A DNA stretch of 64,000 bases, taken from contig CAXXLL010000003.1 of assembly GCA_963662545.2 (NCBI GenBank), positions 1,440,001 to 1,504,000 of the forward strand, written 5' to 3'. Shown piece by piece: positions 1 to 64,000 of this stretch; position 1 is the first letter of the stretch, and every line of letters starts with the position of its first letter. A program made the position numbers and the translations under genes. Under the pieces are notes generated by a model. It was given only the letters and a program-made list of their open reading frames with translations. It was not told where the DNA came from and did no database searches. The stretch comes from Gammaproteobacteria bacterium. GTDB lineage: Bacteria > Pseudomonadota > Gammaproteobacteria > Ga0077536.

Positions 1-1
1 C

Positions 2-1333
2 GTGATTGGCGGCGGGCTAACGGGCTCTGCTTTAGCAGGTCAAATTTTGATGAAAGGTCTAAAAGTGACGGTGCTCGAATCCGGTATCCACAACTTGGGG
101 GCACACATTTCAACCGACCCTCGATTGCAATTTGGTAGTGAAATGCGCAATCGCGTAACTAGAGGTCTGTTATGTCCCGTTCCTGGAAGTGGAAGAATAG
201 GGGCATCAAATCGAAGACTTGACTTCCAAGTCGGGATCGGTAATGGGGGCGCTGGCTTGGTATGGAACGGAGTGAGTGAGCGGATGGACTGCACAATCGA
301 AGCTTCACAGCTATTTCTGAAGAACTCGGTCGAGCCCGGCTACGCGATAGCGGAAAGAATTCTGCAAGTGGAAGATTCCGTATCGCTAATGAATTCTGCC
401 GCAGTGCACCAGTGCGATTTTAGATTGAGGCCGCTTCGAACTGCGACAAAAAAAAGTGGACCAATCACTCGTATACCTGGACCAGCCGATCTAATCGATG
501 AGAAGCTCGAACATCGGCTGACTGTTATTCTAGGCCGGACGGTTAAACGAATGGATATTCGTTCTGGGCGAGCGGTAGCCGTCTTCGCGCACAACGTTTT
601 TACAAACGAAATGGAAAAGTACCAAGCGGACCGATTCGTGATAGCTGCGGATGCGATTCGCTCCCCCGAGATCCTATACGCCTCGGGCCTTCTCCCCGAG
701 CCTGGCTTTCCTATTGGGCGATTTGTAACTGATCACCCTATTGCCGTGGCGCGCGTAAACGCAGATACGGATCTTGGGAATACTTTCAAGGAAATCGTCT
801 CGCACCAGCAAGGTAAACAATTCTGTCGGGGCGTAGTTCTAGAAGATGCGCCGTACGGAGCATTGCGCCTGATCATGGATACACCGTGCAAGTCGCCTCA
901 GGATAGGACTCTCGCCCTTTTCTGGTATGGCGTCGGACATCCAAAAGAAAATAACCGAATAGAATACAAACGAGAGTGGCTAAACGGGGGTTACATTGTA
1001 ACGAACACGAAAGTCAGAATATCAGAGGATATGTGTGATCCAAAAGAATTAGATGTTCTGGTTGAAGACATGAAGGTTGTTGCGAGCGAGTTAGGCGCGT
1101 TCCAACGTGGGTGGTCGCCTAGATTACTACCAATAGGATCCGCTGCCCACGCGTTCGGTACTCTTCGTACGGCAATTCATAGCGCCGATGCGAGCGTCAC
1201 AGAATGGGATGGGAAAGTAAAGGGCCTAAGCAATGTATATGTCGTCGGGCCATCACGAATACCTGTACCGTCCGCGTTCAACCCTGCCTTGACTTCTATC
1301 GCGGCGGCTGTCGTCACAAGTTATTCTATATAG
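2..1333 (+). CDS. GMC-family FAD-dependent oxidoreductase (pyranose-oxidase/sugar dehydrogenase-like), 5'-truncated by window edge
   Basis: N-terminal GGGxxG Rossmann motif (IGGGLTG...VTVLESG), G-rich GGAGLVWNG, IGRFVTDHP, C-terminal AHAFGTLR...GLSNVYVVG...NPALT typical of GMC enzymes. Confidence 0.8.
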   Translation: MIGGGLTGSALAGQILMKGLKVTVLESGIHNLGAHISTDPRLQFGSEMRNRVTRGLLCPVPGSGRIGASNRRLDFQVGIGNGGAGLVWNGVSERMDCTIEASQLFLKNSVEPGYAIAERILQVEDSVSLMNSAAVHQCDFRLRPLRTATKKSGPITRIPGPADLIDEKLEHRLTVILGRTVKRMDIRSGRAVAVFAHNVFTNEMEKYQADRFVIAADAIRSPEILYASGLLPEPGFPIGRFVTDHPIAVARVNADTDLGNTFKEIVSHQQGKQFCRGVVLEDAPYGALRLIMDTPCKSPQDRTLALFWYGVGHPKENNRIEYKREWLNGGYIVTNTKVRISEDMCDPKELDVLVEDMKVVASELGAFQRGWSPRLLPIGSAAHAFGTLRTAIHSADASVTEWDGKVKGLSNVYVVGPSRIPVPSAFNPALTSIAAAVVTSYSI

Positions 1334-3023
1334 ATGGGCCACCAGGTGGTTTTGCCGGCTGCATCGCTGATATCTGCCGACCAAAAGGCACAACAGGCGT
1401 GACTTCGATAGCCGTCTCAATTGCTACTTCCAACATTCTTGGTTGACTCGGCTCTTCCCATAGCCACGCTATAGCATTCTCCACCTCGTATGATTCGCAT
1501 ATCCGTATAGCCGGAATACCATACGCATTAAAGATCGCAGTGTTATCTATTTCAGCAAGTCCCCACGTGGAGGCGTGGAACCGCCCTTGAGAGATTTCAG
1601 TCTGGAGTTGACGCACGCTGCCATGAGTCCTGTTGTTCATGACAATGGTTTTTATAGGCAGGTCGTCCCGAACAACTGTAGCTAATTCTTGAATATTTAA
1701 TTGAACAGAGCCATCGCCTACTATGGCAACAATTGGCTCGCGGAAGTTTAATGCCGCTGATATCGACGCAGGAATGGCGGTTCCACAAGCGTGCAAACCG
1801 GTACTGGATATAAGTCGTTGCTTCTCGTTTAGCTTAAGCGACTGCGCCGCATACCACGTATGATGACCCGCGTCGACCACGAACGCGCGAGCACGTGCGG
1901 ATCTTTTCGATAAAGACTCGAAAAACGAATTGGGATCGATACCTTTTATACCTGTGCGCTCGAACGATGGGTTGTACGACTCCAAAATAGCATCAACACG
2001 CCGAATCCATTCCTGGGGGGCTTTAAAGTCACTGAGCTTATTCTCTTTCGTTATAGTGCTAATCACTGAATTGCAATCGGCGATCAGCGTGTTCCCTATC
2101 TTCATCCGCTTTCCTGCCTCTGCGGGATCGATGTCTACATGCCATACTGCCCTTTTCTGAGCAAATCTAGCTGGATCGGCCCCCAAGACAGCGTGATCTA
2201 CGCGTGATCCCAAGATAAGTACAAAATCGGCTTCACTCATGACTGTGTTGGCGGCTCGTGTCCCGTACATTCCGCACATGCCAATTTGCAAATTATTTAA
2301 TCCGGCAGCTACATCCAATCCTGCTATCGTGCTAACAACAGGAATACGAAAAGTTCTTGAGAGTTTCCGAAAATTTCTTCTGGAATTACGCGCTACACCT
2401 CCTACAAACAATATTGGACGATGAGCAGAATATAAGTCCCGGACGATTCCCGCGACATCTCCGGAAGAAACTGATTTGGTTACCGGTAGCTTCGGTACTT
2501 CGATGGAGACTTGCTGCACTTCGCCCATTTGTACGTCTAATGGAAAGTCAACGACAACTGGGCCAGGACGATCGCTCATCGAAACTCGATAAGCCTCAGT
2601 CAGAATTTCTGGGATCTGCGGAGCTTTCTTCGGAGAATATGTCGCTTTGACAATCGGGGCACACATGCCGGCAAAATCGCATTGCTGCAAACCCGATTGA
2701 CGAGACTCGGGCAAAAGCATTTCCAAGTAGCTTTGAACCTGCCCTCCCACATATAGAGCAGGGATACTGTCAAAATATGCACTCGCGATTCCCGAAACAA
2801 GGTTTATCGCGCCTGGGCCACTGGTTCCAATCGCTACGCCGGGACGTTCAAAGAGCCGCCCTTCTGTTTCCGCAGCGAATGCCGCGCTCTGCTCATGAGA
2901 CATTGCGACTAGGTTAAGCGATTTATGCTCCCCAATAGCATCCAATAAAGGAGCGATCATGCCTCCAGAAAGCGTGTATACGTGGCGAACTCCAAGCGCC
3001 TCAATAAAGTCCGCAAAATACCG

Positions 3024-4409
3024 GAGTTATAACGGAATCTGGTGTTTGAGCGAGTTGAATAAAGGCGGCGTATCTGGTTGAAATGTTGTTACCAAGCAGC
3101 AAGCCAACCAAAGAGGATACGCCACCATGAGAGAGAGTAACGTTGTTGAATTATCAGGTCGAGAAGGAATACCAGATCCGTTGACGGAGGTCTTGAGAAA
3201 CGGTGCTCGGGCTCTGATTGAACGAGCGGTTGAAATCGAGCTGGCAGAATATATGGCGCAGTATTCAGGACATCGCACGGTGGACGACAAAGCAGGTGTG
3301 GTTCGCAACGGCTATTTGCCGGAACGCCAGTTGCAGACGGGCTTGGGGCCGGTGACGGTGAGGATCCCGAAGGTTCGTTCGAAGCTCGGCGAGCCGGTGA
3401 CCTTCCGTTCAGCGCTGGTGCCGCCGTATGTGCGCAAGACAAGAACCTTGGAGGCGGCCGTGCCGTGGCTGTATTTGAAGGGCGTTTCCAGTGGCGAAAT
3501 GGGCGCTGCGCTGGAAGTTTTGTTGGGGCCGCAGGCGAAGGGCCTGTCGGCGAGCACCGTGTCGCGCTTGAAGCAGGTGTGGGCGCAAGAATACCGCGAC
3601 TGGTGCGAGGGGCGATTGGACCAAGACCGCTGGGTGTAGGTGTGGGCGGACGGTGTCTACAGTGGCCTGCGGGCGGAGCACACGAAGCTGTGTGCGTTGG
3701 TGGTGATCGGCGTCAATGAGCGAGGCGAGAAGCGTTTTTTGGCGATGGAGGATGGTGTGCGGGAGTCCACGCAGAGCTGGCGCGAGGTGTTGCTGAAATT
3801 GAAGTCACGCGGGATGAATATTCCCAAGCTGGCGATCGGGGACGGTGCCATGGGCTTCTGGGCCGCACTGGAGGAAGTCTACGGTGAGACCCGCCAGCAA
3901 CGCTGCTGGATGCACAAGACGATGAACGTGCTGAACTGCCTACCGAAGTCAGCACAGGCCAAAGCCAAGCAAGCCCTGCACGCGATCTGGCAGGCCGCGA
4001 CAAAGGCCGACGCCGAGAAGGCGTTCGAGCTGTTCCTCAAGACCTATGAACCGAAGTATCCCAAGGCGATCCTGTGCCTACAGAAAGACCGTGAGGAGTT
4101 GCTGGCGTTCTATGATTTTCCGGCACCACATTGGCAAAGCATTCGCACGAGCAATCCGATTGAATCCACCTTCGCTACGATCCGGCACCGGACCCGGCGC
4201 TCCAAGGGCGGTCTCTCTCGGGACGGCATGCTCCATATGATGTTCAAGCTGGGGCGGTGTGCGCAGAAGAATTGGCGACGCCTACGTGGATTCGACTACC
4301 TGGCCAAGGTGATTACTGGAGTTAAATTTGAAGATGGTATCGAGGTGACAAGGGTCAATCAGGTCGCCGCTTGATTCAACCGCCTGAACACCACTTTTGA
4401 CAATAACTC
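3024..4409 (+). mobile_element. IS256-family insertion sequence
   Basis: Imperfect terminal IRs GAGTTATAACGGAATCTGGTGTTT / rc GAGTTATTGTCAAAAGTGGTGTTC; 9-bp TSD AAAATACCG at 3015-3023 and 4410-4418. Confidence 0.93.
3127..4374 (+). pseudogene. IS256 (Mutator-type) DDE transposase with in-frame TAG at 3637-3639
   Basis: RNGYLPER, WV*VWADG, AIGDGAMGFW, QQRCWMHK, RTSNPIES motifs; both ORFs are in the same frame. Confidence 0.88.
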
Positions 4410-4550
4410 AAAATACCGCGCAGCATTCATGCTTTGATTCTAGTCAAAAATATCGCACCAAAAGAATGGCGAAGCCGAAGCCGGGGGAACTAAAATCGCC
4501 CACTCTAAAGTGTATCAGGCGGAGGCTGAAGCCAGGTATACGTAACAGAA

Positions 4551-4991
4551 CTACCTCTTAACCCGCGTTGCCAGTAACGCCAATTTCGTTGAGACGCTCG
4601 CAATCGCTTTCAATTCCTCCGATGCCTCAGCTCTTCGCGCAGCTCGAGGAGATAATACGGCGAGCCTTGCAAGCTCCGGAATATTTACTGCGATCTGCGT
4701 TGCGGATGCTGAAACTAGCGATAAGGCCGCCAACGAAGCCGATACATTGGCTAAGGCAGCGAATTCCGAATCGGAGGACTGAAGGGCGGCCTGCAAAAAC
4801 TGGGCAGATTCTAAGGGAGCGAGAGCTTCTAGGGTGCCGAGTTCGGGGTCGGCTACAAGCACGTCTTTAGGGTCTTTCTCATATACACCTGCTTCCTCTC
4901 GAAGCGCTTCAAGCATGATTCTCGCGAGCCTTTTAAGCTGCGACCGACTTGGTTTCTTTTCTTCTGTGTTCTTCGTTGTGGTCGTTACCAT
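4551..4991 (-). CDS. Hypothetical 146-aa Ala/Ser/Leu-rich protein with internal repeats
   Basis: Strong RBS (AAGGGGAGA) before ATG; no family recognised. Confidence 0.6.
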   Translation of the reverse strand: MVTTTTKNTEEKKPSRSQLKRLARIMLEALREEAGVYEKDPKDVLVADPELGTLEALAPLESAQFLQAALQSSDSEFAALANVSASLAALSLVSASATQIAVNIPELARLAVLSPRAARRAEASEELKAIASVSTKLALLATRVKR

Positions 4992-5158
4992 GATTCTCCC
5001 CTTTTTTGGTCAAATTGATTAGAGTCTTCCTCGTGGCCAATTCAATCTAACGATGAATTACTTCATTGGAACCGGGCACATGTACCGCGACGAATAAGAT
5101 GCACTCAGGCACCCGTCTACGTTAAATTACCCCGAATTTCTAGAAAAATGCAAGGTCG

Positions 5159-5416
5159 ATGCAAATTGTAAATGCTCTGGAACAGCTCTGGACGGAATTA
5201 CTTGAAGTCCCAAACGTTGGCTCATCAGATAATTTCATCGAATGCGGTGGCAATTCCCTATTAGCTACCATATTGGCTGCGCGGATCGACGAAGATATGG
5301 GATGCGAAATCTCGTTGGAAGAAGTCTTCCAACTAGAGTTTCGTGAGCTAGTAAATATCGTCGAATCGCAATATACGCGTGAATCATCGGAACAATTTAT
5401 GTCGTCAACTCAGTAG
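5159..5416 (+). CDS. Stand-alone acyl/peptidyl carrier protein
   Basis: LEQLWTELL...DNFIECGGNSLLA phosphopantetheine attachment motif (GGxS). Confidence 0.85.
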   Translation: MQIVNALEQLWTELLEVPNVGSSDNFIECGGNSLLATILAARIDEDMGCEISLEEVFQLEFRELVNIVESQYTRESSEQFMSSTQ

Positions 5417-6825
5417 ATTACGCCAGAATGTGCATTATCCGAGGTTGGAGAACTCGCAAGACCGCTAACAAACGACTTAATCTCCCGAACATATTCTTCC
5501 AATAAAAGAAATGCTTGCTCCGCATCAGTTTCCGTGATGTGCGTATCCAAAGTAATTTTGGTGTCACGACCTAGTTCATGAGCCACAAACGTCAGACCGC
5601 TGGGTCTACTTCCGGACTGCGCACCAATTACCCTATATGAATTAGATTTCGCTGTATCCGTATCCAAAGTGTTCAGATCAACCTCCGACATTTGGCAACC
5701 GGGAATCACGAAATCACTTAATGGATGCTTAATGTAGTTCAAGCAAATCGGAAACGAATCCTCTGTGAAATGACGACCTTTTTCTTGACACGCTCTAAAC
5801 AAAAATCCTATCGGAATTTCTTGTCTTTTCCACGAATCGAAAACGGCCTTGGCTGCATATTGAAGACGTGATTCATTAGTTTTAGGGTAGTCGTTACCAA
5901 TACAAAGCAAGACAGAATTGTAGAACGCACCAGTAGCATTTAGTGCGCCTCTAAGTGATCTCCCTGGTGCATAAGTAAGTATCGTGGTTCGTTTTGTTTT
6001 CGTATGTCGGGCCAATACATTTGCAAGGCACGCTAGGGCGACAGCTATCGGCGGTACTCTAAACTTTACGCTTATTGCGTTTAGTCCCTTATGGACGCCC
6101 TGTCCAAGTCTTTGCTCTAATCGAACAGACGTAAAAATCGCTCCCGGACGAATGTCGCGCCGATAAGGGTAAAGCTGTTCAGGCACATCAATTAGATGGT
6201 CGACCCACCAATCAAGTTGGGTATGTGCTTCGCCTGAATCCAGCCAGTCGTATTGAGTCTGTGCATAGTCAATAGACGATGTGCCTACGACGTCTTGGTC
6301 GGTCATCTCACCGCCGCGAACCAACGCTTTACTAAACGACTTTCCATATATGTATTGTGACCACGCATCTGAATAAACATGATGAAATGCTAACATCCAA
6401 AGCCAATTATCATTTGGACGTTGGGCAAGCAGACTTGTGTAGGAAATCGCGCGCTCAGGGGATAAATGGCGGATGCGCGATGAGAGTTCTTTCTTTATAT
6501 CGTCGAATCGGGGGAAATACGATCCGTCGTCGCGTCTTAATACGACCGTTACTTCGTCAAGCGCTGGGTGCTCCAAGACCTGTGCTTTCAGCCTGCTACC
6601 GACTGTCCTAAAGCGAGTACGAAGCGTTTCGTGCTTCAAAGGTAAAGAATCCAGTGCACGTGATATGCATTCCGGATCAACATCACCTTGTAGTTCCACT
6701 GCTTCTGCAATCATCGGACTGAAGCTTGGCGTCCGAAGTTGCCTGAGAAGTAGCAATTCTTGGCACAAGGATGGCCGGCCTTCGCGAACTACAGGGCTTT
6801 GATGAAATGTTGAATCACAATGCAT
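5410..6825 (-). CDS. Stand-alone NRPS condensation-domain protein
   Basis: KHETLRTRF, catalytic FHHVYSDAWS (HHxxxD), DYAQTQ, GAFYNSVLL motifs. Confidence 0.85.
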   Translation of the reverse strand: MHCDSTFHQSPVVREGRPSLCQELLLLRQLRTPSFSPMIAEAVELQGDVDPECISRALDSLPLKHETLRTRFRTVGSRLKAQVLEHPALDEVTVVLRRDDGSYFPRFDDIKKELSSRIRHLSPERAISYTSLLAQRPNDNWLWMLAFHHVYSDAWSQYIYGKSFSKALVRGGEMTDQDVVGTSSIDYAQTQYDWLDSGEAHTQLDWWVDHLIDVPEQLYPYRRDIRPGAIFTSVRLEQRLGQGVHKGLNAISVKFRVPPIAVALACLANVLARHTKTKRTTILTYAPGRSLRGALNATGAFYNSVLLCIGNDYPKTNESRLQYAAKAVFDSWKRQEIPIGFLFRACQEKGRHFTEDSFPICLNYIKHPLSDFVIPGCQMSEVDLNTLDTDTAKSNSYRVIGAQSGSRPSGLTFVAHELGRDTKITLDTHITETDAEQAFLLLEEYVREIKSFVSGLASSPTSDNAHSGVIY

Positions 6826-7214
6826 GAATACTACCCGCCAACGTCATTGTCGAAAGCGTATTGATCGAACTGCCCACGCAGAGCTACGTCACCAACCTTA
6901 CGACAGAGTTTCCTTGCTCACGCCCCCCGTTTCTCGCGAGAATTATCTCATATTGGTTGACGCACTTATCACCTTTATTGACAACCTTTTCCCGGCTCGC
7001 TCGATATTATCTGTGGCTAACGGTTTCTCCTTTTGCAAAGCGCTCGACCATATCAACTTGCATTCTCTTAGCGATATTTTATTTGCAATCAATATTGTGG
7101 TAGAAGATAGCTTGAGCATAGACAATTTCGACGCTGCGTATGTTTGATTAAGCTTTGTAATTAGTCAGGCCGCCAGCCTTCCCCGATCACCACAAACGGC
7201 GCCCAGAACATCGG

Positions 7215-7751
7215 GTGCGCGAATTCCTAACACCCGATGAGGTCGACAAGTTGATGCTAGCTGCGGGCCGAGTTGGTCGACATCAATTTCGAGATAAGAC
7301 ACTAATCCTAATCGCCTACCGCCACGCTTTACGAGTATCGGAATTAGTATCTCTCAGATGGGACCAGATTGACCTGAAACAGGGTCAAATACATGTCGTT
7401 CGCTTGAAGGGCGGGATCGACTCTACACACCCCTTGAGAGGCCCAGAATTGCGGGCTCTGAAGCGATTACAGCGCGAGTACGAGAAGTCCCCGTATGTGT
7501 TTGTTACAGAGCGTAGAGGGCCTTTTACGACTAGCGCCGTGAGGAAGATTATTGCTAGGGCGGGGGAAGTAGCTGAACTGGGGTTTCCTGTTCATCCCCA
7601 CATGCTGAGACATGCTTGCGGGTTCTATTTAGCTAATCAGGGTTTCGATACTCGAGCCATTCAGTTGTACCTGGGGCACTCGAATATTCAGCATACCTGC
7701 CGGTATACGGAGTTGGCGGCGAATCGGTTTAATGGGTTCTGGAAAGATTGA
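7215..7751 (+). CDS. FimB/FimE-like tyrosine recombinase (catalytic domain only; start uncertain)
   Basis: REFLT, AYRHALRVSEL, RLKGG, HPHMLRHACG, YLGHSNIQHTCRY: complete R-K-H-R-H-Y set. Confidence 0.9.
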   Translation: MREFLTPDEVDKLMLAAGRVGRHQFRDKTLILIAYRHALRVSELVSLRWDQIDLKQGQIHVVRLKGGIDSTHPLRGPELRALKRLQREYEKSPYVFVTERRGPFTTSAVRKIIARAGEVAELGFPVHPHMLRHACGFYLANQGFDTRAIQLYLGHSNIQHTCRYTELAANRFNGFWKD

Positions 7752-7863
7752 GTCAAAATAATTCCGTAATTGGGGCCGCGCGAAATTTCGGGTAGGTTTG
7801 AGAGCATAGACCAAGCGCCTTGGATCAAGTCTGGGCGCACTCATCTATGTCAGGAGGAGATCC

Positions 7864-9012
7864 ATGACAACCCGACCGGTCGATGCGGCTCGTTCCCTGC
7901 GGCCAATAATTCTTGAAGCGCGCGAGGAGATCGAGGCTTCTCGACGAATCTCCGCTTCGCTTGCCGAGGCGATGACCGCGGAGAATCTTTTCCAGCTTTT
8001 CGTAACTTCGGACGTGGGCGGGCCCGAAGTTGAACCGTTAGAGGCTTATCGCGCTTACGAAGAACTGGCTCGTTCCGATGCCTCGGTTGCATGGGTCGCT
8101 TGGAACAACTGCCTTCCCTCAGTTTTGTCCCGTTACCTCGACAATGACACGCGCACGGAGATCTTTGGCGAGCGCGGGACGATATACGCCAACTCCACCC
8201 GACCCTCCGGCCAGGCCGTCGTGGCCGATGGCGGCTTTCGCCTCTCGGGGCGGTGGTCGCTGGTTTCTGGTTGCGAGCTCGCCGACTGGATCGCGCTCAC
8301 CGCGGTCGTTCACGAAGGCAGCAAACCGCGTAAGACTGCCTCTGGGAGATCGGAGGCTCGTATGTTATTCATCCCGAAGGGCTCCTACGAAATCCTGGAC
8401 ACTTGGTATACCGGGGGATTGCGAGGAACGGGAAGCCACGATGTTGTGGTCCATGACGTGTTTGTCCCCAACCGGCGCATTTGCTCAATCTTGGAACCGC
8501 CACAGCTCGATGGTCAGCTGCACCGCTTTCCCTTTCTGGCATTATTGGCACCCGGTTGTGCCTCGATTTGTCTAGGTCTTGGATTGGCGGCGATCGAAGC
8601 GTTCGTCGAGCTGGCTGCAGATCGACCCCAAGTCGAACCCGGAGCGTCGATGCGCGAACGCAGCACGACTCACCGAACCCTCGCTGAGGCGGAGGCCGAT
8701 CTCCGAGCCGCCCGTCTTCTACTCCACGATGCGGTTGAGCGGGTATGGGAGTCCTGCGCAAATGGCGAACCAACGCCGGAAGAACGAGGCCAACTCTTGG
8801 TCGCCGGTTACCACGCAGCGCGCGTCACAAGGGACCTAATAGGTTCGCTTTATACGGCGGCCGGAACCTCAGCCCTCTATGTTGACTGCAGCCTCGAGCG
8901 GTGTCACCGCGATATTTGGGCGGTCGCGCAGCACATGATCGTGACTTCCCAATGGGCGGAACAGGCGGGACGCATTCGGCTCGGGCTCGAATCTAACCAC
9001 CCTCTTTTCTGA
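7864..9012 (+). CDS. Acyl-CoA dehydrogenase-fold flavin-dependent monooxygenase (HsaA-like oxygenase component)
   Basis: LSGRWSLVSGC, DTWYTGGLRGTGSHD, LERCHRD; RBS GGAGGAG. Confidence 0.85.
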   Translation: MTTRPVDAARSLRPIILEAREEIEASRRISASLAEAMTAENLFQLFVTSDVGGPEVEPLEAYRAYEELARSDASVAWVAWNNCLPSVLSRYLDNDTRTEIFGERGTIYANSTRPSGQAVVADGGFRLSGRWSLVSGCELADWIALTAVVHEGSKPRKTASGRSEARMLFIPKGSYEILDTWYTGGLRGTGSHDVVVHDVFVPNRRICSILEPPQLDGQLHRFPFLALLAPGCASICLGLGLAAIEAFVELAADRPQVEPGASMRERSTTHRTLAEAEADLRAARLLLHDAVERVWESCANGEPTPEERGQLLVAGYHAARVTRDLIGSLYTAAGTSALYVDCSLERCHRDIWAVAQHMIVTSQWAEQAGRIRLGLESNHPLF

Positions 9013-9268
9013 GCATCGGAGTCTTGTTGGCGAAAGGTACGTCGCCTCTGGGCGGCTTTTCCGTTTCCTATATCGCTAGTGTTAACATCTGCTTCATAGC
9101 GGTCATAGCTGCTTGGAACTCTCCCTTTATTCCGACCGGAGCGGTAGCGCAGGGAGCTCATTGTCAAGGGTCGGCTGCAGCTATTGGTTAGGTGGCGGAT
9201 CATCCGCGTTGATATTATTTCAGCCCGAGCGAGTTCAGTGCCGGCAGCGTAATCGCCTCCACGACGCG

Positions 9269-9568
9269 TCACGCGCCGAGGCGATCGAAGAAACGCAGGT
9301 TGATCTCCGTGCCCTCCACGAGCATGCCGTTTACTTGTTCGATCACACCTGTTTCTACACGCCAGTCAAAGTATTTTTCGTACTTCTCGCGTGACTCCCA
9401 GGTCTCCACGACCACGAAATTCTGCGGGTCGTCCATGTTGCGGGTACCGTACAGACCGATACATCCGTCATAGGAACGGGTGTCCGGAAACAGACCCTTG
9501 AAGGCCTCAGCCATGCCGTCGGCGTGTTCGGGTTTGACTCGGATTTCGAGTACTACGGTACAGGTCAT
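9269..9568 (-). CDS. Antibiotic biosynthesis monooxygenase (ABM) family protein
   Basis: TRSYDGC...FVVVETWES..YEKY.DWR; RBS GGAGAG before ATG 9568. Confidence 0.8.
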   Translation of the reverse strand: MTCTVVLEIRVKPEHADGMAEAFKGLFPDTRSYDGCIGLYGTRNMDDPQNFVVVETWESREKYEKYFDWRVETGVIEQVNGMLVEGTEINLRFFDRLGA

Positions 9569-9751
9569 GTCGTTCTCTCCTCGTTCGGGCTGGTTGTTAT
9601 GCAGACGGCCCTGCTCCTTATCCGTGTGCCGGCAGCCATCTCGAATGTTGCCGTGCATCATGCCTCAACAATACCACGGGAGCAACGCGGCGGAGACGTA
9701 CAGATATGAACCTATTTCTGTACAGCGGAGGCGTGTTCACAAGCCATGAAC

Positions 9752-10055
9752 GTCCGTTGATGGCCGAGGCTGTGTCAAAAGTATTTTTGAATTTTGAAAG
9801 TGGGAGAAGTTTAGCTCGATTTGCCTACCTTAGGCGGTGTGTTCCCTTAATCAATCGTGCATAACAACCTAAGTGGGGAAAATTTTCGCGGCGGGCTCCA
9901 TTTTTCGACTTTTGACACAGCCTCGGCCGAGAGCCGACGCGCATCACCGTCACACCGCAGAACACTACTTAATGACCGCTTCCGAGGGTATTGCGGACGT
10001 AATCTAGAGTGGTGCTGCACTGCCGCGAGGCGGCGGCTCACGACCCGAAGCATTT
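9752..10055. repeat. Triad of 24-25 bp palindromic units (A-B-C), unit A interrupted by a MITE
   Basis: A GTCCGTT-GATGGCCGAG-AGCCGAC (after MITE removal); B GACCGCT-TCCGAGGGTAT-TGCGGAC (9974); C GGCGGCT-CACGACCCGA-AGCATTT (10032). Confidence 0.75.
9766..9924. mobile_element. IS1182-type MITE (159 bp)
   Basis: Perfect 17-bp IR GAGGCTGTGTCAAAAGT; GGCC duplicated at 9762-9765 and 9925-9928; interior homologous to MITE at 11555. Confidence 0.8.
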
Positions 10056-10186
10056 ATAGTAATTCGCAGCACTTGGCTGCAGCAACTGCATTAAAGGATT
10101 GAATACATTGGGTCGAAATAAACCTTAACGCGGCGCAGACTAGCAGGTTGCGATACATTTTCGCCTCAAATTACTAGGTGATAACT

Positions 10187-10813
10187 ATGGCTGACCAAGC
10201 AAATATGATCTGCCCAGGTTGTCAAATCTTTCAACCACGTGCATTGACCTGCAATACATGTGGCGTAGTTGTCGCGAAGGTCGGGAAACCCGCCCCAAGT
10301 GTGGCGCCAAGATCAACTGGGTCGCAAGCCCGCAACATGCCGAGGATTAATCCTAATTTGCTATTACTGATAGCCATTCCTGTCATCGGGCTTATAGTAT
10401 TTTCGGCCTCAGAAAATGCGGAGGAAGCCGATCGCACCGCTGATGCAGTGTCATCTGACGTCCGCGACAAGAAGAAAGCAACCCCTACCGACATGATCGC
10501 GGTAGTTAATCCATGTGCCGCTGCTCGTATTCAGCGTAATAACGTAAGAAGCAAATTACATACGCTGAAAACGATGCTGTATCAGTACAGCATGGAAGGG
10601 GACGATCCGCCAACCAATGACGAAGGACTACAGGCTTTGGTGGATCGCCGTTATCTGAGTCAGTCTGATATCACCGACGAATGGGGAAATACGTTCGTTT
10701 ACCGGCTGGAATGGGGTAAAGAGACGCCGTGGGGAAAAGAATACAAAATCTTTGTGCATTCCAAAGGAGCGGATGGGAGGTCTGGAAATTCCGATGATGT
10801 GGCTATGCCATAA
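10187..10813 (+). CDS. Protein with N-terminal CxxC..CxxC zinc ribbon, TM helix and C-terminal GspG/T2SSG-like domain
   Basis: CPGC...CNTC; PTNDEGLQALV, DEWGNTFVY, SKGADGRSGNSDD resemble the pseudopilin G C-terminus; no prepilin cleavage motif. Confidence 0.65.
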   Translation: MADQANMICPGCQIFQPRALTCNTCGVVVAKVGKPAPSVAPRSTGSQARNMPRINPNLLLLIAIPVIGLIVFSASENAEEADRTADAVSSDVRDKKKATPTDMIAVVNPCAAARIQRNNVRSKLHTLKTMLYQYSMEGDDPPTNDEGLQALVDRRYLSQSDITDEWGNTFVYRLEWGKETPWGKEYKIFVHSKGADGRSGNSDDVAMP

Positions 10814-10875
10814 ACAAGGATAAACAAAGTACGAGAGCATTAGGGTTCAGGTCTAGTCTTTTGCCTGTTCTCGAT

Positions 10876-10959
10876 GACCGCTTATGGCAGCGAGCCGCCG
10901 TCCGCCATAGTCGCACCAGCGAACGCTAGGGGCCGACCGCTTCCGAGGGGATTGTAAAC
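10876..10959. repeat. Palindromic unit pair A-B
   Basis: GACCGCT-TATGGCAGCG-AGCCGCC (10876) and GACCGCT-TCCGAGGGGAT-TGTAAAC (10935), 59 bp apart. Confidence 0.65.
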
Positions 10960-11105
10960 AGCCGAGTGCCCCTCCAATCAGATTATTTCTACTGTTTCGG
11001 GCATCTGGATTAGCTTGCACTTTAAGATAACAAAGGCTGATTTAGGTTTCGCGATGATCTGACGATAACTATAGGTGCCGTCAATCAATTGCAAGGAGTG
11101 AAGCC

Positions 11106-11396
11106 ATGCGTATGATTACCGCTGTCGCTCTGTGTCTAATCGTCTGCCTGTTTCCGGCGGATCAGGTCGAGGCCTTTGCCGTGCAACCTCAGCAGATGCA
11201 GCCGATGCTTGATCAGGCCTTCAAGGTACCGCAGCCGCAGGCCATTGAAGCCGCAAGCCGTCGAGTCGCAAAGGAAGCAGCCGCAAAGCAGGCACAAGAG
11301 CAAAACGAAAAATCTGCCCAGACGTTGCGAACCGCGATGTTTTGGGGAGCGGGACTCTTTGTCGGGTTTTTGTTCATGAGAAAGCTGAGAAACTAG
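11106..11396 (+). CDS. Small exported/membrane-anchored hypothetical protein
   Basis: RBS AAGGAG, N-terminal signal-like segment, C-terminal TM helix plus basic tail (MRKLRN). Confidence 0.65.
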   Translation: MRMITAVALCLIVCLFPADQVEAFAVQPQQMQPMLDQAFKVPQPQAIEAASRRVAKEAAAKQAQEQNEKSAQTLRTAMFWGAGLFVGFLFMRKLRN

Positions 11397-11482
11397 ACCG
11401 CAAACGAGCGTCGGAAAACCACTCACGGTTCATCCTACCTTGGTGCTTAACACGGTCCGACGCCCAACGAAGCCCCGCCTCA

Positions 11483-11726
11483 GACCGCTTCCGAGCGCAT
11501 TGCTGACGTAACGGTTAACCGTGCTGCATTGCGGCTAGAAGGCGGCTGACGACCCAGACTGTGTGAAAACTATTTTCATTTTTCAAAAGTGGGGGAACTA
11601 CCCTCGAAATTGGATCTATTGAAATGCCGATCCCTATTCGAGGGGCATAACAACTATGCTGGTGGGGAATATTTTTATTTCGTCGTCTATTTTTGAGTTT
11701 TCACACAGTCTGGACCCACAGCGGAC
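11483..11726. repeat. Palindromic unit pair B-C, unit C interrupted by a MITE
   Basis: GACCGCT-TCCGAGCGCAT-TGCTGAC (11483); GGCGGCT-GACGACCCAC-AGCGGAC (11541, after MITE removal); linker similar to 9999-10031. Confidence 0.75.
11555..11712. mobile_element. IS1182-type MITE (158 bp)
   Basis: IR CAGACTGTGTGAAAACT, nearly identical to IS1182 IR at 20206; GACC duplicated at 11551-11554 and 11713-11716. Confidence 0.82.
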
Positions 11727-11846
11727 CTCCATACCCAAGCCGATTAAGCTCAAATTCAGTGGCGCTTGGGCCGGAGTCCTACCGAATACATGCCTAGCTC
11801 CAGGTAATGATATAGTCCTCGACCGGCAACTTCAGAGGGGCGCATC

Positions 11847-12167
11847 ATGAATTACCGTGTGTTAATGCTTTTCGTAGCGGGCCTGTTTCTCAGCGCCTGT
11901 GGGGACGACGAAGCGGCGATACAAGCTAATGTACCAACTGAGTCGGAGGAACGCGTGTTCTTCGATCCTGCCGATGGGGGCGACATTATTGTGGGCGAAG
12001 ACGGGCAGATCGTTAAGATTCCGGAAGAAGAAACGAGCGAGTGGGCCAGATCGCCCACGGGAACGTCGGACGAATCAAGGTCCATAGACATTTCCGAAGT
12101 GGCACATAACGTTGCGGGCGAAGACGAGCAGATCGTTAAGATTCCGGAAGAAGAGGGCTCGGAATGA
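11847..12167 (+). CDS. Acidic hypothetical lipoprotein with internal repeat
   Basis: Lipobox LSAC; GEDGQIVKIPEEE / GEDEQIVKIPEEE repeat. Confidence 0.65.
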   Translation: MNYRVLMLFVAGLFLSACGDDEAAIQANVPTESEERVFFDPADGGDIIVGEDGQIVKIPEEETSEWARSPTGTSDESRSIDISEVAHNVAGEDEQIVKIPEEEGSE

Positions 12168-12492
12168 CCCCGGTAGATCAAAGCTAAGAACAACGAGTTG
12201 GGGTCTTGCGTTTCGTCTCGATCTCTTTTTGCCTCGTCCAAAGAAAAAGGCAATACCTGACGCGATCTTCGGACAGGCATGATCTCCGCGATCCAATTGA
12301 GATGCGGCTTCGTACTCGGTGAATAGAAGCCGCCGCCTTCGTCAAGTCCGAACCCGCCTTCGACCACGGTAGTCCCGCGCCGTCTCGTATGCCGCCGCGT
12401 AACACTCACAGGGTTGAGGTTCCAGCCACAGTCAAACGTCCTGGTTGGACGAATTGTTATACGACATCATCTTGGCGCGAGTTAATTAGCTA

Positions 12493-14179
12493 GTGTGCAT
12501 CCCTAAACGCGATGCGGTTGAAATAAAAAGGAAAATTTGTCGCTTAAGGGATCGAAACCTCCGGTGGGTCGTGATCTAATGGAACTTCAAACCTCTGATT
12601 TTCCACACAATCATCGACACCACAGGAGGGGGAATGCGTCAGAAACGCACGGCCCAAGCGAGTATATACGAGCTGTTTGCTGACCATGACCTGGGGCGAG
12701 AGCTGCAGGGCATGTCCGAGTGGCTCGATGCTCACCCCAAGGTCCTCACGCCGGTCATGAACGATCTGTGTCGGCGGGGTTTGAAGCCCACCGGTCGACG
12801 CGGACTGTCGGCGGAGTCGGTGCTGCGCTGCGCGGTGCTCAAGCAGCACCGGCAATTGAGTTACGAGGAGCTGGCCTTTCACCTGCAGGACTCGGCGAGC
12901 TTTCAGGCCTTCGCCCGGTTGCCGGGTAATGAACGTCCGAAGAAGTCTGCCTTACAGCGGGTGGTCTCGGCGATCCAGGTATCGACGTGGGAGTCTATTC
13001 ATCGCGCCCTGCTGGCGACGGCGAAAGAGACGCGCATTGAGCCGGCACAGCGTGTACGGATTGATAGCACGGTAACGGACAGTGCCATCCACGCGCCGAG
13101 CGACAGTCATCTGCTGTGGGATGGCGTGCGTGTTGTGGTTCGTCTGCTCGCACAGGCGCGCGAGTTGCCTGGCGCGCCGGAGTTGTGCTTCGTGAACCAC
13201 ACTCGATTGGCGAAGAAGCGTGCGCGGGCGCTGTGGTATGCGCGTGGTGCGAAGCAACGCCAACGTCTGTATCGCGATTTGATTGGGGCGACGCGTTCAA
13301 CCTTGGAAGCGGTAGCGAGGGTACGTGAGCAGCTGCTGAGCCCGGGCGTCACCGGCGTTGAACTGCCGGACTGGCTAGCGCAGGTAGCGCACTACGAAAC
13401 ACTTGTTCTGCAGGTGATTTCGCAAACTGAGCGGCGGGTGTTCGGCGGTGAGAAGGTCCCCGCGAGCGAGAAGTGCGTGAGCTTGTTCGAGCCGCATACC
13501 GACATCATCATAAAGGGTGCGCGCGACGTTCAGTACGGACACAAAATCAATCTGGCTTCGGGGCGCAGTGGCCTCATCCTCGACGTGGTCATCGAGCGAG
13601 GCAATCCGGTCGATAGTCAGCGCTTCATGCCGATGCTCGAACGGCATCGAACACACTACGGGACGATGCCACGACAGGTCGCCGCCGATGGCGGCTATGC
13701 GAGCCTCGACAATCTCCGGGCGGCGAAAGCAGAAGGCATCGAAGACGTTGCCTTCCACAAGAAGCGCGGGCTCGCGATCGCCGACATGGTCAAGAGTCAG
13801 TGGGTCTATCGACGCTTGCGCAACTTCCGCGCCGGCATCGAGGCCGGTATCTCCTGCCTGAAGCGTGCATACGGATTGGCACGTTGCACCTGGAAGAGCC
13901 TGCCGCACTTCGAAGCCTACGTGTGGTCTTCTGTGGTCGCCTACAACCTCAGCCTGCTCGCGCGCTATCAACTCGAATAGCGACGTTCACTCGCACTAAC
14001 TGACCTCCTCGATATCGTCGAACGGGCGACTTTGGGTTGCAGCGCTCTGCGGCCGGCGAACGTACTCACAATTACGCTCGAAGAGCCCTTCGACCCCCAC
14101 CGAACCGCCGCTACCGCTGACCTACTTTCAACACCTCCTCCGTGCCCATCGAAGAAAATGCCTGTTTATGGACGGACAC
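12493..14179 (+). mobile_element. ISNCY-family IS (ISDol1-like), copy 1
   Basis: IRs GTGTGCATCCCTAAAC / rc GTGTCCGTCCATAAAC; flanked by TAGCTA (12487-12492, 14180-14185). Confidence 0.85.
12634..13980 (+). CDS. ISNCY-family DDE transposase
   Basis: RIDSTV, VAADGGY, RNFRAGIEAGISCLKR; RBS GGAGGGGG. Confidence 0.9.
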   Translation: MRQKRTAQASIYELFADHDLGRELQGMSEWLDAHPKVLTPVMNDLCRRGLKPTGRRGLSAESVLRCAVLKQHRQLSYEELAFHLQDSASFQAFARLPGNERPKKSALQRVVSAIQVSTWESIHRALLATAKETRIEPAQRVRIDSTVTDSAIHAPSDSHLLWDGVRVVVRLLAQARELPGAPELCFVNHTRLAKKRARALWYARGAKQRQRLYRDLIGATRSTLEAVARVREQLLSPGVTGVELPDWLAQVAHYETLVLQVISQTERRVFGGEKVPASEKCVSLFEPHTDIIIKGARDVQYGHKINLASGRSGLILDVVIERGNPVDSQRFMPMLERHRTHYGTMPRQVAADGGYASLDNLRAAKAEGIEDVAFHKKRGLAIADMVKSQWVYRRLRNFRAGIEAGISCLKRAYGLARCTWKSLPHFEAYVWSSVVAYNLSLLARYQLE

Positions 14180-14185
14180 TAGCTA

Positions 14186-15852
14186 GTGTGCATCCCTAAA
14201 CGCGATGCGGTTGAAATAAAAAGGAAAATTTGTCGCTTAAGGGATCGAAACCTCCGGTGGGCGTGATCTAATGGAACTTCAAACCTCTGATTTTCCACAC
14301 AATCATCGACACCACATGCGTCAAGCGAGTACGAGCTGTTTGCTGACCATGACCTGGGGCGAGAGCTGCAGGGCATGTCCGAGTGGCTCGATGCTCACCC
14401 CAAGGTCCTCACGCCGGTCATGAACGATCTGTGTCGGCGGGGTTTGAAGCCCACCGGTCGACGCGGACTGTCGGCGGAGTCGGTGCTGCGCTGCGCGGTG
14501 CTCAAGCAGCACCGGCAATTGAGTTACGAGGAGCTGGCCTTTCACCTGCAGGACTCGGCGAGCTTTCAGGCCTTCGCCCGGTTGCCGGGTAATGAACGTC
14601 CGAAGAAGTCTGCCTTACAGCGGGTGGTCTCGGCGATCCAGGTATCGACGTGGGAGTCTATTCATCGCGCCCTGCTGGCGACGGCGAAAGAGACGCGCAT
14701 TGAGCCGGCACAGCGTGTACGGATTGATAGCACGGTAACGGACAGTGCCATCCACGCGCCGAGCGACAGTCATCTGCTGTGGGATGGCGTGCGTGTTGTG
14801 GTTCGTCTGCTCGCACAGGCGCGCGAGTTGCCTGGCGCGCCGGAGTTGTGCTTCGTGAACCACACTCGATTGGCGAAGAAGCGTGCGCGGGCGCTGTGGT
14901 ATGCGCGTGGTGCGAAGCAACGCCAACGTCTGTATCGCGATTTGATTGGGGCGACGCGTTCAACCTTGGAAGCGGTAGCGAGGGTACGTGAGCAGCTGCT
15001 GAGCCCGGGCGTCACCGGCGTTGAACTGCCGGACTGGCTAGCGCAGGTAGCGCACTACGAAACACTTGTTCTGCAGGTGATTTCGCAAACTGAGCGGCGG
15101 GTGTTCGGCGGTGAGAAGGTCCCCGCGAGCGAGAAGTGCGTGAGCTTGTTCGAGCCGCATACCGACATCATCATAAAGGGTGCGCGCGACGTTCAGTACG
15201 GACACAAAATCAATCTGGCTTCGGGGCGCAGTGGCCTCATCCTCGACGTGGTCATCGAGCGAGGCAATCCGGTCGATAGTCAGCGCTTCATGCCGATGCT
15301 CGAACGGCATCGAACACACTACGGGACGATGCCACGACAGGTCGCCGCCGATGGCGGCTATGCGAGCCTCGACAATCTCCGGGCGGCGAAAGCAGAAGGC
15401 ATCGAAGACGTTGCCTTCCACAAGAAGCGCGGGCTCGCGATCGCCGACATGGTCAAGAGTCAGTGGGTCTATCGACGCTTGCGCAACTTCCGCGCCGGCA
15501 TCGAGGCCGGTATCTCCTGCCTGAAGCGTGCATACGGATTGGCACGTTGCACCTGGAAGAGCCTGCCGCACTTCGAAGCCTACGTGTGGTCTTCTGTGGT
15601 CGCCTACAACCTCAGCCTGCTCGCGCGCTATCAACTCGAATAGCGACGTTCACTCGCACTAACTGACCTCCTCGATATCGTCGAACGGGCGACTTTGGGT
15701 TGCAGCGCTCTGCGGCCGGCGAACGTACTCACAATTACGCTCGAAGAGCCCTTCGACCCCCACCGAACCGCCGCTACCGCTCCAACAACCTACTTTCAAC
15801 ACCTCGATTTCTCCGTGCCCATCGAAGAAAATGCCTGTTTATGGACGGACAC
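14186..15852 (+). mobile_element. ISNCY-family IS copy 2 in direct tandem; 5' end has small deletions removing the native RBS and disrupting the N-terminal codons (ORF 14375-15643)
   Basis: Apparently identical to copy 1 over most of its length; TAGCTA at 15853-15858. Confidence 0.75.
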
Positions 15853-16166
15853 TAGCTAGGCATCATCGCTCGCACTAAAAAAAACACCGGCAGTATACAC
15901 AAAAGAATATAACTCGCGATTGCTTTTCGGCTTGTCCTATATTTGGATTTATTCACCACGAGTTTCAAGATTGCCAGCAAGCCCCGAAACCAGTATACGA
16001 GAGCGCACATTACGGCGAGCGCGTTTAGCATGACCAATCCTGCTGGAGGATCATCGCCAGGTGTGCGATAAACAATGCTGAGCGCAATTCCTAATAGCAA
16101 TACGCCGCCAAGAGTTCCGTACAGTGCACTGTTTAGAATCTTAATTTCTGGAGCCGCTTCATTCAT
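15852..16166 (-). CDS. Small hypothetical membrane protein (3 TM); IS pair inserted at its stop codon
   Basis: Three hydrophobic segments; ends at the TAGCTA target. Confidence 0.6.
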   Translation of the reverse strand: MNEAAPEIKILNSALYGTLGGVLLLGIALSIVYRTPGDDPPAGLVMLNALAVMCALVYWFRGLLAILKLVVNKSKYRTSRKAIASYILLCILPVFFLVRAMMPS

Positions 16167-16276
16167 TTTTGGGTCACATCTTTATTCGAAACTCAATTAC
16201 AATGTTGTCACGTTCTCGGTGCCACCAAAAGTTGGCAATCTAGAGCGAAGAAGATTATGCACTTAACACTGGCTCC

Positions 16277-16549
16277 ATGATTCGCTTCCTAATCGTGCTG
16301 GTCCTCGCGTTCGTGACCGTGACTGCGTCGGCTGAGCCACTACCGCTCGGCGCTCATTCGCGTGCAGATGAGCTTCGGCTGAGGCGGGGAGATGTCGATG
16401 CCGCCCGGCATATAGAGCACGAGCGGATCCGCCTTGAAAGCGAACGGCTCAAATTGGACAGCGCCCGTATACAGCTCGATAACGGAAAGATTGAGCGCGA
16501 GCGCCGCGCGCCGAAATCGCGCTACAACTTGCCGCTTATTGGGGAATGA
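16277..16549 (+). CDS. Small secreted hypothetical protein
   Basis: Signal peptide (TASA-E), coiled-coil-like body; overlaps next gene (ATGA). Confidence 0.5.
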   Translation: MIRFLIVLVLAFVTVTASAEPLPLGAHSRADELRLRRGDVDAARHIEHERIRLESERLKLDSARIQLDNGKIERERRAPKSRYNLPLIGE

Positions 16550-17637
16550 CGGAGATAGGTTTAATTCCCCGGATGAAGCGTAGCGTAATCCGGGGAAACT
16601 TAGTCGCCGGTCTCCTATTTCTGGCAGGTTGCAGTAGCGCACCCGTTCAGGCGCCCGGCAAGGCTTGGCATCATCTCAATAATGGCCAATTTCGCAATCC
16701 ACCAGGAAGCCCCACTAGCACGGCGACCTTCGGCGATCTGACGGCATTCTTCTGGCGGCGTGCACGCGCTAAACCACCGACAGTACCGACCGATCATGTC
16801 ATCCCACAGGCGGACGCATTGGCAGCGTATGAGGCCACCGCAAACCAGGACACCGCGACGTGGCTTGGTCACGCTTCTTTTCTCTTGCGGCTCGAAGGTA
16901 AAACCGTTCTGACCGATCCCTACCTCACGAAGGTAGCCGGGCCCTTCGGTTTCGGCCCCAAGCGTTACGTCGCACCGGGCTTACCGCTCGATCGCTTGCC
17001 ACCGATCGACATCATCCTTGTCAGCCACAATCACTACGACCATCTGGACGCGAAAACCGTCGAGGCACTGCCCGGGAAGGAACGCATACACGTCGTGGTT
17101 CCGCTGCGCTTAGGAGATTTCTTCCGCGAGCGGGGGTATGTCAACGTGCATGAGAATGATTGGTTCGAACGCGTTGTGATCGACGGTATCGAGATCGAAG
17201 TGCTGCCGGCGATACATTTTTCACGCCGGGGCCTGTTCGATCGTAATCGAACACTATGGGGCGGTTTCGCTATCCGCGCCGGCGGGCGAAGCATATACCA
17301 CTCGGGCGACACCGGTTACGGACCCATCTTCAGCGAGGTGAATCGGCGCTCCGGGCCATTCGACCTCGCGCTTATCGCGATCGGTGCATATAAGCCGCGG
17401 TCCATAATGCGGCGCTCGCACGTGACGCCCGAACAAGCTGTGCAACTCGTCGACGACATCGGCGCTAAAAGAGCCATAGGTATGCACTGGGGCACCGTGG
17501 AACTGACCGACGAGCCACACTTCGAGCCGGGGAAACGTTTTCTTAAAGCCGCGCACGCGGCAGGTTGGATAGAAGGGCGCGCTCGAATCATGAAAATCGG
17601 AGAAACACTGGTGCTTTCACCACTTACCGCCAGTTAA
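16546..17637 (+). CDS. MBL-fold metallohydrolase (RomA/NAPE-PLD-like), probable lipoprotein
   Basis: TWLGHAS, LTDP, SHNHYDHLD, HSGDTGY, GMHWGT motifs; LAGC lipobox. Confidence 0.9.
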   Translation: MTEIGLIPRMKRSVIRGNLVAGLLFLAGCSSAPVQAPGKAWHHLNNGQFRNPPGSPTSTATFGDLTAFFWRRARAKPPTVPTDHVIPQADALAAYEATANQDTATWLGHASFLLRLEGKTVLTDPYLTKVAGPFGFGPKRYVAPGLPLDRLPPIDIILVSHNHYDHLDAKTVEALPGKERIHVVVPLRLGDFFRERGYVNVHENDWFERVVIDGIEIEVLPAIHFSRRGLFDRNRTLWGGFAIRAGGRSIYHSGDTGYGPIFSEVNRRSGPFDLALIAIGAYKPRSIMRRSHVTPEQAVQLVDDIGAKRAIGMHWGTVELTDEPHFEPGKRFLKAAHAAGWIEGRARIMKIGETLVLSPLTAS

Positions 17638-17728
17638 CACGTCCGGCACAGCGGGAGAATGCGGTGCGGCATAGCAAAGGGGACAGATTTAGTTGCGGGG
17701 TTTACGTTCTATTCAAATAAATCTGTCC

Positions 17729-19081
17729 CTGAAGGCTCCCCACGAATTGAAGGAGAATTCACATAAAAAATAGCCATTTAGAAAAATAAATAGCGAACAA
17801 TAGGGAACATGCATGACGTTCGGTGATCAATAACGGTGACGAAACCAAATTGGTCACGGGAGAACGCCATGCATGCACTGAGATTGTTGCACAAAATAAT
17901 GGGGCAAGCCTGTCCGCAGATACACGCGGTAAGGCTAACGGCATTGATGGCGAGCGTTGAGGCGCTGCTGGTAGGTCGTCAGATGAGCTTAGCCGGTCTT
18001 GGTCGCGCCATGGTGTCGGGGGCGCGAGTCAAGCACAACATCAAGCGAGTCGACCGGTTAATTGGCAACCGTCATCTGTGGGGAGAACGAACGGAACTCT
18101 ATGGGGCGATGGCGGGGCTGGTGCTTGGACAAGGACCACGTCCGGTAATTATTCTGGACTGGTCGGATATGCGCGAAGATCGGTCATGGCAGTTGTTGCG
18201 TGCGGCGGTTCCGGTGGGAGGCCGTTCACTGACGCTCTACGAAGAAGTACATCCCTTGTCGGCGTATGACAACCGGGGTGTCAGGAAACGGTTTCTGGAG
18301 CGTCTTCGAGAGATCTTACCACCGGGGTGTCGCCCGCTCTTAGTCACGGATGCCGGCTTCCGGACGACTTGGTTTAGACAGGTCGAAGCAATGGGTTGGG
18401 ACTGGGTCGGTCGGGTCCGCGGGCGCACCCATTTCCGGCTGGACAACCAGGCAAGCTGGCAACCGTGCCGGACGTTGCATGCGATGGCCAACTCACGTGT
18501 GCGGCATATCGGGACAGTCGAACTAACGGTATCGAATCCATTGGCCTGTGACCTGTACCTGGTGAAGAAGAAAAAGCGTGGCCGTCAACAACTGACCTGC
18601 CGCGGCACGCGTGCCCGTGGTGGCCGCAGCCTTAGCTGTGAACGACGCCAGCGCGAACCCTGGATATTGGTCACCTCACTGGGGTCGCGCGCGGCCCAGC
18701 AGGTGATGCGGTGTTATCAGTTGCGCATGCAGATTGAGGAGAGCTTCCGGGATATGAAAAATGCCCGTTTGGGACTGCACTTCCGCAGCGCGCGTTCCAA
18801 CAGCGCCGAGCGGCTCTCGATCCTCGTCCTGATTGGTACGTTGGCAACATTAGTCGCTTGGTTAGTCGGCCAAGCGATGCAGCGTTTCGGGCTGCAGCGC
18901 CATTACCAAGCGAATACAACCCGGCATCGGCCGGTACTCTCCACCGTCTTTCTGGGCTTGCAAAGTTTTTGCAGGCAACCCGTAAAGCTTATGCTGGCGG
19001 ACATCAAGCAATCGATTATCGCCTTACACCAAATTACCGCAAACCCGTTGCGTTATGTGTAAGTTCGTGGGGATCCTTCAG
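17729..19081 (+). mobile_element. IS4-family (IS10-group-like) insertion sequence
   Basis: IRs CTGAAGGCTCCCCACGAA / rc CTGAAGGATCCCCACGAA; 9-bp TSD AATCTGTCC (17720-17728, 19082-19090). Confidence 0.92.
17869..19062 (+). CDS. IS4-family transposase
   Basis: KHNIKRVDRLIGN, ILDWS, VTDAGF, YQLRMQIEESFRDMK (YREK motif). Confidence 0.92.
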   Translation: MHALRLLHKIMGQACPQIHAVRLTALMASVEALLVGRQMSLAGLGRAMVSGARVKHNIKRVDRLIGNRHLWGERTELYGAMAGLVLGQGPRPVIILDWSDMREDRSWQLLRAAVPVGGRSLTLYEEVHPLSAYDNRGVRKRFLERLREILPPGCRPLLVTDAGFRTTWFRQVEAMGWDWVGRVRGRTHFRLDNQASWQPCRTLHAMANSRVRHIGTVELTVSNPLACDLYLVKKKKRGRQQLTCRGTRARGGRSLSCERRQREPWILVTSLGSRAAQQVMRCYQLRMQIEESFRDMKNARLGLHFRSARSNSAERLSILVLIGTLATLVAWLVGQAMQRFGLQRHYQANTTRHRPVLSTVFLGLQSFCRQPVKLMLADIKQSIIALHQITANPLRYV

Positions 19082-19114
19082 AATCTGTCCCCTTTAGTTG
19101 CAGAGCTTCGCCTG

Positions 19115-20059
19115 CTATAAGGATTTTGGATCCATGAACCCGTCGTCGTGCACAAGCCAGCGCACCAAATTCGGTTCCATCAGCTCTGTAATAAGCGATT
19201 CATACCGCCTGATCTGATCAGCGGTCAACACGCCTTCCCAGCGACGATTGGTGCCCTTGTGAAAGAAATTCTTACTGTCTTTCCACACCCCCCTACTGCT
19301 GCCCGGCGCACGCGTAGCGAAGTTGCGCTTCATCTCATCGAATGTGACCGACTGCACTAGCGCCGGCCAGACGTCCTCGTTTACCGGTATGTCGAGATAC
19401 GCGGCTATACGGCGCATCTGACCGTTCAGATCATCGAGCATATCGGCGAAATGAACACACAGGATATTGTCGAGGTGCCGGTAGTTCCACCACGTTTGTG
19501 CGTGATTATGGAGTGACCATGCCGGATAGCCGTCGCGTTCCCAGGGGTATAGGGATTTCGACATCCACTCATCGAACCCCTCGTTGATGTTTGTGGCAAC
19601 CGGCGGGACCTCGGGTCCTTTGCGTAGAGGATTATCGTTCAACGCCTGCACCACCTCCGGTTTCATGTTGCGGAAGTGATTCCACAGCGACATCCACACG
19701 TCGCGCCCGTCACGACCGACGAAGATGTAATGGACATTGTCGTAATAGGGCACTGCCGTGAGCGGTAAATGCGTCTTGACGTAACGGCGGTAGGTCATCG
19801 TTTCGACGCGGTCGAGGACGTCCTCAATGGGATGGTACATTGAGTCGATCCACGGTGAGAGTTCGTCCAGCGGTGCAGGAGGGTCCGGTGATTGAAAAAT
19901 AAGCGCCCCGCAGATCGCCTGTGTCCAGGTCGTGCCGCCTTTGTACGACGTCGAGATGATGACGTCACCGTCGCGCGGTTTGAAACCGTCCCAGCGCGTG
20001 CTGTCGAAGAACGTGTTCTGGTAAATACGAGTTACTTCTGGCAAGGAGGGCAACGACAT
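19115..20059 (-). CDS. PAPS-dependent sulfotransferase (Sulfotransfer_1)
   Basis: TSYKGGTTW (5'-PSB loop), KTHLP, GRDGRDVWMS, FFHKGTNRRW; RBS GGAGAG. Confidence 0.9.
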   Translation of the reverse strand: MSLPSLPEVTRIYQNTFFDSTRWDGFKPRDGDVIISTSYKGGTTWTQAICGALIFQSPDPPAPLDELSPWIDSMYHPIEDVLDRVETMTYRRYVKTHLPLTAVPYYDNVHYIFVGRDGRDVWMSLWNHFRNMKPEVVQALNDNPLRKGPEVPPVATNINEGFDEWMSKSLYPWERDGYPAWSLHNHAQTWWNYRHLDNILCVHFADMLDDLNGQMRRIAAYLDIPVNEDVWPALVQSVTFDEMKRNFATRAPGSSRGVWKDSKNFFHKGTNRRWEGVLTADQIRRYESLITELMEPNLVRWLVHDDGFMDPKSL

Positions 20060-20205
20060 TAAGTGCTCTCTCCATATTTTCTTAAGGTAACGGAACCGTA
20101 ACCCGTCCGGGAATCGATAATCAACTGACAAGAGCGATTGAAAACTTGGTTCTCGTCGTCGGACGGGCATAGCGGTTCCGGATTTGTGGAGGTCCGCTGT
20201 GGGTC

Positions 20206-21896
20206 CAGAGTGTGTGAAAACTCTGCATCAGATAAGATCTCCCTTTCGGTCCTGGGGAGTCGTCGATGAGCGGGTTCATTGAAGGCGCGGACCGCCGCCA
20301 AACAACGCTGTTTCCCGAGTGTCTGGACGATTATGTCGCTGAGGAGAGTGCGGTGCGGGTCATCGATGTGTTCGTCGATGAGTTGGATCTGTCAGGTCTG
20401 AGTTTCAGAACCGATGCGCATGAGACGGGTCGACCGGGGTATCACCCGGCGACGATGCTGAAGCTCTATATCTACGGTTACCTGAACCGGGTTCAATCGA
20501 GCCGTCGCCTGGAACGGGAGGCGCAGCGGAACGTGGAACTGATGTGGCTGACGGGTCGTCTGGCGCCTGATTTCAAGACCATTGCCGATTTCCGCAAAGA
20601 TAACGGTGACGCCATTCGTCTGGTATGCCGGGAGTTCGTGATGCTGTGCCGTAAGCTGCAGCTGTTTTCGGAAGCCTTCGTGGCGATAGATGGCAGCAAG
20701 TTCAAAGCGGTAAACAACCGTGACCGGAACTTCACGAAGGCGAAGCTGAAACGTCGGTTGCAGCAGATTGACGAGAGCGTTGAGCGGTACCTGGCGGAAA
20801 TTGCAAGTGCCGACCGCCAGGAGCGTGCGGTGTCAGGTGACAAGTCGCAGCGTTTGAAGGACAAGATCGAGGTACTGAAGGAAGAGATAGGCCGCCTAAA
20901 AAAGCTCGAGGTACGGCTCGAGGAGACGCCGGACCATCAGGTCTCACTGACGGACCCGGACGCGCGCTCGATGGCGACGAGCGGCCGTGGCAGCGGCATG
21001 GTGGGGTACAACGTGCAGACGGCGGTCGACACGAAGAGTCATCTGATTGTGGCACATGAAGTGACGAACGTAGGTCATGACCGGGCGCAACTGTCGAACA
21101 TGTCGGAGAAAGCCAAAGAGGCGCTGGATAAGAAGGAGTTGACCGTCGTTGCGGATCGCGGGTACTTCAGTGGCGAAGAGATCTTGGCGTGCGCTAAAGC
21201 CGGCATCACGACCTATCTGCCGAAACCGCAGACCTCGGGTAACCAGGCGAAGGGCTTGTTTGGCAAGCGCGACTTCATTTACCAACCCGAAGAGGATGCG
21301 TATGAATGCCCGGCCGGTGAGCGACTGATTTACCGGTTCACCCGAGTGGAGAAAGGCAAGCAGATCCGGCGCTACTGGAGTTCGGCGTGTCCCCGCTGCC
21401 CGATCAAATCTAAATGCACAACGGGTCGATACCGGCGCGTCAGCCGTTGGGAACATGAAGCGGTTGTTGAAGCGGTGCAGGCGCGATTGGATCGTGAACC
21501 TGACCCTATGCGTGTCCGCCGAGAGACGGTCGAGCATCCATTTGGCACGATCAAATCCTGGATGGGTTCGACCCACTTCCAGATGCGCATGCGCACGCTG
21601 AAACACGTTGGTACGGAAATGAGTCTGCACGTGCTCGCTTACAACATGAAACGCGTGATGAATCTACTGGGTGTCGCTACGCTCATCGAAGCGATGACGG
21701 CATGAGACCCTCTGTGGCCTCGAAAACTCCCTGATCCACGGCTTCACTGCCGGCTTCTGGGGCCGTTCTAAGGAATGTTCCATTAACTAACCGATCGCAT
21801 TGGACCGCGAGCGCGGCCGTCGTAACCGCGCCGCGTTGCGTCTGACGAGGAGTTCTCGACGTGATTCCTCTTCATTCCGAGTTTTCACACACTCTG
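20206..21896 (+). mobile_element. IS1182-family insertion sequence
   Basis: Perfect 18-bp IR CAGAGTGTGTGAAAACTC; 4-bp TSD GGTC (20202-20205, 21897-21900). Confidence 0.92.
20266..21705 (+). CDS. IS1182-family transposase
   Basis: GRPGYHP, SSRRLERE, PDFKTIADFR, AIDGSK, TDPDAR, ADRGY, RRETVEHPFGTIK. Confidence 0.92.
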   Translation: MSGFIEGADRRQTTLFPECLDDYVAEESAVRVIDVFVDELDLSGLSFRTDAHETGRPGYHPATMLKLYIYGYLNRVQSSRRLEREAQRNVELMWLTGRLAPDFKTIADFRKDNGDAIRLVCREFVMLCRKLQLFSEAFVAIDGSKFKAVNNRDRNFTKAKLKRRLQQIDESVERYLAEIASADRQERAVSGDKSQRLKDKIEVLKEEIGRLKKLEVRLEETPDHQVSLTDPDARSMATSGRGSGMVGYNVQTAVDTKSHLIVAHEVTNVGHDRAQLSNMSEKAKEALDKKELTVVADRGYFSGEEILACAKAGITTYLPKPQTSGNQAKGLFGKRDFIYQPEEDAYECPAGERLIYRFTRVEKGKQIRRYWSSACPRCPIKSKCTTGRYRRVSRWEHEAVVEAVQARLDREPDPMRVRRETVEHPFGTIKSWMGSTHFQMRMRTLKHVGTEMSLHVLAYNMKRVMNLLGVATLIEAMTA

Positions 21897-22049
21897 GGTC
21901 GTCAGCGGCCCCATCGCGGCAGCGCAGCACTGTTAAGCATTACGTCTGCAGTACCCTCGTAAGCGGTCGTCGAGTAACTTTCAGTGGTGTGTTAACCGAG
22001 GATGACGGCTTGCGGCCAGGAACAGACATGCCACTCTCTGGGCTGCAAA

Positions 22050-22536
22050 CCCTGAAGCGCGTTTTCAACATCGAAATCGAGATGATCATCGCAGCTGCAA
22101 AAGCTGCGGCGGCCACGTCAAGATCATCGCCTGCATCGAAGATCCGGTGGTGATTGAGAAGATCCTCACCCACCTCGAACGCCAAGATGCAACGGCCGCT
22201 GCCGCTCGTTTACCACCGTGTCGGGCGCCGCCCAAAGCGCGCTTGTTCGCCTGATAGACGCGCAACCACGCGAGTACGACCAGCAGCTGCGACACCGAGC
22301 GACGCGGCACGACTGCATGGACGCAGGAGGTAGAGCAACGCAGGGAGCGGTTGCCGAGAGTCGCTGTCGTGCCGCGGGTCGCAACCGTCGAAATATCGCG
22401 CTGAACTACAGGATTTCTCCCCGCTCAGGGGCGCAATTGCGGCCAACACCGCCTCGAAGCTCAGGTTGAAGACTGTTCGATGACCTGGCGATACCCGATG
22501 GAATTGCGGAAAAGGGCGTTTATTCGCCTTAGACTC
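22050..22536 (+). mobile_element. IS91-family 3' remnant with oriIS-like end
   Basis: LKRVFNI...CGGHVKIIACIEDPVVIEKILTHL C-terminus; end GGGCGTTTATTCGCCTTAGACTC; near-identical to 28970-29404. Confidence 0.75.
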
Positions 22537-22774
22537 CACCATAACAGGCGATGATGTAGGCATCGAAGTCGCCTGCTGCATCGCCTTTTTCGATTTCGTT
22601 CAGGATCCCGGGTACGCACATAACCTCGTCGTAATACGATTCGATCGAAGCCGGCGCGTAGTCCGGTGTCACGGCCACCACTTCGGTGCCGGGCGAGGCG
22701 ACCGAGCGGCCGGCTACTTCGTCCGCCGCGGTCATGTCGTCGGATGAATTTGGATTGATGATCATGATTTTCAT
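22537..22774 (-). pseudogene. Asp/Glu/hydantoin racemase, N-terminal fragment truncated by the IS91 end
   Basis: MKIMIINPNSS...PASIESYYDE...DAYIIACYG then IS91 sequence. Confidence 0.8.
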
Positions 22775-22912
22775 GGGAGGTTCTACTGTGTACGCCGCTG
22801 GCCCGGCTGGCGGTAGGGAGATTCGCCCGCAAGCGGGCGAATCGAAATCTGTTGCGTAATGTAGAACACCACCATAGTGTACGCACGTCGGTGACACGGC
22901 GCGCGGTCCAGC

Positions 22913-23977
22913 ATGGCTCAAGATCATTTTCCACACTTTACCTTTAGCGGCGATCCGCGCACCCGCGGGCTCGCCTATGGGCGGGCATTGCGCGATCGGA
23001 TCCACGCAACCTTTGCGGTGTACAACGAGCGGCTTTTCGTCAAAAGCCCATTGACGCAAGCCGAATTCATGGCGCGGGCTGAACGGGTACGCACAATGAT
23101 CGCGGAATTCAACAATGCGTTCGTCGAGGAACTCGATGCCATTGCCGATAGCGCGGACATCGCGCGCTGGAAGATCTATCTGCTGAACGCCCGCACCGAG
23201 ATCCTGAACGCCGAAGTCGGCGAATGCACCGCCTTGTGTTTTCCGCAATCGCGGGTGATGGGGCAGACCTGGGACTGGTTCGATGGGTTCGAAGAACTTG
23301 CCGTACTCGTGACTTATGAACGCCCCGATAGAACGCGGGTCTTGGCTTTCACTGAACCCGGCATGCTCGCCAAGATAGGCTTTAACAGTGCCGGCGTCGG
23401 CGTCTGCCTGAACTTCCTCGACCATAAGCACGCGCTCGACGGGGTGCCGGTGCATATCCTCACGCGCGCGGTTCTCGAGTGCGAAAGCGTCGATGCGGCA
23501 CGCCGCTCGATCGAACGGTCGGGCTTTGGTAAGTCCAGCCATTTTCTGATCGGCGATGCCGCCGGCGATGCGCTCAGCATCGAGTTCATGGGTGATACCT
23601 CGGCGCTGGTCGAACGCTTTCGCAACGCCTACCTCCACACCAATCATTGCATCTTCCCGGGTGCGCCGGCGGACGTGACCGAAGCGTCATCCTCGACCGC
23701 CTGCCGCCTGACGCGCGCCCGCGCCCTGCTCGAGTCAAACGATGAACGCACATTCGACGTCCTAAAGCACATACTGCTCGACGAACAGGGCGGGGATGTC
23801 GCGATCAACAACCCGTTTCATCCATCCGCCGTCTTCCCGGGGGAACGCATCGGTAGCTGCGGTACTTTCATCATGGATCTGACGCGACGCGAGATCCACG
23901 TGCGGAAAGGACCGCGTGATGTGAATCCGTTGCGCGTTTATACGCTAGACGGCGCGGCATCGGTCGCCGCGGCGTAA
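22913..23977 (+). CDS. C45-family autoproteolytic acyltransferase/hydrolase
   Basis: LNARTEI, GECT (Ntn Cys), GQTWDW, KIGFNSAG, HTNH. Confidence 0.88.
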   Translation: MAQDHFPHFTFSGDPRTRGLAYGRALRDRIHATFAVYNERLFVKSPLTQAEFMARAERVRTMIAEFNNAFVEELDAIADSADIARWKIYLLNARTEILNAEVGECTALCFPQSRVMGQTWDWFDGFEELAVLVTYERPDRTRVLAFTEPGMLAKIGFNSAGVGVCLNFLDHKHALDGVPVHILTRAVLECESVDAARRSIERSGFGKSSHFLIGDAAGDALSIEFMGDTSALVERFRNAYLHTNHCIFPGAPADVTEASSSTACRLTRARALLESNDERTFDVLKHILLDEQGGDVAINNPFHPSAVFPGERIGSCGTFIMDLTRREIHVRKGPRDVNPLRVYTLDGAASVAAA

Positions 23978-24021
23978 TCGCCAAAGCCATTGTCCGACAA
24001 ACCTGTGGCGTGTTGGCAGCG

Positions 24022-26392
24022 CTATCGGTTGGCGGACTCGGTCTCCCCGTCAGCCGCGAACGCTTGCTTGGTCTTGACCCGGGCGACGCCGTAACGCCGC
24101 GCGAGCGCCGGCGTAAACGTGAGGTCGAGCAGCCAGGTGATGACCAGCGTCAACGCCGCAAGCAGCCCGAATTCAGCCTGGCTGCGTAACTCGCCAACGA
24201 CGAGCGTGGCGAAACCCAGGCTTAGTCCCGCCGTCGTGAAGCTCACCGGCCGCACGACTACGGCGAGTGCATTGCCCAAGGCCGCGCGCTCGCCACCGGT
24301 ATGTCGCGCGGTTTCGCGCAGGCGCGCGAAAAAGTGGATGCTGTCGTCGACCGCAATGCCGAGCACGACCGAGGCGACCAGGCTCGTGGTCAAGTTGAGC
24401 GTGACACCACTCCAGCCGAGGATGCCGAAGAACGCCAGAATAGGTAAGACGTTAGGAACCAGTGCAACGGCCGCGAGCTTGAATGAACGAAACATCGCAG
24501 CCAGCACAAGATAGATCGGAATCAGCGCGGCTGACAGGCTTAGAACCTGACCGCGGGTCACATCGTCGAGGGTGCGCGCGATCAAGTACGAACTGCCGGT
24601 CACGTACCCGCGCAAGTCCGGCGAAAGTTCGCGCAACCGGTTTTCGATGCGGTCAGAGAGCCGATTGAGATCGGCGCTCGCCGCGACCCGAGTCCGCACT
24701 TGCAGCAGGGTGCTCATGAACTCGGGATCCGTGAATCACCGTACATCCTCGCTACCGCCGAGCAAGATGAGGTGGCTGGCCAAACCCTTCGAGTCCGGCA
24801 CCGGATCGTCATCAACCAGATCGGGTGCAAGGGCCCGCTCGAGTACACCGATATAGTCGAGCAAGGTATAGACCCCACCGATTTCCGGCTGTTCGAGCAA
24901 CCAGGTCTTGAGCTCGTCCAAGGCCTTGAGGGCAGGCGGCGTTTTGAAAGCATCGAACGTGTCGCTCTCGAGCACGATCTGTAATGGCACGGCGCCTGCG
25001 AAGACCTGACTCATGCGATCGAAATTGCGTCGCAACTCGCTGCCGGCTTGAAAATTGGCCAGGTAATCCGTACTCACGTTAATGCGCGCGACCCCGGCCA
25101 GCGAAAATGCGGTCAGCAACAGGCCGCACATCAGAAACACGCGTCCCTTCCGTTCCGCGAATTGCGCGAGCCAGGGGCCCAGCCGGTCAGCGCGGCGCAC
25201 CGCATCCGCGCGCGGGAGACCGGGCATGAGCACCAGACCGGCCGTTACGACGGTGAGCGCGGCCAGCCACGCCAAAACCGTGCCGAGACTTGCGAACGCA
25301 CCGAACAGACGGATGGAATCGATATCGCTGAAGGTCAGCGAGGCAAAGCCAATCGCCGTGGTGACGGCCGTGAGTGTTACCGGATACGCAACGTCGGCCA
25401 GGGCCGCCCGCGTCGCTCCGGCACGGTCCAAGCCGGCAGCGAAATGCCGATCGAAGTCACTGACGACGTGAATCGCGTAGGCGAATCCAACCACGTAAAT
25501 GGTTGGCGGCAGGATCACGGTGACATAGTTGAGGGAATGCCCGGACACCACGAATACGCCCAAAGTCAGAATCAGCGCGACGGCGTTCGCCATCGATGGC
25601 AACATGACGCCGCGTAAATGACGAAAACCAAGCGCGACGACCAGCAACGTGGCTGCGACCGCCAATGACATTACGCGAAAAAGATCGCGCAGCAGCAGTT
25701 GGCTGATTTCCAAGCGGACGTACAAGGGCCCGGAAAGGAATTGTTCGACGTCGCTCGCTTCTTCGCGCGAAGCGGCCCGGATATCGGCGACGATTCCGAT
25801 CAGCGTGCGCGCCGAAAGTCCGCGCTTGAAGCGCGCGGCGAGCATGGCACCGTGGCCGTCCCGGGACGGCGAGGTAGCCGGCATAGAGCGGGTTTTCCAA
25901 GACTGCGTCCCGCACGGCGAGCGCCGCCGCCGGCGTCTGGGGAAGCTCGCTCAGATATGCGCCGACCTCGGTAAAGTCCTCATAGACGCGTGTCTGGACG
26001 GCCGTGGCAAGGCTTTCCACGTGCTCGACGCCGGGCATGCGCTCGACCCGCCGTGTCAGACGCTTGAACGCGGCCAGTCGCTTGGGGGTGAAAAGGTCCT
26101 CGGCGACCCAGGCGACGAGCAGGAGATCGTCGCTCGAGTATCGAGCTCGGTCCTCGGCGACCCAGGCGACGAGCGAGTATCGATCGCGAACGGCCTCGAA
26201 CCTCGCGAGTTCGACGCCTTGCTGCGGCAACAAGGCACGCACGGAAGGATCGACTTCGAGTGCGAGCTCGAGACTCGGCCATTCGAGCAGGGGAACGAGC
26301 GCCGTCAGGGTCAAACCGAACATGACGGCGATGATGCGTCGCGGGCATGCGACCAGCATGTCGAACATCCGCGCAATCATGACTTGGAGCAC
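24022..26392 (-). pseudogene. MMPL/RND-family transporter, frameshifted into three ORFs
   Basis: LGIAVDDSIHF, VGFAYAIH, TAVTTAIGFASL motifs across ORFs 26392-, 25884-, 24717-. Confidence 0.8.
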
Positions 26393-26491
26393 TTACGCTA
26401 GCAGCTTTTACTTTCCGACCGTGACTTCAAACCGTTCGTTAAATACCTAGGGCTAAAATCTGCGCTACCCGCCTGACAGTGCGCGAATCGG

Positions 26492-27323
26492 TCAATGACC
26501 GCCGCGCCTGAGTTCGGAGAGTTCGAACATGGCGTCATCGAGATCGGGATCGATGGCGACTTCTTCGACGATAAAGACACTTTGAGTATTGAACTTGAGG
26601 TCTGACATCGTCGTGCGGAACGAGACCCAATGGCGCGAAGAAATCTGTTCGGGATCGATCGTCGACCATCTGGATCTCTTCGCGTTCGGCCGTAAGCTGC
26701 TTGCGCAAATCACCATTCGGCGCGAAGAAATCTGTTCGTATGGGCAGGCAGACCTCTTTATCGATGTAAAACCTGAGGAGACTGTAGTGTGCATTGTCGT
26801 CCGGTTTGACGGTCTCCATCACGTAGGCAGGAAAGCCATCGATGTCGGCATCCTCGACGCGAACGACTTCCTCGCGTTCGTCAACCCGATAGAAATATGA
26901 AAAATCTTCATACGTGAAATCCGTGCCGAGAATAGAGCCGAAAAATGATTCGCCGGTAACCCGTCTGATGCGCTTGATCATGGGTGAGTAGGACATATAA
27001 GACACGACGTTTTTCTCGGCATCGTCACTGATCAGGACCGCAACACCTTTCTCGTCGAGCGGCTCCAATACGCGCACGAGTATTCGAGAATCGTTAGTCT
27101 GCGAACGTTTCCAGAAGACCGTGCGCCTCGACTCGCGTACATGCCCGTTGGTGCCGATGACTTCCACTTTTTGCACCTGGGTCGCGGTTTCCGTCGGTAA
27201 CGCCCGATCTGCGCACTCGCGAACCTCGGGGTCTTCGATACGCGACGTATCGAAAGCGCATACGTTGAACGTCATTGCAAAAAGCGCGGCCCCGAATAGT
27301 GGGGCGCGTCGGTGATTCCGCAC
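26492..27323 (-). pseudogene. Outer-membrane lipoprotein-sorting (LolA-like) protein, frameshifted by a ~25 bp insertion
   Basis: KRIRRV, FGSILGTDFTYEDF, NGDLRK; C-terminus WVSFRTTMSDL...LRRGGH in another frame; upstream of MMPL as is usual. Confidence 0.72.
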
Positions 27324-27503
27324 GGGGATTCTCCTTTCGTGAATGTGGTGTTTTCCCGGAATTTACTTCGCCCGATCCAGGCTACCGGGAACGTATCATA
27401 CTTCCCTCAGCAACGCGGGCCGCTTATGCTTGTTCGGGTACTTTTACCTCAGGCGGTTAGCGTATCCAGGCCCCAAGTCCTTTCATTGTGCCGGAGTCGA
27501 CAC

Positions 27504-28031
27504 ATGACTGATGCCAGAAAATTCAATGAACTCATCGCGCGCCAGGAGATCGCGGATGTGATTTACCGCTACGCACGCGGCATCGATCGTCTCGATTTCG
27601 ATCTCGTTCGCTCGTGTTATCACAGCGATGCTTACGATGACCACGGTGCGTTTGCCGGCAATGTCGACGAATTCATCGAGGCCGCCGGAGTATTTTTGCA
27701 GCGTTGGACGGCGACGCAGCATTTCATGGGGAATATGCTTATCGAGATCGATGGTGATTTCGCCAGAGCCGAAACCTATGCGGTGGCCTACCATCGCCTT
27801 GAAGATGAACATGGCAACGGTAAAGACGACATCATGGGTATCCGCTAAGTCGATCGTTTCGAAAATCGAGACAGTGCGTGGAAAATTGCCTACCGCGTCG
27901 TCGCCACGGAATGGCGGCGGGTAGATCCGTTAAAGGGCGCAAGGCATCGCAACGAAATCGGCGTCTGGGGCCGCCGCGACAAAGACGACGTCATCAACTG
28001 GGTAATGACGGCCGCACCGCCCTCAGCTTGA
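27504..28031 (+). pseudogene. SnoaL-like/NTF2-family protein with premature TAA at 27846-27848
   Basis: RYARGIDRLDFD...DDHG...TQHFMGN...AETY, then GIR*VDRFENRDSAWKIAYR continues in frame. Confidence 0.8.
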
Positions 28032-28180
28032 GGCGGAACACCACTCGCGCGCATCTGTTCTGCCGATTACTTCCCACAAGCACTGACAATTTTTTCGTAT
28101 CGTCGCGAACAAAGCGAGCCTGTCTTGAACACCCATAGCGAACAGCAAAAATTGAGACCGCCGTCCTGCTGCAAGCAGAC

Positions 28181-29404
28181 AAGGCGCCGACGAGTGCTGA
28201 GCTGACCCACCTGACACACACCATCGCTCAGCGCGTCGGGCGCTTCCTGGAACGCCAGGGGCTGCTGGTACGCGATGCCGACGACTGCATGGATGCAGGA
28301 GGTAGAGCAACGCAGGGAGCAGTTGCCGAGAACAGCTATCTGTGCGCGGAGGCCATGGAAGCGGGGCCGTTCGATGAGCTCCTGGGTCACTCGATGATGT
28401 GCAGGGAAGCACGAATGCCGCGGAGCGCAGGGATGCGCTGGAGCGGCCACGTATCGCATCGCGGTGGGCCCGCACGCGGGCCGCAAGGTGTTCACCCTAC
28501 AGACACTACCGGACTGCAATGAGCCGTTCGTTGACCAGGTGGGCAGGATGCCCGGAGTACTTCATTGCGCGGTTGGCAGCGTTGGTGCCCAAGCCCAGAG
28601 TCAACTTGACCCGCTTGGATGGGGGACATCCCTGTCCCCCACCCTTCGGGCAACCTTCGGTTGTCCAAATTTATTCCAGATAAATTTGTCACGGCGTTTT
28701 CGCCCCCAACAGCGCGCATCGTGCGCGGGTGACGCCTTCCAAGCGCGCTAAGGGCAACAAGGCCAGCACGGCAGATGCGACGGACGGCCCAACACCGGTC
28801 GAACGCCGGGCAGCGATGGCCGGTTTTTGCTCCTGCAAAACAGGCATACATGCCATCCATGGCAATAACCTGGGCGCAGCGCCTGAAGCGCGTTTTCAAA
28901 GCTTCCGCGTCCTGCTCACGCCCCTGACCTACATCCCTGTAGGCCACATCGACATCGAGACCTGCAAGCGCTGCGGCGGCCACGTCAAGATCATCGCCTG
29001 CATCGAAGATCCGGTGGTGATTGAGAAGATCCTCACCCACCTCGAACGCCAAGATGCAACGGCCGCTGCCGCTCGTTTACCACCGTGTCGGGCGCCGCCC
29101 AAAGCGCGCTTGTTCGCCTGATAGACGCGCAACCACGCGAGTACGACCAGCAGCTGCGACACCGAGCGACGCGGCACGACTGCATGGACGCAGGAGGTAG
29201 AGCAACGCAGGGAGCGGTTGCCGAGAGTCGCTGTCGTGCCGCGGGTCGCAACCGTCGAAATATCGCGCTGAACTACAGGATTTCTCCCCGCTCAGGGGCG
29301 CAATTGCGGCCAACACCGCCTCGAAGCTCAGGCTGACGGCTGTTCGATGACCTGAGGATATTCGATGGGCTTGGGGGAAAGGGCGTTTATTCGGCCTATA
29401 CTCG
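28181..29404 (+). mobile_element. Degenerate IS91-family element (transposase with internal deletion and five small insertions) plus oriIS-like end
   Basis: KAPTSAEL, RIAVGPHAGRKVFTLQT, FIARLAALVPKPRVNLTRFHGVFAPN, AMTWAQRLKRVFNIDIETC recovered after removing inserts; end GGGCGTTTATTCGGCCTATACTC. Confidence 0.85.
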
Positions 29405-29767
29405 ACTCTTCGTCCTCATCTACCTCGAGCGCAAAGACACGTCAACTATTGCCCCGCGTTTGCCACCGTCTCGAGGGCCGCCGCAGGTCAGTTTGTTCGA
29501 TTGAGACAGCACACAACTACGGTGAAAGGCTCACGGCTGCGACACTGACGAAGCGCCACGGATGCTGTCGGCTCGATGGTGGGAACTGTCGGAAATTCCG
29601 CTTATGCGAGCGACTTCTCCTGGTTCGAAACGTGCGATGACGGTTGATACCACACCGAAACGCCGGTTGTGGCCGTTGGGTAATCCGCAGATACTCGACG
29701 GGGCTTGCGAGAGATCGCCGAAAGATAGCGTTTGTGTTTCCTATACTTGTCCGTGGAGGTTTTTTGA

Positions 29768-30223
29768 TTGGCCAAGCTCCGCATTAACCAGCGAGATTTC
29801 CATGTCAGCGCAGCCGCGGATACGCCGCTATTGTGGGTGCTGCGTGACGAGCTTGGCCTCACTGGGACCAAGTACGGTTGTGGCAAAGCGCTATGCGGCG
29901 CTTGCACCGTATTTGTCGAGGGGAAACCTGTACGTGCATGCACCCTACCTCACACCGCGCTCGAGGGTAAGGAAATCACGACAATCGAGGGGATCGATTC
30001 GGAGGAATCGCGCGCGGTGCGTGCCGCCTGGCTCGAGATCGACGTCGCGCAATGCGGCTACTGTCAGTCGGGGCAGATTCTTTCTGCAACCGCGTTGCTT
30101 ACGCACAATCGTAAACCAAGTGACGACGATATCGATCGTGCGATGGACGGCAATATTTGCCGCTGCGCAACCTACGCCCGCATCCGCGAAGCGATCCATC
30201 GAGCGGCGGACACCTTGTCATGA
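29768..30223 (+). CDS. iorA: Isoquinoline 1-oxidoreductase alpha-like [2Fe-2S] subunit
   Basis: [42 protein letters not shown]. Confidence 0.88.
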
Positions 30224-32400
30224 GTGACTCGGTCTTCAAACTCAACCGACGGGATTTCGTGAAATACGGACTGGCTGCCGGAAGCAGTCTGACGTTGGGG
30301 GTTGGGTTCGACCCTGCGCTGGCCGCTATAAATAGTGCGCGAGATGGTGTCGATACGGATCGTACGTTCGCGCCGAACGCCTTCGTTCGAATCGATAGCG
30401 ATAGCATCGTCACGATCATCTCGAAGCACCTGGAGATGGGACAAGGAATTTATACCGGCCTTCCAACCCTGGTGGCCGACGAACTCGATGCAGACTGGTC
30501 ACAGATCCGAGTCGAGGGCGCACCAGCGGACGCTGAACTCTATAACAATCTTAATTGGGGATCTTCCCAAGGAACCGGCGGCAGTTCGTCGATGCGCAAT
30601 TCGTATTTGCAAATGCGGCGCGCAGGCGCGACGGCGCGCGCAATGTTGATCGGTGCGGCAGCAACAGTTTGGAACGTTGCGCCGAAAACAATCACGATCA
30701 ATAAAGGAGAAATCACACACAGAGCGAGCGGGCGCAGCACAACATTCGGGGAAATGGCAATGCGAGCTGCCACCCGACCGGTGCCGCAAAAAGTGCCGCT
30801 CAAGCATCCAGTCGATTTTGTCCACATCGGAAACGACGTCGCGCGCCTCGATAAATCGCATAAGGTCGATGGAACCGCGATCTATACGCAGGACTTGCGC
30901 CTGCCCGGTATGCTCACCGCCCTCGTGCAACACCCGCCGCGCTTCGGCGCGAAAGTGAAGTCATTCGATGCCAGCGCAACGAAACACATACAAGGGGTCA
31001 AAGCCATCGTCGCGATCGAGTCGGGGATCGCAATCGTTGCCAAAAACTTCTGGGCAGCGAAGCAAGGCCGCGATGCGCTGCAGGTCGAATGGGATGAAAG
31101 CGACGCTTTTCGCGGCAACAGCGACGAGATACTCACCTACTTTCGAACGCTAGCCACCCAGCCGGGAAAGATCGCACGCCACGACGGCGACGTAAGCGCG
31201 GCGTTTGCAACAGCTGAGACGATCATCGAATCGGCTTACGAATTTCCCTATCTCGCACATGCGACGATGGAGCCGATGAACTGTATCGCACAAGTCACGG
31301 ATCGCGGCTGCGAGCTCTGGTACGGCGCACAGTCACAGACTCGCGATCAACGTCACGTCGCCGCCGCGCTCGGGATCGATTTTTCGAATGTGACGATCAA
31401 CATGCTCTATGCAGGCGGTTCATTCGGACGCCGGTCCGACCTCAACAGTGATTACGTCGTCGAAGCGGCGCGCATAGCCCAAGCGGTCGGGGGCGATCGC
31501 TCGGTGAAACTGGTATGGACGCGTGAAGACGATATGCGCGCCGGCGCCTATCGTCCGCTTAATTACCACGTCCTACGTGGCGCACTTGATGCACGAGGTC
31601 GAATTACCGCGTGGCAACATCGGATAGTAGGTCAGTCCATCTTAGCCGGAACGCGTTTCGCCAAAGGCCCGGAAGCGCTCGACCGCACTACATTCGAAGG
31701 CGCGTCGACGTTGCCTTACGAGATCCCGAACATTAAAGTCGATGTACACAATCCGCTGGTCGGGGTCCCAGTGCTTTGGTGGCGCTCCGTCGCCCACAGC
31801 CATACCGCATACTCTACCGAAACCTTCCTCGACGAACTCGCGCATACCTCGGGTAAGGACCCTGTTGCATTGCGCTTGGACCTACTTAGCAACAATAAAC
31901 GCCAACAAGACGTCGTGCGATTGGCCGCCAAGCGAGCCGGCTGGGACAAACCGCTGCCTAAGGGGCGCGGCCGCGGGATCGCAGTACACGAGGCGTTCAA
32001 GACTTGTGTTGCCGAGGTCGCGGAAGTATCAGCGAACGACGATGGAACGTTCTCGGTGGACAAGGTGACCATAGCAGTTGATTGCGGCATTGCAGTGAAC
32101 CCCGATATTGTCATCGCGCAGATGCAAGGCGGCATGGGTTACGGTTTGTCTGCTGCACTCGGCGACGAAATTACGATCGACGATGGTATCGTGCAACAAG
32201 AAAACTTTGATACGTACCCAGTGCTGCGCATGTCCCAAATGCCGGACGTCGCCGTCCACATCGTGGATTCGGGTAACGACCCGAGTGGTGTTGGTGAACC
32301 CGGCGTGCCGCCGATCGCGCCGGCGGTGGCGAACGCATTGTTTTCGGCCACCGGAAAACGCTATCGCCGACTGCCCTTGAAGCGGTCGAGCGAGGGCTGA
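30220..32400 (+). CDS. iorB: Isoquinoline 1-oxidoreductase beta-like molybdopterin subunit (Tat-like leader)
   Basis: [46 protein letters not shown]; ATGA overlap with alpha subunit. Confidence 0.88.
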
Positions 32401-32452
32401 ATCGCGCTGCATAAATTCGTACCGCGGCGGAACGTTTTTAGTGCACGACAAC

Positions 32453-33562
32453 TTATGCGGTCAGTGACAGCTTGCCGTTTACCAACGCGTCCAATTCAAA
32501 CTCAAAATACGGATGCTGATCGGGTGCGCCTGCGGCCAATAGAAAACATCGGTCGGTGACGTCGATGATGATCGACGCCACCGTTTCGAGTTGCTCGAAA
32601 CGGCCCTGACTCGGATCGGCATCACGTGCAATCGCATGCGGTTTGCCAAATCCATCTCTGAGTGCCTCCTTCATGTCCTCGACGGTCAAGGCGCCGCTAC
32701 CGGCGGCGAGCTGATCCCGTAGTCGGCAACTCCGATAGAGGGAATCGGGAAAACGCTCAAGGCTTAGGTCGCGGCCACTTAAACGTGGCCCGTCGAAATG
32801 GTTGCCGTGAGTGATGATACCCGCTTGTGGTGCGAGGTGATCGATGTGCACCGGCGATGCCTCAATATCGATAGTTTGCCCGCGCGCGTCTGCGATTAAA
32901 TAATTCGCCGACAAAGCCCGGGTCGGACGTACAACGGCCGCGATCGCATCCGCCATTTGAACCTGGTTGAGAATACCGCGGAGCAAAATATTGTACGGCA
33001 CGCCGAACTGCCACTGTTCCGATATGAGTGTATTCGTCGCGAGGCCGATGCCGGCTGAGTTGAATCCCATGCGGCCGATCATGCCGGCCTCGTCGAGAAG
33101 CATCACCGTTGGTTTAGGCGCTTGCTCAATGATCAACAAGACGAGTGTCTCCTTGATGTCCGGCGCCCAGTCCCAATTCTGTCCAACGTAAACATGCCCA
33201 TCGGCTGTTACCTCGGGCTGCAGGCCGAAAGACGTGCACTCGGGTAACGGCGTACCGAACATGATCTCCGAGCGGCAGTTAACCGCGAGAATCTCTTCGA
33301 GCGAAAATCCAGCACCCTCGGCCACGCCTTTGATCTCTTCGATCACGTCGGGATCGTATTCGTCAATGATTGGTGCGAACTCAACCGCCTTAGTGCGCAC
33401 CGCACTCGGAGAAAGGCCGGCGAAATGCTGGAATCGCTCCATATAACGCTCGACGCTTAAACCGACCCGATCGCTTGCCAACGCGCCGTGTTGACGTCCG
33501 CGCTCGCGCGGGTCGCCGCCGGTGAGTAGGATCGGGATCGGTTCGTCGCCGACTAAAGGCAT
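32453..33562 (-). CDS. C45-family autoproteolytic acyltransferase/hydrolase
   Basis: ERGRQHG, VNCRSEI, PECTSFG, GQNWDW, GFNSAG, HGNH. Confidence 0.88.
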   Translation of the reverse strand: MPLVGDEPIPILLTGGDPRERGRQHGALASDRVGLSVERYMERFQHFAGLSPSAVRTKAVEFAPIIDEYDPDVIEEIKGVAEGAGFSLEEILAVNCRSEIMFGTPLPECTSFGLQPEVTADGHVYVGQNWDWAPDIKETLVLLIIEQAPKPTVMLLDEAGMIGRMGFNSAGIGLATNTLISEQWQFGVPYNILLRGILNQVQMADAIAAVVRPTRALSANYLIADARGQTIDIEASPVHIDHLAPQAGIITHGNHFDGPRLSGRDLSLERFPDSLYRSCRLRDQLAAGSGALTVEDMKEALRDGFGKPHAIARDADPSQGRFEQLETVASIIIDVTDRCFLLAAGAPDQHPYFEFELDALVNGKLSLTA

Positions 33563-33616
33563 GCTTTAACTCCTTCGCGTTCGCCGCCGGATCTTGTACG
33601 GTGGCGCACATTCAAC

Positions 33617-34558
33617 TCACAGGTAGGTCGGCACCCCATCAACTCGGATAATTTTGGGCGCCTCTCCACTTGTCGCCGGAAACCACTTGCCGGCTTTACC
33701 CTGCTCCGGGGTTATCACAGCTTTATACATATCGGCTAGTTCAGCCATCGTGCAGAACTTAACCCCGGGCCGCTCTAAGATATGATCGATAAGCTTTTCG
33801 AGTGTTTTAACGCGCGCACCGCGACCGCTTAAGAACGGATGCAGGGTTAAGTGAAACGGCGCACCCTCTTCGTAGAGCGCATCGAATTCACTGCTCCAGA
33901 GTTCGAAGACCCGCGAGGGTGCCGAGTATGGTGCGCCGTAACTCAACGGCGGAAACAGCGAGAACCAATACAGTGGCGCGTCATCTAGGGTCCAATTAAC
34001 CGGGATGGCGACAAAATCGGTTTGCTTGCCGTCGACCGATACGTAATAGGGAATGTCCTCGCCCAACCAATCACCTGAGAATTCGAACCCACGTTCGCGC
34101 AGGAGTTTTAGCGTCTGATCGCTGTATTCCCAACCAGGACTGATGTAGCCGCGCGGACGCGTGCCACTCATCTGCGTGAGTATTTCCACCTGTTTATCAA
34201 GATGTTCGGCTTCTGTACTAGCATCAAGCCAGTTCGGCCAATCGTGGGTAAAGCCATGACACCCGATTTCATGCCCTTCGGCGACAATCCAGTCGATCGC
34301 ATAGGGGTGGCGCTGCGCCGATTTTGCCGGCCAGTAGAAACTGGCCTTGATCTTGTAATTTCTCAGCATGTGGAGAATACGCTGCAGGCCAACGCGCGGG
34401 CCATACGAATACATTGTCTGTGTATTCGGCCGATTTGCATTCTCCTTGTCTAGGGCAACCGCAAGCGCTTCAGCATCAGGATGAAAGTTCAGAACAACCG
34501 GACATTGGACATCATCGGGCCAGGGAACCCGGCGTTCGAATTCGTTAAGCGCAGCCAT
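33617..34558 (-). CDS. Polysaccharide deacetylase family protein (CE4, PuuE/PgdA-like)
   Basis: YGPRVG, GHEIGCHGFTH, PRGYISP, WTLDD, LTLHPFLSGR. Confidence 0.85.
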   Translation of the reverse strand: MAALNEFERRVPWPDDVQCPVVLNFHPDAEALAVALDKENANRPNTQTMYSYGPRVGLQRILHMLRNYKIKASFYWPAKSAQRHPYAIDWIVAEGHEIGCHGFTHDWPNWLDASTEAEHLDKQVEILTQMSGTRPRGYISPGWEYSDQTLKLLRERGFEFSGDWLGEDIPYYVSVDGKQTDFVAIPVNWTLDDAPLYWFSLFPPLSYGAPYSAPSRVFELWSSEFDALYEEGAPFHLTLHPFLSGRGARVKTLEKLIDHILERPGVKFCTMAELADMYKAVITPEQGKAGKWFPATSGEAPKIIRVDGVPTYL

Positions 34559-34663
34559 TATCGTGCTCCTGTGATAGTTGGGTATGAAGCTAAAAATAGT
34601 GTTGCTGTTTTCAAGGTATCTAAAAGCGGTCTCAACATTATTCTTGTCCCGCGCCGTTTGAGA

Positions 34664-35224
34664 TCACGAACCCGAATAATCCCCGGCCCGCTTTTCGTGA
34701 AACGCTTTGATCGCCTCGGCGTGATCTCCGCTCGCCTTAGCGATCGCGATATGCGAGCCGACATTTTCGAGGGCACTTGCTAGTTCACTGTTCAATCCTT
34801 GATAGACCGTACGCTTGATCATGGTGACGGAATAAGGCGGTAGCTTCGCGGTCCCGACAATCCTGGGCAAATGATATGCGCCACCACCACCCGGGAGTAA
34901 GCCAATTTTCGCATAGGTCTCCGCGAAGCGAGCGCTTTTTGCCGCAGTGCGGAAATCGCACGCCAAAGCCAGATCCATCCCGCCGCCTGTTGCGACCCCA
35001 TTCACGGCCGCAATGATGGGTTTGTTAAACGTGGCTAGGCGCTGCGGAAATGCCTGAATGTAATCAACGATATGTTTTTTCGTCACATGAGGCCGATTAT
35101 CCGCCTCTGCGCCCATTGCATGTACGTCGCCGCCGGCACAAAAGCCGCGACCGGCGCCGGTTAATACCACTACGCGAACGTCGTCACGGCGATCACAGTC
35201 ATCGATGGCGGCAATTAAGCCCAT
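34664..35224 (-). pseudogene. Enoyl-CoA hydratase/isomerase remnant (N-terminus missing, internal deletion)
   Basis: LTGAGRGFCAGGD, AAVNGVATGGG, GLLPGGGG; GTAK is joined directly to LPPYSV. Confidence 0.8.
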
Positions 35225-35230
35225 AAGCTA

Positions 35231-35296
35231 AGCGGACGCCAAGTCGCTATAAACGTCGTGAAAAAGCCTGACTCCGGCTCACGGCCAACGCCGGTC
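35231..35296. repeat. Half unit plus full palindromic unit of the 24-bp family
   Basis: AGCGGAC at 35231-35237 and TCCGGCT-CACGGCCAAC-GCCGGTC at 35273-35296; right arms 59 bp apart. Confidence 0.55.
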
Positions 35297-35358
35297 ATTC
35301 ACGCTGCCAATACCCTCGGATATGCTGCCCGCTGGATTTACTGGTGGGGGATTGAAAG

Positions 35359-35436
35359 ATGAACTGGGATGCAATGGGTGCGATTGCCGAGGTGTTAGGT
35401 GCGATTGGTGTGATCGGCACTCTGATGTACCTGGCC
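35359..35436 (+). pseudogene. N-terminal fragment of a membrane-anchored hypothetical protein (MNWDAMGAIAEVLGAIGVIGTLMYLA) cut by the IS
   Basis: Hydrophobic N-terminus ends exactly at the IS left end. Confidence 0.55.
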
Positions 35437-36632
35437 TGTGGGTGGCGAATTCCAATTCTGAACAGAATGATTGAATTTTCCTAGTCTGGTGCGCGTGGTG
35501 CTTCCCGATAGGATAACGGGATGCGAGACGGCGCTTTCCTATTCATTCACCTTTTAGTGACCGTTGCTAGATTGCTGGGACCAGGGGGTGCCCGCTCCGT
35601 GGTTGCCGAATCACTCCTGGTTAAGCACCAGCTGCTGATCCTTAATCGCTCTCGCGGACGCGCACCGAATCTTCGCCCGATGGACCGGATCATTGCCGGA
35701 ATTTGCGTTTGCTTCATGCGCCCCACTCGGCTTGTACGCGCCGCGATCGTGCTGAAACCCGCGACCATCATGGCCTTTCACCGGTCTCTCGTGAAACGGA
35801 AATATCGATTACTGTTCACGCCTAAACACCGTGGAAAGCCGGGTCCGAAAGGACCGTCTCCCGAATTAATTTCCGCTATCGTTGAGATGAAACGGAGGAA
35901 TCCGAGCTTCGGATGCCGGCGCATCGCACAGCAGATTTCGTTTGTCTTCGGAATCAAGATCGACAAAGACGTCGTGCGCCGCGTACTGGCCAAACACTAC
36001 CACCTCGGGCCTGGTTCTGGTGGTCCGAGCTGGCTGACGCTCCTCGGGCACACTAAGGACAGCCTCTGGAGCGTCGACCTGTTTCGGTGCGATTCGTTGA
36101 TCCTCAAAACCCACTGGGTGATGGTCGTCATGGACCAACTCACTCGGCGAATTATCGGTATCGACGTAAATGCAGGCGTGCTCGATGGACCCACGGTCTG
36201 CCGTCTATTCAACGAAGCGATCGCCGGATCAGGATCTCTACCCCACTATCTCAGCAGTGACAACGATCCGTTGTTTGAATTCCATCGCTGGAAGGCGAAC
36301 TTTCGGGTCCTTGAAATAGCGGAAGTAAAGACCGTCCCATACGTCCCCTTATCTCATCCCTTTGTCGAACGTTTGATCGGCACCATCCGTCGGGAGTTTC
36401 TCGATTTCGTGCCTTTCTGGAATGCCCATGATCTGCGGCAGAAGCTCCATGATTTTCACGAATACTACAATTGTTCGCGCGTTCACCGTGCCCGGGACGG
36501 CTTCACACCGGATGTTCCGGCCTCGACTAAGAAACATCGGATCGCTCGGCTGGACGATTATCGATGGGAAAACCATTGTGGTGGCCTATATCAACTGCCC
36601 GCGGCGGCGTGACTGTTAATTCGCCACCGACA
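35437..36632 (+). mobile_element. IS481/IS3-like element (rve integrase-core transposase)
   Basis: TGT...ACA ends, IR TGTGGGTGGCGAATT / rc TGTCGGTGGCGAATT; no TSD visible. Confidence 0.8.
35521..36612 (+). CDS. Integrase-core (rve) DDE transposase
   Basis: NPSFGCRRIA, WSVDLF, LSSDND, PFVERLIGTIRRE, YYNCSRVH. Confidence 0.85.
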   Translation: MRDGAFLFIHLLVTVARLLGPGGARSVVAESLLVKHQLLILNRSRGRAPNLRPMDRIIAGICVCFMRPTRLVRAAIVLKPATIMAFHRSLVKRKYRLLFTPKHRGKPGPKGPSPELISAIVEMKRRNPSFGCRRIAQQISFVFGIKIDKDVVRRVLAKHYHLGPGSGGPSWLTLLGHTKDSLWSVDLFRCDSLILKTHWVMVVMDQLTRRIIGIDVNAGVLDGPTVCRLFNEAIAGSGSLPHYLSSDNDPLFEFHRWKANFRVLEIAEVKTVPYVPLSHPFVERLIGTIRREFLDFVPFWNAHDLRQKLHDFHEYYNCSRVHRARDGFTPDVPASTKKHRIARLDDYRWENHCGGLYQLPAAA

Positions 36633-36697
36633 CGTTGCTACGGCGCAGGACCCCACACGCAGCGTAACAATAAGTTCAAGGATTTGAACAGTTTGGA

Positions 36698-36742
36698 TGG
36701 TGGCTATGGTTGGACTTGAACCAACGACCTCAGCATTATGAG
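36698..36742 (-). repeat. att site: duplicated 3' half of tRNA-Met
   Basis: TGGTGGCTATGGTTGGACTTGAACCAACGACCTCAGCATTATGAG matches 49262-49306 with two compensatory T-stem changes. Confidence 0.9.
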
Positions 36743-37081
36743 GGCCACCGGCATCTTTTAACCCTTTGTTTTAATTAGATTCTTTCGGGCGCCCGTTGCG
36801 ACTAAATGCCCAACAATGCATAACGATGCTCAACTGTGTCCCGCAAAACTCCCGCACGGTTTCCCGACCTCTTATATCCCAATTATGCCCTGCACCCGAT
36901 ATACGTTCGGAGTCGACCGCCCTAAATTCCAACATCCGCTTTCACCAGTAGCAGACACCCCGAGAGGCCGCTAAACAACCTGTTTCTTCCTGCCTCGGAT
37001 GGCGGGAATCGAACCCGATTCCGACATCCGTGAAAGCAGTCGTTCTAATCCAACTTCTCTATCAATTGACCTAACGTTTCG

Positions 37082-37612
37082 TTAGAGCAAGGCTGATTGT
37101 CCTTTATGGCCAGACCATTTCGGCAGATCATCGAGAACATCCGCCACTCGCATGCCGTAGAAGATGTGACAGCTCGGACGAAAGGCATCGGGGACGTGCG
37201 GCGGCGTGCCGAAATCGAAGAGAGTGGGAAAGGCGAGCCACATATTCCGACCTTCGTCAGCGATGGGTGTGCCGCATACCGAGCAGCTGACTTTGCAAGG
37301 TAGGACTCGCTCACATAGGTTCAGCGCACCATTGAAGAAGCGAAGCCGATCTACGCCAGCCAAGATTCTGACATCCCGCTTATGGAATATCGCCGCCCAT
37401 TGCATGGGCGCGCCGTGTAGGGTCTGGCAATCACGGCAATGGCAGATCTTTGCGTCTACGGGATCGTCGCGGACCTCGTAACAGATGGCACCGCAATGGC
37501 ACCGGGCGCGGTACTTGGCAACGAAATCCCCTGTGCCCGGGGAAGCGTACTCGCGACCCAAGTCGACTGAACTCTGTTTATCATGTCCGGCCAAGATGGA
37601 AGGGGCCTTCAA
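37082..37612 (-). CDS. GFA family protein (glutathione-dependent formaldehyde-activating/CENP-V-like)
   Basis: CHCG...CHCRDCQ...CSVCGT...PSCHIFY. Confidence 0.88.
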   Translation of the reverse strand: MKAPSILAGHDKQSSVDLGREYASPGTGDFVAKYRARCHCGAICYEVRDDPVDAKICHCRDCQTLHGAPMQWAAIFHKRDVRILAGVDRLRFFNGALNLCERVLPCKVSCSVCGTPIADEGRNMWLAFPTLFDFGTPPHVPDAFRPSCHIFYGMRVADVLDDLPKWSGHKGQSALL

Positions 37613-37942
37613 TAGGACGATTGCGGACAGTATATGTATTTCGCGCTCTTGGTCGGAACTATCGGGGGATTACGTGGACTTCGGAGAAAGCGTCAATCAG
37701 ATGGACTCTCGTGACGCGTGCTTCTCTTGCTCATCTTGCTCTCCTGTAGAGCCTCGATGAGCCAGAATTACTCCATTATCTAAACCCTGCAACTTGTCTC
37801 ATGGTTGCTGACGGCGAACAGTCTCATGGTTGCTGACGGCGAACAATCGGCTTTGAACACGCACAGCGGATATAAGGAAAGATAAACGCGATTTTTCGGG
37901 AATCCAATCGAAATAAGCGTGGATGGGCAAAAGGAGACAGCG

Positions 37943-38270
37943 TCAGAGAGCCACCCAATCGCACATCCGGTCGATGGCGGCCATGACCGGCGCACAATGG
38001 CTGCGCAGGAAAGCCTCGTCTATGGTGGTCGTTCGGGCGGCCGCCGCGAGCGCTGTCGCGCCATCGAAGTCAACACAGGCAACTCGCGCTGAAAACTCCG
38101 TGTCGGGGCGCCCGAAACAGTGACCCGGCAGGCAGGCCACGCCGGTGTCTTCCAGCAGGTGCTCGCAGAACGTTGTGCCATCGACAATGCCCCGCGCGGC
38201 CAACCGATCGCGCAAAGGTTCGAAGCTCGAGAACACGTAGAATCCTCCTTTGGGTTGCGTGACTTCGGCG
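37943..38270 (-). pseudogene. C-terminal fragment of a class I PLP-dependent aminotransferase
   Basis: PKGGFYVF, LLEDTGVACLPGHCFG, ARVA; no N-terminal PLP domain. Confidence 0.65.
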
Positions 38271-38472
38271 TTGGATTGATCATTGATGTCAATCGCTGCT
38301 GACTGACGCATCCCACGTATGTTGAGGTTAAGGTGAACGGCGGGTGAGAGCAGGGATTCATTCAGCATGACAGGTGCACCGTCAGGAAGTGTTTACCGGT
38401 TGATCGGGTGGACGGACGTCCGCCCCGTTCCGCAGTTCCTTTTTGCCTATTGGTTAGTGGCACCAACCGCGC

Positions 38473-39288
38473 TCAGCGCGATGTACCTGAGCGGATTAGG
38501 GACGATCGACCATACCACTCCGGCAGGCTCGCGATCGAATCGATGACCGCATCGGGCGCGTGGTGACACTCGAGATCGCTGGCGCGAAACTTCCCAGTCC
38601 TGACGAGTACGCCGGTCATTCCCAGGTCCTGGGCCGCGTTTACATCAGAGACGATGTCGTCGCCAATCATCGCGGCCGTGTCTCGTGTGGCACCGAGCGC
38701 GGCAAGCGCCGTATCGAAGAATGCCGGCGCGGGCTTACCGAGGACGACGGCTTCGACCCCGGCGGCGCATTCAAGCGCGCGCACGAAGGCGGCAACATCG
38801 ATCCGCAGCCCGTCCGAAGCGCGCCAGTAGCGCGTCATGCCGAGCGCGACGAACACCGGAGCAGGTTCATCCATGAGCAGGCGGAACGCCCGGTTTAGGG
38901 TCGCATAATCCCAGGCGTCGCCGAGGTCTCCGAGGACGACGCTACGCGCGCCCGTCTCCGCCCTTTCATCGAGCAGTTCGACCCCCGTCAGATCGCCACA
39001 GGTCGCTGCCGGTACGAAGGCGGCCCAGACGCCGGGAGCGTTCTCGCTCAACCAGCGCGAAGCGGCAACGAGCGGCGTCAGGATGCGCTCCGATTCGGTT
39101 TCGATCCCGAGCGCCGCGCGCCTGTCCACAATGGCCTGGCGTGGTCGCGAGGTCGTATTGGTAACGTACAGACGAGGGACACGACGTTCGACCAGCCAGC
39201 GGACACAGGCCGCAGCACCTTCGACGATCCGGTCTCCCTCATATAGGACGCCATCCAGATCGATCAGCAATGCAGCCGGATTAGCCAT
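38473..39288 (-). CDS. HAD-superfamily IIA hydrolase (LHPP-like)
   Basis: DLDGVLY, VTNTT, LGKPAPAFF, MIGDDIVSDV, VRTGKF. Confidence 0.88.
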   Translation of the reverse strand: MANPAALLIDLDGVLYEGDRIVEGAAACVRWLVERRVPRLYVTNTTSRPRQAIVDRRAALGIETESERILTPLVAASRWLSENAPGVWAAFVPAATCGDLTGVELLDERAETGARSVVLGDLGDAWDYATLNRAFRLLMDEPAPVFVALGMTRYWRASDGLRIDVAAFVRALECAAGVEAVVLGKPAPAFFDTALAALGATRDTAAMIGDDIVSDVNAAQDLGMTGVLVRTGKFRASDLECHHAPDAVIDSIASLPEWYGRSSLIRSGTSR

Positions 39289-39399
39289 GCGTTGTCGATG
39301 AAATTTGCACCTAGATTTGATCATAGTCGCAATTTGGCGGTGGGAATCGATCGCCCGCGAATGGCAAGCCAGAAAAAAGCGCGTATGGGCTTTGTCAAG

Positions 39400-39565
39400 T
39401 CAGCAGGTTGTTGAAAAAAGCATGGAACTTCGCGGCATTTTCATGATCGGGTCTGCTGAGTGCAAATGGCAGGGGTTCGAGTGATGAGAGGCGTGGACGA
39501 TCGGCAAGATGGTTTCTTCAGCTACATTTCCCTCGATGCGCGAGTACCACAGACGCATCCGTTGA
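39400..39565 (+). mobile_element. IS5-family 5' remnant
   Basis: AGCAGGTTGTTGAAAAA end-like sequence followed by MRGVDDRQDGFFSYISLDARVPQTHPL. Confidence 0.55.
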
Positions 39566-39720
39566 ACGGCTTACGCAGCTCTCGGACCTAGAGGCAATAT
39601 TGACCGGTGACGGGTGGCCGGTGTTTCGAGACGCGAAGTTCCTCCTGCAGGAGTTACTGATGAGCCTTAACGCCGAGACGGCCGGTTCGCCGACCCACTG
39701 ATCAACCGCTCGTCGACGTA

Positions 39721-40506
39721 TCAAGGATCAGCCGGAGTGTGCATGTTCACCGGTCCGTATCCGCGGCCGAGGCCCGGACTCGTGCGGATTGCTCGTGTGA
39801 TGAATCCCTTCGCCGCCTCCACCGCGGTCACGAGGTCCTCGCCAGTGGCGAGTCGCGCGGTGATCGCGGCTGATAATACGCAGCCCGTGCCGTGCGTGTG
39901 TTGCGTTTCGATGCGCTTGCCGGGGAGCGGATAAGCTCGACCGTCTGACCACAACAAATCGGTCGCGTCGACACCCCGATGACCGCCTTTGATCAGCACG
40001 TTCTTGGCACCCGCGCCGGCGATACGGGCCGCTGCTTGCTCCATCGACCCCAAGTCGGTAACGTCCATGCTGGCCAGCACCGCCGCCTCGGGCAGGTTGG
40101 GCGTGATCAGGAACACGTACGGCAAGAGTTTCTTCTTAAGGACACCAGCGGCATCATGATCGATCAACGGTGTGCCGTGTTTGCTGACCATCACCGGATC
40201 TACCACCAGCGGAAAATCGAAGGACGCGGCGCGCTCGCTGAGCGCCGCGATGATGGCGGCGTTTCCTAAAGCGCCGGTCTTCGCGGCCTGAGGACGAATG
40301 TCGTCGAGGACCGCGTCGAGCTGCGCGAGGATGAACCGGGGATCGAGGGTCTCGACCGCCGCGACGGATTGCGTATTTTGAACGGTCAACAGTGTCACCA
40401 CGCTCGTGCCGTAGACGCCGTGCTGGTGGAACGTTTTCAAATCGGCCTGCAGCCCCGCTCCGCCGGAAGGATCCGAACCCGCAATCGTCAGCGCGACCGG
40501 CGTCAT
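39721..40506 (-). CDS. thiD: Hydroxymethylpyrimidine/phosphomethylpyrimidine kinase
   Basis: ALTIAGSDPSGGAGLQADLK, VVDPVMV, ITPNLPEA, KGGH, THGTGC. Confidence 0.93.
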   Translation of the reverse strand: MTPVALTIAGSDPSGGAGLQADLKTFHQHGVYGTSVVTLLTVQNTQSVAAVETLDPRFILAQLDAVLDDIRPQAAKTGALGNAAIIAALSERAASFDFPLVVDPVMVSKHGTPLIDHDAAGVLKKKLLPYVFLITPNLPEAAVLASMDVTDLGSMEQAAARIAGAGAKNVLIKGGHRGVDATDLLWSDGRAYPLPGKRIETQHTHGTGCVLSAAITARLATGEDLVTAVEAAKGFITRAIRTSPGLGRGYGPVNMHTPADP

Positions 40507-41126
40507 GGTGCGGTCTCCAATGGAGCCGAGAAGAAGTTCAGTTCGCATTGCATACCGTAACGATAGGCATCCCGCACGGCGGGGCTATCCGAGGCGACGT
40601 CGTCCAGCAGCGCTTCGAGCCGTGCGCACAGTGTTTTGAAGCCGTCGCCTGAGTACGCCTCGATCCAGTCCCCATACGGGTGATCCGGTCGCAGCGAAGC
40701 AGTTAGAGTCGTGCCGAGAAACAGATACAAGCGCATGCAGGGAACCATCGCGGCGACGATTTCGCCGAGGCTGTTGTGCGACGCGGCGCGCAACAGGAAG
40801 TCGGTGTACGCCGAAGTGGCCGCGAAGGGTTTGACGTCATCGAGGTCGATGCCAAGCGTCTTGGCATAGTTGGTGTGCAGTTTCAATTCGTCCAAGACGC
40901 CCGCCATCAATTCGTGAAACAGCAGGGCCTGATCGAAGTCGTCGCCCCGCCCGGCAGCAAGCGCGTAGGCGCGGAAAAACGCTCGCAGAAAGAACGCATC
41001 CTGGGCAACGTACCGCCGGAATGCCTCCCGATCGAGCGTACCGTCGCCCAATCCGCGCACGAACGGATGTTCGAGGCAACGCTCCCCGAGGTCGACATTT
41101 CCCTTCCACAACGACTCGTGCAGCAT
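40503..41126 (-). CDS. tenA: TenA (thiaminase II/aminopyrimidine aminohydrolase) family protein
   Basis: HPFV, YVAQDAFFL, AYTDFLL, PCMRLY, YGDWIEAY; ATGA coupling to thiD. Confidence 0.88.
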   Translation of the reverse strand: MLHESLWKGNVDLGERCLEHPFVRGLGDGTLDREAFRRYVAQDAFFLRAFFRAYALAAGRGDDFDQALLFHELMAGVLDELKLHTNYAKTLGIDLDDVKPFAATSAYTDFLLRAASHNSLGEIVAAMVPCMRLYLFLGTTLTASLRPDHPYGDWIEAYSGDGFKTLCARLEALLDDVASDSPAVRDAYRYGMQCELNFFSAPLETAP

Positions 41127-41299
41127 CTCGCCTTCTATCTCATCGGGATTATCTTTCGATCCGCTTCTTGCGGGAAACTTACGGCTCGGCAACTCAGCGC
41201 GCGACATCTTTGGCAGGCGGAGAGCTACAAATAAGCGGATCCAGGTGTCAGGTCTGGCATTGCCACATTCCACATGAGGTTATCGACCCAACTGCCCGG

Positions 41300-41515
41300 C
41301 TAAACATTGCGTACTGAACCCCGACACGCTTGACGATGGCCTTCAGCGTGTAGGCGCGGGTCTCGAAGGCTGCACGCACCTACATCCCGTTGCCCAAGGT
41401 GTTTCATTAACCGTGACCCGCTGTTACGACGTGCCGGTGTCAAATGCAGGTGATTCCCGCGTTGGATGATATGCCACGGTATCCCCGGCACCACAAAACT
41501 TGCGCGCCTTAGCAT
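41300..41515 (-). pseudogene. RAYT/IS200-like Y1 transposase remnant
   Basis: MLRRASFVVPGIPWHIIQRGN joined to NHLHL (HUH) and LMKHLGQR; internally deleted. Confidence 0.6.
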
Positions 41516-41620
41516 ATGGGACCTCCTTGTCCATACAGCGTTGTTGCAAAACTAACACGAAAACGTGGTCTGATCCCTGTCCTTCTTTCGCGACCGATGT
41601 TTCGAAAAAGGGGGTCGGGA

Positions 41621-41675
41621 AAAAAGGGGTCGGTGACAAATGAGAACCAGAATCATATTTCACCGACCCCTTTTT
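41621..41675. repeat. REP-like hairpin next to RAYT remnant
   Basis: AAAAAGGGGTCGGTGA ... TCACCGACCCCTTTTT. Confidence 0.6.
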
Positions 41676-41729
41676 GCTTTTTGAGAACATCGCGTATGGG
41701 ATTGAGCTGGTCGTGGCGGTACCACAGTC

Positions 41730-42239
41730 TTATTCAGTCGGTAGTACCAGCTCTACCGTGACGGGTGTGTCGTTTTCACCTGAAAAATGTGATTCAACGG
41801 TGGCGCGAAAAATGCCAAACTCGATCCCGAGGTAGATGCCGTTGATAAGCTGCATCTTTTCGAGTCCTTCCCAGGCCATACGCTTTGCAGTGTCGTGAAA
41901 TCCCTGGAACCATTTCAGGTGTGCCACTGCGATCTGAATAAGACCTTGTATAAATGCCCCTGTCTCTGTTCGTCTGCCAGCTGCCACCCATACCGTCTCT
42001 AAGGCTTCATGCGCCTCTCACCAATAGCCGTGATTGAATAAGTCGATTCCGTATAAATACTCTTCGCAGTAATTCCAATTCTCAGGGTCGAATGACGCCA
42101 GCTCTTCTGGTTGTTTGTTGTAGGAGTGACCGTTCGGGTCACGGGTGGGGTGCGGCGCCTGCCCGGGGACAAAACGGTAGCTCGGAAACGGTCGACTGGA
42201 GTAACGATGTAGCGTCGTTCCTGAAGGTGTGCTGATCAT
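41730..42239 (-). pseudogene. DUF309-like protein with premature TGA at 42018-42020
   Basis: GIDLFNHGYW*EAHEALETVW...QGLIQIAVAHLK, same frame on both sides. Confidence 0.78.
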
Positions 42240-42501
42240 CGCCGTAATGTTATATCAGATGCCAATAAGAGGGCAGCGTCTGCAACTGCAGACCGCCTAC
42301 CGGAATTCGGTGCCGTTGTCTGCGGCGAGCGTTCTGACTTTTCGGGCCTCTCGCCGAATGAACAAATTACTGTTCTGGCTAGCGGCAACGGAGAGGCGAT
42401 TTTACGGAAAAATTGAGTGGGCAGTGAGAGCGGGGGACTACACTTACTTTTATCCTTTTTAATCATTCTCTGCTCAGTCATTCGTCACAGGAGTGCGTCC
42501 C

Positions 42502-42733
42502 ATGAACGAAGAAAATTTCAATCGGGAAATCCGCGGATTCCTCAAAAAGGTCGGGATTGCGTCCCAGCGCGAGATTGAGAAAGCCGTTTGGGCGCGTCTC
42601 GATTCGGGAGAACTGAAAGGTGATGAGCGCTTCCAAGTCAAAATGACCCTGGAGCTACGCGATCTGGATCTGACGCTCAATCGAGGATCTGGATCTGACG
42701 CTCAATATCGAGGACGAGATTTCCTTGGAATGA
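42502..42733 (+). pseudogene. DUF6494-like small protein frameshifted by a 25-bp duplication
   Basis: MNEENFNREIRGFLKKVGIASQREIEKAV; removing the duplicate restores LNIEDEISLE*. Confidence 0.65.
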
Positions 42734-43235
42734 TTGGCGCGCAGCTGATTAGATGTTGTCGTTCCTAGTCGCTTGTACGGCCGCCCGCGACGTATCCTTG
42801 ATGACCCAAGATCGGGAGGCAGCGAAACGGAAAGCTAAAGCCAGGTCACGCAAATCTCCCGCGACGGTGGGCTACACAAGTGCATAGACACTTCGATGAG
42901 ACCGCAAGGGCATGATTCTACGACCGGTGCCCGCGTAGCCTGAACCGGGGCGCGGCCGGAAATGGAGCACCGACGATACTGCAGTTGGATGGCGCATAAC
43001 TGAATGATCGAGAGCGGCTAAATAGCGATCATTGGGTTCCACGCAAATTTCCCGCACGATAGTTCGAGGTCGCCATCTACCTACGGCAGCGCCTGGCTTT
43101 CCACGGAACGACCGGAGCAGGGGACGTGCTGCGGTTGGACACAGCGAAGATGCCTTTTACGACTCCAAATTGAACCTTGAACGGTGCGGCCACGAAATGC
43201 CATTGCCGCTATACATCGGCGAAATTATTGCCATG

Positions 43236-46200
43236 TTAGGACGCATATCTCTTTGCCACGTGCTGATTGTATTCAAGACATTTACCGTAGAAATCTTGAA
43301 TCATCCCACCGTCTGATGATGATTCTCCGGCTACATACTCAACAATTTCTTCCCAAGAAATCTCTTGAATTTTCGCTACCTCCAATACCGGCAGGAACCA
43401 ATTTTCGAGCCAGGCTTCTTTTTCCTCATCGCCGTATTCGCGTACGCGCCTTTCTACGGTTTCCCGCACTGACGCGGAATTCATATGCGCTGAAAATACA
43501 CCTTCATCGATGCGCGACTTCGGCGCAACGACATAGAATCCAACGGTTCCGAATGCCCTTGGCTCTATGTCAGCCCGCCTTATCACCTCCGCCATACACG
43601 CGACGTTTCGCGCCGCCTGGTTGTAATAACCGGCATTCTTCACTCCCGATGAAAGCTTGCTGAACATTTTTGCTTCGGTGACAACGAATTTTGAAGCTGT
43701 GGTAGTGAGTGACAGATCGCCCTCGCCATTTTTTCCGATCACAAAGTCGCCAATTACTCCGTCAGCGTGGGTCCAAGATTCAGATAGTCGGTCACCACGG
43801 TACCGAGGCAGAAATTGTGATGGAAGCAGCGCTTCCGAATACCAGCGGTCGTTCTCCGATATAGCTAGTGTCCGTCCATAAACAGGCATTTTCTTCGATG
43901 GGCACGGAGAAATCGAGGTGTTGAAAGTAGGTTGTTGGAGCGGTAGCGGCGGTTCGGTGGGGGTCGAAGGGCTCTTCGAGCGTAATTGTGAGTACGTTCG
44001 CCGGCCGCAGAGCGCTGCAACCCAAAGTCGCCCGTTCGACGATATCGAGGAGGTCAGTTAGTGCGAGTGAACGTCGCTATTCGAGTTGATAGCGCGCGAG
44101 CAGGCTGAGGTTGTAGGCGACCACAGAAGACCACACGTAGGCTTCGAAGTGCGGCAGGCTCTTCCAGGTGCAACGTGCCAATCCGTATGCACGCTTCAGG
44201 CAGGAGATACCGGCCTCGATGCCGGCGCGGAAGTTGCGCAAGCGTCGATAGACCCACTGACTCTTGACCATGTCGGCGATCGCGAGCCCGCGCTTCTTGT
44301 GGAAGGCAACGTCTTCGATGCCTTCTGCTTTCGCCGCCCGGAGATTGTCGAGGCTCGCATAGCCGCCATCGGCGGCGACCTGTCGTGGCATCGTCCCGTA
44401 GTGTGTTCGATGCCGTTCGAGCATCGGCATGAAGCGCTGACTATCGACCGGATTGCCTCGCTCGATGACCACGTCGAGGATGAGGCCACTGCGCCCCGAA
44501 GCCAGATTGATTTTGTGTCCGTACTGAACGTCGCGCGCACCCTTTATGATGATGTCGGTATGCGGCTCGAACAAGCTCACGCACTTCTCGCTCGCGGGGA
44601 CCTTCTCACCGCCGAACACCCGCCGCTCAGTTTGCGAAATCACCTGCAGAACAAGTGTTTCGTAGTGCGCTACCTGCGCTAGCCAGCGGCAGTGGTCGCC
44701 GGTGATCGCAGGTTTGCTGGGCAGCTGCTCACGTACCCTGCAAGGTTGAACGCGTCGTGGCGACGGCGAACAGACGTTGGCGTTGCTTCGACGCGCATTA
44801 GCCGGCACAGCGTGTACGGATTGATAGCACGCTTCTTCGGTAACGTTCACGACAGTGCAACTCCACGCGCCAGCGCAAGTCATCTGCTGTGGGACTGGCG
44901 CTCGGCGCGTGTCCGTGGTACCGAGCGTCAATCCGGTGTGCCGGCTCAATGCGCGTCTCTTTCGCGTCGCACACGGGCGCGATGAATAGACTCCCACGTC
45001 GATTGCCTGGATCGCCGAGTTGTGCTTCGTGAAGGCAGACTTCTTCGGACCAGCTCCTCTATGCGCGTTGCGAAGCACCGCCAACGTACTGTATCGCGAT
45101 TTGATTGGGCGACGCCGTTCAACCTACGTGGACTTCTGCAGCGCCCTGCGTGAGTCAGCGCTCCTCGATAGCGTCCGGGCGTCACCGCTCCTGCGGTTCG
45201 AACGTGCACGGCTGAAGCATAGCCCACCGGTAGCGCACCGCGAAACACTTTTATTTCTCATGCTGTTTAGGTGCACACTAGCTAGTTCGTCCATAAACAG
45301 GCGAGCGGAGAAATCGAGGTGTTGAAAGTAGGTCGTTGGAGCGGTAGCGAGAAGGTTCGGTGGGGGTCCTCTTCGAGCGTAAAGTGCGTGAGTACGTTCG
45401 AGCCGCCGCAGAGCGCTGCCAAAGTCGCCCGTTCGACGCGCGGACAGTTAGTACGAGTGAACGCACAAAATGATCTGGCTAGCGGGCGAGAGCAGTGGCG
45501 ACTCATCCACACGTAGGTCTTCGAAGCGCAAGCCAATCCGGTCGATCGCTTCAGGCAGGAGATACCGGCGATGCCGGCGCGGATGCGCAACGCATCGACT
45601 CTTGACCATGTCGGCGATCGCGATGCAACGTCTTCGACTGTCGCCGCCCCGTCGCATAGCCGCCATCGGCGGCGTGTCGTGGCAGCCGTCGACAATCCGT
45701 TCGGCATCGGCGAAAGAAGCGCTGACTATCGACCGGATTGCCTCGCTCGATGACCACGTCGAGGATGAGGCCATGCGCCCCGAAGCCAGATTGATTTTGT
45801 GTCCGTACTGAACGTCGCGCGCACTTTATGATGATGTCGGTATGCGGCGAACAAGCTCACGCACTTCTCGCTCGCGGGGACCTTCTCACCGCCGAACACC
45901 CGCCGCTCAGTTTGCGAAATCACCTGCAGAACAAGTGTTTCGTAGTGCGCTACCTGCGCTAGCCAGTCCGGCAGTTCAACGCCGGTGACGCCCGGGCTCA
46001 GCAGCTGCCACGTACCCTCGCTACCCTTCCAAGGTTGAACGCGTCGCATCAAATCGCGATACAGACGTTGGCGTTGCTTCGCGATGCGACAGCGCCCGCG
46101 ACGCTTCTCGCCAATCGAGTGTGGTTCACGAAGCACAACTCCGGCGCGCCAGGTCGCGCGCCTGTGCGAGCAGACGAACCACAACACGCACGCCATCAGC

Positions 46201-46970
46201 AGATGACTGTCGCTCGGCGCGTGGATGGCACTGTCCGTTACCGTGCTATCAATCCGTACACGCTGTGCCGGCTCAATGCGCGTCTCTTTCGCCGTCGCCA
46301 GCAGGGCGCGATGAATAGACTCCCACGTCGATACCTGGATCGCCGAGACCACCCGCTGTAAGGCAGACTTCTTCGGACGTTCATTACCCGGCAACCGGGC
46401 GAAGGCCTGAAAGCTCGCGAGTCCTGCAGGTGAAAGGCCAGCTCCTCGTAACTCAATTGCCGGTGCTGCTTGAGCACCGCGCAGCGCAGCACCGACTCCG
46501 CCGACAGTCCGCGTCGACCGGTGGGCTTCAAACCCCGCCGACACAGATCGTTCATGACCGGCGTGAGGACCTTGGGGTGAGCATCGAGCCACTCGGACAT
46601 GCCCTGCAGCTCTCGCCCCAGGTCATGGTCAGCAAACAGCTCGTATATACTCGCTTGGGCCGTGCGTTTCTGACGCATTCCCCCTCCTGTGGTGTCGATG
46701 ATTGTGTGGAAAATCAGAGGTTTGAAGTTCCATTAGATCACGACCTACCGGAGGTTTCGATCCCTTAAGCGACAAATTTTCCTTTTTATTTCAACCGCAT
46801 CGCGTTTAGGGATGCACACTAGCTAGGTTGTGCGCAGCACCGCGATGGTTCGCGAACCAATCGAGAATTAGCCGCAGCATCCATCCCTCGTTATACAAGT
46901 CCGTCGGCGGTATGTTGCCGCTTGGGCTATTACAGCGCTCTAAGAGCGCACAGATTCTATCGAAGACCAT
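43236..46970 (-). pseudogene. Hypothetical PD-(D/E)XK-like protein split by the ISNCY pair
   Basis: ATG 46970 MVFDRICALL...LYNEGWMLRLILDWF..HN joins in frame to LAISENDRWYSEALL; HADG...EAK motif. Confidence 0.7.
43868..46819 (-). mobile_element. Tandem pair of the same ISNCY element, interior garbled (copies 43868-45278 and 45285-46819)
   Basis: Same IRs as 12493; TAGCTA at 43862-43867, 45279-45284, 46820-46825; outer parts match copy 1/2, ~44690-46420 heavily corrupted. Confidence 0.75.
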
Positions 46971-47201
46971 AAGTTTGTCCGGGTTTCTAACGCTAGCAAT
47001 TGCGCAATCTTCGAGGGAAAACCAAATAGGGCCTCCATTCTCTACGACGAGAGAAAGGCTGCGGCCACTTTCTCAGGTAAGCGATGGCCTCTATGTCGAG
47101 AGAATCGTTTCATATGCTTGTGCTTCGAAAAACGGGTGGAAATGGATGGACAAATGGAGGTTTGCCTGCCACAATAGAAATGGATGGAATTGGAGGTATA
47201 A

Positions 47202-48260
47202 ATGGCGGGCGATATTCGCACTGACACGCTGGACATCACTCCGGAGATCTTGAAACTCATTGCGGAAATCGATGAATTCAAGGGAGCCTGGGCCGCTATC
47301 GGCCGGATTGCGCCAGACCGCCTGACGTCCCTGCGGCGGGTTGCAACAATCGAAAGTATTGGCTCGTCGACCCGGATCGAAGGCGCGAAGCTTAGCGATC
47401 TGGAGATCGAGCGCTTACTGTCCAACCTCGATATCAAGGCCTTTGCTTCACGTGATGAAGAGGAAGTCGCAGGCTACGCCGAAGTGATGGAGACGGTGTT
47501 CTCGAACTGGGGTGACATTCCACCAACGGAAAACCATATCAAGCAACTCCACCGCGACTTGCTCCAATACGTACGCAAAGACGAGCGACATCGTGGCGAA
47601 TACAAGACACTCAATAATCACGTCGAAGCCTTTGCCCCGGACGGCGAGAGCCTTGGCGTTGTCTTCCAAACGGCAACACCCTTCGATACGCCTCGCCTGA
47701 TGACCGATCTCGTGGGATGGACACGCGCGACGCTTGAGACAAAAGATCATCACCCGCTCATCGCGATTGCGATCTTTATCGTTATCTTTCTTGAAATCCA
47801 TCCTTTCCAGGACGGCAATGGTCGTCTATCGCGCGTCCTGACGACGCTTCTTCTTCTGCGTGCGGGATACGCTTATGTTCCCTATAGCTCGCTTGAAAGC
47901 GTCATAGAGCAGAGTAAGGAAGGCTATTACCTGGCCCTGCGCCAAACGCAGGGCACGATCCGCACGGACGCACCGAACTGGCAGCCGTGGCTGGTGTTCT
48001 TCCTCAAATCACTTCAACAACAAAAGGTGCGACTGGCTAACAAGATTGATCGAGAACGGTTAATCCTTGGCGATTTACCCGCGCTATCGGTCGAGATCCT
48101 CGAGCTATGCCGGGAGCGGGGTCGCATCACTGTCGCCGATGCTGTCAAGCTGACTACTGCTAATCGCAACACGATAAAGGACCACATCAGTGCGCTAACA
48201 CGCGCCGGCCATCTAAAACAGCATGGTGCTGGTCGGGGCACATGGTACGGCCTCGCGTAG
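47202..48260 (+). CDS. Fic family protein with C-terminal wHTH
   Basis: SSTRIEG (inhibitory-type motif), HPFQDGNGRLSR, GAGRGTWY; RBS GGAGG. Confidence 0.92.
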   Translation: MAGDIRTDTLDITPEILKLIAEIDEFKGAWAAIGRIAPDRLTSLRRVATIESIGSSTRIEGAKLSDLEIERLLSNLDIKAFASRDEEEVAGYAEVMETVFSNWGDIPPTENHIKQLHRDLLQYVRKDERHRGEYKTLNNHVEAFAPDGESLGVVFQTATPFDTPRLMTDLVGWTRATLETKDHHPLIAIAIFIVIFLEIHPFQDGNGRLSRVLTTLLLLRAGYAYVPYSSLESVIEQSKEGYYLALRQTQGTIRTDAPNWQPWLVFFLKSLQQQKVRLANKIDRERLILGDLPALSVEILELCRERGRITVADAVKLTTANRNTIKDHISALTRAGHLKQHGAGRGTWYGLA

Positions 48261-48420
48261 GGATTCCCGGCACCATCGTCCGTCGGAATACGGCGTGGAT
48301 AACGCGTGTCGGACAACTACGGAGGTACATGCCGTGGTTTTGATGCTATGACACCGTTAATCACCGCGTCCATGTGACCGTACCCCTGTGATCCGAGCCA
48401 TGCGGGATGTGGGGTTCCAC

Positions 48421-48849
48421 TCATTCCGTAGGATCGTCAATAGGGAAATCTCCACTTGCGAGAATGCGCCGCAGAGCCAGTAGAATCGGGCGGTCCGCCT
48501 CGGCCCAATCGAGGCCCATGATCTCACCTGCAACAATCCAACGAGTCTGCGCGTGCTCTTTGGGATCTAGATCGCCGTCAACGATTTTCGAAGAGTAGAC
48601 ATCGAGTACGATTTCGCGACCGTCGACAATCTACTCGCCACGACCGATCCAGGGCCCCACGTCGATCGCGAGCCCGAGTTCCTCTCGAATCTCCCGCTCC
48701 AATGCGGATTGCGGCAATTCGCTAAGCTCGACCTTTCCGCCCGGAAACTCCCAAAGTCCCGCCAACGCCATCTCGGGGCGTCGCTGGGCCACGAGACAGC
48801 GTCCGTGTTCGATGATTGCGGCACCTACAACGTGTAGACGCTTTGTCAA
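48421..48849 (-). pseudogene. MutT/NudG-like Nudix hydrolase with premature TAG at 48631-48633
   Basis: WEFPGGKVE...ALEREIREELG; frame continues after the stop to EHAQTRW...DWAEADRPIL. Confidence 0.8.
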
Positions 48850-48869
48850 ACGAGCATCCTCAATCAGAT

Positions 48870-49182
48870 CCGGCCCGCGCACCTGGGGAAGATGGTGTTG
48901 TTCAAAGTCAACACGGGATGTCGGGATCAGGAAGTCTGCCGACTCCGGTGGGACTGGGAAGTCGACGTACCTGAGCTTAAGGCTTCAGTATTTTTAATCC
49001 CGTCCGAACACGTCAAGAATGGCGAAGAGCGCCTGGTTGTTCTAAACGCAACGGCGAAGTCAGTCATTGACGGAGAGCGCGGGAAACATGATGAGTTCGT
49101 GTTTACCTACAAAGGGAACCCGGTGACGAGGATCTACAACTCGGCGTGGAAACGTGCACGCAAGGCGGCGGGGCTCCCGCAA
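48870..49182 (+). pseudogene. Phage-type tyrosine integrase fragment (middle of catalytic domain)
   Basis: LFKVNTGCRDQEV, VKNGEER, AWKRARKAAGL; HxxR and catalytic Tyr missing; points toward the tRNA 3' end. Confidence 0.82.
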
Positions 49183-49261
49183 AACTCCCGCAATCACGTT
49201 GCTAACGCACAGGACACCACAAGCAGCGTAAAAATAAGTTCAAGGATTTGTACGGTTTGGG

Positions 49262-49338
49262 TGGTGGCTATGGGTGGACTTGAACCACCGACCTCAGCAT
49301 TATGAGTGCCGCGCTCTAACCAGCTGAGCTACATAGCC
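49262..49338 (-). tRNA. tRNA-Met (CAT), elongator type
   Basis: GGCTATGTAGCTCAGCTGGTTAGAGCGCGGCACTCATAATGCTGAGGTCGGTGGTTCAAGTCCACCCATAGCCACCA; 77 nt, encoded CCA, G1-C72 pair. Confidence 0.95.
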
Positions 49339-49518
49339 ATGACTGAGTCGAATTAGGGGAGTCGAAAGCGGAGAAAGCCGTCGGCGTGCTGATACCGATG
49401 TTCGTTACCCGCTTTCCGCTGGCGGATCTTCGTGGGTTGCCGTGGGGCTGTCAAGCTTGCTGCCTCACGCGCTTGTTCTTTTACAATAACCGCCTTTCTC
49501 CGATTTCTTCATGAAGTT

Positions 49519-50019
49519 ATGGCTTCCATCGAAATTCCCGTCAACGGAGTCGTCACCAGTCACGGTACCGTCAAAGCCGAATGGCTCGATTACAACGATC
49601 ATCTTAACGTCGCCTACTACGTGCTTCTGTTCGATTTCGGTATCGATGCCTTTAAAGCAGTCGTTGGCATTGACGTCGACTACATCAAGCGGGAGGCGCT
49701 CTCGACCGTTGCGCTCGAATCGCGTATCGCCTACCTGGCCGAAGCCTCGCTGGGTGATGAGCTGCGCGTCGATACGCGGGTCATCGATTTCGACGGCAAA
49801 CGCATGCATTACTATCAGGAGATGTTCCGGGGCGAGGAACTGGTTTCCGCACAGGAAACACTTTCGATCAGTTTCGATACCAAAGCGCGGCGTAGCTGTC
49901 GCTTCGCCGACGCCATTGCACGCGGTTACGAACGCCTGTTCGAGGCCCAGCGCGACCTCGGCCGGCCCGAGTGGGTCGGACAGGTCATAGGCATTCGCGG
50001 TAAACACTCCTCAACGTAA
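49519..50019 (+). CDS. Acyl-CoA thioesterase (4HBT-like hot-dog fold)
   Basis: EWLDYNDHLNVAYY motif. Confidence 0.82.
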   Translation: MASIEIPVNGVVTSHGTVKAEWLDYNDHLNVAYYVLLFDFGIDAFKAVVGIDVDYIKREALSTVALESRIAYLAEASLGDELRVDTRVIDFDGKRMHYYQEMFRGEELVSAQETLSISFDTKARRSCRFADAIARGYERLFEAQRDLGRPEWVGQVIGIRGKHSST

Positions 50020-50144
50020 TTGACGCCGGTCTCATCGCTAGGCCGCGTTTCTCACCACCGTCCAGCACTGGCGACAATTCGTGTGGATTCGACCGCTCGG
50101 CAATTCGCCCGCGAGCGGGCTCCTACGGATGACCGGTGCCTCGC

Positions 50145-50786
50145 TTAGCGCACACCGAAGACAACGATGGTCTTACCGCTGACCCCGATCAGATGCTGCT
50201 CTTCTAGGTTCTTTAGAACGCGGCCGACCATTTCGCGGGAGCAGCCGACGATGCGTCCGAGTTCCTGGCGGGTCACGCGGATCTGCATGCCGCCGGGATG
50301 GGTCATGGCGTCGGGTTCCTTGCAGAGATCCAGCAGTGCGCGCGCCACACGCCCCGAAACGTCCATGAAGGCGAGATCGCCGATCTTGCGGTTCATCTTG
50401 CGCAGGCGGGTGGCGAGTTGCGAGGAAATCGCGAACAGAAGATCCGGAAACACGGTCGACATGCTCTTCAGCTTCTCGTAGGTGATGGTCGCCACGTCGC
50501 ACTGCGTCTTGGCCCGGACCAGGGCGCTGCGGTTGAGGTGTTCGTTGAAAAGGCCGATTTCCCCGAAGAAATCGCCCGGATTGAGATAGGCCAGCACCAG
50601 CTCGCGCCCTTCCTCGTCTTCGAGCATCACCGATACCGAGCCCTTGACGATGTAAAACAGGTCGTGCGAGGGATCGCCCTGCCGGATGATGGTGGTTTTC
50701 GCCGAATACTGTTTGCGGTGGCAGTGCTCGAGGAATTTCTGGATCGCTTCGTCGTCTTTCAATTTTATTGGATGCACGGCGCTCAT
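50145..50786 (-). CDS. crp: cAMP receptor protein (CRP/Vfr)
   Basis: GDFFGEIGLF, RSALVRAK, LAFMDVSGRVA, THPGGMQIRVTRQELGRIVGCSREMVGR. Confidence 0.95.
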   Translation of the reverse strand: MSAVHPIKLKDDEAIQKFLEHCHRKQYSAKTTIIRQGDPSHDLFYIVKGSVSVMLEDEEGRELVLAYLNPGDFFGEIGLFNEHLNRSALVRAKTQCDVATITYEKLKSMSTVFPDLLFAISSQLATRLRKMNRKIGDLAFMDVSGRVARALLDLCKEPDAMTHPGGMQIRVTRQELGRIVGCSREMVGRVLKNLEEQHLIGVSGKTIVVFGVR

Positions 50787-50975
50787 GGCTCTGTCCTCTA
50801 CTTGACCGGCGACACTCGATTGCCGCTCTAATTCTTTTATTTATCGGATGTTATCTGAAATTTTAAAGAACATTCTTATAAGATACTAATCAGACGCCGG
50901 ATCAAGCCAGATCATCGAGACCGATACCGGGCATTTCTCACACAATTGGTACCCGGGGAGGAGGCGGCACCACTC

Positions 50976-51401
50976 ATGAAATCCACGATAAAGTGGGTCG
51001 ACGGCGCCATGTTCGTGGGCGAGTCCGGCAGCGGGCATGCCGTCGTCATCGATGGGCCGCCCGAGGCCGGCGGCCGGAACCTGGGCATCCGTCCCATGGA
51101 AATGGTGCTGACCGGTCTCGGTGCCTGCACCGCATTCGACGTCGTTTCCATTCTTAAAAAATCGCGCCAGAAGGTGATCGACTGCCGTGTCGAACTCGAC
51201 GCCGAGCGCGCCAAAGAGGTACCGAAGGTCTTCACGCGGATTCACATTCACTTCGTGCTTACCGGCCAAAGCCTCAAGGCGGCGGCGGTCGAACGCGCGA
51301 TCGAGTTGTCGGCTGCGAAGTACTGCTCGGCCACCATCATGCTGGCTCGATGCGTAGAGATTTCGCATGATTTCGAGATCATCGAGGCGGAACCTGACTG
51401 A
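50976..51401 (+). CDS. OsmC-family protein (YhfA-like), divergent from crp
   Basis: GIRPMEMVLTGLGACT, KYCSA; conserved crp-yhfA arrangement. Confidence 0.9.
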   Translation: MKSTIKWVDGAMFVGESGSGHAVVIDGPPEAGGRNLGIRPMEMVLTGLGACTAFDVVSILKKSRQKVIDCRVELDAERAKEVPKVFTRIHIHFVLTGQSLKAAAVERAIELSAAKYCSATIMLARCVEISHDFEIIEAEPD

Positions 51402-51538
51402 CTCGTTGTTGCGACTGACTGAGTCTTGCGTCAATCCTGCCATTCGCCCGCGCGCGGAGCCCTACGTAAGTGGAGCCAGGCTGGTAGGAGCCCGCTTGCG
51501 GGCGAAACGGGATCTGACTGACGATACGAAACAGGCCC

Positions 51539-52324
51539 TCAAGCGCCCAGTATGTCGGCCGCCGCACGCTGCACGCTCCGGCCGTGGGCCAGAGCCCGGC
51601 GCACCAGCCGCTCGGCGTTGTCTCCGCGTGCCCATGAACTGGTGCCGAGATCGGCCGGTACCGCGACACGGGATGAACAAATAATCAGCGACACGCTAGA
51701 TAACAGTTTTTCAGACAAGGCTCGCGCGGCGAACTCATCGGTCTCGGGCAGAACGAGGAGCAGCGTTTCGTCGTTCCATTGTCCGAGCAGGTCGACCCAT
51801 CGCAGCTGCCCCTTGACGTTGCGCGCGATCTCGCCCACGAGCGCGCGTTCAGCCTCCTTGCCCAATTGCACCGTAATACAGGAAAGCGGATTGGCGTAGC
51901 GGCGGCTGCGGGAAACTTCTGCTTCGAGTCGGTTGATGATCGCACCACGCGACAGCACCCCGGAGTCGGTGACCGTGTCCGATGCACCGGTTGATAACGC
52001 GTTCAGAAACCACACCAGCGCATGTCCGCGATCGAGGATAATGAGGATCGAACCTTCGCCGGCGGCATGTTCGTAGCGTTGCGTGATACCGATCATCGCG
52101 CCGTCGACTTGCACCTGCGGTTCGTCGTCGACACCGGCAAGCGGCGCGAAAGGCAAGGGCAGTGCGGCGATTTCATGACCGAGTACCTGGTCCGCGTCAC
52201 CGCCGAGAAAGTTGGTCGCATAGCGATTGATCCAGCTCACGCGCCCATCGCGATCGATGAGTACGACGCCGATCGGCAGGTCGTCGAGTACCGCCCTCGC
52301 ATGTTCCGGGTGTAGATCCACCAT
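51539..52324 (-). CDS. PAS plus degenerate GGDEF-like domain protein
   Basis: PAS (LPIGVVLIDRDG..WIN); EVSRSRRYANPLS, LRWVDLLGQWNDETLLLVLPET with GGDEF replaced by NDET. Confidence 0.72.
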   Translation of the reverse strand: MVDLHPEHARAVLDDLPIGVVLIDRDGRVSWINRYATNFLGGDADQVLGHEIAALPLPFAPLAGVDDEPQVQVDGAMIGITQRYEHAAGEGSILIILDRGHALVWFLNALSTGASDTVTDSGVLSRGAIINRLEAEVSRSRRYANPLSCITVQLGKEAERALVGEIARNVKGQLRWVDLLGQWNDETLLLVLPETDEFAARALSEKLLSSVSLIICSSRVAVPADLGTSSWARGDNAERLVRRALAHGRSVQRAAADILGA

Positions 52325-52625
52325 CGTTCTTATCTTTCGCATCATGTCACTACATTTAAATGACCGTTTCGAATTGGGTGAAGAATTTTGCTTCGCCCGC
52401 AAGCGGGCTCCTACGGAGGTGTGGCGGCGCTGGTCAGAGCCCGCTTGCGGGCGAACACCGTGCACCACCGCGATCTACGAGGTTCCCTGCCGTTCTGGAC
52501 AGCTTTCTTAACGGCGGAATTCGCGGAAACTTTACCCGGAGCGCGCGGCCTTGGGGTCTTTTACGCCTGGAGTCGGACTAGAACAAAGTGCCAAAAACTG
52601 AAAATTGATAACTGTTCAATGAATA

Positions 52626-53354
52626 TCAATTTTCTGCGCCGTCTTTTATACAATGCAGAAAGGCATCCTCGAGCACACTGCAATGATGTGATGCCATCAG
52701 ATCGGTCGGCGTGCCGGCATACCGTACCGTGCCGTCATGGATCACGACGAGCCGGTCACAAAGCGACTCAATGTCGACCAGCAGATGGGTGCTGAAGAAG
52801 ATCGTCACGCCCTGGTCCTTGAGTTCAGTCAGGCGGCGTTTGAACAATGTCCGCGCCCGCGGATCGAGGCCGCTCATGGGTTCATCGAGAACGAGCAGCG
52901 GCCGCCCGGGCAGGATGCAGGCGATGAGTCCGAGTTTCTGAGCCATGCCTTTGGAATACTGCCGCGCCGGCAGGCTCAGCACCGCGCCGGACAGGCCCAA
53001 TGCCTGCGCTTCCTGCTCAGCCGCACGCGGGTCGTAGCGCTCGCCGTGGAGGGCCAAGAGGTACCTCAAGAGTTCGACGCCGGTCGCGAAATAGGGGGGA
53101 GAAAAACGTTCGGCCAGGTAGCTCAGCTTGTCGCGCGCTTGCGTTTCGGTGTGCGGCGTACCGAAGATCGATATCGTGCCGGCGTCGATACGGTTGAGAT
53201 CGAGCAGACCCCGGATCAGGGTCGTCTTGCCGGCGCCGTTGATCCCGACGAGACCGACCGCCTCACCTTCTTCGATCTCGAAGCTGATGTCCTTCAATAC
53301 CTGATGCGCGCCGAACGACTTGCATACTGATTGAAATTTGAGCGCGCCGGGCAT
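52626..53354 (-). CDS. ABC transporter ATP-binding protein
   Basis: GINGAGKTT, YSKGM, LVLDEPMSGLDP, STH. Confidence 0.92.
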   Translation of the reverse strand: MPGALKFQSVCKSFGAHQVLKDISFEIEEGEAVGLVGINGAGKTTLIRGLLDLNRIDAGTISIFGTPHTETQARDKLSYLAERFSPPYFATGVELLRYLLALHGERYDPRAAEQEAQALGLSGAVLSLPARQYSKGMAQKLGLIACILPGRPLLVLDEPMSGLDPRARTLFKRRLTELKDQGVTIFFSTHLLVDIESLCDRLVVIHDGTVRYAGTPTDLMASHHCSVLEDAFLHCIKDGAEN

Positions 53355-53438
53355 GTGTTAACGGCTTGCCCACGCCTTTGGCAGGCGCTGAAGGACACTA
53401 TGTGCCACGGTGATCGTCTGGGAGCATTTCATTCGCTG

Positions 53439-53468
53439 AAAAAAAAGCCCGCGTAAAGCGGGCTTTTT
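53439..53468. terminator. Bidirectional intrinsic terminator downstream of the pilin gene
   Basis: A8-GCCCGC-GTAAA-GCGGGC-T5. Confidence 0.8.
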
Positions 53469-53488
53469 AGCGAGCTTTTAGCAAGGGG

Positions 53489-54199
53489 TCAATAGAGATA
53501 GACCACGTTGCAAAGCTGCTGGTTGGTGGCGATGTCCCAGATGGGCGGGGACGGCGTCGTATCGACGCAATTCGCGCTCGATTCCGAGATGGTGCTAAAC
53601 GTGCCGCTGGCCGTGACCGCGTGGCGCAGGACGCCGGTCTGCGGCAGGCCATCGTCGATCTTGCGGTCGAGTTCCGCTAGGACATTCACGGGGATCCCAG
53701 CGCCGAGTACCAGGTTCAGCTTGTCGCTCGGCGTTCCCGAATCGTAGTAGTCGGTCGAACGGTAGAGCATCAGGAAACCGTTGAAGGCGTTGCGCGGTGC
53801 CTGATTGGTATCGTTCTGATTGGGCTGCGTAGTACCGCCAAGGTAATTGCCTTGAATGAAGCCCGACTTGGAAAGGTGCTCCCACAGGGCCAGCGCTTCC
53901 TCCCAGTCACCGCTACCGCCGTCGTTCAGACGCCCATCGGCGTTGCCGCCGGTGGTCACACCGGGGATGGACTGCGCCGCGTTGGCCGAACCCCAGTCGC
54001 CCGGTACCTGGCGGTAGCGATCGATAAAACCGTAGTAGGCGGCCTGCACGCCGCTGTTCTGGTCGGCGATATTGCGGACGCGTGCGCTGGTGATGAGTTC
54101 CTGTCCTTTGAGGATGCCGCCGAGCAGCAATCCTATGATGACGAGTACGATGGCCATTTCGACCAGCGTGAAACCTTGTTGTCGATTGATCTTGGGCAT
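53489..54199 (-). CDS. Type IV pilin-like protein with prepilin N-terminal cleavage/methylation motif
   Basis: QQG|FTLVEMAIVLVIIGLLLGGILKGQELI, DRKIDDG. Confidence 0.88.
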   Translation of the reverse strand: MPKINRQQGFTLVEMAIVLVIIGLLLGGILKGQELITSARVRNIADQNSGVQAAYYGFIDRYRQVPGDWGSANAAQSIPGVTTGGNADGRLNDGGSGDWEEALALWEHLSKSGFIQGNYLGGTTQPNQNDTNQAPRNAFNGFLMLYRSTDYYDSGTPSDKLNLVLGAGIPVNVLAELDRKIDDGLPQTGVLRHAVTASGTFSTISESSANCVDTTPSPPIWDIATNQQLCNVVYLY

Positions 54200-54239
54200 T
54201 TTAGAAGTCCTCACGGTATTTAGAATTTGACCAGAGCAA

Positions 54240-54255
54240 TGCACACCTTGTGCCA
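54240..54255 (-). promoter_or_regulatory. Sigma-54 (-24/-12) promoter upstream of the pilin gene
   Basis: Minus strand TGGCACAAGGTGTGCA (GG-N10-GC), ~40 bp upstream of the ATG. Confidence 0.7.
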
Positions 54256-54490
54256 GAAAACGCAATTTATTGAAATCAAAAGCTTTTCTGAAAATTGACC
54301 TTCGAGACCACGCCCCAGTGGCGCCTAAATTGCCCAAATTTCAACACCCAAGTGTTCAGATTTCGTTCTTATTCCAGGGATCCGTCAGTTCTACCAAGAA
54401 AAACTGTGGCTGCGGCCGACTTTTGCCGCTACCAACGATACTGTAGATTCACGACGCATTGAACGGTTTGAATTCTCGGCCCACTCCACG

Positions 54491-55804
54491 ATGAAACTGC
54501 TTTTTCCGAGCGGCGCCTCCCGCATCCAGTCCGCCCTGCTCGTCGGTGTATTTGTGGTCTTTGTTTGCAATGCCGCGGGCGTGACCAGCTTTCAGTTCGC
54601 ACTCGCTAACAGCGTCGCATTCCACGGCGAGATCATCGGCGAGCTTATGGCCGGGCGGTTGCCGGAACAACTCACGCGCATCGACTTCGCCGCCTTCCTC
54701 ATCACCGGTGCCGCGCTCGCGCTGTCGCTGCCGCTGCTAGCACCGATAGCCGCGTCGCTTTTGACGGCCTTCACCATGGTCCCGACCTTCTACATCGCCT
54801 GGGCCTTTCCCACCCCGCCGCCGCTGATCCCGATGGAATATACGCTGATCTGCATTCTGGTCTTGTTTTCCGTCAACGTGCTGTGCAGTTATTTCATTGA
54901 AAACCACGAACGACAGAAAATTGTAGCGGTCTTCGGCCAGTACGTGCCGGCCGCCGTCGTGGCCGAGATCGCCCGCCGTCCACAGGCCTATTCCATGGCC
55001 AGCGAAGCACGGGAGATGACCGTACTTTTTTGCGACATCAAGGACTTCTCCAAGATTTCGGAGCAAGTCGAACCCCACGAACTGGGCGAGATGCTCAACG
55101 TCTTTCTCACCGATATGACGGCCGTGCTGCATCGTCACGGTGCGACCATCGACAAGTACATCGGCGATGCCATCATGGCATTCTGGGGTGCGCCCGTGTG
55201 GCAGGCGGACCATGCGCAACAGGCCGTATCCGGGGCGCTCGCCATGCAGCAGGCGATGAAGGGCGTGCGCGAAACGTTTCAACAGCGGGGCTGGCCGGCC
55301 ATCGAAGTCGGTGTCGGCATCAACAGTGCCCGGGTGAATGTTGGCAACATGGGATCGCGTTACCGCATTGCCTACACCGTGGTCGGCGACGCGGTCAATC
55401 TGGCGGCACGCCTCGAAGCGTTGACACGCCTGTACGGCGTTGGCGTGTTGACCAGCGAGTCAACGAAAAACGCGTGCACGAACCTTCGCTGCCGCGAGAT
55501 CGACCACGTGCGAGTCAAGGGCAAGGGGCGGCCCACCCGTGTTTTCGAACCGCTGGCGGAGGGCGTCACGCCGACCGACGAATTCTTAAAAGAGCATCAC
55601 GAAGCGCTCGAAGCTTACTACGGCGGCGCGTGGAGCGAAGCAGAAAAAGCTTTCGCCGAACTCGGCAAGGAAGCCGCCAACACCACTTACTACGAAACCA
55701 TGTCCGCGCGGATCGCCGACCATGACAAACCTGCGGATTGGAGCGGAGTCGTCGTTTTCGGCGGAGACTTGAGTTACACGCTCGAGTCGAAAGCGCAAGC
55801 GTAG
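54491..55804 (+). CDS. Membrane-bound class III adenylate/guanylate cyclase
   Basis: VLFCDIKDFS, IDKYIGDAIMAFW, GNMGS, YTVVGDAVNLAARLE, VKGK. Confidence 0.92.
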   Translation: MKLLFPSGASRIQSALLVGVFVVFVCNAAGVTSFQFALANSVAFHGEIIGELMAGRLPEQLTRIDFAAFLITGAALALSLPLLAPIAASLLTAFTMVPTFYIAWAFPTPPPLIPMEYTLICILVLFSVNVLCSYFIENHERQKIVAVFGQYVPAAVVAEIARRPQAYSMASEAREMTVLFCDIKDFSKISEQVEPHELGEMLNVFLTDMTAVLHRHGATIDKYIGDAIMAFWGAPVWQADHAQQAVSGALAMQQAMKGVRETFQQRGWPAIEVGVGINSARVNVGNMGSRYRIAYTVVGDAVNLAARLEALTRLYGVGVLTSESTKNACTNLRCREIDHVRVKGKGRPTRVFEPLAEGVTPTDEFLKEHHEALEAYYGGAWSEAEKAFAELGKEAANTTYYETMSARIADHDKPADWSGVVVFGGDLSYTLESKAQA

Positions 55805-55857
55805 TCGATGCTCATAGCTTAGTTCTCCAGCCCCCGTTCCCAAATACGGCCGCAACG

Positions 55858-55941
55858 AACCACAGAGGACACAGAGATAAAGAGGGAAAAGACCGTTTAC
55901 AGGTCTTAAATACAATGGTTTTCTCTGTGATCTCTGTGGTT
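55858..55941. repeat. ACCACAGAG-type intergenic inverted repeat
   Basis: AACCACAGAGGACACAGAG ... CTCTGTGATCTCTGTGGTT. Confidence 0.6.
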
Positions 55942-55987
55942 TTATTTTATGGGGCAGCCGCAGTAGAAGTTTGGTAGGAGTTGCAGG

Positions 55988-56713
55988 CTAATCCGCGCGC
56001 TCTTCCGCGACGCGTTGTTCGAGCTCGGCCAATCGCTGCGACAAAAACCAGCGTTCCCGCGGATCGGTGACCTCCCCGCTGTCGAGCAGCCCGCCCAGCA
56101 GCACTTTCGCACTCTCGATCTCGCCCATGTCCTCGAGCACGAAGATGTGCATTTGGCGCGCCCAGTTCGGGATCGCCGCTCCATCGTCGGCGTTCGCGAG
56201 TTGTCGCGCGAGGCGGAGCGCATAGTCGAAATCGACCAACCGATGCTTGGCGATGTATACCGCGTGTGCAAGCCACTGCCAGCGGCGCGCCGGGTCTTCG
56301 TCGAAACGGGCGGCGACAAACGCAACCATGCGGCGCTGCTTATCGGGATCCCCAACCTCGCCGTACAGACGGCTTGCCGCCAGCAGCGGATATTGAAACC
56401 CGGGATCGAGTTCCAGCATCCGTCCAAGCCAGGCTTCGACCCGCTGGTAGTCGAGATCCCGGAAGGCGATGCTGATCCCCGGCTGGTAATCGAAGCCCTG
56501 CAGCCAGAGCATCAGGATCCTCGCCAGAACTTCCGGCTGCCCCAGCGATACGACCTTTAAGATCGAGAGGCTTGGCGGTTCGGGCAGGGCCGCGGCCCGC
56601 GCCGATGGCGCGCCGCGATGCAAAGCCCATGACACCTGCAATGCAAGGGCCGCAGCCAGAAAGAGGAACACCGTCCACGGCACGGCTGTGAGGCGGCGTT
56701 CCTGGTCCCGCAT
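55988..56713 (-). CDS. Conserved hypothetical membrane-anchored helical protein of the pilin/ABC cluster
   Basis: N-terminal TM, LDPGFQYPL, helical repeats; follows the ABC permease. Confidence 0.7.
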   Translation of the reverse strand: MRDQERRLTAVPWTVFLFLAAALALQVSWALHRGAPSARAAALPEPPSLSILKVVSLGQPEVLARILMLWLQGFDYQPGISIAFRDLDYQRVEAWLGRMLELDPGFQYPLLAASRLYGEVGDPDKQRRMVAFVAARFDEDPARRWQWLAHAVYIAKHRLVDFDYALRLARQLANADDGAAIPNWARQMHIFVLEDMGEIESAKVLLGGLLDSGEVTDPRERWFLSQRLAELEQRVAEERAD

Positions 56714-56726
56714 AATCAGAGGTTCC

Positions 56727-57497
56727 TTAGTACTCGCGGCGATAGAAATCGAATAGGCCGACGCCGATCAAAACCATGGAATAAATGATGGTCTGCAAGG
56801 CGATGTCGCCGAGCGGCAGCGGTTCAGCGGTGGGGTGGGTCAACCAGCTTGCCTGGGTGAACCGGTCGAGCGAGGGCAGCAGTAGCGCGAGCAGATCGAC
56901 GAGTTTTTCGATGGCGGCCGAAGACCATACAGTCGGATCGACTGCCGGACCCGAGCTCATGAGCACGATCGCGCTCATCGCTCGTGAGAGGACGTAGAAG
57001 GCCGCTACCACGATCAGTGCGAAAGTCACCTGGCCCAAGGTGATGACACAGGTCAGACAAGCGGCGGCAACGATCCACAATTCGGCCGCGAGCGAGGCCC
57101 CCCACGCCAGCGTGGCGCCGGCCGGCGCATAAAACATCAAGGGAATTACCGCGAGAAATGCAAGTGCCGTCGCCGCGGCGGCGAATCCCGCCAAGCGCCC
57201 AAGGTACCATGATACGCGCGGTACCGGTCGCGACAAAGTCAGGTCGAGCAGGCGATCCTGGAGTTCGCGTACGACGCTGGTTGACACGAACAACGCGACG
57301 ACAAACACCAGTGACAACCGCGACAAGGCGGCGTACACGCCGAGACGATAACTCTGGCTGTCGGTCAGGGCGAGCGCGGCCGCGAACTCGGCCGTTAAGG
57401 CCACGGCCAGCAGTAATCCCGCGGCCATCCACAACAAGCGCGTGCGGACGGCTTCAATGACAGTAAATCGCGCGATGCTTGCAAGTGATTTAAACAT
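56727..57497 (-). CDS. ABC-2 type permease
   Basis: ARFTVIEAVR, LSRPVPR..WYLGR, six TM segments, DFYRREY. Confidence 0.85.
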   Translation of the reverse strand: MFKSLASIARFTVIEAVRTRLLWMAAGLLLAVALTAEFAAALALTDSQSYRLGVYAALSRLSLVFVVALFVSTSVVRELQDRLLDLTLSRPVPRVSWYLGRLAGFAAAATALAFLAVIPLMFYAPAGATLAWGASLAAELWIVAAACLTCVITLGQVTFALIVVAAFYVLSRAMSAIVLMSSGPAVDPTVWSSAAIEKLVDLLALLLPSLDRFTQASWLTHPTAEPLPLGDIALQTIIYSMVLIGVGLFDFYRREY

Positions 57498-57535
57498 GGT
57501 TTCTGGCGTGCGGTTTCGATGAGCGGTGTGCTTAA

Positions 57536-57697
57536 GGAATCTCTGAATAAGTCATGGCACATCTGCCTTGCCCATGAAATTGCGGAGCCTTACGTTACGA
57601 ACCTTAGCCCTAATCCCCGCTATGGCCTGCGATTCGTGCCTTGATCTGCACGATTTCATGCACATTTCAGACGCACCATGACTTATTCAGAAGTTCC
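57536..57697. mobile_element. MITE with IS5-like ends (162 bp)
   Basis: IR GGAATCTCTGAATAAGTCATGG / rc GGAACTTCTGAATAAGTCATGG; TTAA on both sides. Confidence 0.7.
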
Positions 57698-57909
57698 TTA
57701 ATTTACCAATTCATACTATAGCGATAGCATGCGGATGCGTGCATTTTTTTGAAAGTGATGTCTCAGATGATAAGACGTATCAATGTTTTTAATGGTACAC
57801 GTCATTCGCCCGCAAGCGGGCTCCTACGGTATGGTCCGCCTCAGAGCCCGCTTGCGGGTGAATCGAAATCTGTCTGGTAATTCTGATCAGCACTTTATAG
57901 AAAGTCGGC

Positions 57910-59694
57910 GTGTCCGAATCAAGCAATCCGCCTCCGACCAGCTCGCCCGCTGAACGCGCCGCGCCTCTGCACGGGATCAGCGTGCTGCTCGACCGGCGCT
58001 ACGAGCACTGGATCCTGGCCTCGATGTTGCTGGTGCTGCATGCCTCGTTCGATGCCGGCTTCGATACCGCCCTGTCGGCGGCGCTCATGACGGCTCACTT
58101 GGGCCTCTTCTTCCTGTGGCAACCGATCTGGCAGCGCGACCAGAAACTCGACCTCAATGGCGCCGCGCTGATCGTCCTGCTCGTGGCGGGTATGATTGCG
58201 CTGCTCGACTGGTGGATAGTTTTCGCGTGGCTGCTGATGTTGACCGGCATCGTCGCGGGACGTTCTTTTTCGACGCGCCGGGAGCGCTACGTCTATCTCC
58301 TGACCCTGGCGTTTCTGGTCGCCGAGCTGCTGGTGACCTGTACCGCGAAGCTCTTTCTGGGAACGCCCCTGGCGCCCGAGATAGCGCAGCCCTTCCGCGT
58401 GGGGCTTTATGTACTGCCCGGCATACTCTATGCGATTCCTTCGATCACCGCACCGCAGAGGGAGCCCTTTCCCGTCGATTTTATTCGCGGTATAACCTTT
58501 GCATTGATGACCGCGTTGCTCGCGGTTTTCAGCGTTCTCATCACCCTGCGCTTCGAAGTCGACTACCCGCTGGCGCTGGTTGGAACCTTGATGGCGCTCG
58601 GCCTTTTCCTGCTGTTTCTGAGCTGGATCACGACACCCGGTTCCGGCAACATCGGGCTTAAGGCGGTGTGGGAAAAATCGGTACTGAACATCGGGACCCC
58701 GTTCGAGGCGTGGCTCGGAAACATTGCCAACCTCGCACGTCAACGGGCTTCCGCCAAAGATTTTCTGGATGCCGCGATCGAAGAACTGCTCGATATCCCA
58801 TGGGTCTCAGCTGTCGAATGGCAGACGGATTCCAGCACGGGCAGGAAAGGCCATGTTTCGTCTCACTATCTCACGGTCGATACCGAAGCACTGCAGGTGA
58901 CGATGTACACGGAAAGCTCCTTCAGTTCCGCGCTGTTGGTCCATTGCCGGCTTTTACTTCAAGTGCTCGGCCATTTCTACGTTGCCAAACGGCGGGAAAA
59001 CGAGGAGGCCAACGAAGCCCACCTGCGCGCTATTTACGAAACAGGGGCGCGCGTCACGCACGACATCAAGAACCTGCTGCAAGCCCTGGACACGATGGCA
59101 AGTGCACTAACACGCGCCGAGAGTCCGGAGCAGGAGCGCCGCGGCTTCAATTTGTTGAAACGGCGCCTGCCCGACATCGCGCGAAGACTGCAGATCGCGC
59201 TCCATAAGCTGCAGCGTCCCAGTTCGCATCGGTCGGAGACCATGACGATCGAGGCGTGGTGGGATGCATTGAGCGAACGTCTGACCGGCAGCGAGGTATC
59301 ACTCGAAGCGGACATATCCCATCCGGATGCGAGCATCCCCGGGGACTGCTTCGACAGCGTGGTCGATAATCTCATTGACAATGCGCGCCACAAGATAGCG
59401 GCGGGCAGGGCGCGCTCGATTCACGTCAAAGTGCGGGCGCAGGGCGACGCCGTTCACTGCTCGGTCAGCGACGATGGCGACGCCATCGATGAAGCGGTCG
59501 CACGGGACTTATTTCGCCAACCGGTGCCGTCGGCGACCGGTCTTGGCATCGGCTTGTACCAGGCCGCACGTCAGTGCCAACTGACGGGGTGCGTACTCAG
59601 CCTTGGTGAAAATCGCGACGGCGCGGTGCGTTTCGAATTACGGTGTGACGGCGGGCGTGATGGGCTCGCCGACGGTAATGATCAGGGGAGCTGA
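57910..59694 (+). CDS. Membrane sensor histidine kinase
   Basis: Multi-TM N-terminus, H-box THDIKNL, N-box NLIDNA, SDDG, GLGIGLY. Confidence 0.9.
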   Translation: MSESSNPPPTSSPAERAAPLHGISVLLDRRYEHWILASMLLVLHASFDAGFDTALSAALMTAHLGLFFLWQPIWQRDQKLDLNGAALIVLLVAGMIALLDWWIVFAWLLMLTGIVAGRSFSTRRERYVYLLTLAFLVAELLVTCTAKLFLGTPLAPEIAQPFRVGLYVLPGILYAIPSITAPQREPFPVDFIRGITFALMTALLAVFSVLITLRFEVDYPLALVGTLMALGLFLLFLSWITTPGSGNIGLKAVWEKSVLNIGTPFEAWLGNIANLARQRASAKDFLDAAIEELLDIPWVSAVEWQTDSSTGRKGHVSSHYLTVDTEALQVTMYTESSFSSALLVHCRLLLQVLGHFYVAKRRENEEANEAHLRAIYETGARVTHDIKNLLQALDTMASALTRAESPEQERRGFNLLKRRLPDIARRLQIALHKLQRPSSHRSETMTIEAWWDALSERLTGSEVSLEADISHPDASIPGDCFDSVVDNLIDNARHKIAAGRARSIHVKVRAQGDAVHCSVSDDGDAIDEAVARDLFRQPVPSATGLGIGLYQAARQCQLTGCVLSLGENRDGAVRFELRCDGGRDGLADGNDQGS

Positions 59695-60504
59695 CCCGCC
59701 GCGACCATGCGGCTGTTCAAAATGAACCCGTGACACAAGCATGACGATGTCGTCGAATTCGCACAAGGGGGTTAGCTCGTTCGTGTCATCGGCGCAGCCC
59801 GTCTGTTCGCGCGAATACCTGCGCTGGTAATACAACAACGGGGCACCGCCGGTGTTTTCGACCTCGTCTGCATTCGATGCCGGCACTGCCGGCCGCGCAA
59901 CACCATCGACCGAGGTCGCGCCGAACCCATTACGACCGTGAGAGATGATTACCGCGGCGACATATTTCATTGTTGCGGCCGAAAATGAAAACTTTCCCTC
60001 TACCGTCGCCGGGGTCAGCGGATTATCACCGCGCGTGTTGATTTGTATATTGCCTTCCGTACAGAGATCCAATTCATTTATATCTTTGCCGTTACACGTC
60101 TCGTCCTGCGCCGGTAGGGTAAAGTCGGTACTTGTCACCCGATATGTAAAGCGGTTGCCCCACGCGTCACCCTGGCCAACACCGAGTTCGACCCAGGGTA
60201 GAAAACCTTCATCACTGGTGCAGGTGGCGTTCGCGATTGTTATGTACGGCGGGTCCGGCACGCCGTTGCCGTCGTTCTCGGAACAAGGCAAGCGGCCATT
60301 GGTCAGTGCGTACCCGTACAAGGCCTCGACGGCCTCTTCCATTGCATCGATCGTATTACGCCGATCGCGCGCCTCTAGTTGTACCTCAACAGGCCCGATC
60401 AACCCCGCGATCAGCATACCGAGAATAAAGACCACTATGGCGAGTTCGATCAGCGTAAAGCCGCTTTCACGCAATACCGGGCCCTTGCGAGGCGCGAATA
60501 TCAC
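59682..60504 (-). CDS. Pilin/pseudopilin-like protein (probable frameshift near 59725; likely true end ILNSRMVAAGQLP*)
   Basis: SG|FTLIELAIVV, NGRLPC, GFLPW, DAWGNRFTY, IISHG, EFDDIV. Confidence 0.8.
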
Positions 60505-62375
60505 GGCCGATACAGCGGCAGCGTGACCAATTGATCGTTAAAGGCCGCCGTTACTTGCTTCTTGTCGTACGTCAATGTATCAACCGTGGCGTTATTGCCT
60601 TCCAGGTAGTCCGCGCGCGTCGCTGAGTGCCGGTTGCTGGATAGATCACGGCCGGCGATAAGTACAACGCCGCGTACCTCGGTGTCAATGGCCGTCGTTG
60701 CGCTGCCGAGGCGGGTAACATTGACGGTGAGACAGGTACTGTCGTCGACGCAGGTCAGATCGGTATCGCCGGGACTCTCGGCGCGCGCGTAGTGCACCAG
60801 GATCAATTGATCCCACCCCTCGGCGAAGAACCAGTTTGGTAATTCACCGGGAGAGACTGTGTGATCGACCGCATCATCGGGGCTTACTTCGAGGTCGAAC
60901 GGTACGTTGCTTAGTGTCAAATTATCCCCGGGGACAATGGTAGTGAATTCCAAGGTCGCCGAACCGATCGGATTAACCACGTCCGGCAGTTCATAATCGG
61001 TGACGGTCAGCGTTGCGGGCTGACCGCTCCAGCTATTGATTTCGCTGATGCGCAACGCGCGCTTTGTCGTCGCGGTCGGCGCATCGATCTCGGTGGCATT
61101 GCCGACCAACGTCAGTTGGTAGATGCGACGAATAGTCCGTGCCCAGGGCGAAAAAGAACCCACGGTGAAATCCATCTGCGCGGTGCAGGCTATGTCCTGC
61201 AAATTATTCGCGGCCAGGGTACATGTCCCCTGATCCCACAGGCCGCCGGGTGCGCCGTTTACCCCCGCGGTGAAACTATAGGGCACGGAGATAAACCAGA
61301 AATAAAACCAAACGTCATAATTTTGCGTACACGCGTCGTTCCGCAGGCAGTCTTCGACGGGCGCTTCGGGAGCGACGGGCGGGTTCGGGCCAACGCTATA
61401 GGTTCCTTCGGTGTCGATATCCCACGTCGCCAGAAAATCGGCATTGACCGGCACCCCGCGTTGCATCAACGGTAAGTGCCCGAAACTGACATCGCCGCCG
61501 CCGAAATTATCGACCGCGCCGATATAAACCCGCGCGCTTGGGTCGGCAAAATCAGCCAGCCAAGGATAGCCGTCGTCGCAGTCTGCGTCGGCGCCGCAAT
61601 CCGGGTCGTCGCCATTGGTGTCATCGTCGGCGTCGGGGTCGTTGAAATAATTATCGAGCGCGTTCGCGACCTCGTTCAGCACGGTCCGCTCGACCTGGGC
61701 CATGAGTTCCCCGCGGGTAATGCGGACGACGACATCGTTGAATTCGCCGCCGGCCGTGCTGACGAAAGAACTGTCGCCGAGGCTGGCATTATCGTCTTCG
61801 AGATAAACCGATGCGTCATACGCATTGGCCGTCGTGCGTGATTGCCCCGCCAGTGCCGCCCCGGGCGCGATGATCACCGCGACGATATCGTCGGCAGATC
61901 CGTCGACCGTCAAGGTGCCCGTGGTGGTGCTATTCAATCCGGCACTGGAACTGCTGCGATGAGAATTGGACACGGCATACCACAACGGCGCGCCGGCGCG
62001 ATCGAGGATTTCGCCCATGCCGAGCGTGCGCCACGGGAACCGGCCGGTCTCTTTGCCGACCACGCAGTCTGGAACATTGTCCGCCGATCCTGGCGTCCCG
62101 GCCGGCACGTGGTCCGGACACGGCAAGTAGCCCGGTCCCTTTTCCATTGGACGGGGACCGGGTCCGTCGGGATATGCTAGCGCGTAGCCGAACAAAGCGC
62201 TCTTGGCCAGCATCAATGCCTGCCTAGTCTCGGTGTCCTGCCGCGCCTGCCGTGCCGTGCTTTCATTCAAGGCCTTGAGCATCACGAATGACGACGCCGA
62301 CAGGATGATCAATATCAAGGTCAATACGACAAAACCGCGTTGCCTCAAGACCCTGCTTCGTGAATACGGTCGCAC
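60501..62375 (-). CDS. Large PilX/GspK-like minor pilin protein
   Basis: QRG|FVVLTLILII, GYLPCPD, GRFPWRTLG, LWYAVS, FNDVV. Confidence 0.72.
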   Translation of the reverse strand: MRPYSRSRVLRQRGFVVLTLILIILSASSFVMLKALNESTARQARQDTETRQALMLAKSALFGYALAYPDGPGPRPMEKGPGYLPCPDHVPAGTPGSADNVPDCVVGKETGRFPWRTLGMGEILDRAGAPLWYAVSNSHRSSSSAGLNSTTTGTLTVDGSADDIVAVIIAPGAALAGQSRTTANAYDASVYLEDDNASLGDSSFVSTAGGEFNDVVVRITRGELMAQVERTVLNEVANALDNYFNDPDADDDTNGDDPDCGADADCDDGYPWLADFADPSARVYIGAVDNFGGGDVSFGHLPLMQRGVPVNADFLATWDIDTEGTYSVGPNPPVAPEAPVEDCLRNDACTQNYDVWFYFWFISVPYSFTAGVNGAPGGLWDQGTCTLAANNLQDIACTAQMDFTVGSFSPWARTIRRIYQLTLVGNATEIDAPTATTKRALRISEINSWSGQPATLTVTDYELPDVVNPIGSATLEFTTIVPGDNLTLSNVPFDLEVSPDDAVDHTVSPGELPNWFFAEGWDQLILVHYARAESPGDTDLTCVDDSTCLTVNVTRLGSATTAIDTEVRGVVLIAGRDLSSNRHSATRADYLEGNNATVDTLTYDKKQVTAAFNDQLVTLPLYRP

Positions 62376-62452
62376 GTTACGAAATATAGCCCGATCGGCG
62401 TGGTGGTGAGCAGTAAAAGTTCGCAGTTTTCGATATTGGACGAATGGGTGAA

Positions 62453-62893
62453 TCAGGGCTCCGGGGGGCGCTCGTAAAGGTCGGAGATCTCTTCGGAACC
62501 CGGGTCGAAAGACTGCCCGGGCTTGAGCAGTCCCGGTTCGCTTCCCCCGCCCACCGGCACCCGCACAGCCGACCTATCGATGCGAAGCTGGTGCGCATCG
62601 ATGCCGAAATCCCCGAGGTCTCCCTGAAATGAATTCGTACCATTGATCCATACCGTTGACGGGCCGTTTGAGCGTGAAACGAAACCATCGACCGTAATCG
62701 GCTCGTAGATTTCGGATTCATCCTCGATGAAGATATCGGCCAGCGGCGCCGTTTCATTGACTTCTGGCGCTACCGGTACGGGCGCCGCATGCCGCGCACG
62801 GTCGAGCGCGGCGCGTTGCGCGGGGGTGAGAAACAGCCGCCCGAATTCCGCCGCTTCGAGTGGCGCACTCGCGATGATGCCCGCGAGAATCAT
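62453..62893 (-). CDS. Conserved hypothetical (PilP-like) protein of the pilus/T2SS-like cluster; start uncertain
   Basis: FGRLFLTPAQRAALDRAR, GFVSRSNGPSTVWING, LKPGQ. Confidence 0.6.
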   Translation of the reverse strand: MILAGIIASAPLEAAEFGRLFLTPAQRAALDRARHAAPVPVAPEVNETAPLADIFIEDESEIYEPITVDGFVSRSNGPSTVWINGTNSFQGDLGDFGIDAHQLRIDRSAVRVPVGGGSEPGLLKPGQSFDPGSEEISDLYERPPEP

Positions 62894-62910
62894 GATGACG
62901 GTCAAAAGTT

Positions 62911-63531
62911 TCACAGCGTCAATCGCTCCTCGCCGCTGAGATCGATGGTCAACCAATCCAGCAGACAATCCGCTTTGATGTTCGCTACATGGGGGTCGAG
63001 CTTGATTTCACCCTCGGTCATTTTGAAATCGCAGCTTCTGACGGAATACTGGCCCAGCGCGTCGCGGTCGAGCGCGTTCAGAAGCTGGAACAGATCGCCT
63101 TCGTGCAGCAGACCGATGCTGAGATTCATCGGACTCGAGTAAAGCTCGTAGCTACCGAGGCGGACGTCGAAATCCGTTTTTGTCGGGCGCTGCGATTCGA
63201 TCTTGTAGGTCAGTTCCGGGATCTTAATGGCGTCGCCGGCCTCGCGCAGCGTCTCCAGCCAACTCAAGCGCCGTTCGCCGCCCAACAGGCCGGCCCGGTA
63301 AAGGCGTACGAATTCCGGATAGAACTCCTCGATGATGCGCTCTTCCTCGTCGACCGCCAGGTATTGCTGACTGGCGTTGCGGAAGCGGCTGTGATTGCTC
63401 TGGTATTCGCGCTCCATTTTCTGCCGGAATTTATAACTGCCCGCGAGCATGGCCGTGCTCGCCAGCACGCATACGACGAACAGAATGAGCGAACCGCGCA
63501 GGATCGACCAGTCAGGTTTGTTGTTGGCCAA
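62911..63531 (-). CDS. PilO/GspM-like inner-membrane assembly protein
   Basis: Single TM, coiled coil, ERRLSWLE, LLHEGDL, ADCLLDWLTI; position in operon. Confidence 0.6.
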   Translation of the reverse strand: MANNKPDWSILRGSLILFVVCVLASTAMLAGSYKFRQKMEREYQSNHSRFRNASQQYLAVDEEERIIEEFYPEFVRLYRAGLLGGERRLSWLETLREAGDAIKIPELTYKIESQRPTKTDFDVRLGSYELYSSPMNLSIGLLHEGDLFQLLNALDRDALGQYSVRSCDFKMTEGEIKLDPHVANIKADCLLDWLTIDLSGEERLTL

Positions 63532-64000
63532 TGTTCACTCCAACGACCAGTTTAATTTTGAATTGCGCGACGACCCTTTCATTACGCGCAGTAGTCGACC
63601 CGCTTACGCTGGCTTCGGAACGGATGTCGAGCGGGTACTGCATGACGGTCACTTCATGCACGTCCGGCCGCGCTTCGAGCTCGATCGCGAGCCCATCGAT
63701 GATTTCAATCGCGCCGCGATAATCACCATAAAACGGTTCGAGATGCCCGCTGAGCTCGGCGATGTGGTAGTACGCATATGGACGACTTGCCGTTTCCCTC
63801 TCCACCTTGCCGCGTCGCGACGCTTTGGCCGCCTCCGGATCAGGGTCGGCGCTCGTCTCCCAGCGCAAGCCGTCGAGGCGTATGTCGGGGATTGTTCTCA
63901 GTGCGAGGCTGAGCAGGCGCAGCAGCGGCTCGGGGCTGCTCTTGTGCTGGCGTAGCGACTCGACCGCGTCGACGGCGATTCTGATCTCGCGTGGTTCGAC
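63512..64000 (-). CDS. PilN/GspL-like protein C-terminal part (runs off the window edge)
   Basis: Open frame LRWE...ELSGHL..F.GDYR...PLDI..., overlapping the next gene. Confidence 0.5.
   Translation of the reverse strand, partial: VEPREIRIAVDAVESLRQHKSSPEPLLRLLSLALRTIPDIRLDGLRWETSADPDPEAAKASRRGKVERETASRPYAYYHIAELSGHLEPFYGDYRGAIEIIDGLAIELEARPDVHEVTVMQYPLDIRSEASVSGSTTARNERVVAQFKIKLVVGVNIGQQQT

Follow-up and report, generated by a model that had tools for sequence, protein, structure and literature searches.

Do the short palindromes that separate single genes in this 64,000-nucleotide stretch of DNA (the window) mark the junctions of a gene-shuffling system, and if so, what kind of system is it? 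The preliminary description had listed ten such units and read them as a site-specific gene capture system distinct from integrons. We therefore followed the repeat through the window, the rest of the genome and related genomes, and compared the gene units that it separates.

The palindromic units are parts of one 147-bp module

All ten units are present when the sequence is read directly, and they are parts of four copies of one ~147-bp module, laid out as A-linker-B-linker-C with all three units in one orientation; we take the units to be three sub-sites of a single junction element. Each sub-site is ~24–25 bp long, with 7-bp inverted arms (GNCCGCT / AGCNGAC) around a 10–11-bp centre. While the repeat itself is real (profile E-values down to 4e-39), the consensus first written for the unit was loose, its literal regular expression matching one of the ten units. 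An nhmmer profile built from the copies in the genome gave 119 matches, and the spacing noted in the window holds genome-wide. Of 46 copies, 44 place A-left and B-left 59 bp apart, and the step from B-left to C-left measures 58 bp in 98 of 101 copies. In 63 of 69 copies the C centre has a length of 10 bp. The B-C linker (GTAA...GTGCTGC), also correctly described as conserved, belongs to a 7-1-7 palindrome in the consensus; the A-B linker occurs as a few discrete sequence types, each common to modules with unrelated flanks. In the module consensus, A-left is the exact reverse complement of C-right. These two outer arms are carried along with the flanking gene units; even so, the C right arm (AGCGGAC) has a per-position conservation of 0.70–0.97. 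The copies are mutually ~75–85% alike over the 147 bp. The units are not conserved hairpins: RNAalifold found no consensus structure, covariation or consensus hairpin for the module on either strand, and a self-comparison of the module gave no reverse-strand match.

Module copies and gene units in the window

Copy 1 (9752–10055, forward strand; nhmmer match 9911–10055, profile 4–148, E-value 8e-33) carries A, B and C, with A-left at 9752–9761, the rest of A at 9925–9938, B at 9974–9998, and C at 10032–10055, the right arm of C being degenerate. Its unit A is interrupted at the centre by a 163-bp MITE (9762–9924, no strand assigned) with GGCC repeated on either side and terminal inverted repeats GGCCGAGGCTGTGTC.../...GACACAGCCTCGGCC. 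A forward-strand gene unit (10178–10813) separates module 1 from module 2 and encodes a 211-residue protein whose C-terminus resembles T2SS protein G (Pfam PF08334, 2.7e-8). Copy 2 (10872–10958, forward; profile 4–90, 1.6e-10) is truncated to A, the linker and the left part of B, with A at 10876–10899 and B, its right arm degenerate, at 10935–10959. It is followed by a 96-residue ORF (11106–11396, forward, from the ORF list) matching no Pfam family, and then by copy 3, a short form (11440–11730, forward; profile 45–149, 7e-21) with B at 11483–11507, C-left at 11541–11554, and the remainder of the C spacer with the right arm (...CACAGCGGAC) at about 11717–11727. What splits this C unit, which was healed in silico, is a 162-bp MITE of the T1 family (11551–11712, no strand assigned), flanked by a GACC target duplication and derived from an IS1182-like IS; it is present or absent in the population, with contigs skipping 11551–11712 precisely in four of four runs.

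The arrangement around the 96-residue ORF had been read as one module split by a gene, with B duplicated on both sides. The split is real, and it is the only one with such a long profile overlap (4–90 against 45–149); however, there may be a simpler account than duplication of B. Fifteen other profile matches start only at profile positions 43–65 and so are without unit A, and the window split may therefore be no more than a truncated module with a short-form one after it.

Downstream of module 3 is a gene unit (11834–12424, forward) made up of a lipoprotein-like ORF (11847–12167) and its 3' region, which is 90% identical to a unit located between tRNA-Sec and a module in G002, one of two same-genus genomes that we searched. 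Copy 4 (20192–22034) is full-length and inverted (reverse strand; nhmmer match 21886–22030, profile 5–149, 4e-39), with C-right at 20192–20205, C-left through A at 21886–22030, B at 21944–21968 and A at 22004–22027. An IS1182-like IS of the T1 family (20206–21896, forward, ~1.69 kb, ends read; T1(1691)) sits in its C spacer with a 4-bp GACC duplication, its transposase (20266–21705) matching the Pfam families DUF772, DDE_Tnp_1 and DDE_Tnp_1_6. Directly downstream of this module, i.e., on its C side, the gene unit is a sulfotransferase gene (19115–20170, reverse; PF00685, 1.6e-40). A fifth, partial copy is a weak match (35229–35301, reverse; profile 3–75, 2.7e-5).

Clustering of the modules and the genes between them

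Of the 119 copies, 111 (93%) fall in 12 arrays of 3–39 copies that together take up 299 kb (5.4% of the genome). Among the 102 neighbouring module pairs less than 25 kb apart, 100 point in the same direction. Array orientation is not linked to replication direction (by hand count, 8 arrays fit the sign of the GC skew and 9 do not), and no flanking gene common to the arrays was found. The gaps between modules, which hold the gene units, are 0.5–9 kb long. In array 3 there are 49 Pfam-supported non-IS genes with unrelated functions. Gene direction shows no bias towards that of the module: in the largest array 24 Pfam-supported genes run with the module and 25 against it, and the ORFs nearest upstream of a module divide 43 to 38. 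As the genes between modules read in both directions, they must carry their own promoters.

The module was found in both same-genus genomes (G001 and G002) and in none of the 38 genomes of other relatives searched; a 24-position pattern recovered it in only six stretches of the species collection and one metagenome contig. In this genus, the element sits between the accessory-gene units of chromosomal arrays whose modules share one direction. With some 119 copies, nearly all in same-direction rows between unrelated genes, the arrangement looks like a gene-shuffling system separate from integrons.

Homology breaks and insertions in units A and C

The same gene units occur in different contexts when compared within the genome and with the two congeners, and we located the points at which identity begins or ends. 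Where a downstream unit is shared, identity begins inside C in seven of eight independent comparisons (last mismatch at profile 125–144, and at 133 or beyond in five of the eight); the remaining one begins near 106–114. In four of these comparisons C is intact in both partners and the break falls within ~10 nt of the C spacer. Where an upstream unit is shared, identity stops in the A centre (positions 22–28) in four of ten comparisons, while two others end near 121, one near 100–105, and two before the module, the same gene unit being joined to a long or a short form. As the breaks occupy several positions rather than one, homologous or IS-mediated exchange is a live alternative to a dedicated site-specific enzyme. 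A crossover at unit B is not supported.

Both centres are also targets of mobile elements. IS or MITE copies from four families occupy the same spacer position in 44 of 109 C units, and about 31 of the genome's 35 T1 elements (inferred from 31 of 70 ends) are in C units. The A centre holds a MITE with the end signature of the 9762–9924 element in 13 of 119 modules, and IS91-like elements are inserted at CTTG in unit A. The A and C junctions lie at a central GRCC tetranucleotide, which is also the target that T1 elements and the A-loop MITE duplicate. Both break hot spots coincide with insertion points, and recombination between IS/MITE copies could therefore yield the breaks; one of the eight downstream comparisons, a trio of copies all carrying the 1.69-kb IS, can be explained in this way.

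The preliminary description had named REP/BIME-like dispersal, unconserved spacing and a lack of gene variation with breaks in the units as observations that would speak against gene shuffling. The clustering, the constant spacing, and the congeners and paralogous copies that differ next to the module with breaks inside A and C are the reverse of these, and the claim is therefore not refuted on any of the three points. Its further element, a dedicated enzyme, fared less well.

Candidate recombinases

One of the candidate catalysts first proposed was a tyrosine recombinase of the FimB/FimE invertase type (7215–7751, forward, 178 residues; PF00589, 1.5e-42), which consists of the catalytic domain only, lies 2 kb upstream of module 1, and scores below the cut-off of the NCBIfam invertase subfamilies. 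Copies or fragments of it occur in or beside four module arrays (that of the window and arrays 7, 9 and 16); however, it was not found at E ≤ 1e-20 in G001 or G002, both of which carry the module and whose assemblies are 89% and 95% complete. We regard it as a weakly linked candidate, and no recombinase could be tied to the module. G002 shows only two tyrosine recombinase genes; their scores agree with those of the two best G000 hits, and on this ground we read them as putative XerC and XerD. No serine recombinase was found in G002. The source genome has a single serine recombinase gene, which is broken, and the congeners yielded none. Of all the recombinases found, only the putative XerC and XerD genes occur in each of the three genomes.

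A possible mechanism and its alternatives

We tentatively prefer the reading, quite possibly correct, that the module is the recombination site of a non-integron, site-bounded, cassette-like system of gene accretion and shuffling. A circular piece with one module, whose existence we infer, would recombine with a resident module, adding a gene unit and leaving two direct modules, and the reverse reaction would remove gene units. The exchange, presumably site-specific, would occur mainly at the C centre, where the downstream gene unit begins, and often at the A centre, where the upstream one ends. Gene units would then take turns with a ~115-nt connector that runs from the right half of A through B to the left half of C. 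Binding of the enzyme or accessory proteins would fall to the linkers and the strongly conserved B. No module circle or excision joint was seen in the contigs, which break at repeats.

The main rival, somewhat unlikely in our estimation, is that the module is an extragenic repeat of the REP/BIME type with no dedicated recombinase. Gene units would then be shuffled through RecA-dependent recombination, in part between modules but chiefly between the many identical IS/MITE copies in the A and C centres. The module does combine short GC-rich palindromic units and conserved linkers in a mosaic of fixed spacing, hit at preferred points by several IS families, and the REP/BIME literature describes the same of those repeats (PMC2817692, PMC3333891, PMC1525189), REPs being known IS targets (PMC1525189). 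The coincidence of break hot spots with insertion points, the breaks elsewhere in the module, the polymorphic MITE at 11551–11712, and the lack of a common recombinase beyond the two putative Xer genes fit as well. Yet REP/BIME elements are described there as dispersed, with REPs that alternate in orientation (PMC2817692) and a RAYT gene flanked by its cognate REPs, whereas here the three units share one orientation, the modules are clustered and co-oriented to a degree that independent REP-like insertion leaves unexplained, and the repeats on either side of the four Y1-transposase (RAYT-like) loci examined are inverted repeats of other kinds, not A, B or C units. The four downstream breaks near an intact C spacer also argue against it, and modules only ~75–85% alike would be poor substrates for homologous recombination.

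The other explanations are less probable still. If the modules were composite arm-core-arm (POP') attachment sites between successive integrase-dependent islands at tRNA genes, which we consider improbable, the arrays would be tandem accretions of satellite islands; array 10 begins after tRNA-Met and a 422-residue integrase ORF, array 0 after a tRNA cluster and a 287-residue recombinase ORF, and the G002 array 40 nt past tRNA-Sec, the modules sharing the direction of the tRNA gene in all three cases, and a site of ~150 bp that combines a crossover unit with two accessory ones looks like an attP. Against this, the module sequences as read contain no tRNA 3'-end sequence, the flanking integrases come from different families, no such tRNA-integrase start is seen in the largest arrays (3, 5, 7 and 9), upstream-shared comparisons often break at A instead of running through to the core, and G002 shows no integrase at all. 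There is a similarly small chance that a small non-autonomous mobile element makes up the ~115-nt interior, having inserted into the middle of a pre-existing intergenic 24-bp palindrome (GTCCGCT...GRCC...AGCGGAC). This would account for the reverse-complementary outer arms that move with the flanking units, for both junctions at a GRCC that mobile elements duplicate, and for the few A-B linker types; however, unoccupied target palindromes were not recognised (the 588 matches to a loose arm pattern were mostly chance or another REP family), array co-orientation is left unexplained, and the short forms without A and the breaks near 100–121 do not fit. Finally, we give very little credence to the module as an unusual attC-like site of resident integron integrases, with arrays that are ordinary CALINs. 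The genome does have two full-score, intact IntI genes and dozens of canonical attC sites, a few of them in or beside arrays 15 and 16. But these attC sites, ~110-bp self-complementary repeats with CCTAAC...GTTAGG ends next to the IntI genes, lie mostly away from the modules, and against them the reported absence of attC ends in the units was upheld. The module has neither R''/R' boxes nor whole-length self-complementarity, the arrays are more than 65 kb from either intI, their genes are not co-oriented, and G002, whose assembly has no IntI, carries modules all the same. The module is not attC.

Comparison with known systems

Besides the REP/BIME elements, three known systems come closest. Tn3-family resolvase res sites are ~120–150 bp long and comprise one crossover and two accessory sub-sites of the dimer type, set at fixed distances. 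The module resembles them in its three fixed sub-sites and length, but its arm sequences and spacers differ, and the sole serine recombinase gene is the broken one.

Sedentary chromosomal integrons and CALINs, which are attC-bounded cassette arrays (PMC4889954), are likewise long chromosomal rows of unrelated accessory genes with one lineage-specific repeat in a single orientation, the same gene unit turns up in more than one context, and the sites attract specialised mobile elements. Unlike the sites of these systems, the module does not have the form of a folded imperfect palindrome bearing RYYYAAC/GTTRRRY boxes, its arrays have no adjacent IntI or attI, its genes run in both directions in larger units, and it breaks at two or more places in the site.

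The dif modules of Acinetobacter plasmids (XerC/XerD pdif; PMC13141974) are also gene modules with a short recombinase core site at each end. They come in two alternating kinds, C and D modules, as gene unit and connector alternate in the present arrays, and in both systems no dedicated recombinase is encoded beside the modules. The pdif sites are 28 bp long (11-6-11), AT-rich and inversely oriented around each module (PMC13141974), whereas the units described here are GC-rich, 7-10-7 in layout, in one orientation, and set in a fixed 147-bp triad on the chromosome.

Structure of the module

Once inserted elements are removed from the window, its palindromic units fall into a single repeat of ~147 bp, A-linker-B-linker-C, which we call the module. 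From 108 genome copies we built a profile, whose consensus is GTCCGCT-N10-AGCCGAC for unit A (profile positions 8–31), GACCGCT-N11-TGCAGAC for unit B (67–91) and GGCCGCT-N10-AGCGGAC for unit C (125–148). The geometry is tightly kept: the left arms of A and B are 59 bp apart in 44 of 46 copies, those of B and C 58 bp apart in 98 of 101, and the centre of C is 10 bp in 63 of 69. The arms of B are nearly invariant (0.88–1.00 per position) and those of A the least conserved (0.46–0.91). The left arms of all three units share one orientation, the consensus ends of the module are reverse complements of each other (GTCCGCT and AGCGGAC), and the B-C linker contains a 7-1-7 palindrome, GCAGTGC-T-GCACTGC. 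We rejected the module as an RNA element, as RNAalifold found no consensus structure on either strand in 30 intact copies and an Rfam search of the window at gathering thresholds returned only a tRNA; the lack of a consensus fold indicates that it is the sequence that is conserved, as in protein-binding sites, and not a folded RNA or hairpin. A small ORF was also discarded, the 29-codon frame from position 6 to a conserved TAA being broken by in-frame TGA in many copies. Some modules are opened internally: a ~1.16-kb segment lies between B and C at C2:710902-712064 of the host genome, 14 profile positions being present on either side of it, and two tandem copies of it occur in a congener (G001, L010:10178-12514). 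Two further modules are split between B and C with overlaps of 8–9 positions (C3:373190/373404 and C2:1632730/1631268).

Reading 9600-11700 and 20050-22200 of the window, we found all the units listed in the preliminary description. Its consensus fared less well, as the literal pattern matches only one of the ten window units and 22 sites genome-wide; the repeat itself is unmistakable, but because the literal consensus finds so few sites a profile was needed. The profile matched the window at 9911-10055 (E = 8e-33), 10872-10958 (profile positions 4–90, 2e-10), 11440-11565 (45–149, 7e-21) and, on the minus strand, 21886-22030 (4e-39), with a weak minus-strand match at 35229-35301 (3e-5). Mobile elements interrupt three of the window units: a 163-bp inverted-repeat element at 9762-9924, flanked on either side by GGCC, divides the A at 9752; a 162-bp MITE divides the C at 11541; and the inverted C at 20192 is interrupted by a 1.69-kb IS, the transposase of which (20266-21705) has DUF772, DDE_Tnp_1 and DDE_Tnp_1_6 domains. 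Contigs from four of four public runs skip 11551-11712 exactly, which indicates presence/absence polymorphism of this MITE in the population. In a search of these runs for excision circles or deletion joints, made at contig level, the other joints had short sides of 21–39 nt and derived from other module copies. The gap between the converging module groups is occupied by three elements, namely a tandem pair of near-identical DDE transposase genes (12634-13980 and 14375-15643) and a third IS (17836-19062), and the module expected 3' of the gene unit at 11834-12424 is missing.

Arrays in the host genome and its relatives

The host genome (5.58 Mb, three contigs) has 119 profile matches, a lower bound, as the profile misses a shortened degenerate module at C2:606650-606880. 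Twelve arrays, each with 3 to 39 modules, take in 111 of these copies and cover 299 kb in total (5.4% of the genome), and 100 of 102 neighbouring pairs less than 25 kb apart have the same orientation, one of the two exceptions being the window, where copies 1–3 (plus strand) face copy 4 (minus strand). The preliminary description had named dispersal in the manner of ordinary REP/BIME repeats as one of the observations that would count against a cassette system, and this clustering is not that pattern; moreover, REPs alternate in orientation inside a BIME, whereas the units here are co-oriented. We rejected a link to replication direction, since array orientation does not follow GC skew (eight arrays fit one rule and nine do not). 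A comparison of array flanks found in common only IS copies and one duplicated 2.4-kb housekeeping flank, and no gene is common to the array ends.

By BLAST, the other two genomes of the genus (G001 and G002) each contain the module, and no match came from 38 further relatives (22 of the same family, 16 of the same class). For a wider search we used a 24-position pattern that matches 41 of the host copies; it retrieved only six stretches from a collection of 185,579 species, four of them from the two congeners and two being short contigs 96–99.7% identical to the host genome, and a single contig from a metagenome collection, too few matches for finding a linked enzyme. In a short contig from a close relative (L041, 96–99.7% identity) one standard module joins two segments that are distant in the host, where the counterpart of the junction is the degenerate module of ~100 nt on C2.

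The largest array (array 3) holds 39 modules in 136 kb. Of the 100 predicted ORFs scanned, 49 were kept once transposase and recombinase genes, ORFs lacking Pfam matches and four that fall outside the array had been set aside; among the 49 are luciferase-like monooxygenases, hydantoinases, acyl-CoA dehydrogenases, transporters, SnoaL, cupins and MerB. Relative to the modules, 24 of these Pfam-supported genes read in the same direction and 25 in the opposite one. Over all arrays, by crude ORF calls, the nearest upstream ORF of 111 modules was in the same direction in 43 cases, opposed in 38 and absent in 30. These mixed directions argue that the gene units are not promoterless cassettes served by one promoter.

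Mobile elements at the unit centres

A C unit is present in 109 modules, and in 44 of them an element has inserted at one and the same spacer position, 3' of GACGACC. Thirty-two of these belong to one family (T1), an IS1182-like IS and its derived MITEs: 14 are ~1.69 kb, 15 are MITEs of 158–160 bp, one is 865 bp and for two the far end was not found, with a GACC duplication in all where it was read. Three other families account for 5, 4 and 3 insertions in C centres, and a MITE sits in the A centre of 13 of the 119 modules. The left part of C precedes 31 of the 70 exact T1 ends in the genome, so that, at two ends per element, about 31 of 35 T1 elements would lie in C units. Unit A is also a target of IS91-like elements of ~2.86 kb, with a tyrosine recombinase gene upstream of a Y2 transposase gene, inserted at CTTG (C3:6565-9421, C3:920803-923659, C2:623520-627523 and C2:1616663-1618960; one copy is split by a Mutator-family IS). 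These insertions explain the recombinase genes inside arrays, and as ordinary insertions at CTTG of A their tyrosine recombinases were rejected as array enzymes.

Junctions of the gene units

We compared all module pairs with near-identical flanks on one side only, both within the host genome and against the arrays of G001 and G002. Where the downstream flank is shared, identity begins inside C in seven of eight independent comparisons, with last mismatches at positions 125, 129–133 (a trio of copies carrying the IS), 134, 134–135, 137, ≥140 and about 140–155 (ambiguous); in the eighth it begins at about 106–114. C is intact in both partners in four of these comparisons. Where the upstream flank is shared, identity ends in the centre of A in four of ten comparisons (22, 22, about 24–27 and 28), near position 121 in two and near 100–105 in one; one comparison continues to 139, where one partner carries an IS, and two end just before the module, the same gene unit being followed by a long (A-B-C) versus a short (B-C) form. 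The start of a gene unit is thus well defined, at the C centre, and its end less so, though often at the A centre. Flank homology extends 15–20 nt into A and about 8–12 nt into C; the left arm of A and the right arm of C, reverse complements of each other, travel with the gene unit. Two examples involve the window: the sequence 3' of C is equal in window copy 4 and the copy at C3:359190, whose module interiors differ at 39 positions, and the gene unit at 11834-12424 is 90% identical to a G002 unit located between tRNA-Sec and a module. A search for empty target palindromes found none, with a loose pattern too common to inform. We give minor weight to the idea that the module interior is itself a mobile element inserted into a palindromic target. 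MITEs have TIRs, a target duplication and flank homology that ends exactly at the element; the consensus ends of the module are reverse complements (GTCCGCT and AGCGGAC), but the flank homology enters A and C.

Comparison with known systems

Among known systems, the arrays come nearest to those of integrons and CALINs and to the dif modules of Acinetobacter (PMC13141974). The host genome has integrons of its own, with two integrases above the TIGR02249 cut-off (462 and 461 bits; C2:996723 and C3:1527239), the one on C2 being preceded by at least ten self-complementary repeats of ~110 bp with the CCTAAC...GTTAGG ends of textbook attC sites. Both integrons are complete and lie outside the window (C2:982000-997700 and C3:1524815-1528180); that on C3 is 23 kb past the window end and has one attC. 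An attC profile finds several dozen more sites, with ~30 in a row at C3:1917893-1949543; this and other rows (C2:1163237-1168088, C2:433037-437089 and others) are of CALIN type, with no integrase nearby. The attC loci are almost entirely apart from the module arrays, a few matches falling in or beside arrays 15 and 16 (C3:2542954 and C3:2553454).

That the module is an odd attC is a minor possibility. An attC is imperfectly palindromic from end to end and carries R'' (RYYYAAC) and R' (GTTRRRY) boxes, whereas the module has neither and gives no reverse-strand self match, unlike the genome's true attC sites; the earlier remark that the units lack attC ends therefore holds against the host's own sites. 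An integron has IntI and attI beside its array, whereas about 65 kb and 113 kb separate the two intI genes from the closest module arrays; a CALIN is a cluster of attC that lacks IntI, and the module sites are not attC; and cassette ORFs are mostly co-oriented with their sites, whereas genes in module arrays show no bias. In dif modules, a pdif site is 28 bp (an 11-bp XerC arm, a 6-bp spacer and an 11-bp XerD arm) and sites are inversely oriented around each module (PMC13141974); the units here are 7-10/11-7 and co-oriented. With the defining features of both families sought and not found, the module is a member of neither. REP/BIME systems have a cognate RAYT (Y1 transposase) flanked by REPs; Y1_Tnp genes occur in all three genomes, but at the four RAYT-like loci compared, out of a set with seven further matches, the flanking inverted repeats are unrelated to the module. 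Another REP-like palindrome, GCCCGCC-N11-GGCGG, whose loop is of the TATTGCACGAA type, occurs genome-wide outside the arrays (e.g., C3:544258 and C2:2397319), and the inverted repeats beside the RAYT-like genes differ from this one too.

Candidate recombinases

The 178-residue recombinase at 7215-7751 in the window, proposed earlier as a candidate catalyst, is closest to FimB/FimE-type invertases, below the cut-off. It has four relatives in the host genome (C2:486760-487290, C3:352372-354605, C2:2569853-2569927 and C3:2558330-2558394), of which one is an IS-split copy ending 290 bp before array 9, two are fragments in arrays 7 and 16, and the fourth is intact and far from any array. Homology among these genes stops exactly at the stop codon, which varies (TGA, TAA, TAG), and in two copies the region upstream of the gene is alike and contains inverted CTTTCCCGAA / TTTTCGGGAAAG motifs, suggesting a leader that can invert or that bears a site. 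Searches at E ≤ 1e-20 did not find the recombinase in the assemblies of G001 and G002, which are 89% and 95% complete, and both also lack serine recombinases, although such absences are weak evidence because MAG assemblies may lack mobile regions. Tn3-type res involves a serine resolvase acting on three sub-sites, whereas PF00239 has only one interrupted match in the host. G002 shows only two tyrosine recombinase genes, with scores matching the two best host matches, and we take them to be putative XerC and XerD.

Two host arrays are preceded by a tRNA gene together with an integrase ORF, and the G002 array directly follows tRNA-Sec (L009:9953-10048); the other arrays do not begin in this way, and the view that the modules are arm-core-arm att sites remaining from tandem island accretion is a minor one. 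The host has a full tRNA-Sec look-alike at C2:1267607-1267739 and partial copies at 1248576 and 1252840, which suggests islands inserted in tandem at that tRNA (C2:1248576-1267739).

Origin and significance of the arrays

Growth and shuffling of the arrays by recombination at the module best fits the way copies cluster and share an orientation, their fixed geometry, their conservation across species and the focusing of breaks on two unit centres. We lean, tentatively and with slightly less than even confidence, towards a site-specific mechanism. A somewhat less probable explanation is that the module is a REP/BIME-like repeat that attracts ISs, with homologous recombination between modules and between IS/MITE copies driving the exchange. 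This would account for the scatter of the breaks and the missing enzyme, and IS/MITE copies sit exactly at the two break hot spots; however, neither the co-orientation nor the four clean breaks at C centres where both sites are intact follow easily from it. We speculate, with considerable doubt, that the arrays, which reach 39 units and 136 kb, are a second, integron-independent gene-cassette system beside the canonical integrons. In such a system promoter-carrying gene units would alternate with a conserved connector of ~115 nt between two kinds of 24-bp core site (A and C), the third unit, B, would be an accessory site, and the gene units may be moved by an unrecognised or housekeeping recombinase.

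To our knowledge, integrons are the sole well-understood stockpiler of single genes in long chromosomal rows, and the Acinetobacter dif modules hint at other site-bounded shuffling systems. Here about 5% of a genome is organised by a distinct three-unit site, and the classical integrons of the same genome are an internal control that the two systems are separate. Were the exchange site-specific, the module would be a new site architecture and would point to an unknown or re-used recombinase; were it not, the arrays would be a clear case of a repeat and its targeting ISs mimicking a cassette system, and a helpful caution when similar arrays outside integrons are interpreted. Outside the largest array, ~2.7 kb from its upstream end, lies an operon for ammonia/methane monooxygenase subunits C, A and B (C2:751695-754535, corresponding to L017:2695-5535).

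Follow-up and report, generated by a model that had tools for sequence, protein, structure and literature searches.

Short hairpin elements at recurrent positions of IS91-family transposase genes as probable site-preferring micro-transposons

Mobile group II introns home into insertion-sequence genes, as does RmInt1 in ISRm2011-2; they are ribozymes of 0.6-2.5 kb that carry a reverse transcriptase and are spliced out of RNA. Cyanobacterial small dispersed repeats, only some tens of bases long, are mobile and invade other repeats, and we know of no specificity for IS91 among them. Elements of the IS200/IS605 type insert without scars, have hairpin ends, use a short target word and are biased towards the lagging-strand template. 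These peel-and-paste elements and their miniature derivatives (PATEs) are described in PMC10055086 and PMC3119063. REP and REPIN sequences, including the superfamilies tagged with GTAG and CGTC, are reported to be mobilized by RAYT (TnpA-REP) enzymes (PMC3116915, PMC3333891, PMC8266576), and PMC3733652 describes intragenic REPs in other bacteria, REPs being found occasionally within genes. For CsrA, PMC4005645 gives the high-affinity site as a hexaloop, ANGGAX, closed by a C-G pair.

The window, by which we mean the whole 64-kb stretch of DNA that was analysed, belongs to a genome labelled here G000, with C3 as its contig. Inside an IS91-family transposase gene it contains several elements of 47-72 bp from a superfamily of non-coding elements of 47-76 bp with two to four hairpins each. 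The same few nucleotide positions are occupied family-wide in IS91 genes that diverged earlier, while still functional, and we therefore read the elements as site-preferring ‘homing’ micro-transposons that act mainly on one IS91 subfamily and knock it out. They would be non-autonomous and presumably mobilized by an HUH-type enzyme. We give this reading a probability of roughly 0.6.

What is left of the host gene, which encoded an IS91-family (HUH Y2 rolling-circle) transposase, lies at 28181-29121 on the + strand; it was delimited by tblastn with the ORF of locus L021 and ends in a stop codon at 29119-29121. This intact 498-aa homologue (L021 ORF 1937-3433), in ungapped tblastn against the window copy, was the reference for all junctions. 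The remnant corresponds to aa 212-495 of it, minus about aa 313-363. According to the first-pass annotation, five inserts lie at RDA^ENSY, HSI^TYR, TRF^HGV, AAM^TWA and VFN^IDI and their removal restores the reading frame. Alignment to the intact homologue placed every insert exactly where it had been put. The frame is not restored, as the gene begins at aa 212, lacks the internal segment and carries a sixth, truncated insert at 28542-28561; so truncated and internally deleted, this copy is certainly dead. At least seven elements lie in or near it: five complete ones inside, the truncated one and one behind the stop codon. Paralogous copies score above the cut-off of PF04986 (Y2_Tnp), which has 20 matches in G000, and the window's 130-aa C-terminal ORF taken alone gave no Pfam match. 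At 29381-29401 (+) stands the right-end (ori-like) motif of this IS91 subfamily, GGGCGTTTATTCGGCCTATAC, which we take to be the sequence named oriIS; it is kept 3' of the transposase gene in L105, L107, L021, L023 and L108 and is unlike any micro-element end. A second IS91 C-terminal remnant, sister to the 28-kb copy in the tree (support 99/96), occupies 22024-22254 (+). The same 64-kb window also contains an apparent split transporter gene.

The first insert (i1), a T47 element of 48 nt at 28282-28329 (+, sense), consists of the hairpins CTGCA-TGGA-TGCAG and GCAAC..GTTGC, the latter around GCAGGGAGC, with GTAG between them. Two GGA-loop hairpins make up i2, a T51/52 element of 52 nt at 28396-28447 (+, sense) whose site is empty in copy L009. 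The truncated insert at 28542-28561 (+, sense), at the IS91 site after aa 363, is the 3' 20 nt of a T72b element, the remainder of which has been deleted together with about 50 IS91 codons. This string, with the same codons behind it, recurs in a complete element at G000:C3:2203159, and the missing part is visible in a loose contig end at 28541 in public run X11. The third insert, i3, is a T72 element of 72 nt at 28617-28688 (-, antisense) with four hairpins: H1 (CAAATTTAT/ATAAATTTG), H2, H3 (GCCC-GAA-GGGT) and H4 (..ACA-GGGA-TGT..). It contains an in-frame TAA and is the top-scoring match (88.6 bits) of R1, a model built on 20 T72 seeds of which 15 are IS91-resident. The sole T49 copy of the genome, i4, is 49 nt long (28819-28867, -, antisense) with hairpins TGCCA-TGGA-TGGCA and TTTTGC-AGGA-GCAAAA. 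Its nucleotide position (ATG^ACC) is taken by a T51 element in other IS91 copies, and in run X3 the summed contig depth over it is 353 vs about 22 on flanking unique sequence. Finally, i5 is a T47b element of 47 nt at 28900-28946 (-, antisense) with hairpins CCTACA-GGGA-TGTAGG and GCG..CGC, the second around GAGCAGGA; all seven T47b copies of the genome sit at one site, TTCAA^CATCGA. Both orientations thus occur, as had been noted, two of the five complete inserts being sense and three antisense. Further T47 copies lie at 29177-29224 (+), 55 nt 3' of the transposase stop codon, and at 22310-22357 (+). They had been taken as a recurrence of the first insert at another IS91 position. Both copies exist, but they share a 300-nt block that is 99% identical (22095-22394, a duplicate of 28962-29261) and consequently represent one event, not two.

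Filled and empty forms of these sites define the insertion mode. A contig of run X3 joins 28395 to 28448, skipping the 52 nt of i2 without an ambiguous base, and a contig of the same run skips the 48 nt of i1. In public contigs the i5 and i3 sites are empty (net 47 and 72 nt skipped), and i4 is represented by a diverged contig alone, which lacks about 47 nt (net). The i5 site is also empty inside the window itself, at 22068|22069 of the second remnant. Ambiguous junction bases number 0-1 in most cases (filled and empty comparisons at i2, i3 and i5) and five at i1, and with positions so exact the elements insert without target duplication. Neither target duplication nor terminal inverted repeats were seen at any junction read, which sets the elements apart from classical MITEs. 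They insert in either orientation and also into each other, giving nested copies. Filled and empty sites, exact boundaries, the lack of duplication and nesting together bear out the initial proposal of tiny non-autonomous mobile elements.

The families vary in their stems and preserve their loops, and every element has one or more loops of the form C-ANGGAT-G. Hairpins begin at, or within 3-6 nt of, both element ends; within an element the hairpins are dissimilar in sequence and stand in direct order, and two or three GGA loops per element lie on one strand. The GGA-loop hairpins, first described from the letters alone, hold up on folding: six copies fold as DNA with z-scores of -2.0 to -6.4 vs shuffles. 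Hairpins of the form CA-NGGA-TG with at least three further pairs, used here as markers, number 114 in the genome vs 5, 6, 6, 8, 9, 21 and 41 for seven control cores. In an alignment of 20 T72 sequences, 95.3% of pair cells are paired vs 21-43% with slid partners, 63 cells are changed on both sides vs 20.6 in shuffles, and 10 of 19 pairs covary. The families differ in detail. In T47, GTAG precedes the second hairpin by 2 nt, and GACG, the reverse complement of CGTC, opens T51, while T47b, T49 and T72 carry no fixed tag, T72 having GNAG in two loops. At 51 and 72 nt, T51 and T72 have lengths divisible by three and permit read-through, whereas elements of 47, 49 and 52 nt shift the frame. The genome holds 18 copies of T47, 12 of T51, seven of T47b and one of T49, and R1 has 58 matches to the T72 family. 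A search of Rfam at E<=1 returned nothing on window positions 20000-31000, and on nine T47-bearing loci just tmRNA and a chance lncRNA match. A literature search, conducted outside supplementary tables, found no description of hairpin micro-elements that target IS91 genes.

Evidence for homing comes from inserts found at the same site in different IS91 copies. Such inserts are 89-100% identical and their flanks 54-94%, and IS91 copies differ from one another chiefly at third codon positions (e.g. 93/69/221). The recurrence extends beyond G000. In another genus, G085 and G086 carry T47b, exact over the 24-nt pattern searched, at the same site; T51 is found at sites 88 and 188 in G046, G050 and G084 (block analysis, in which G041 is not among the resolved genomes); and site 385 holds different T72 subtypes in different genomes. 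As judged from sequence comparison, identical inserts at identical sites of diverged IS91 genes indicate repeated site-specific insertion. In a tree of codons 386-495, T47b needs seven changes (gains or losses), a single origin is found in 0% of bootstrap trees, the AU test vs a single T47b clade gives p=7.6e-48 and the nearest relative of each T47b-bearing copy is an empty copy, although the mosaic nature of the IS91 remnants can disturb such a tree.

An alternative that survives best, but that we still consider improbable, is one old invasion: a single entry into an ancestral IS91, copied in trans by intact relatives, passed between genera and homogenized by gene conversion. Several copies do share insert combinations (e.g. 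385 + 429 + 438), the remnants are mosaics in which a 300-nt tract that is 99% identical stands beside flanks that are 74% identical, and an intact IS91 copy at C3:2499011-2500489 could have acted as helper. However, insert-bearing copies have diverged with a third-codon bias, as working genes do, and the seven changes, the empty nearest relatives and the rejection of one T47b clade all speak for repeated events, as does the presence at the same site of different T72 subtypes and even of the unrelated T49 and T51. We rejected gene conversion as the spreading route: identical inserts have synonymous differences in their flanks no more than 6-10 nt away, so that in every instance a conversion tract would have had to stop within a few bases.

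Site-preferring insertion is also consistent with the distribution of the elements. The bacterial family is represented by 81 genomes from 18 genera, and R1 has matches in 51 of these genomes and 13 of these genera. In G000, 25 of its 58 matches fall in 20 kb of IS91-like DNA, making the 72-bp family more than 100-fold denser in the IS91 subfamily than elsewhere. Of the 114 marker hairpins, IS91 DNA (29.5 kb) accounts for 48, other long repeats (717 kb) for six and the rest of the genome (4.84 Mb) for 60; the IS91 density is 130-200 times that of the other repeats or of the genome remainder, a contrast inflated by the greater age of the IS91 fragments relative to the other insertion sequences of G000. 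The best T72 loci of other genomes are in IS91 genes in 16 of 19 cases, a count biased by the mostly IS91-resident seeds of R1. Among the 24 IS91 regions of G000, 15 contain 40 flagged gaps at no fewer than 14 distinct sites and nine contain none; one copy is intact. The first-pass annotation had found no insert outside IS91 in the window and had proposed selectivity for elements that move as ssDNA. By the list of marker hairpins the former is true of the 64 kb, though not genome-wide; of the latter, concentration in IS91 stands and confinement to it does not. Copies of T47 lie in a DDE transposase gene and within a MITE with TIRs, a T47b variant is located in an IS3-family gene, and about half of the 72-nt family is outside IS91. 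Overall, the non-IS91 copies occupy two other transposase genes, one MITE and intergenic DNA. The target words read at the junctions (GA^AA or TT^TC for T72, TTCAA^CATCGA for T47b) are all also found unoccupied, TTCAACATCGA for instance in 18 unoccupied copies, and thus the words alone do not account for the preference for IS91.

Could IS91 simply be a neutral sink, old and unselected DNA in which REP-like repeats of the ordinary kind, with hardly any target preference, have stayed visible? With 33 of the 58 R1 matches outside IS91, many of them just 3' of long ORFs, and with IS91 remnants that are old where most other insertion sequences of G000 are near-identical and young, this has some appeal, as have the intragenic REPs known in other bacteria (PMC3733652). 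We nevertheless find it unlikely. It has to contend with the 130-200-fold density in IS91, with the association of all 12 T51 and all seven T47b copies with IS91, and with exact same-site recurrence in diverged copies and other genera; moreover, the 64-kb window has no marker hairpin elsewhere, in spite of its apparent split transporter gene.

The resemblance of the loop to the CsrA consensus, pointed out at the first reading, is real, though antisense orientation prevails among the 72-nt copies within IS91. It suggests that the hairpins might be CsrA/RsmA sites in RNA, arranged as two-site clamps, which serve as sponges or as silencers of transposase mRNA and whose spread is secondary. The common loop has the high-affinity form given in PMC4005645 (an ANGGAX hexaloop closed by C-G), the genome has one csrA gene, and the IS91 ribosome-binding site lies within a CGC-AAGGAN-GCG hairpin in all seven copies examined. 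G-T pairs in H3 of T72 favour folding of the GGA strand. Orientation does not fit, since the 72-nt elements in IS91 are antisense at seven sites and sense at two, and T47b and T49 are always antisense. Nor do the elements have an Rfam match (window 20000-31000 and nine T47 loci). The T72 copy behind csrA is lineage-specific, being absent from G001, G004, G012 and G019, and transcription was seen as two low-depth metatranscriptome contigs only. We regard this explanation as no likelier than the neutral sink: the resemblance may be incidental or a secondary use, and CsrA binding is putative.

Zero stop codons were found in 494, 438 and 351 codons of IS91 copies with 8-9, seven and four inserts, respectively. 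In the first of these, the absence of stops despite 8-9 inserts suggests that insertion outpaces other decay. The least likely explanation, that the inserts are reversible intervening sequences removed by scarless DNA excision or before translation and acting as on/off switches of usable IS91, would accommodate these stop-free frames, the third-codon-biased divergence between riddled copies, a copy in which a +2-nt change corrects the frame behind a 52-nt insert and thereby gives a 356-aa ORF through three inserts, and a tree that cannot separate gain from scarless loss, but it meets an in-frame stop in T72 at site 385, a window copy that is certainly dead, a metatranscriptome contig of run X19 that retains i5 (depth 2.3, with DNA carry-over possible), on which we rejected RNA removal, and matching take-off and landing codons (GCC..GCC) at i1 only, on which we rejected ribosomal bypassing as a general rule, and we know of no mechanism for the reversible removal of elements so small.

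How would homing micro-transposons move? A plausible scenario is scarless cut-and-paste or copy-and-paste of folded single strands, with catalysis in trans by a putative single-strand (HUH-type) transposase. IS91 might be preferred for its ssDNA rolling-circle intermediates or through ssDNA transfer of IS91-carrying plasmids, and riding in insertion sequences could also ferry the elements between genomes. We infer single-strand mobilization in spite of two negative tests of the HUH idea. Of the seven Y1_Tnp matches of G000, five are RAYT-like genes and two are fragments (78-82 aa) of IS200 TnpA. RAYT/IS200 enzymes were rejected as mobilizers, none of these seven genes being flanked by marker hairpins or by a short-repeat family of this kind; the sole exception, a single hairpin, is about 1 kb from one of them. 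An IS200 copy adjoining T72 in L074 has ends unrelated to the element. The IS91 transposase itself, with the elements as miniature IS91 derivatives, was rejected because element ends are unlike IS91 ends (right ..GGGCGTTTATTC..CCTATAC; left AGCTGCGGG..), and blastn-short of the inserts against 10 IS91 end regions yielded chance-level words of 7-12 nt only. The T47b junction (GAAGCT|TTGAA) is reminiscent of GAAGCTGTTGAAC, an internal hairpin close to the right end of IS91; as a single case, this was set aside. Complementarity of T47b to its target flanks was not apparent by eye. With origin and terminus placed roughly by cumulative GC skew, there was no replication-strand bias (32 vs 34 outside IS91, 24 vs 24 inside). 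Some T72-positive genomes lack a Y1_Tnp match, among them the complete genome G019 with its five T72 matches, and some lack a Y2_Tnp match, among them the complete genome G091. Across the 81 genomes, which are related and many of them incomplete, the presence of Y1_Tnp or Y2_Tnp does not track T72. Thus, no mobilizing enzyme was found among the Y1 genes of G000, by comparison of IS91 ends or by the 81-genome Y1/Y2 survey.

We put forward a more far-reaching formulation only tentatively: the elements would form an undescribed 47-76-bp homing class acting on conserved IS91 positions family-wide, moving in and out without scars and so turning otherwise intact IS91 genes off and perhaps on, as hyperparasites of a rolling-circle transposon, with recognition that goes beyond the 3-5-nt words of known single-strand transposons and a loop that is a perfect CsrA site. 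If the elements are indeed homing micro-transposons, few mobile elements known to us would be smaller, and two hairpins in 47 bp would suffice for both mobility and a narrow choice of target. The disabling of an IS91 subfamily at the same codons in many genera would then be a case of one selfish element policing or parasitizing another, and would offer a ready means of studying how a long target is recognized, be it by a single-strand enzyme or otherwise. CsrA-type loops are common to the elements, to larger intergenic repeats and to the transposase ribosome-binding-site hairpin, which offers a testable link between a global RNA regulator and mobile DNA. The inserts also break gene calls, and when they are ignored IS91 copies look more decayed than they are.

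Compared with known systems, the micro-elements share with REP/REPIN sequences the short non-coding hairpin repeats, the covarying stems and the lack of target duplication. Tetranucleotides resembling the REP tags are present in T47 (GTAG, 5' of the second hairpin) and at the start of T51 (GACG) but not in fixed form in T47b, T49 and T72, and the genome has RAYT-like Y1 genes. They differ in their copy numbers (1-58, not hundreds), in having dissimilar hairpins in direct and not inverted order, in that the conserved part is the loop (ANGGAT), in the lack of any Y1 gene flanked by them and in that most T47, T51 and T47b copies lie in transposase genes at recurrent exact sites. With PATEs and IS200 they have in common hairpins at or near both ends, scarless insertion, precise empty sites and a short word by one end (..GA^ for T72). 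In contrast, no autonomous partner with matching ends was found (G000 has TnpA fragments, and the IS200 ends in L074 differ), there is no lagging-strand bias, the length is 47-76 bp and the sites are far narrower than a word of 4-5 nt would give. Palindromes inside ORFs, sometimes several per gene, recall the Rickettsia palindromic elements and intragenic REPs of PMC3733652, as do the lengths of T51 and T72, which are divisible by three and permit read-through. Here, however, the hosts are inactivated transposase genes, the same site is used in paralogues and across genera, and the 47-, 49- and 52-nt elements shift the frame. Several C-G-closed ANGGAX loops spaced 10-30 nt apart are a feature of the Csr/Rsm sponges (CsrB, RsmX/Y/Z) and CsrA-bound leaders, as described in PMC4005645; unlike these, the micro-elements do not appear to form a promoter or terminator unit, have no Rfam match and are dispersed in both orientations within genes. 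Cyanobacterial small dispersed repeats are unrelated in sequence, architecture and host group. Mobile group II introns differ in size and fold, the micro-elements being 47-76 bp long without a ribozyme fold and retained in an RNA contig. Like those introns, however, the micro-elements are specialized on a defined site of a transposase gene, recur there in paralogues and are carried by the element that they inhabit.

In 28181-29121 (+) an IS91-type transposase is recognisable as fragments spread over three reading frames. One-genome-per-species contigs, searched with a clean 196-aa segment from a paralogue, yielded two intact relatives in uncultured proteobacterial MAGs (L021, ORF 1937-3433, 498 aa; L023, ORF 1937-3421, 494 aa). 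Ungapped tblastn of the 498-aa protein aligns the window copy in colinear blocks with extra DNA between them, and it matches exactly the junctions proposed in the first-pass annotation, RDA^ENSY, HSI^TYR, TRF^HGV, AAM^TWA and VFN^IDI, for the five inserts i1 to i5 (28282-28329, 28396-28447, 28617-28688, 28819-28867 and 28900-28946). Removal of the five was also said to restore the frame; in fact the copy is incomplete, starting at aa 212 and without about aa 313-363. At this deletion lie the last 20 nt of a sixth element (28542-28561); in the paralogue at G000:C3:2203159 (contig C3 of G000, the genome holding the window) this string closes a complete 72-nt element, and the codons after it are the same. 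Near-identical copies of the first insert do occur at 22310-22357 and 29177-29224, the latter a seventh element beyond the stop codon; both belong to one 300-nt block of 99% identity (22095-22394 versus 28962-29261), so they reflect a single duplicated event and not two. Just upstream the identity is 74%, and this step indicates that the two IS91 remnants are mosaics, formed by recombination or conversion between copies.

Three lines of evidence, from paralogues, public contigs and junctions, establish that the extra segments are insertions. An unoccupied i5 site is present within the window itself (22068|22069) and in two further copies; for i2, copy L009 has the unoccupied form. Among contigs from public runs compared over window positions 28000-29400, one joins 28395 to 28448 with zero ambiguous bases, skipping i2, and others skip 48 nt (i1), net 47 nt (i5) and net 72 nt (i3); these contigs, possibly paralogues or other strains, show that empty forms exist. 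The junctions leave so few ambiguous bases, 0-1 at i2, i3 and i5 and five (GCCGA) at i1, that target duplication is absent. The hairpin folds described for the inserts are formed as DNA by 6/6 complete copies (z -2.0 to -6.4).

Iterated nhmmer over the 5.58 Mb and three contigs of the genome counted 18 copies of family T47 (represented by i1), 12 of T51/52 (i2), 37 of T72 (i3), one of T49 (i4) and seven of T47b (i5); R1, a covariance model built from 20 T72 copies, found 58, C3:2213702-2213777 among them. The architecture of T72 comprises four hairpins: H1 (CAAATTnnnn / nnnnAATTTG), which encloses a CNGGA loop, a short H2, H3 (GCCC-GNA-GGGY) and H4 (..CA-NGGA-TG..). From copy to copy the stems vary and the loops stay constant, with 95.3% of pair cells paired versus 21-43% with partners slid, 63 cells changed on both sides versus 20.6 in shuffles, and covariation at 10/19 pairs. 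All families have in common a hairpin with a C-ANGGAT-G loop, here the marker hairpin; with at least three further pairs it occurs 114 times in the genome, versus 5-41 for seven control cores. The same loop is found on other stems in larger, seemingly intergenic multi-hairpin repeats, including a 158-nt tandem array (G000:C2:1034212, C2:1218336, C3:1299319-1299495, C3:857706-858197 and others).

Block analysis of the 24 IS91-like regions of G000 flagged 40 gaps (at least 30 nt each, some containing two elements) in 15 regions and none in nine, one of which is an intact 494-codon copy (C3:2499011-2500489). The gaps lie at no fewer than 14 distinct positions: after aa 87/88, about 100, 188/189, 233, 243, 268, 276, 360-368, 385, 429, 438, 443 and 458, and beyond the stop codon. 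A near full-length copy, L010 (G000:C3:2045516-2049229), carries 8-9 inserts; in its ORF 1432-2502 (-) a +2-nt change behind a 52-nt insert restores the frame, and the resulting 356-aa ORF spans three inserts. Marker hairpins number 48 in the 29.5 kb of IS91-like DNA with 100-nt margins, six in 717 kb of other repeats of at least 400 nt and 60 in the remaining 4.84 Mb. The restriction to IS91 suggested by the window does not extend to the genome, where copies also occur in a DDE transposase gene and a MITE: the 58 R1 matches divide into 25 in IS91, eight in the TIR MITE and 25 elsewhere, several of the last directly behind long ORFs. T47 is present in the DDE gene, which has a Mu-transposase C-terminal domain and whose two copies represent one event, and inside the MITE (about 200 nt, ends CTAGCAGCCTGTCGGACTTAGG; L011-L017; G000:C2:115.8k, 1874.5k, 2146.1k, 1377.8k; C3:876.7k, 879.8k, 2359.5k). 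There the T47 unit adjoins the right end, some copies add one or two 66-nt T72-like units, and in some a T47-like 48-mer is nested within the T47 unit.

G000 is unusually rich in insertion sequences, with 717 kb (12.8%) in repeats of at least 400 nt at 85% identity or more. The window also contains an insertion sequence with DUF772 and DDE_Tnp_1 domains (20266-21705), consecutive ORFs of 231, 382 and 311 aa resembling pieces of one membrane transporter gene (24022-26392, minus strand), a 26-nt exact repeat 54 nt apart (26095-26174), and a repeat of about 190 nt (57515-57706) with terminal inverted repeats TTAAGGAA..CATGGCACATCTG / CAGACGCACCATG..TTCCTTAA; no other short repeat of the genome is as common as this last one (short-repeat coverage about 117), which bears no relation to the hairpin elements.

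Inserts shared at one site could descend from a single invasion or reflect repeated homing. Identity is 89-100% between inserts at the same site and 54-94% between their 60-90-nt flanks. Differences between IS91 copies, whose amino-acid identity is 51-82% (one near-duplicate pair excepted), are concentrated at third codon positions (e.g. 93/69/221, 92/77/229), so the copies diverged as working genes, which would have been impossible while they held frame-breaking inserts. Identical T47b inserts have synonymous differences in their flanks no more than 6-10 nt away, which speaks against spread by conversion tracts. Site 385 holds different T72 subtypes in different genomes, and the ATG^ACC site is occupied by two unrelated elements, T49 and T51. 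In a maximum-likelihood tree of codons 386-495 (inserts removed, 27 rows; four rows dropped for having under 150 filled columns) every T47b-bearing copy adjoins an empty one. T47b needs seven changes on this tree, at least six of them forced by well-supported branches, the tree being blind to gain versus scarless loss and open to disturbance by mosaic copies; a single T47b origin appears in 0 bootstrap trees, and one clade is rejected (AU test, p=7.6e-48). Stop codons are absent from the 494, 438 and 351 codons of copies carrying 8-9, seven and four inserts, respectively, implying either that insertion is much faster than other decay or that selection still acts on the genes.

Across the bacterial family, R1 matches occur in 51/81 genomes, 37/51 good-quality genomes and 13/18 genera. 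IS91 coding sequence is present at the element in 16 of the best 19 R1 loci outside G000, a count biased upward because the R1 seeds are mostly IS91-resident; block analysis gives recurrent positions at those loci after aa 384/385, 363, 303, 87 and 69-71. The 24-nt T47b word is present in 3/81 genomes, and its position in two members of another genus, G085 and G086, is again site 438. The 30-nt T51 word is present in 5/81; G046, G050 and G084 carry it at sites 88 and 188, as does G000, and in G041 the position resembled site 188 by eye, with no flag from block analysis. In the locus L087 (G085:C107:1-2058) an IS3-family transposase gene is split between its HTH_Tnp_1 and HTH_21 parts by a 47-nt T47b variant at about 512-562, whose 24-nt core has three mismatches. 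The IS3 family is a second transposase family struck by the same kind of element.

The loop common to the elements, a hexaloop of sequence ANGGAX closed by a C-G pair, is described in PMC4005645 as the high-affinity CsrA/RsmE form. One csrA gene is present in the genome. In 7/7 examined copies of the IS91 subfamily the ribosome-binding site lies within a conserved CGC-AAGGAN-GCG hairpin, a few bases before the ATG (L021 about 1925-1936; L023; L105-L108; G000:C2:725389, C3:2048454). As RNA, this hairpin has the classic form of a start site repressed by CsrA. Against a CsrA function of the elements stand the orientation of IS91-resident T72, mostly antisense to the gene, and of T47b and T49, always so, together with the lack of an Rfam match. 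One T72 copy (L020, G000:C3:2532594-2532675) follows the sole csrA on the same strand, at a distance of about 130 nt, and is itself followed by a conserved 50-nt block. In G001, of the same genus, the csrA spacer is shorter by about 250 nt, and it is shorter also in G004, G012 and G019; G002 has the insert. The T72 behind csrA is a lineage-specific insertion that G001, G004, G012 and G019 lack, which also counts against function.

Since the elements encode nothing, their enzyme must act in trans. We infer single-strand (HUH) mobilisation, two tests speaking against its simple versions. Such transposition would fit the hairpin ends, the scarless junctions and the insertion of elements into one another, and IS91, with its rolling-circle intermediates, would offer it an obvious target in single-stranded form. 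In G000 no hairpins of this kind were found flanking genes of the Y1 (RAYT/IS200) type, an IS200 beside one T72 has ends different from those of the element, and there is no replication-strand bias (32 versus 34). Y1_Tnp occurs in 54/81 genomes and Y2_Tnp, the IS91 type, in 38/81; neither tracks T72, which is present in the complete genome G019 with no Y1 match and in the complete genome G091 with no Y2 match. Element ends bear no resemblance to IS91 ends. The readable target words are short (GA^AA for T72, TTCAA^CATCGA for T47b), and TTCAACATCGA also has 18 unoccupied occurrences in the genome.

The nearest described systems are REPs/REPINs with their RAYTs, IS200/IS605 miniatures and intragenic REPs. 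Our elements differ from REPs/REPINs in having neither a flanked RAYT nor an inverted REP pair, and from IS200/IS605 miniatures in having neither a partner with the same ends nor a strand bias; a literature search returned no account of hairpin micro-elements targeting IS91 genes. We regard them as belonging to a known kind, small non-autonomous hairpin transposons. Their habit is unusual and well supported: they colonise one family of insertion sequences repeatedly and at exact sites.
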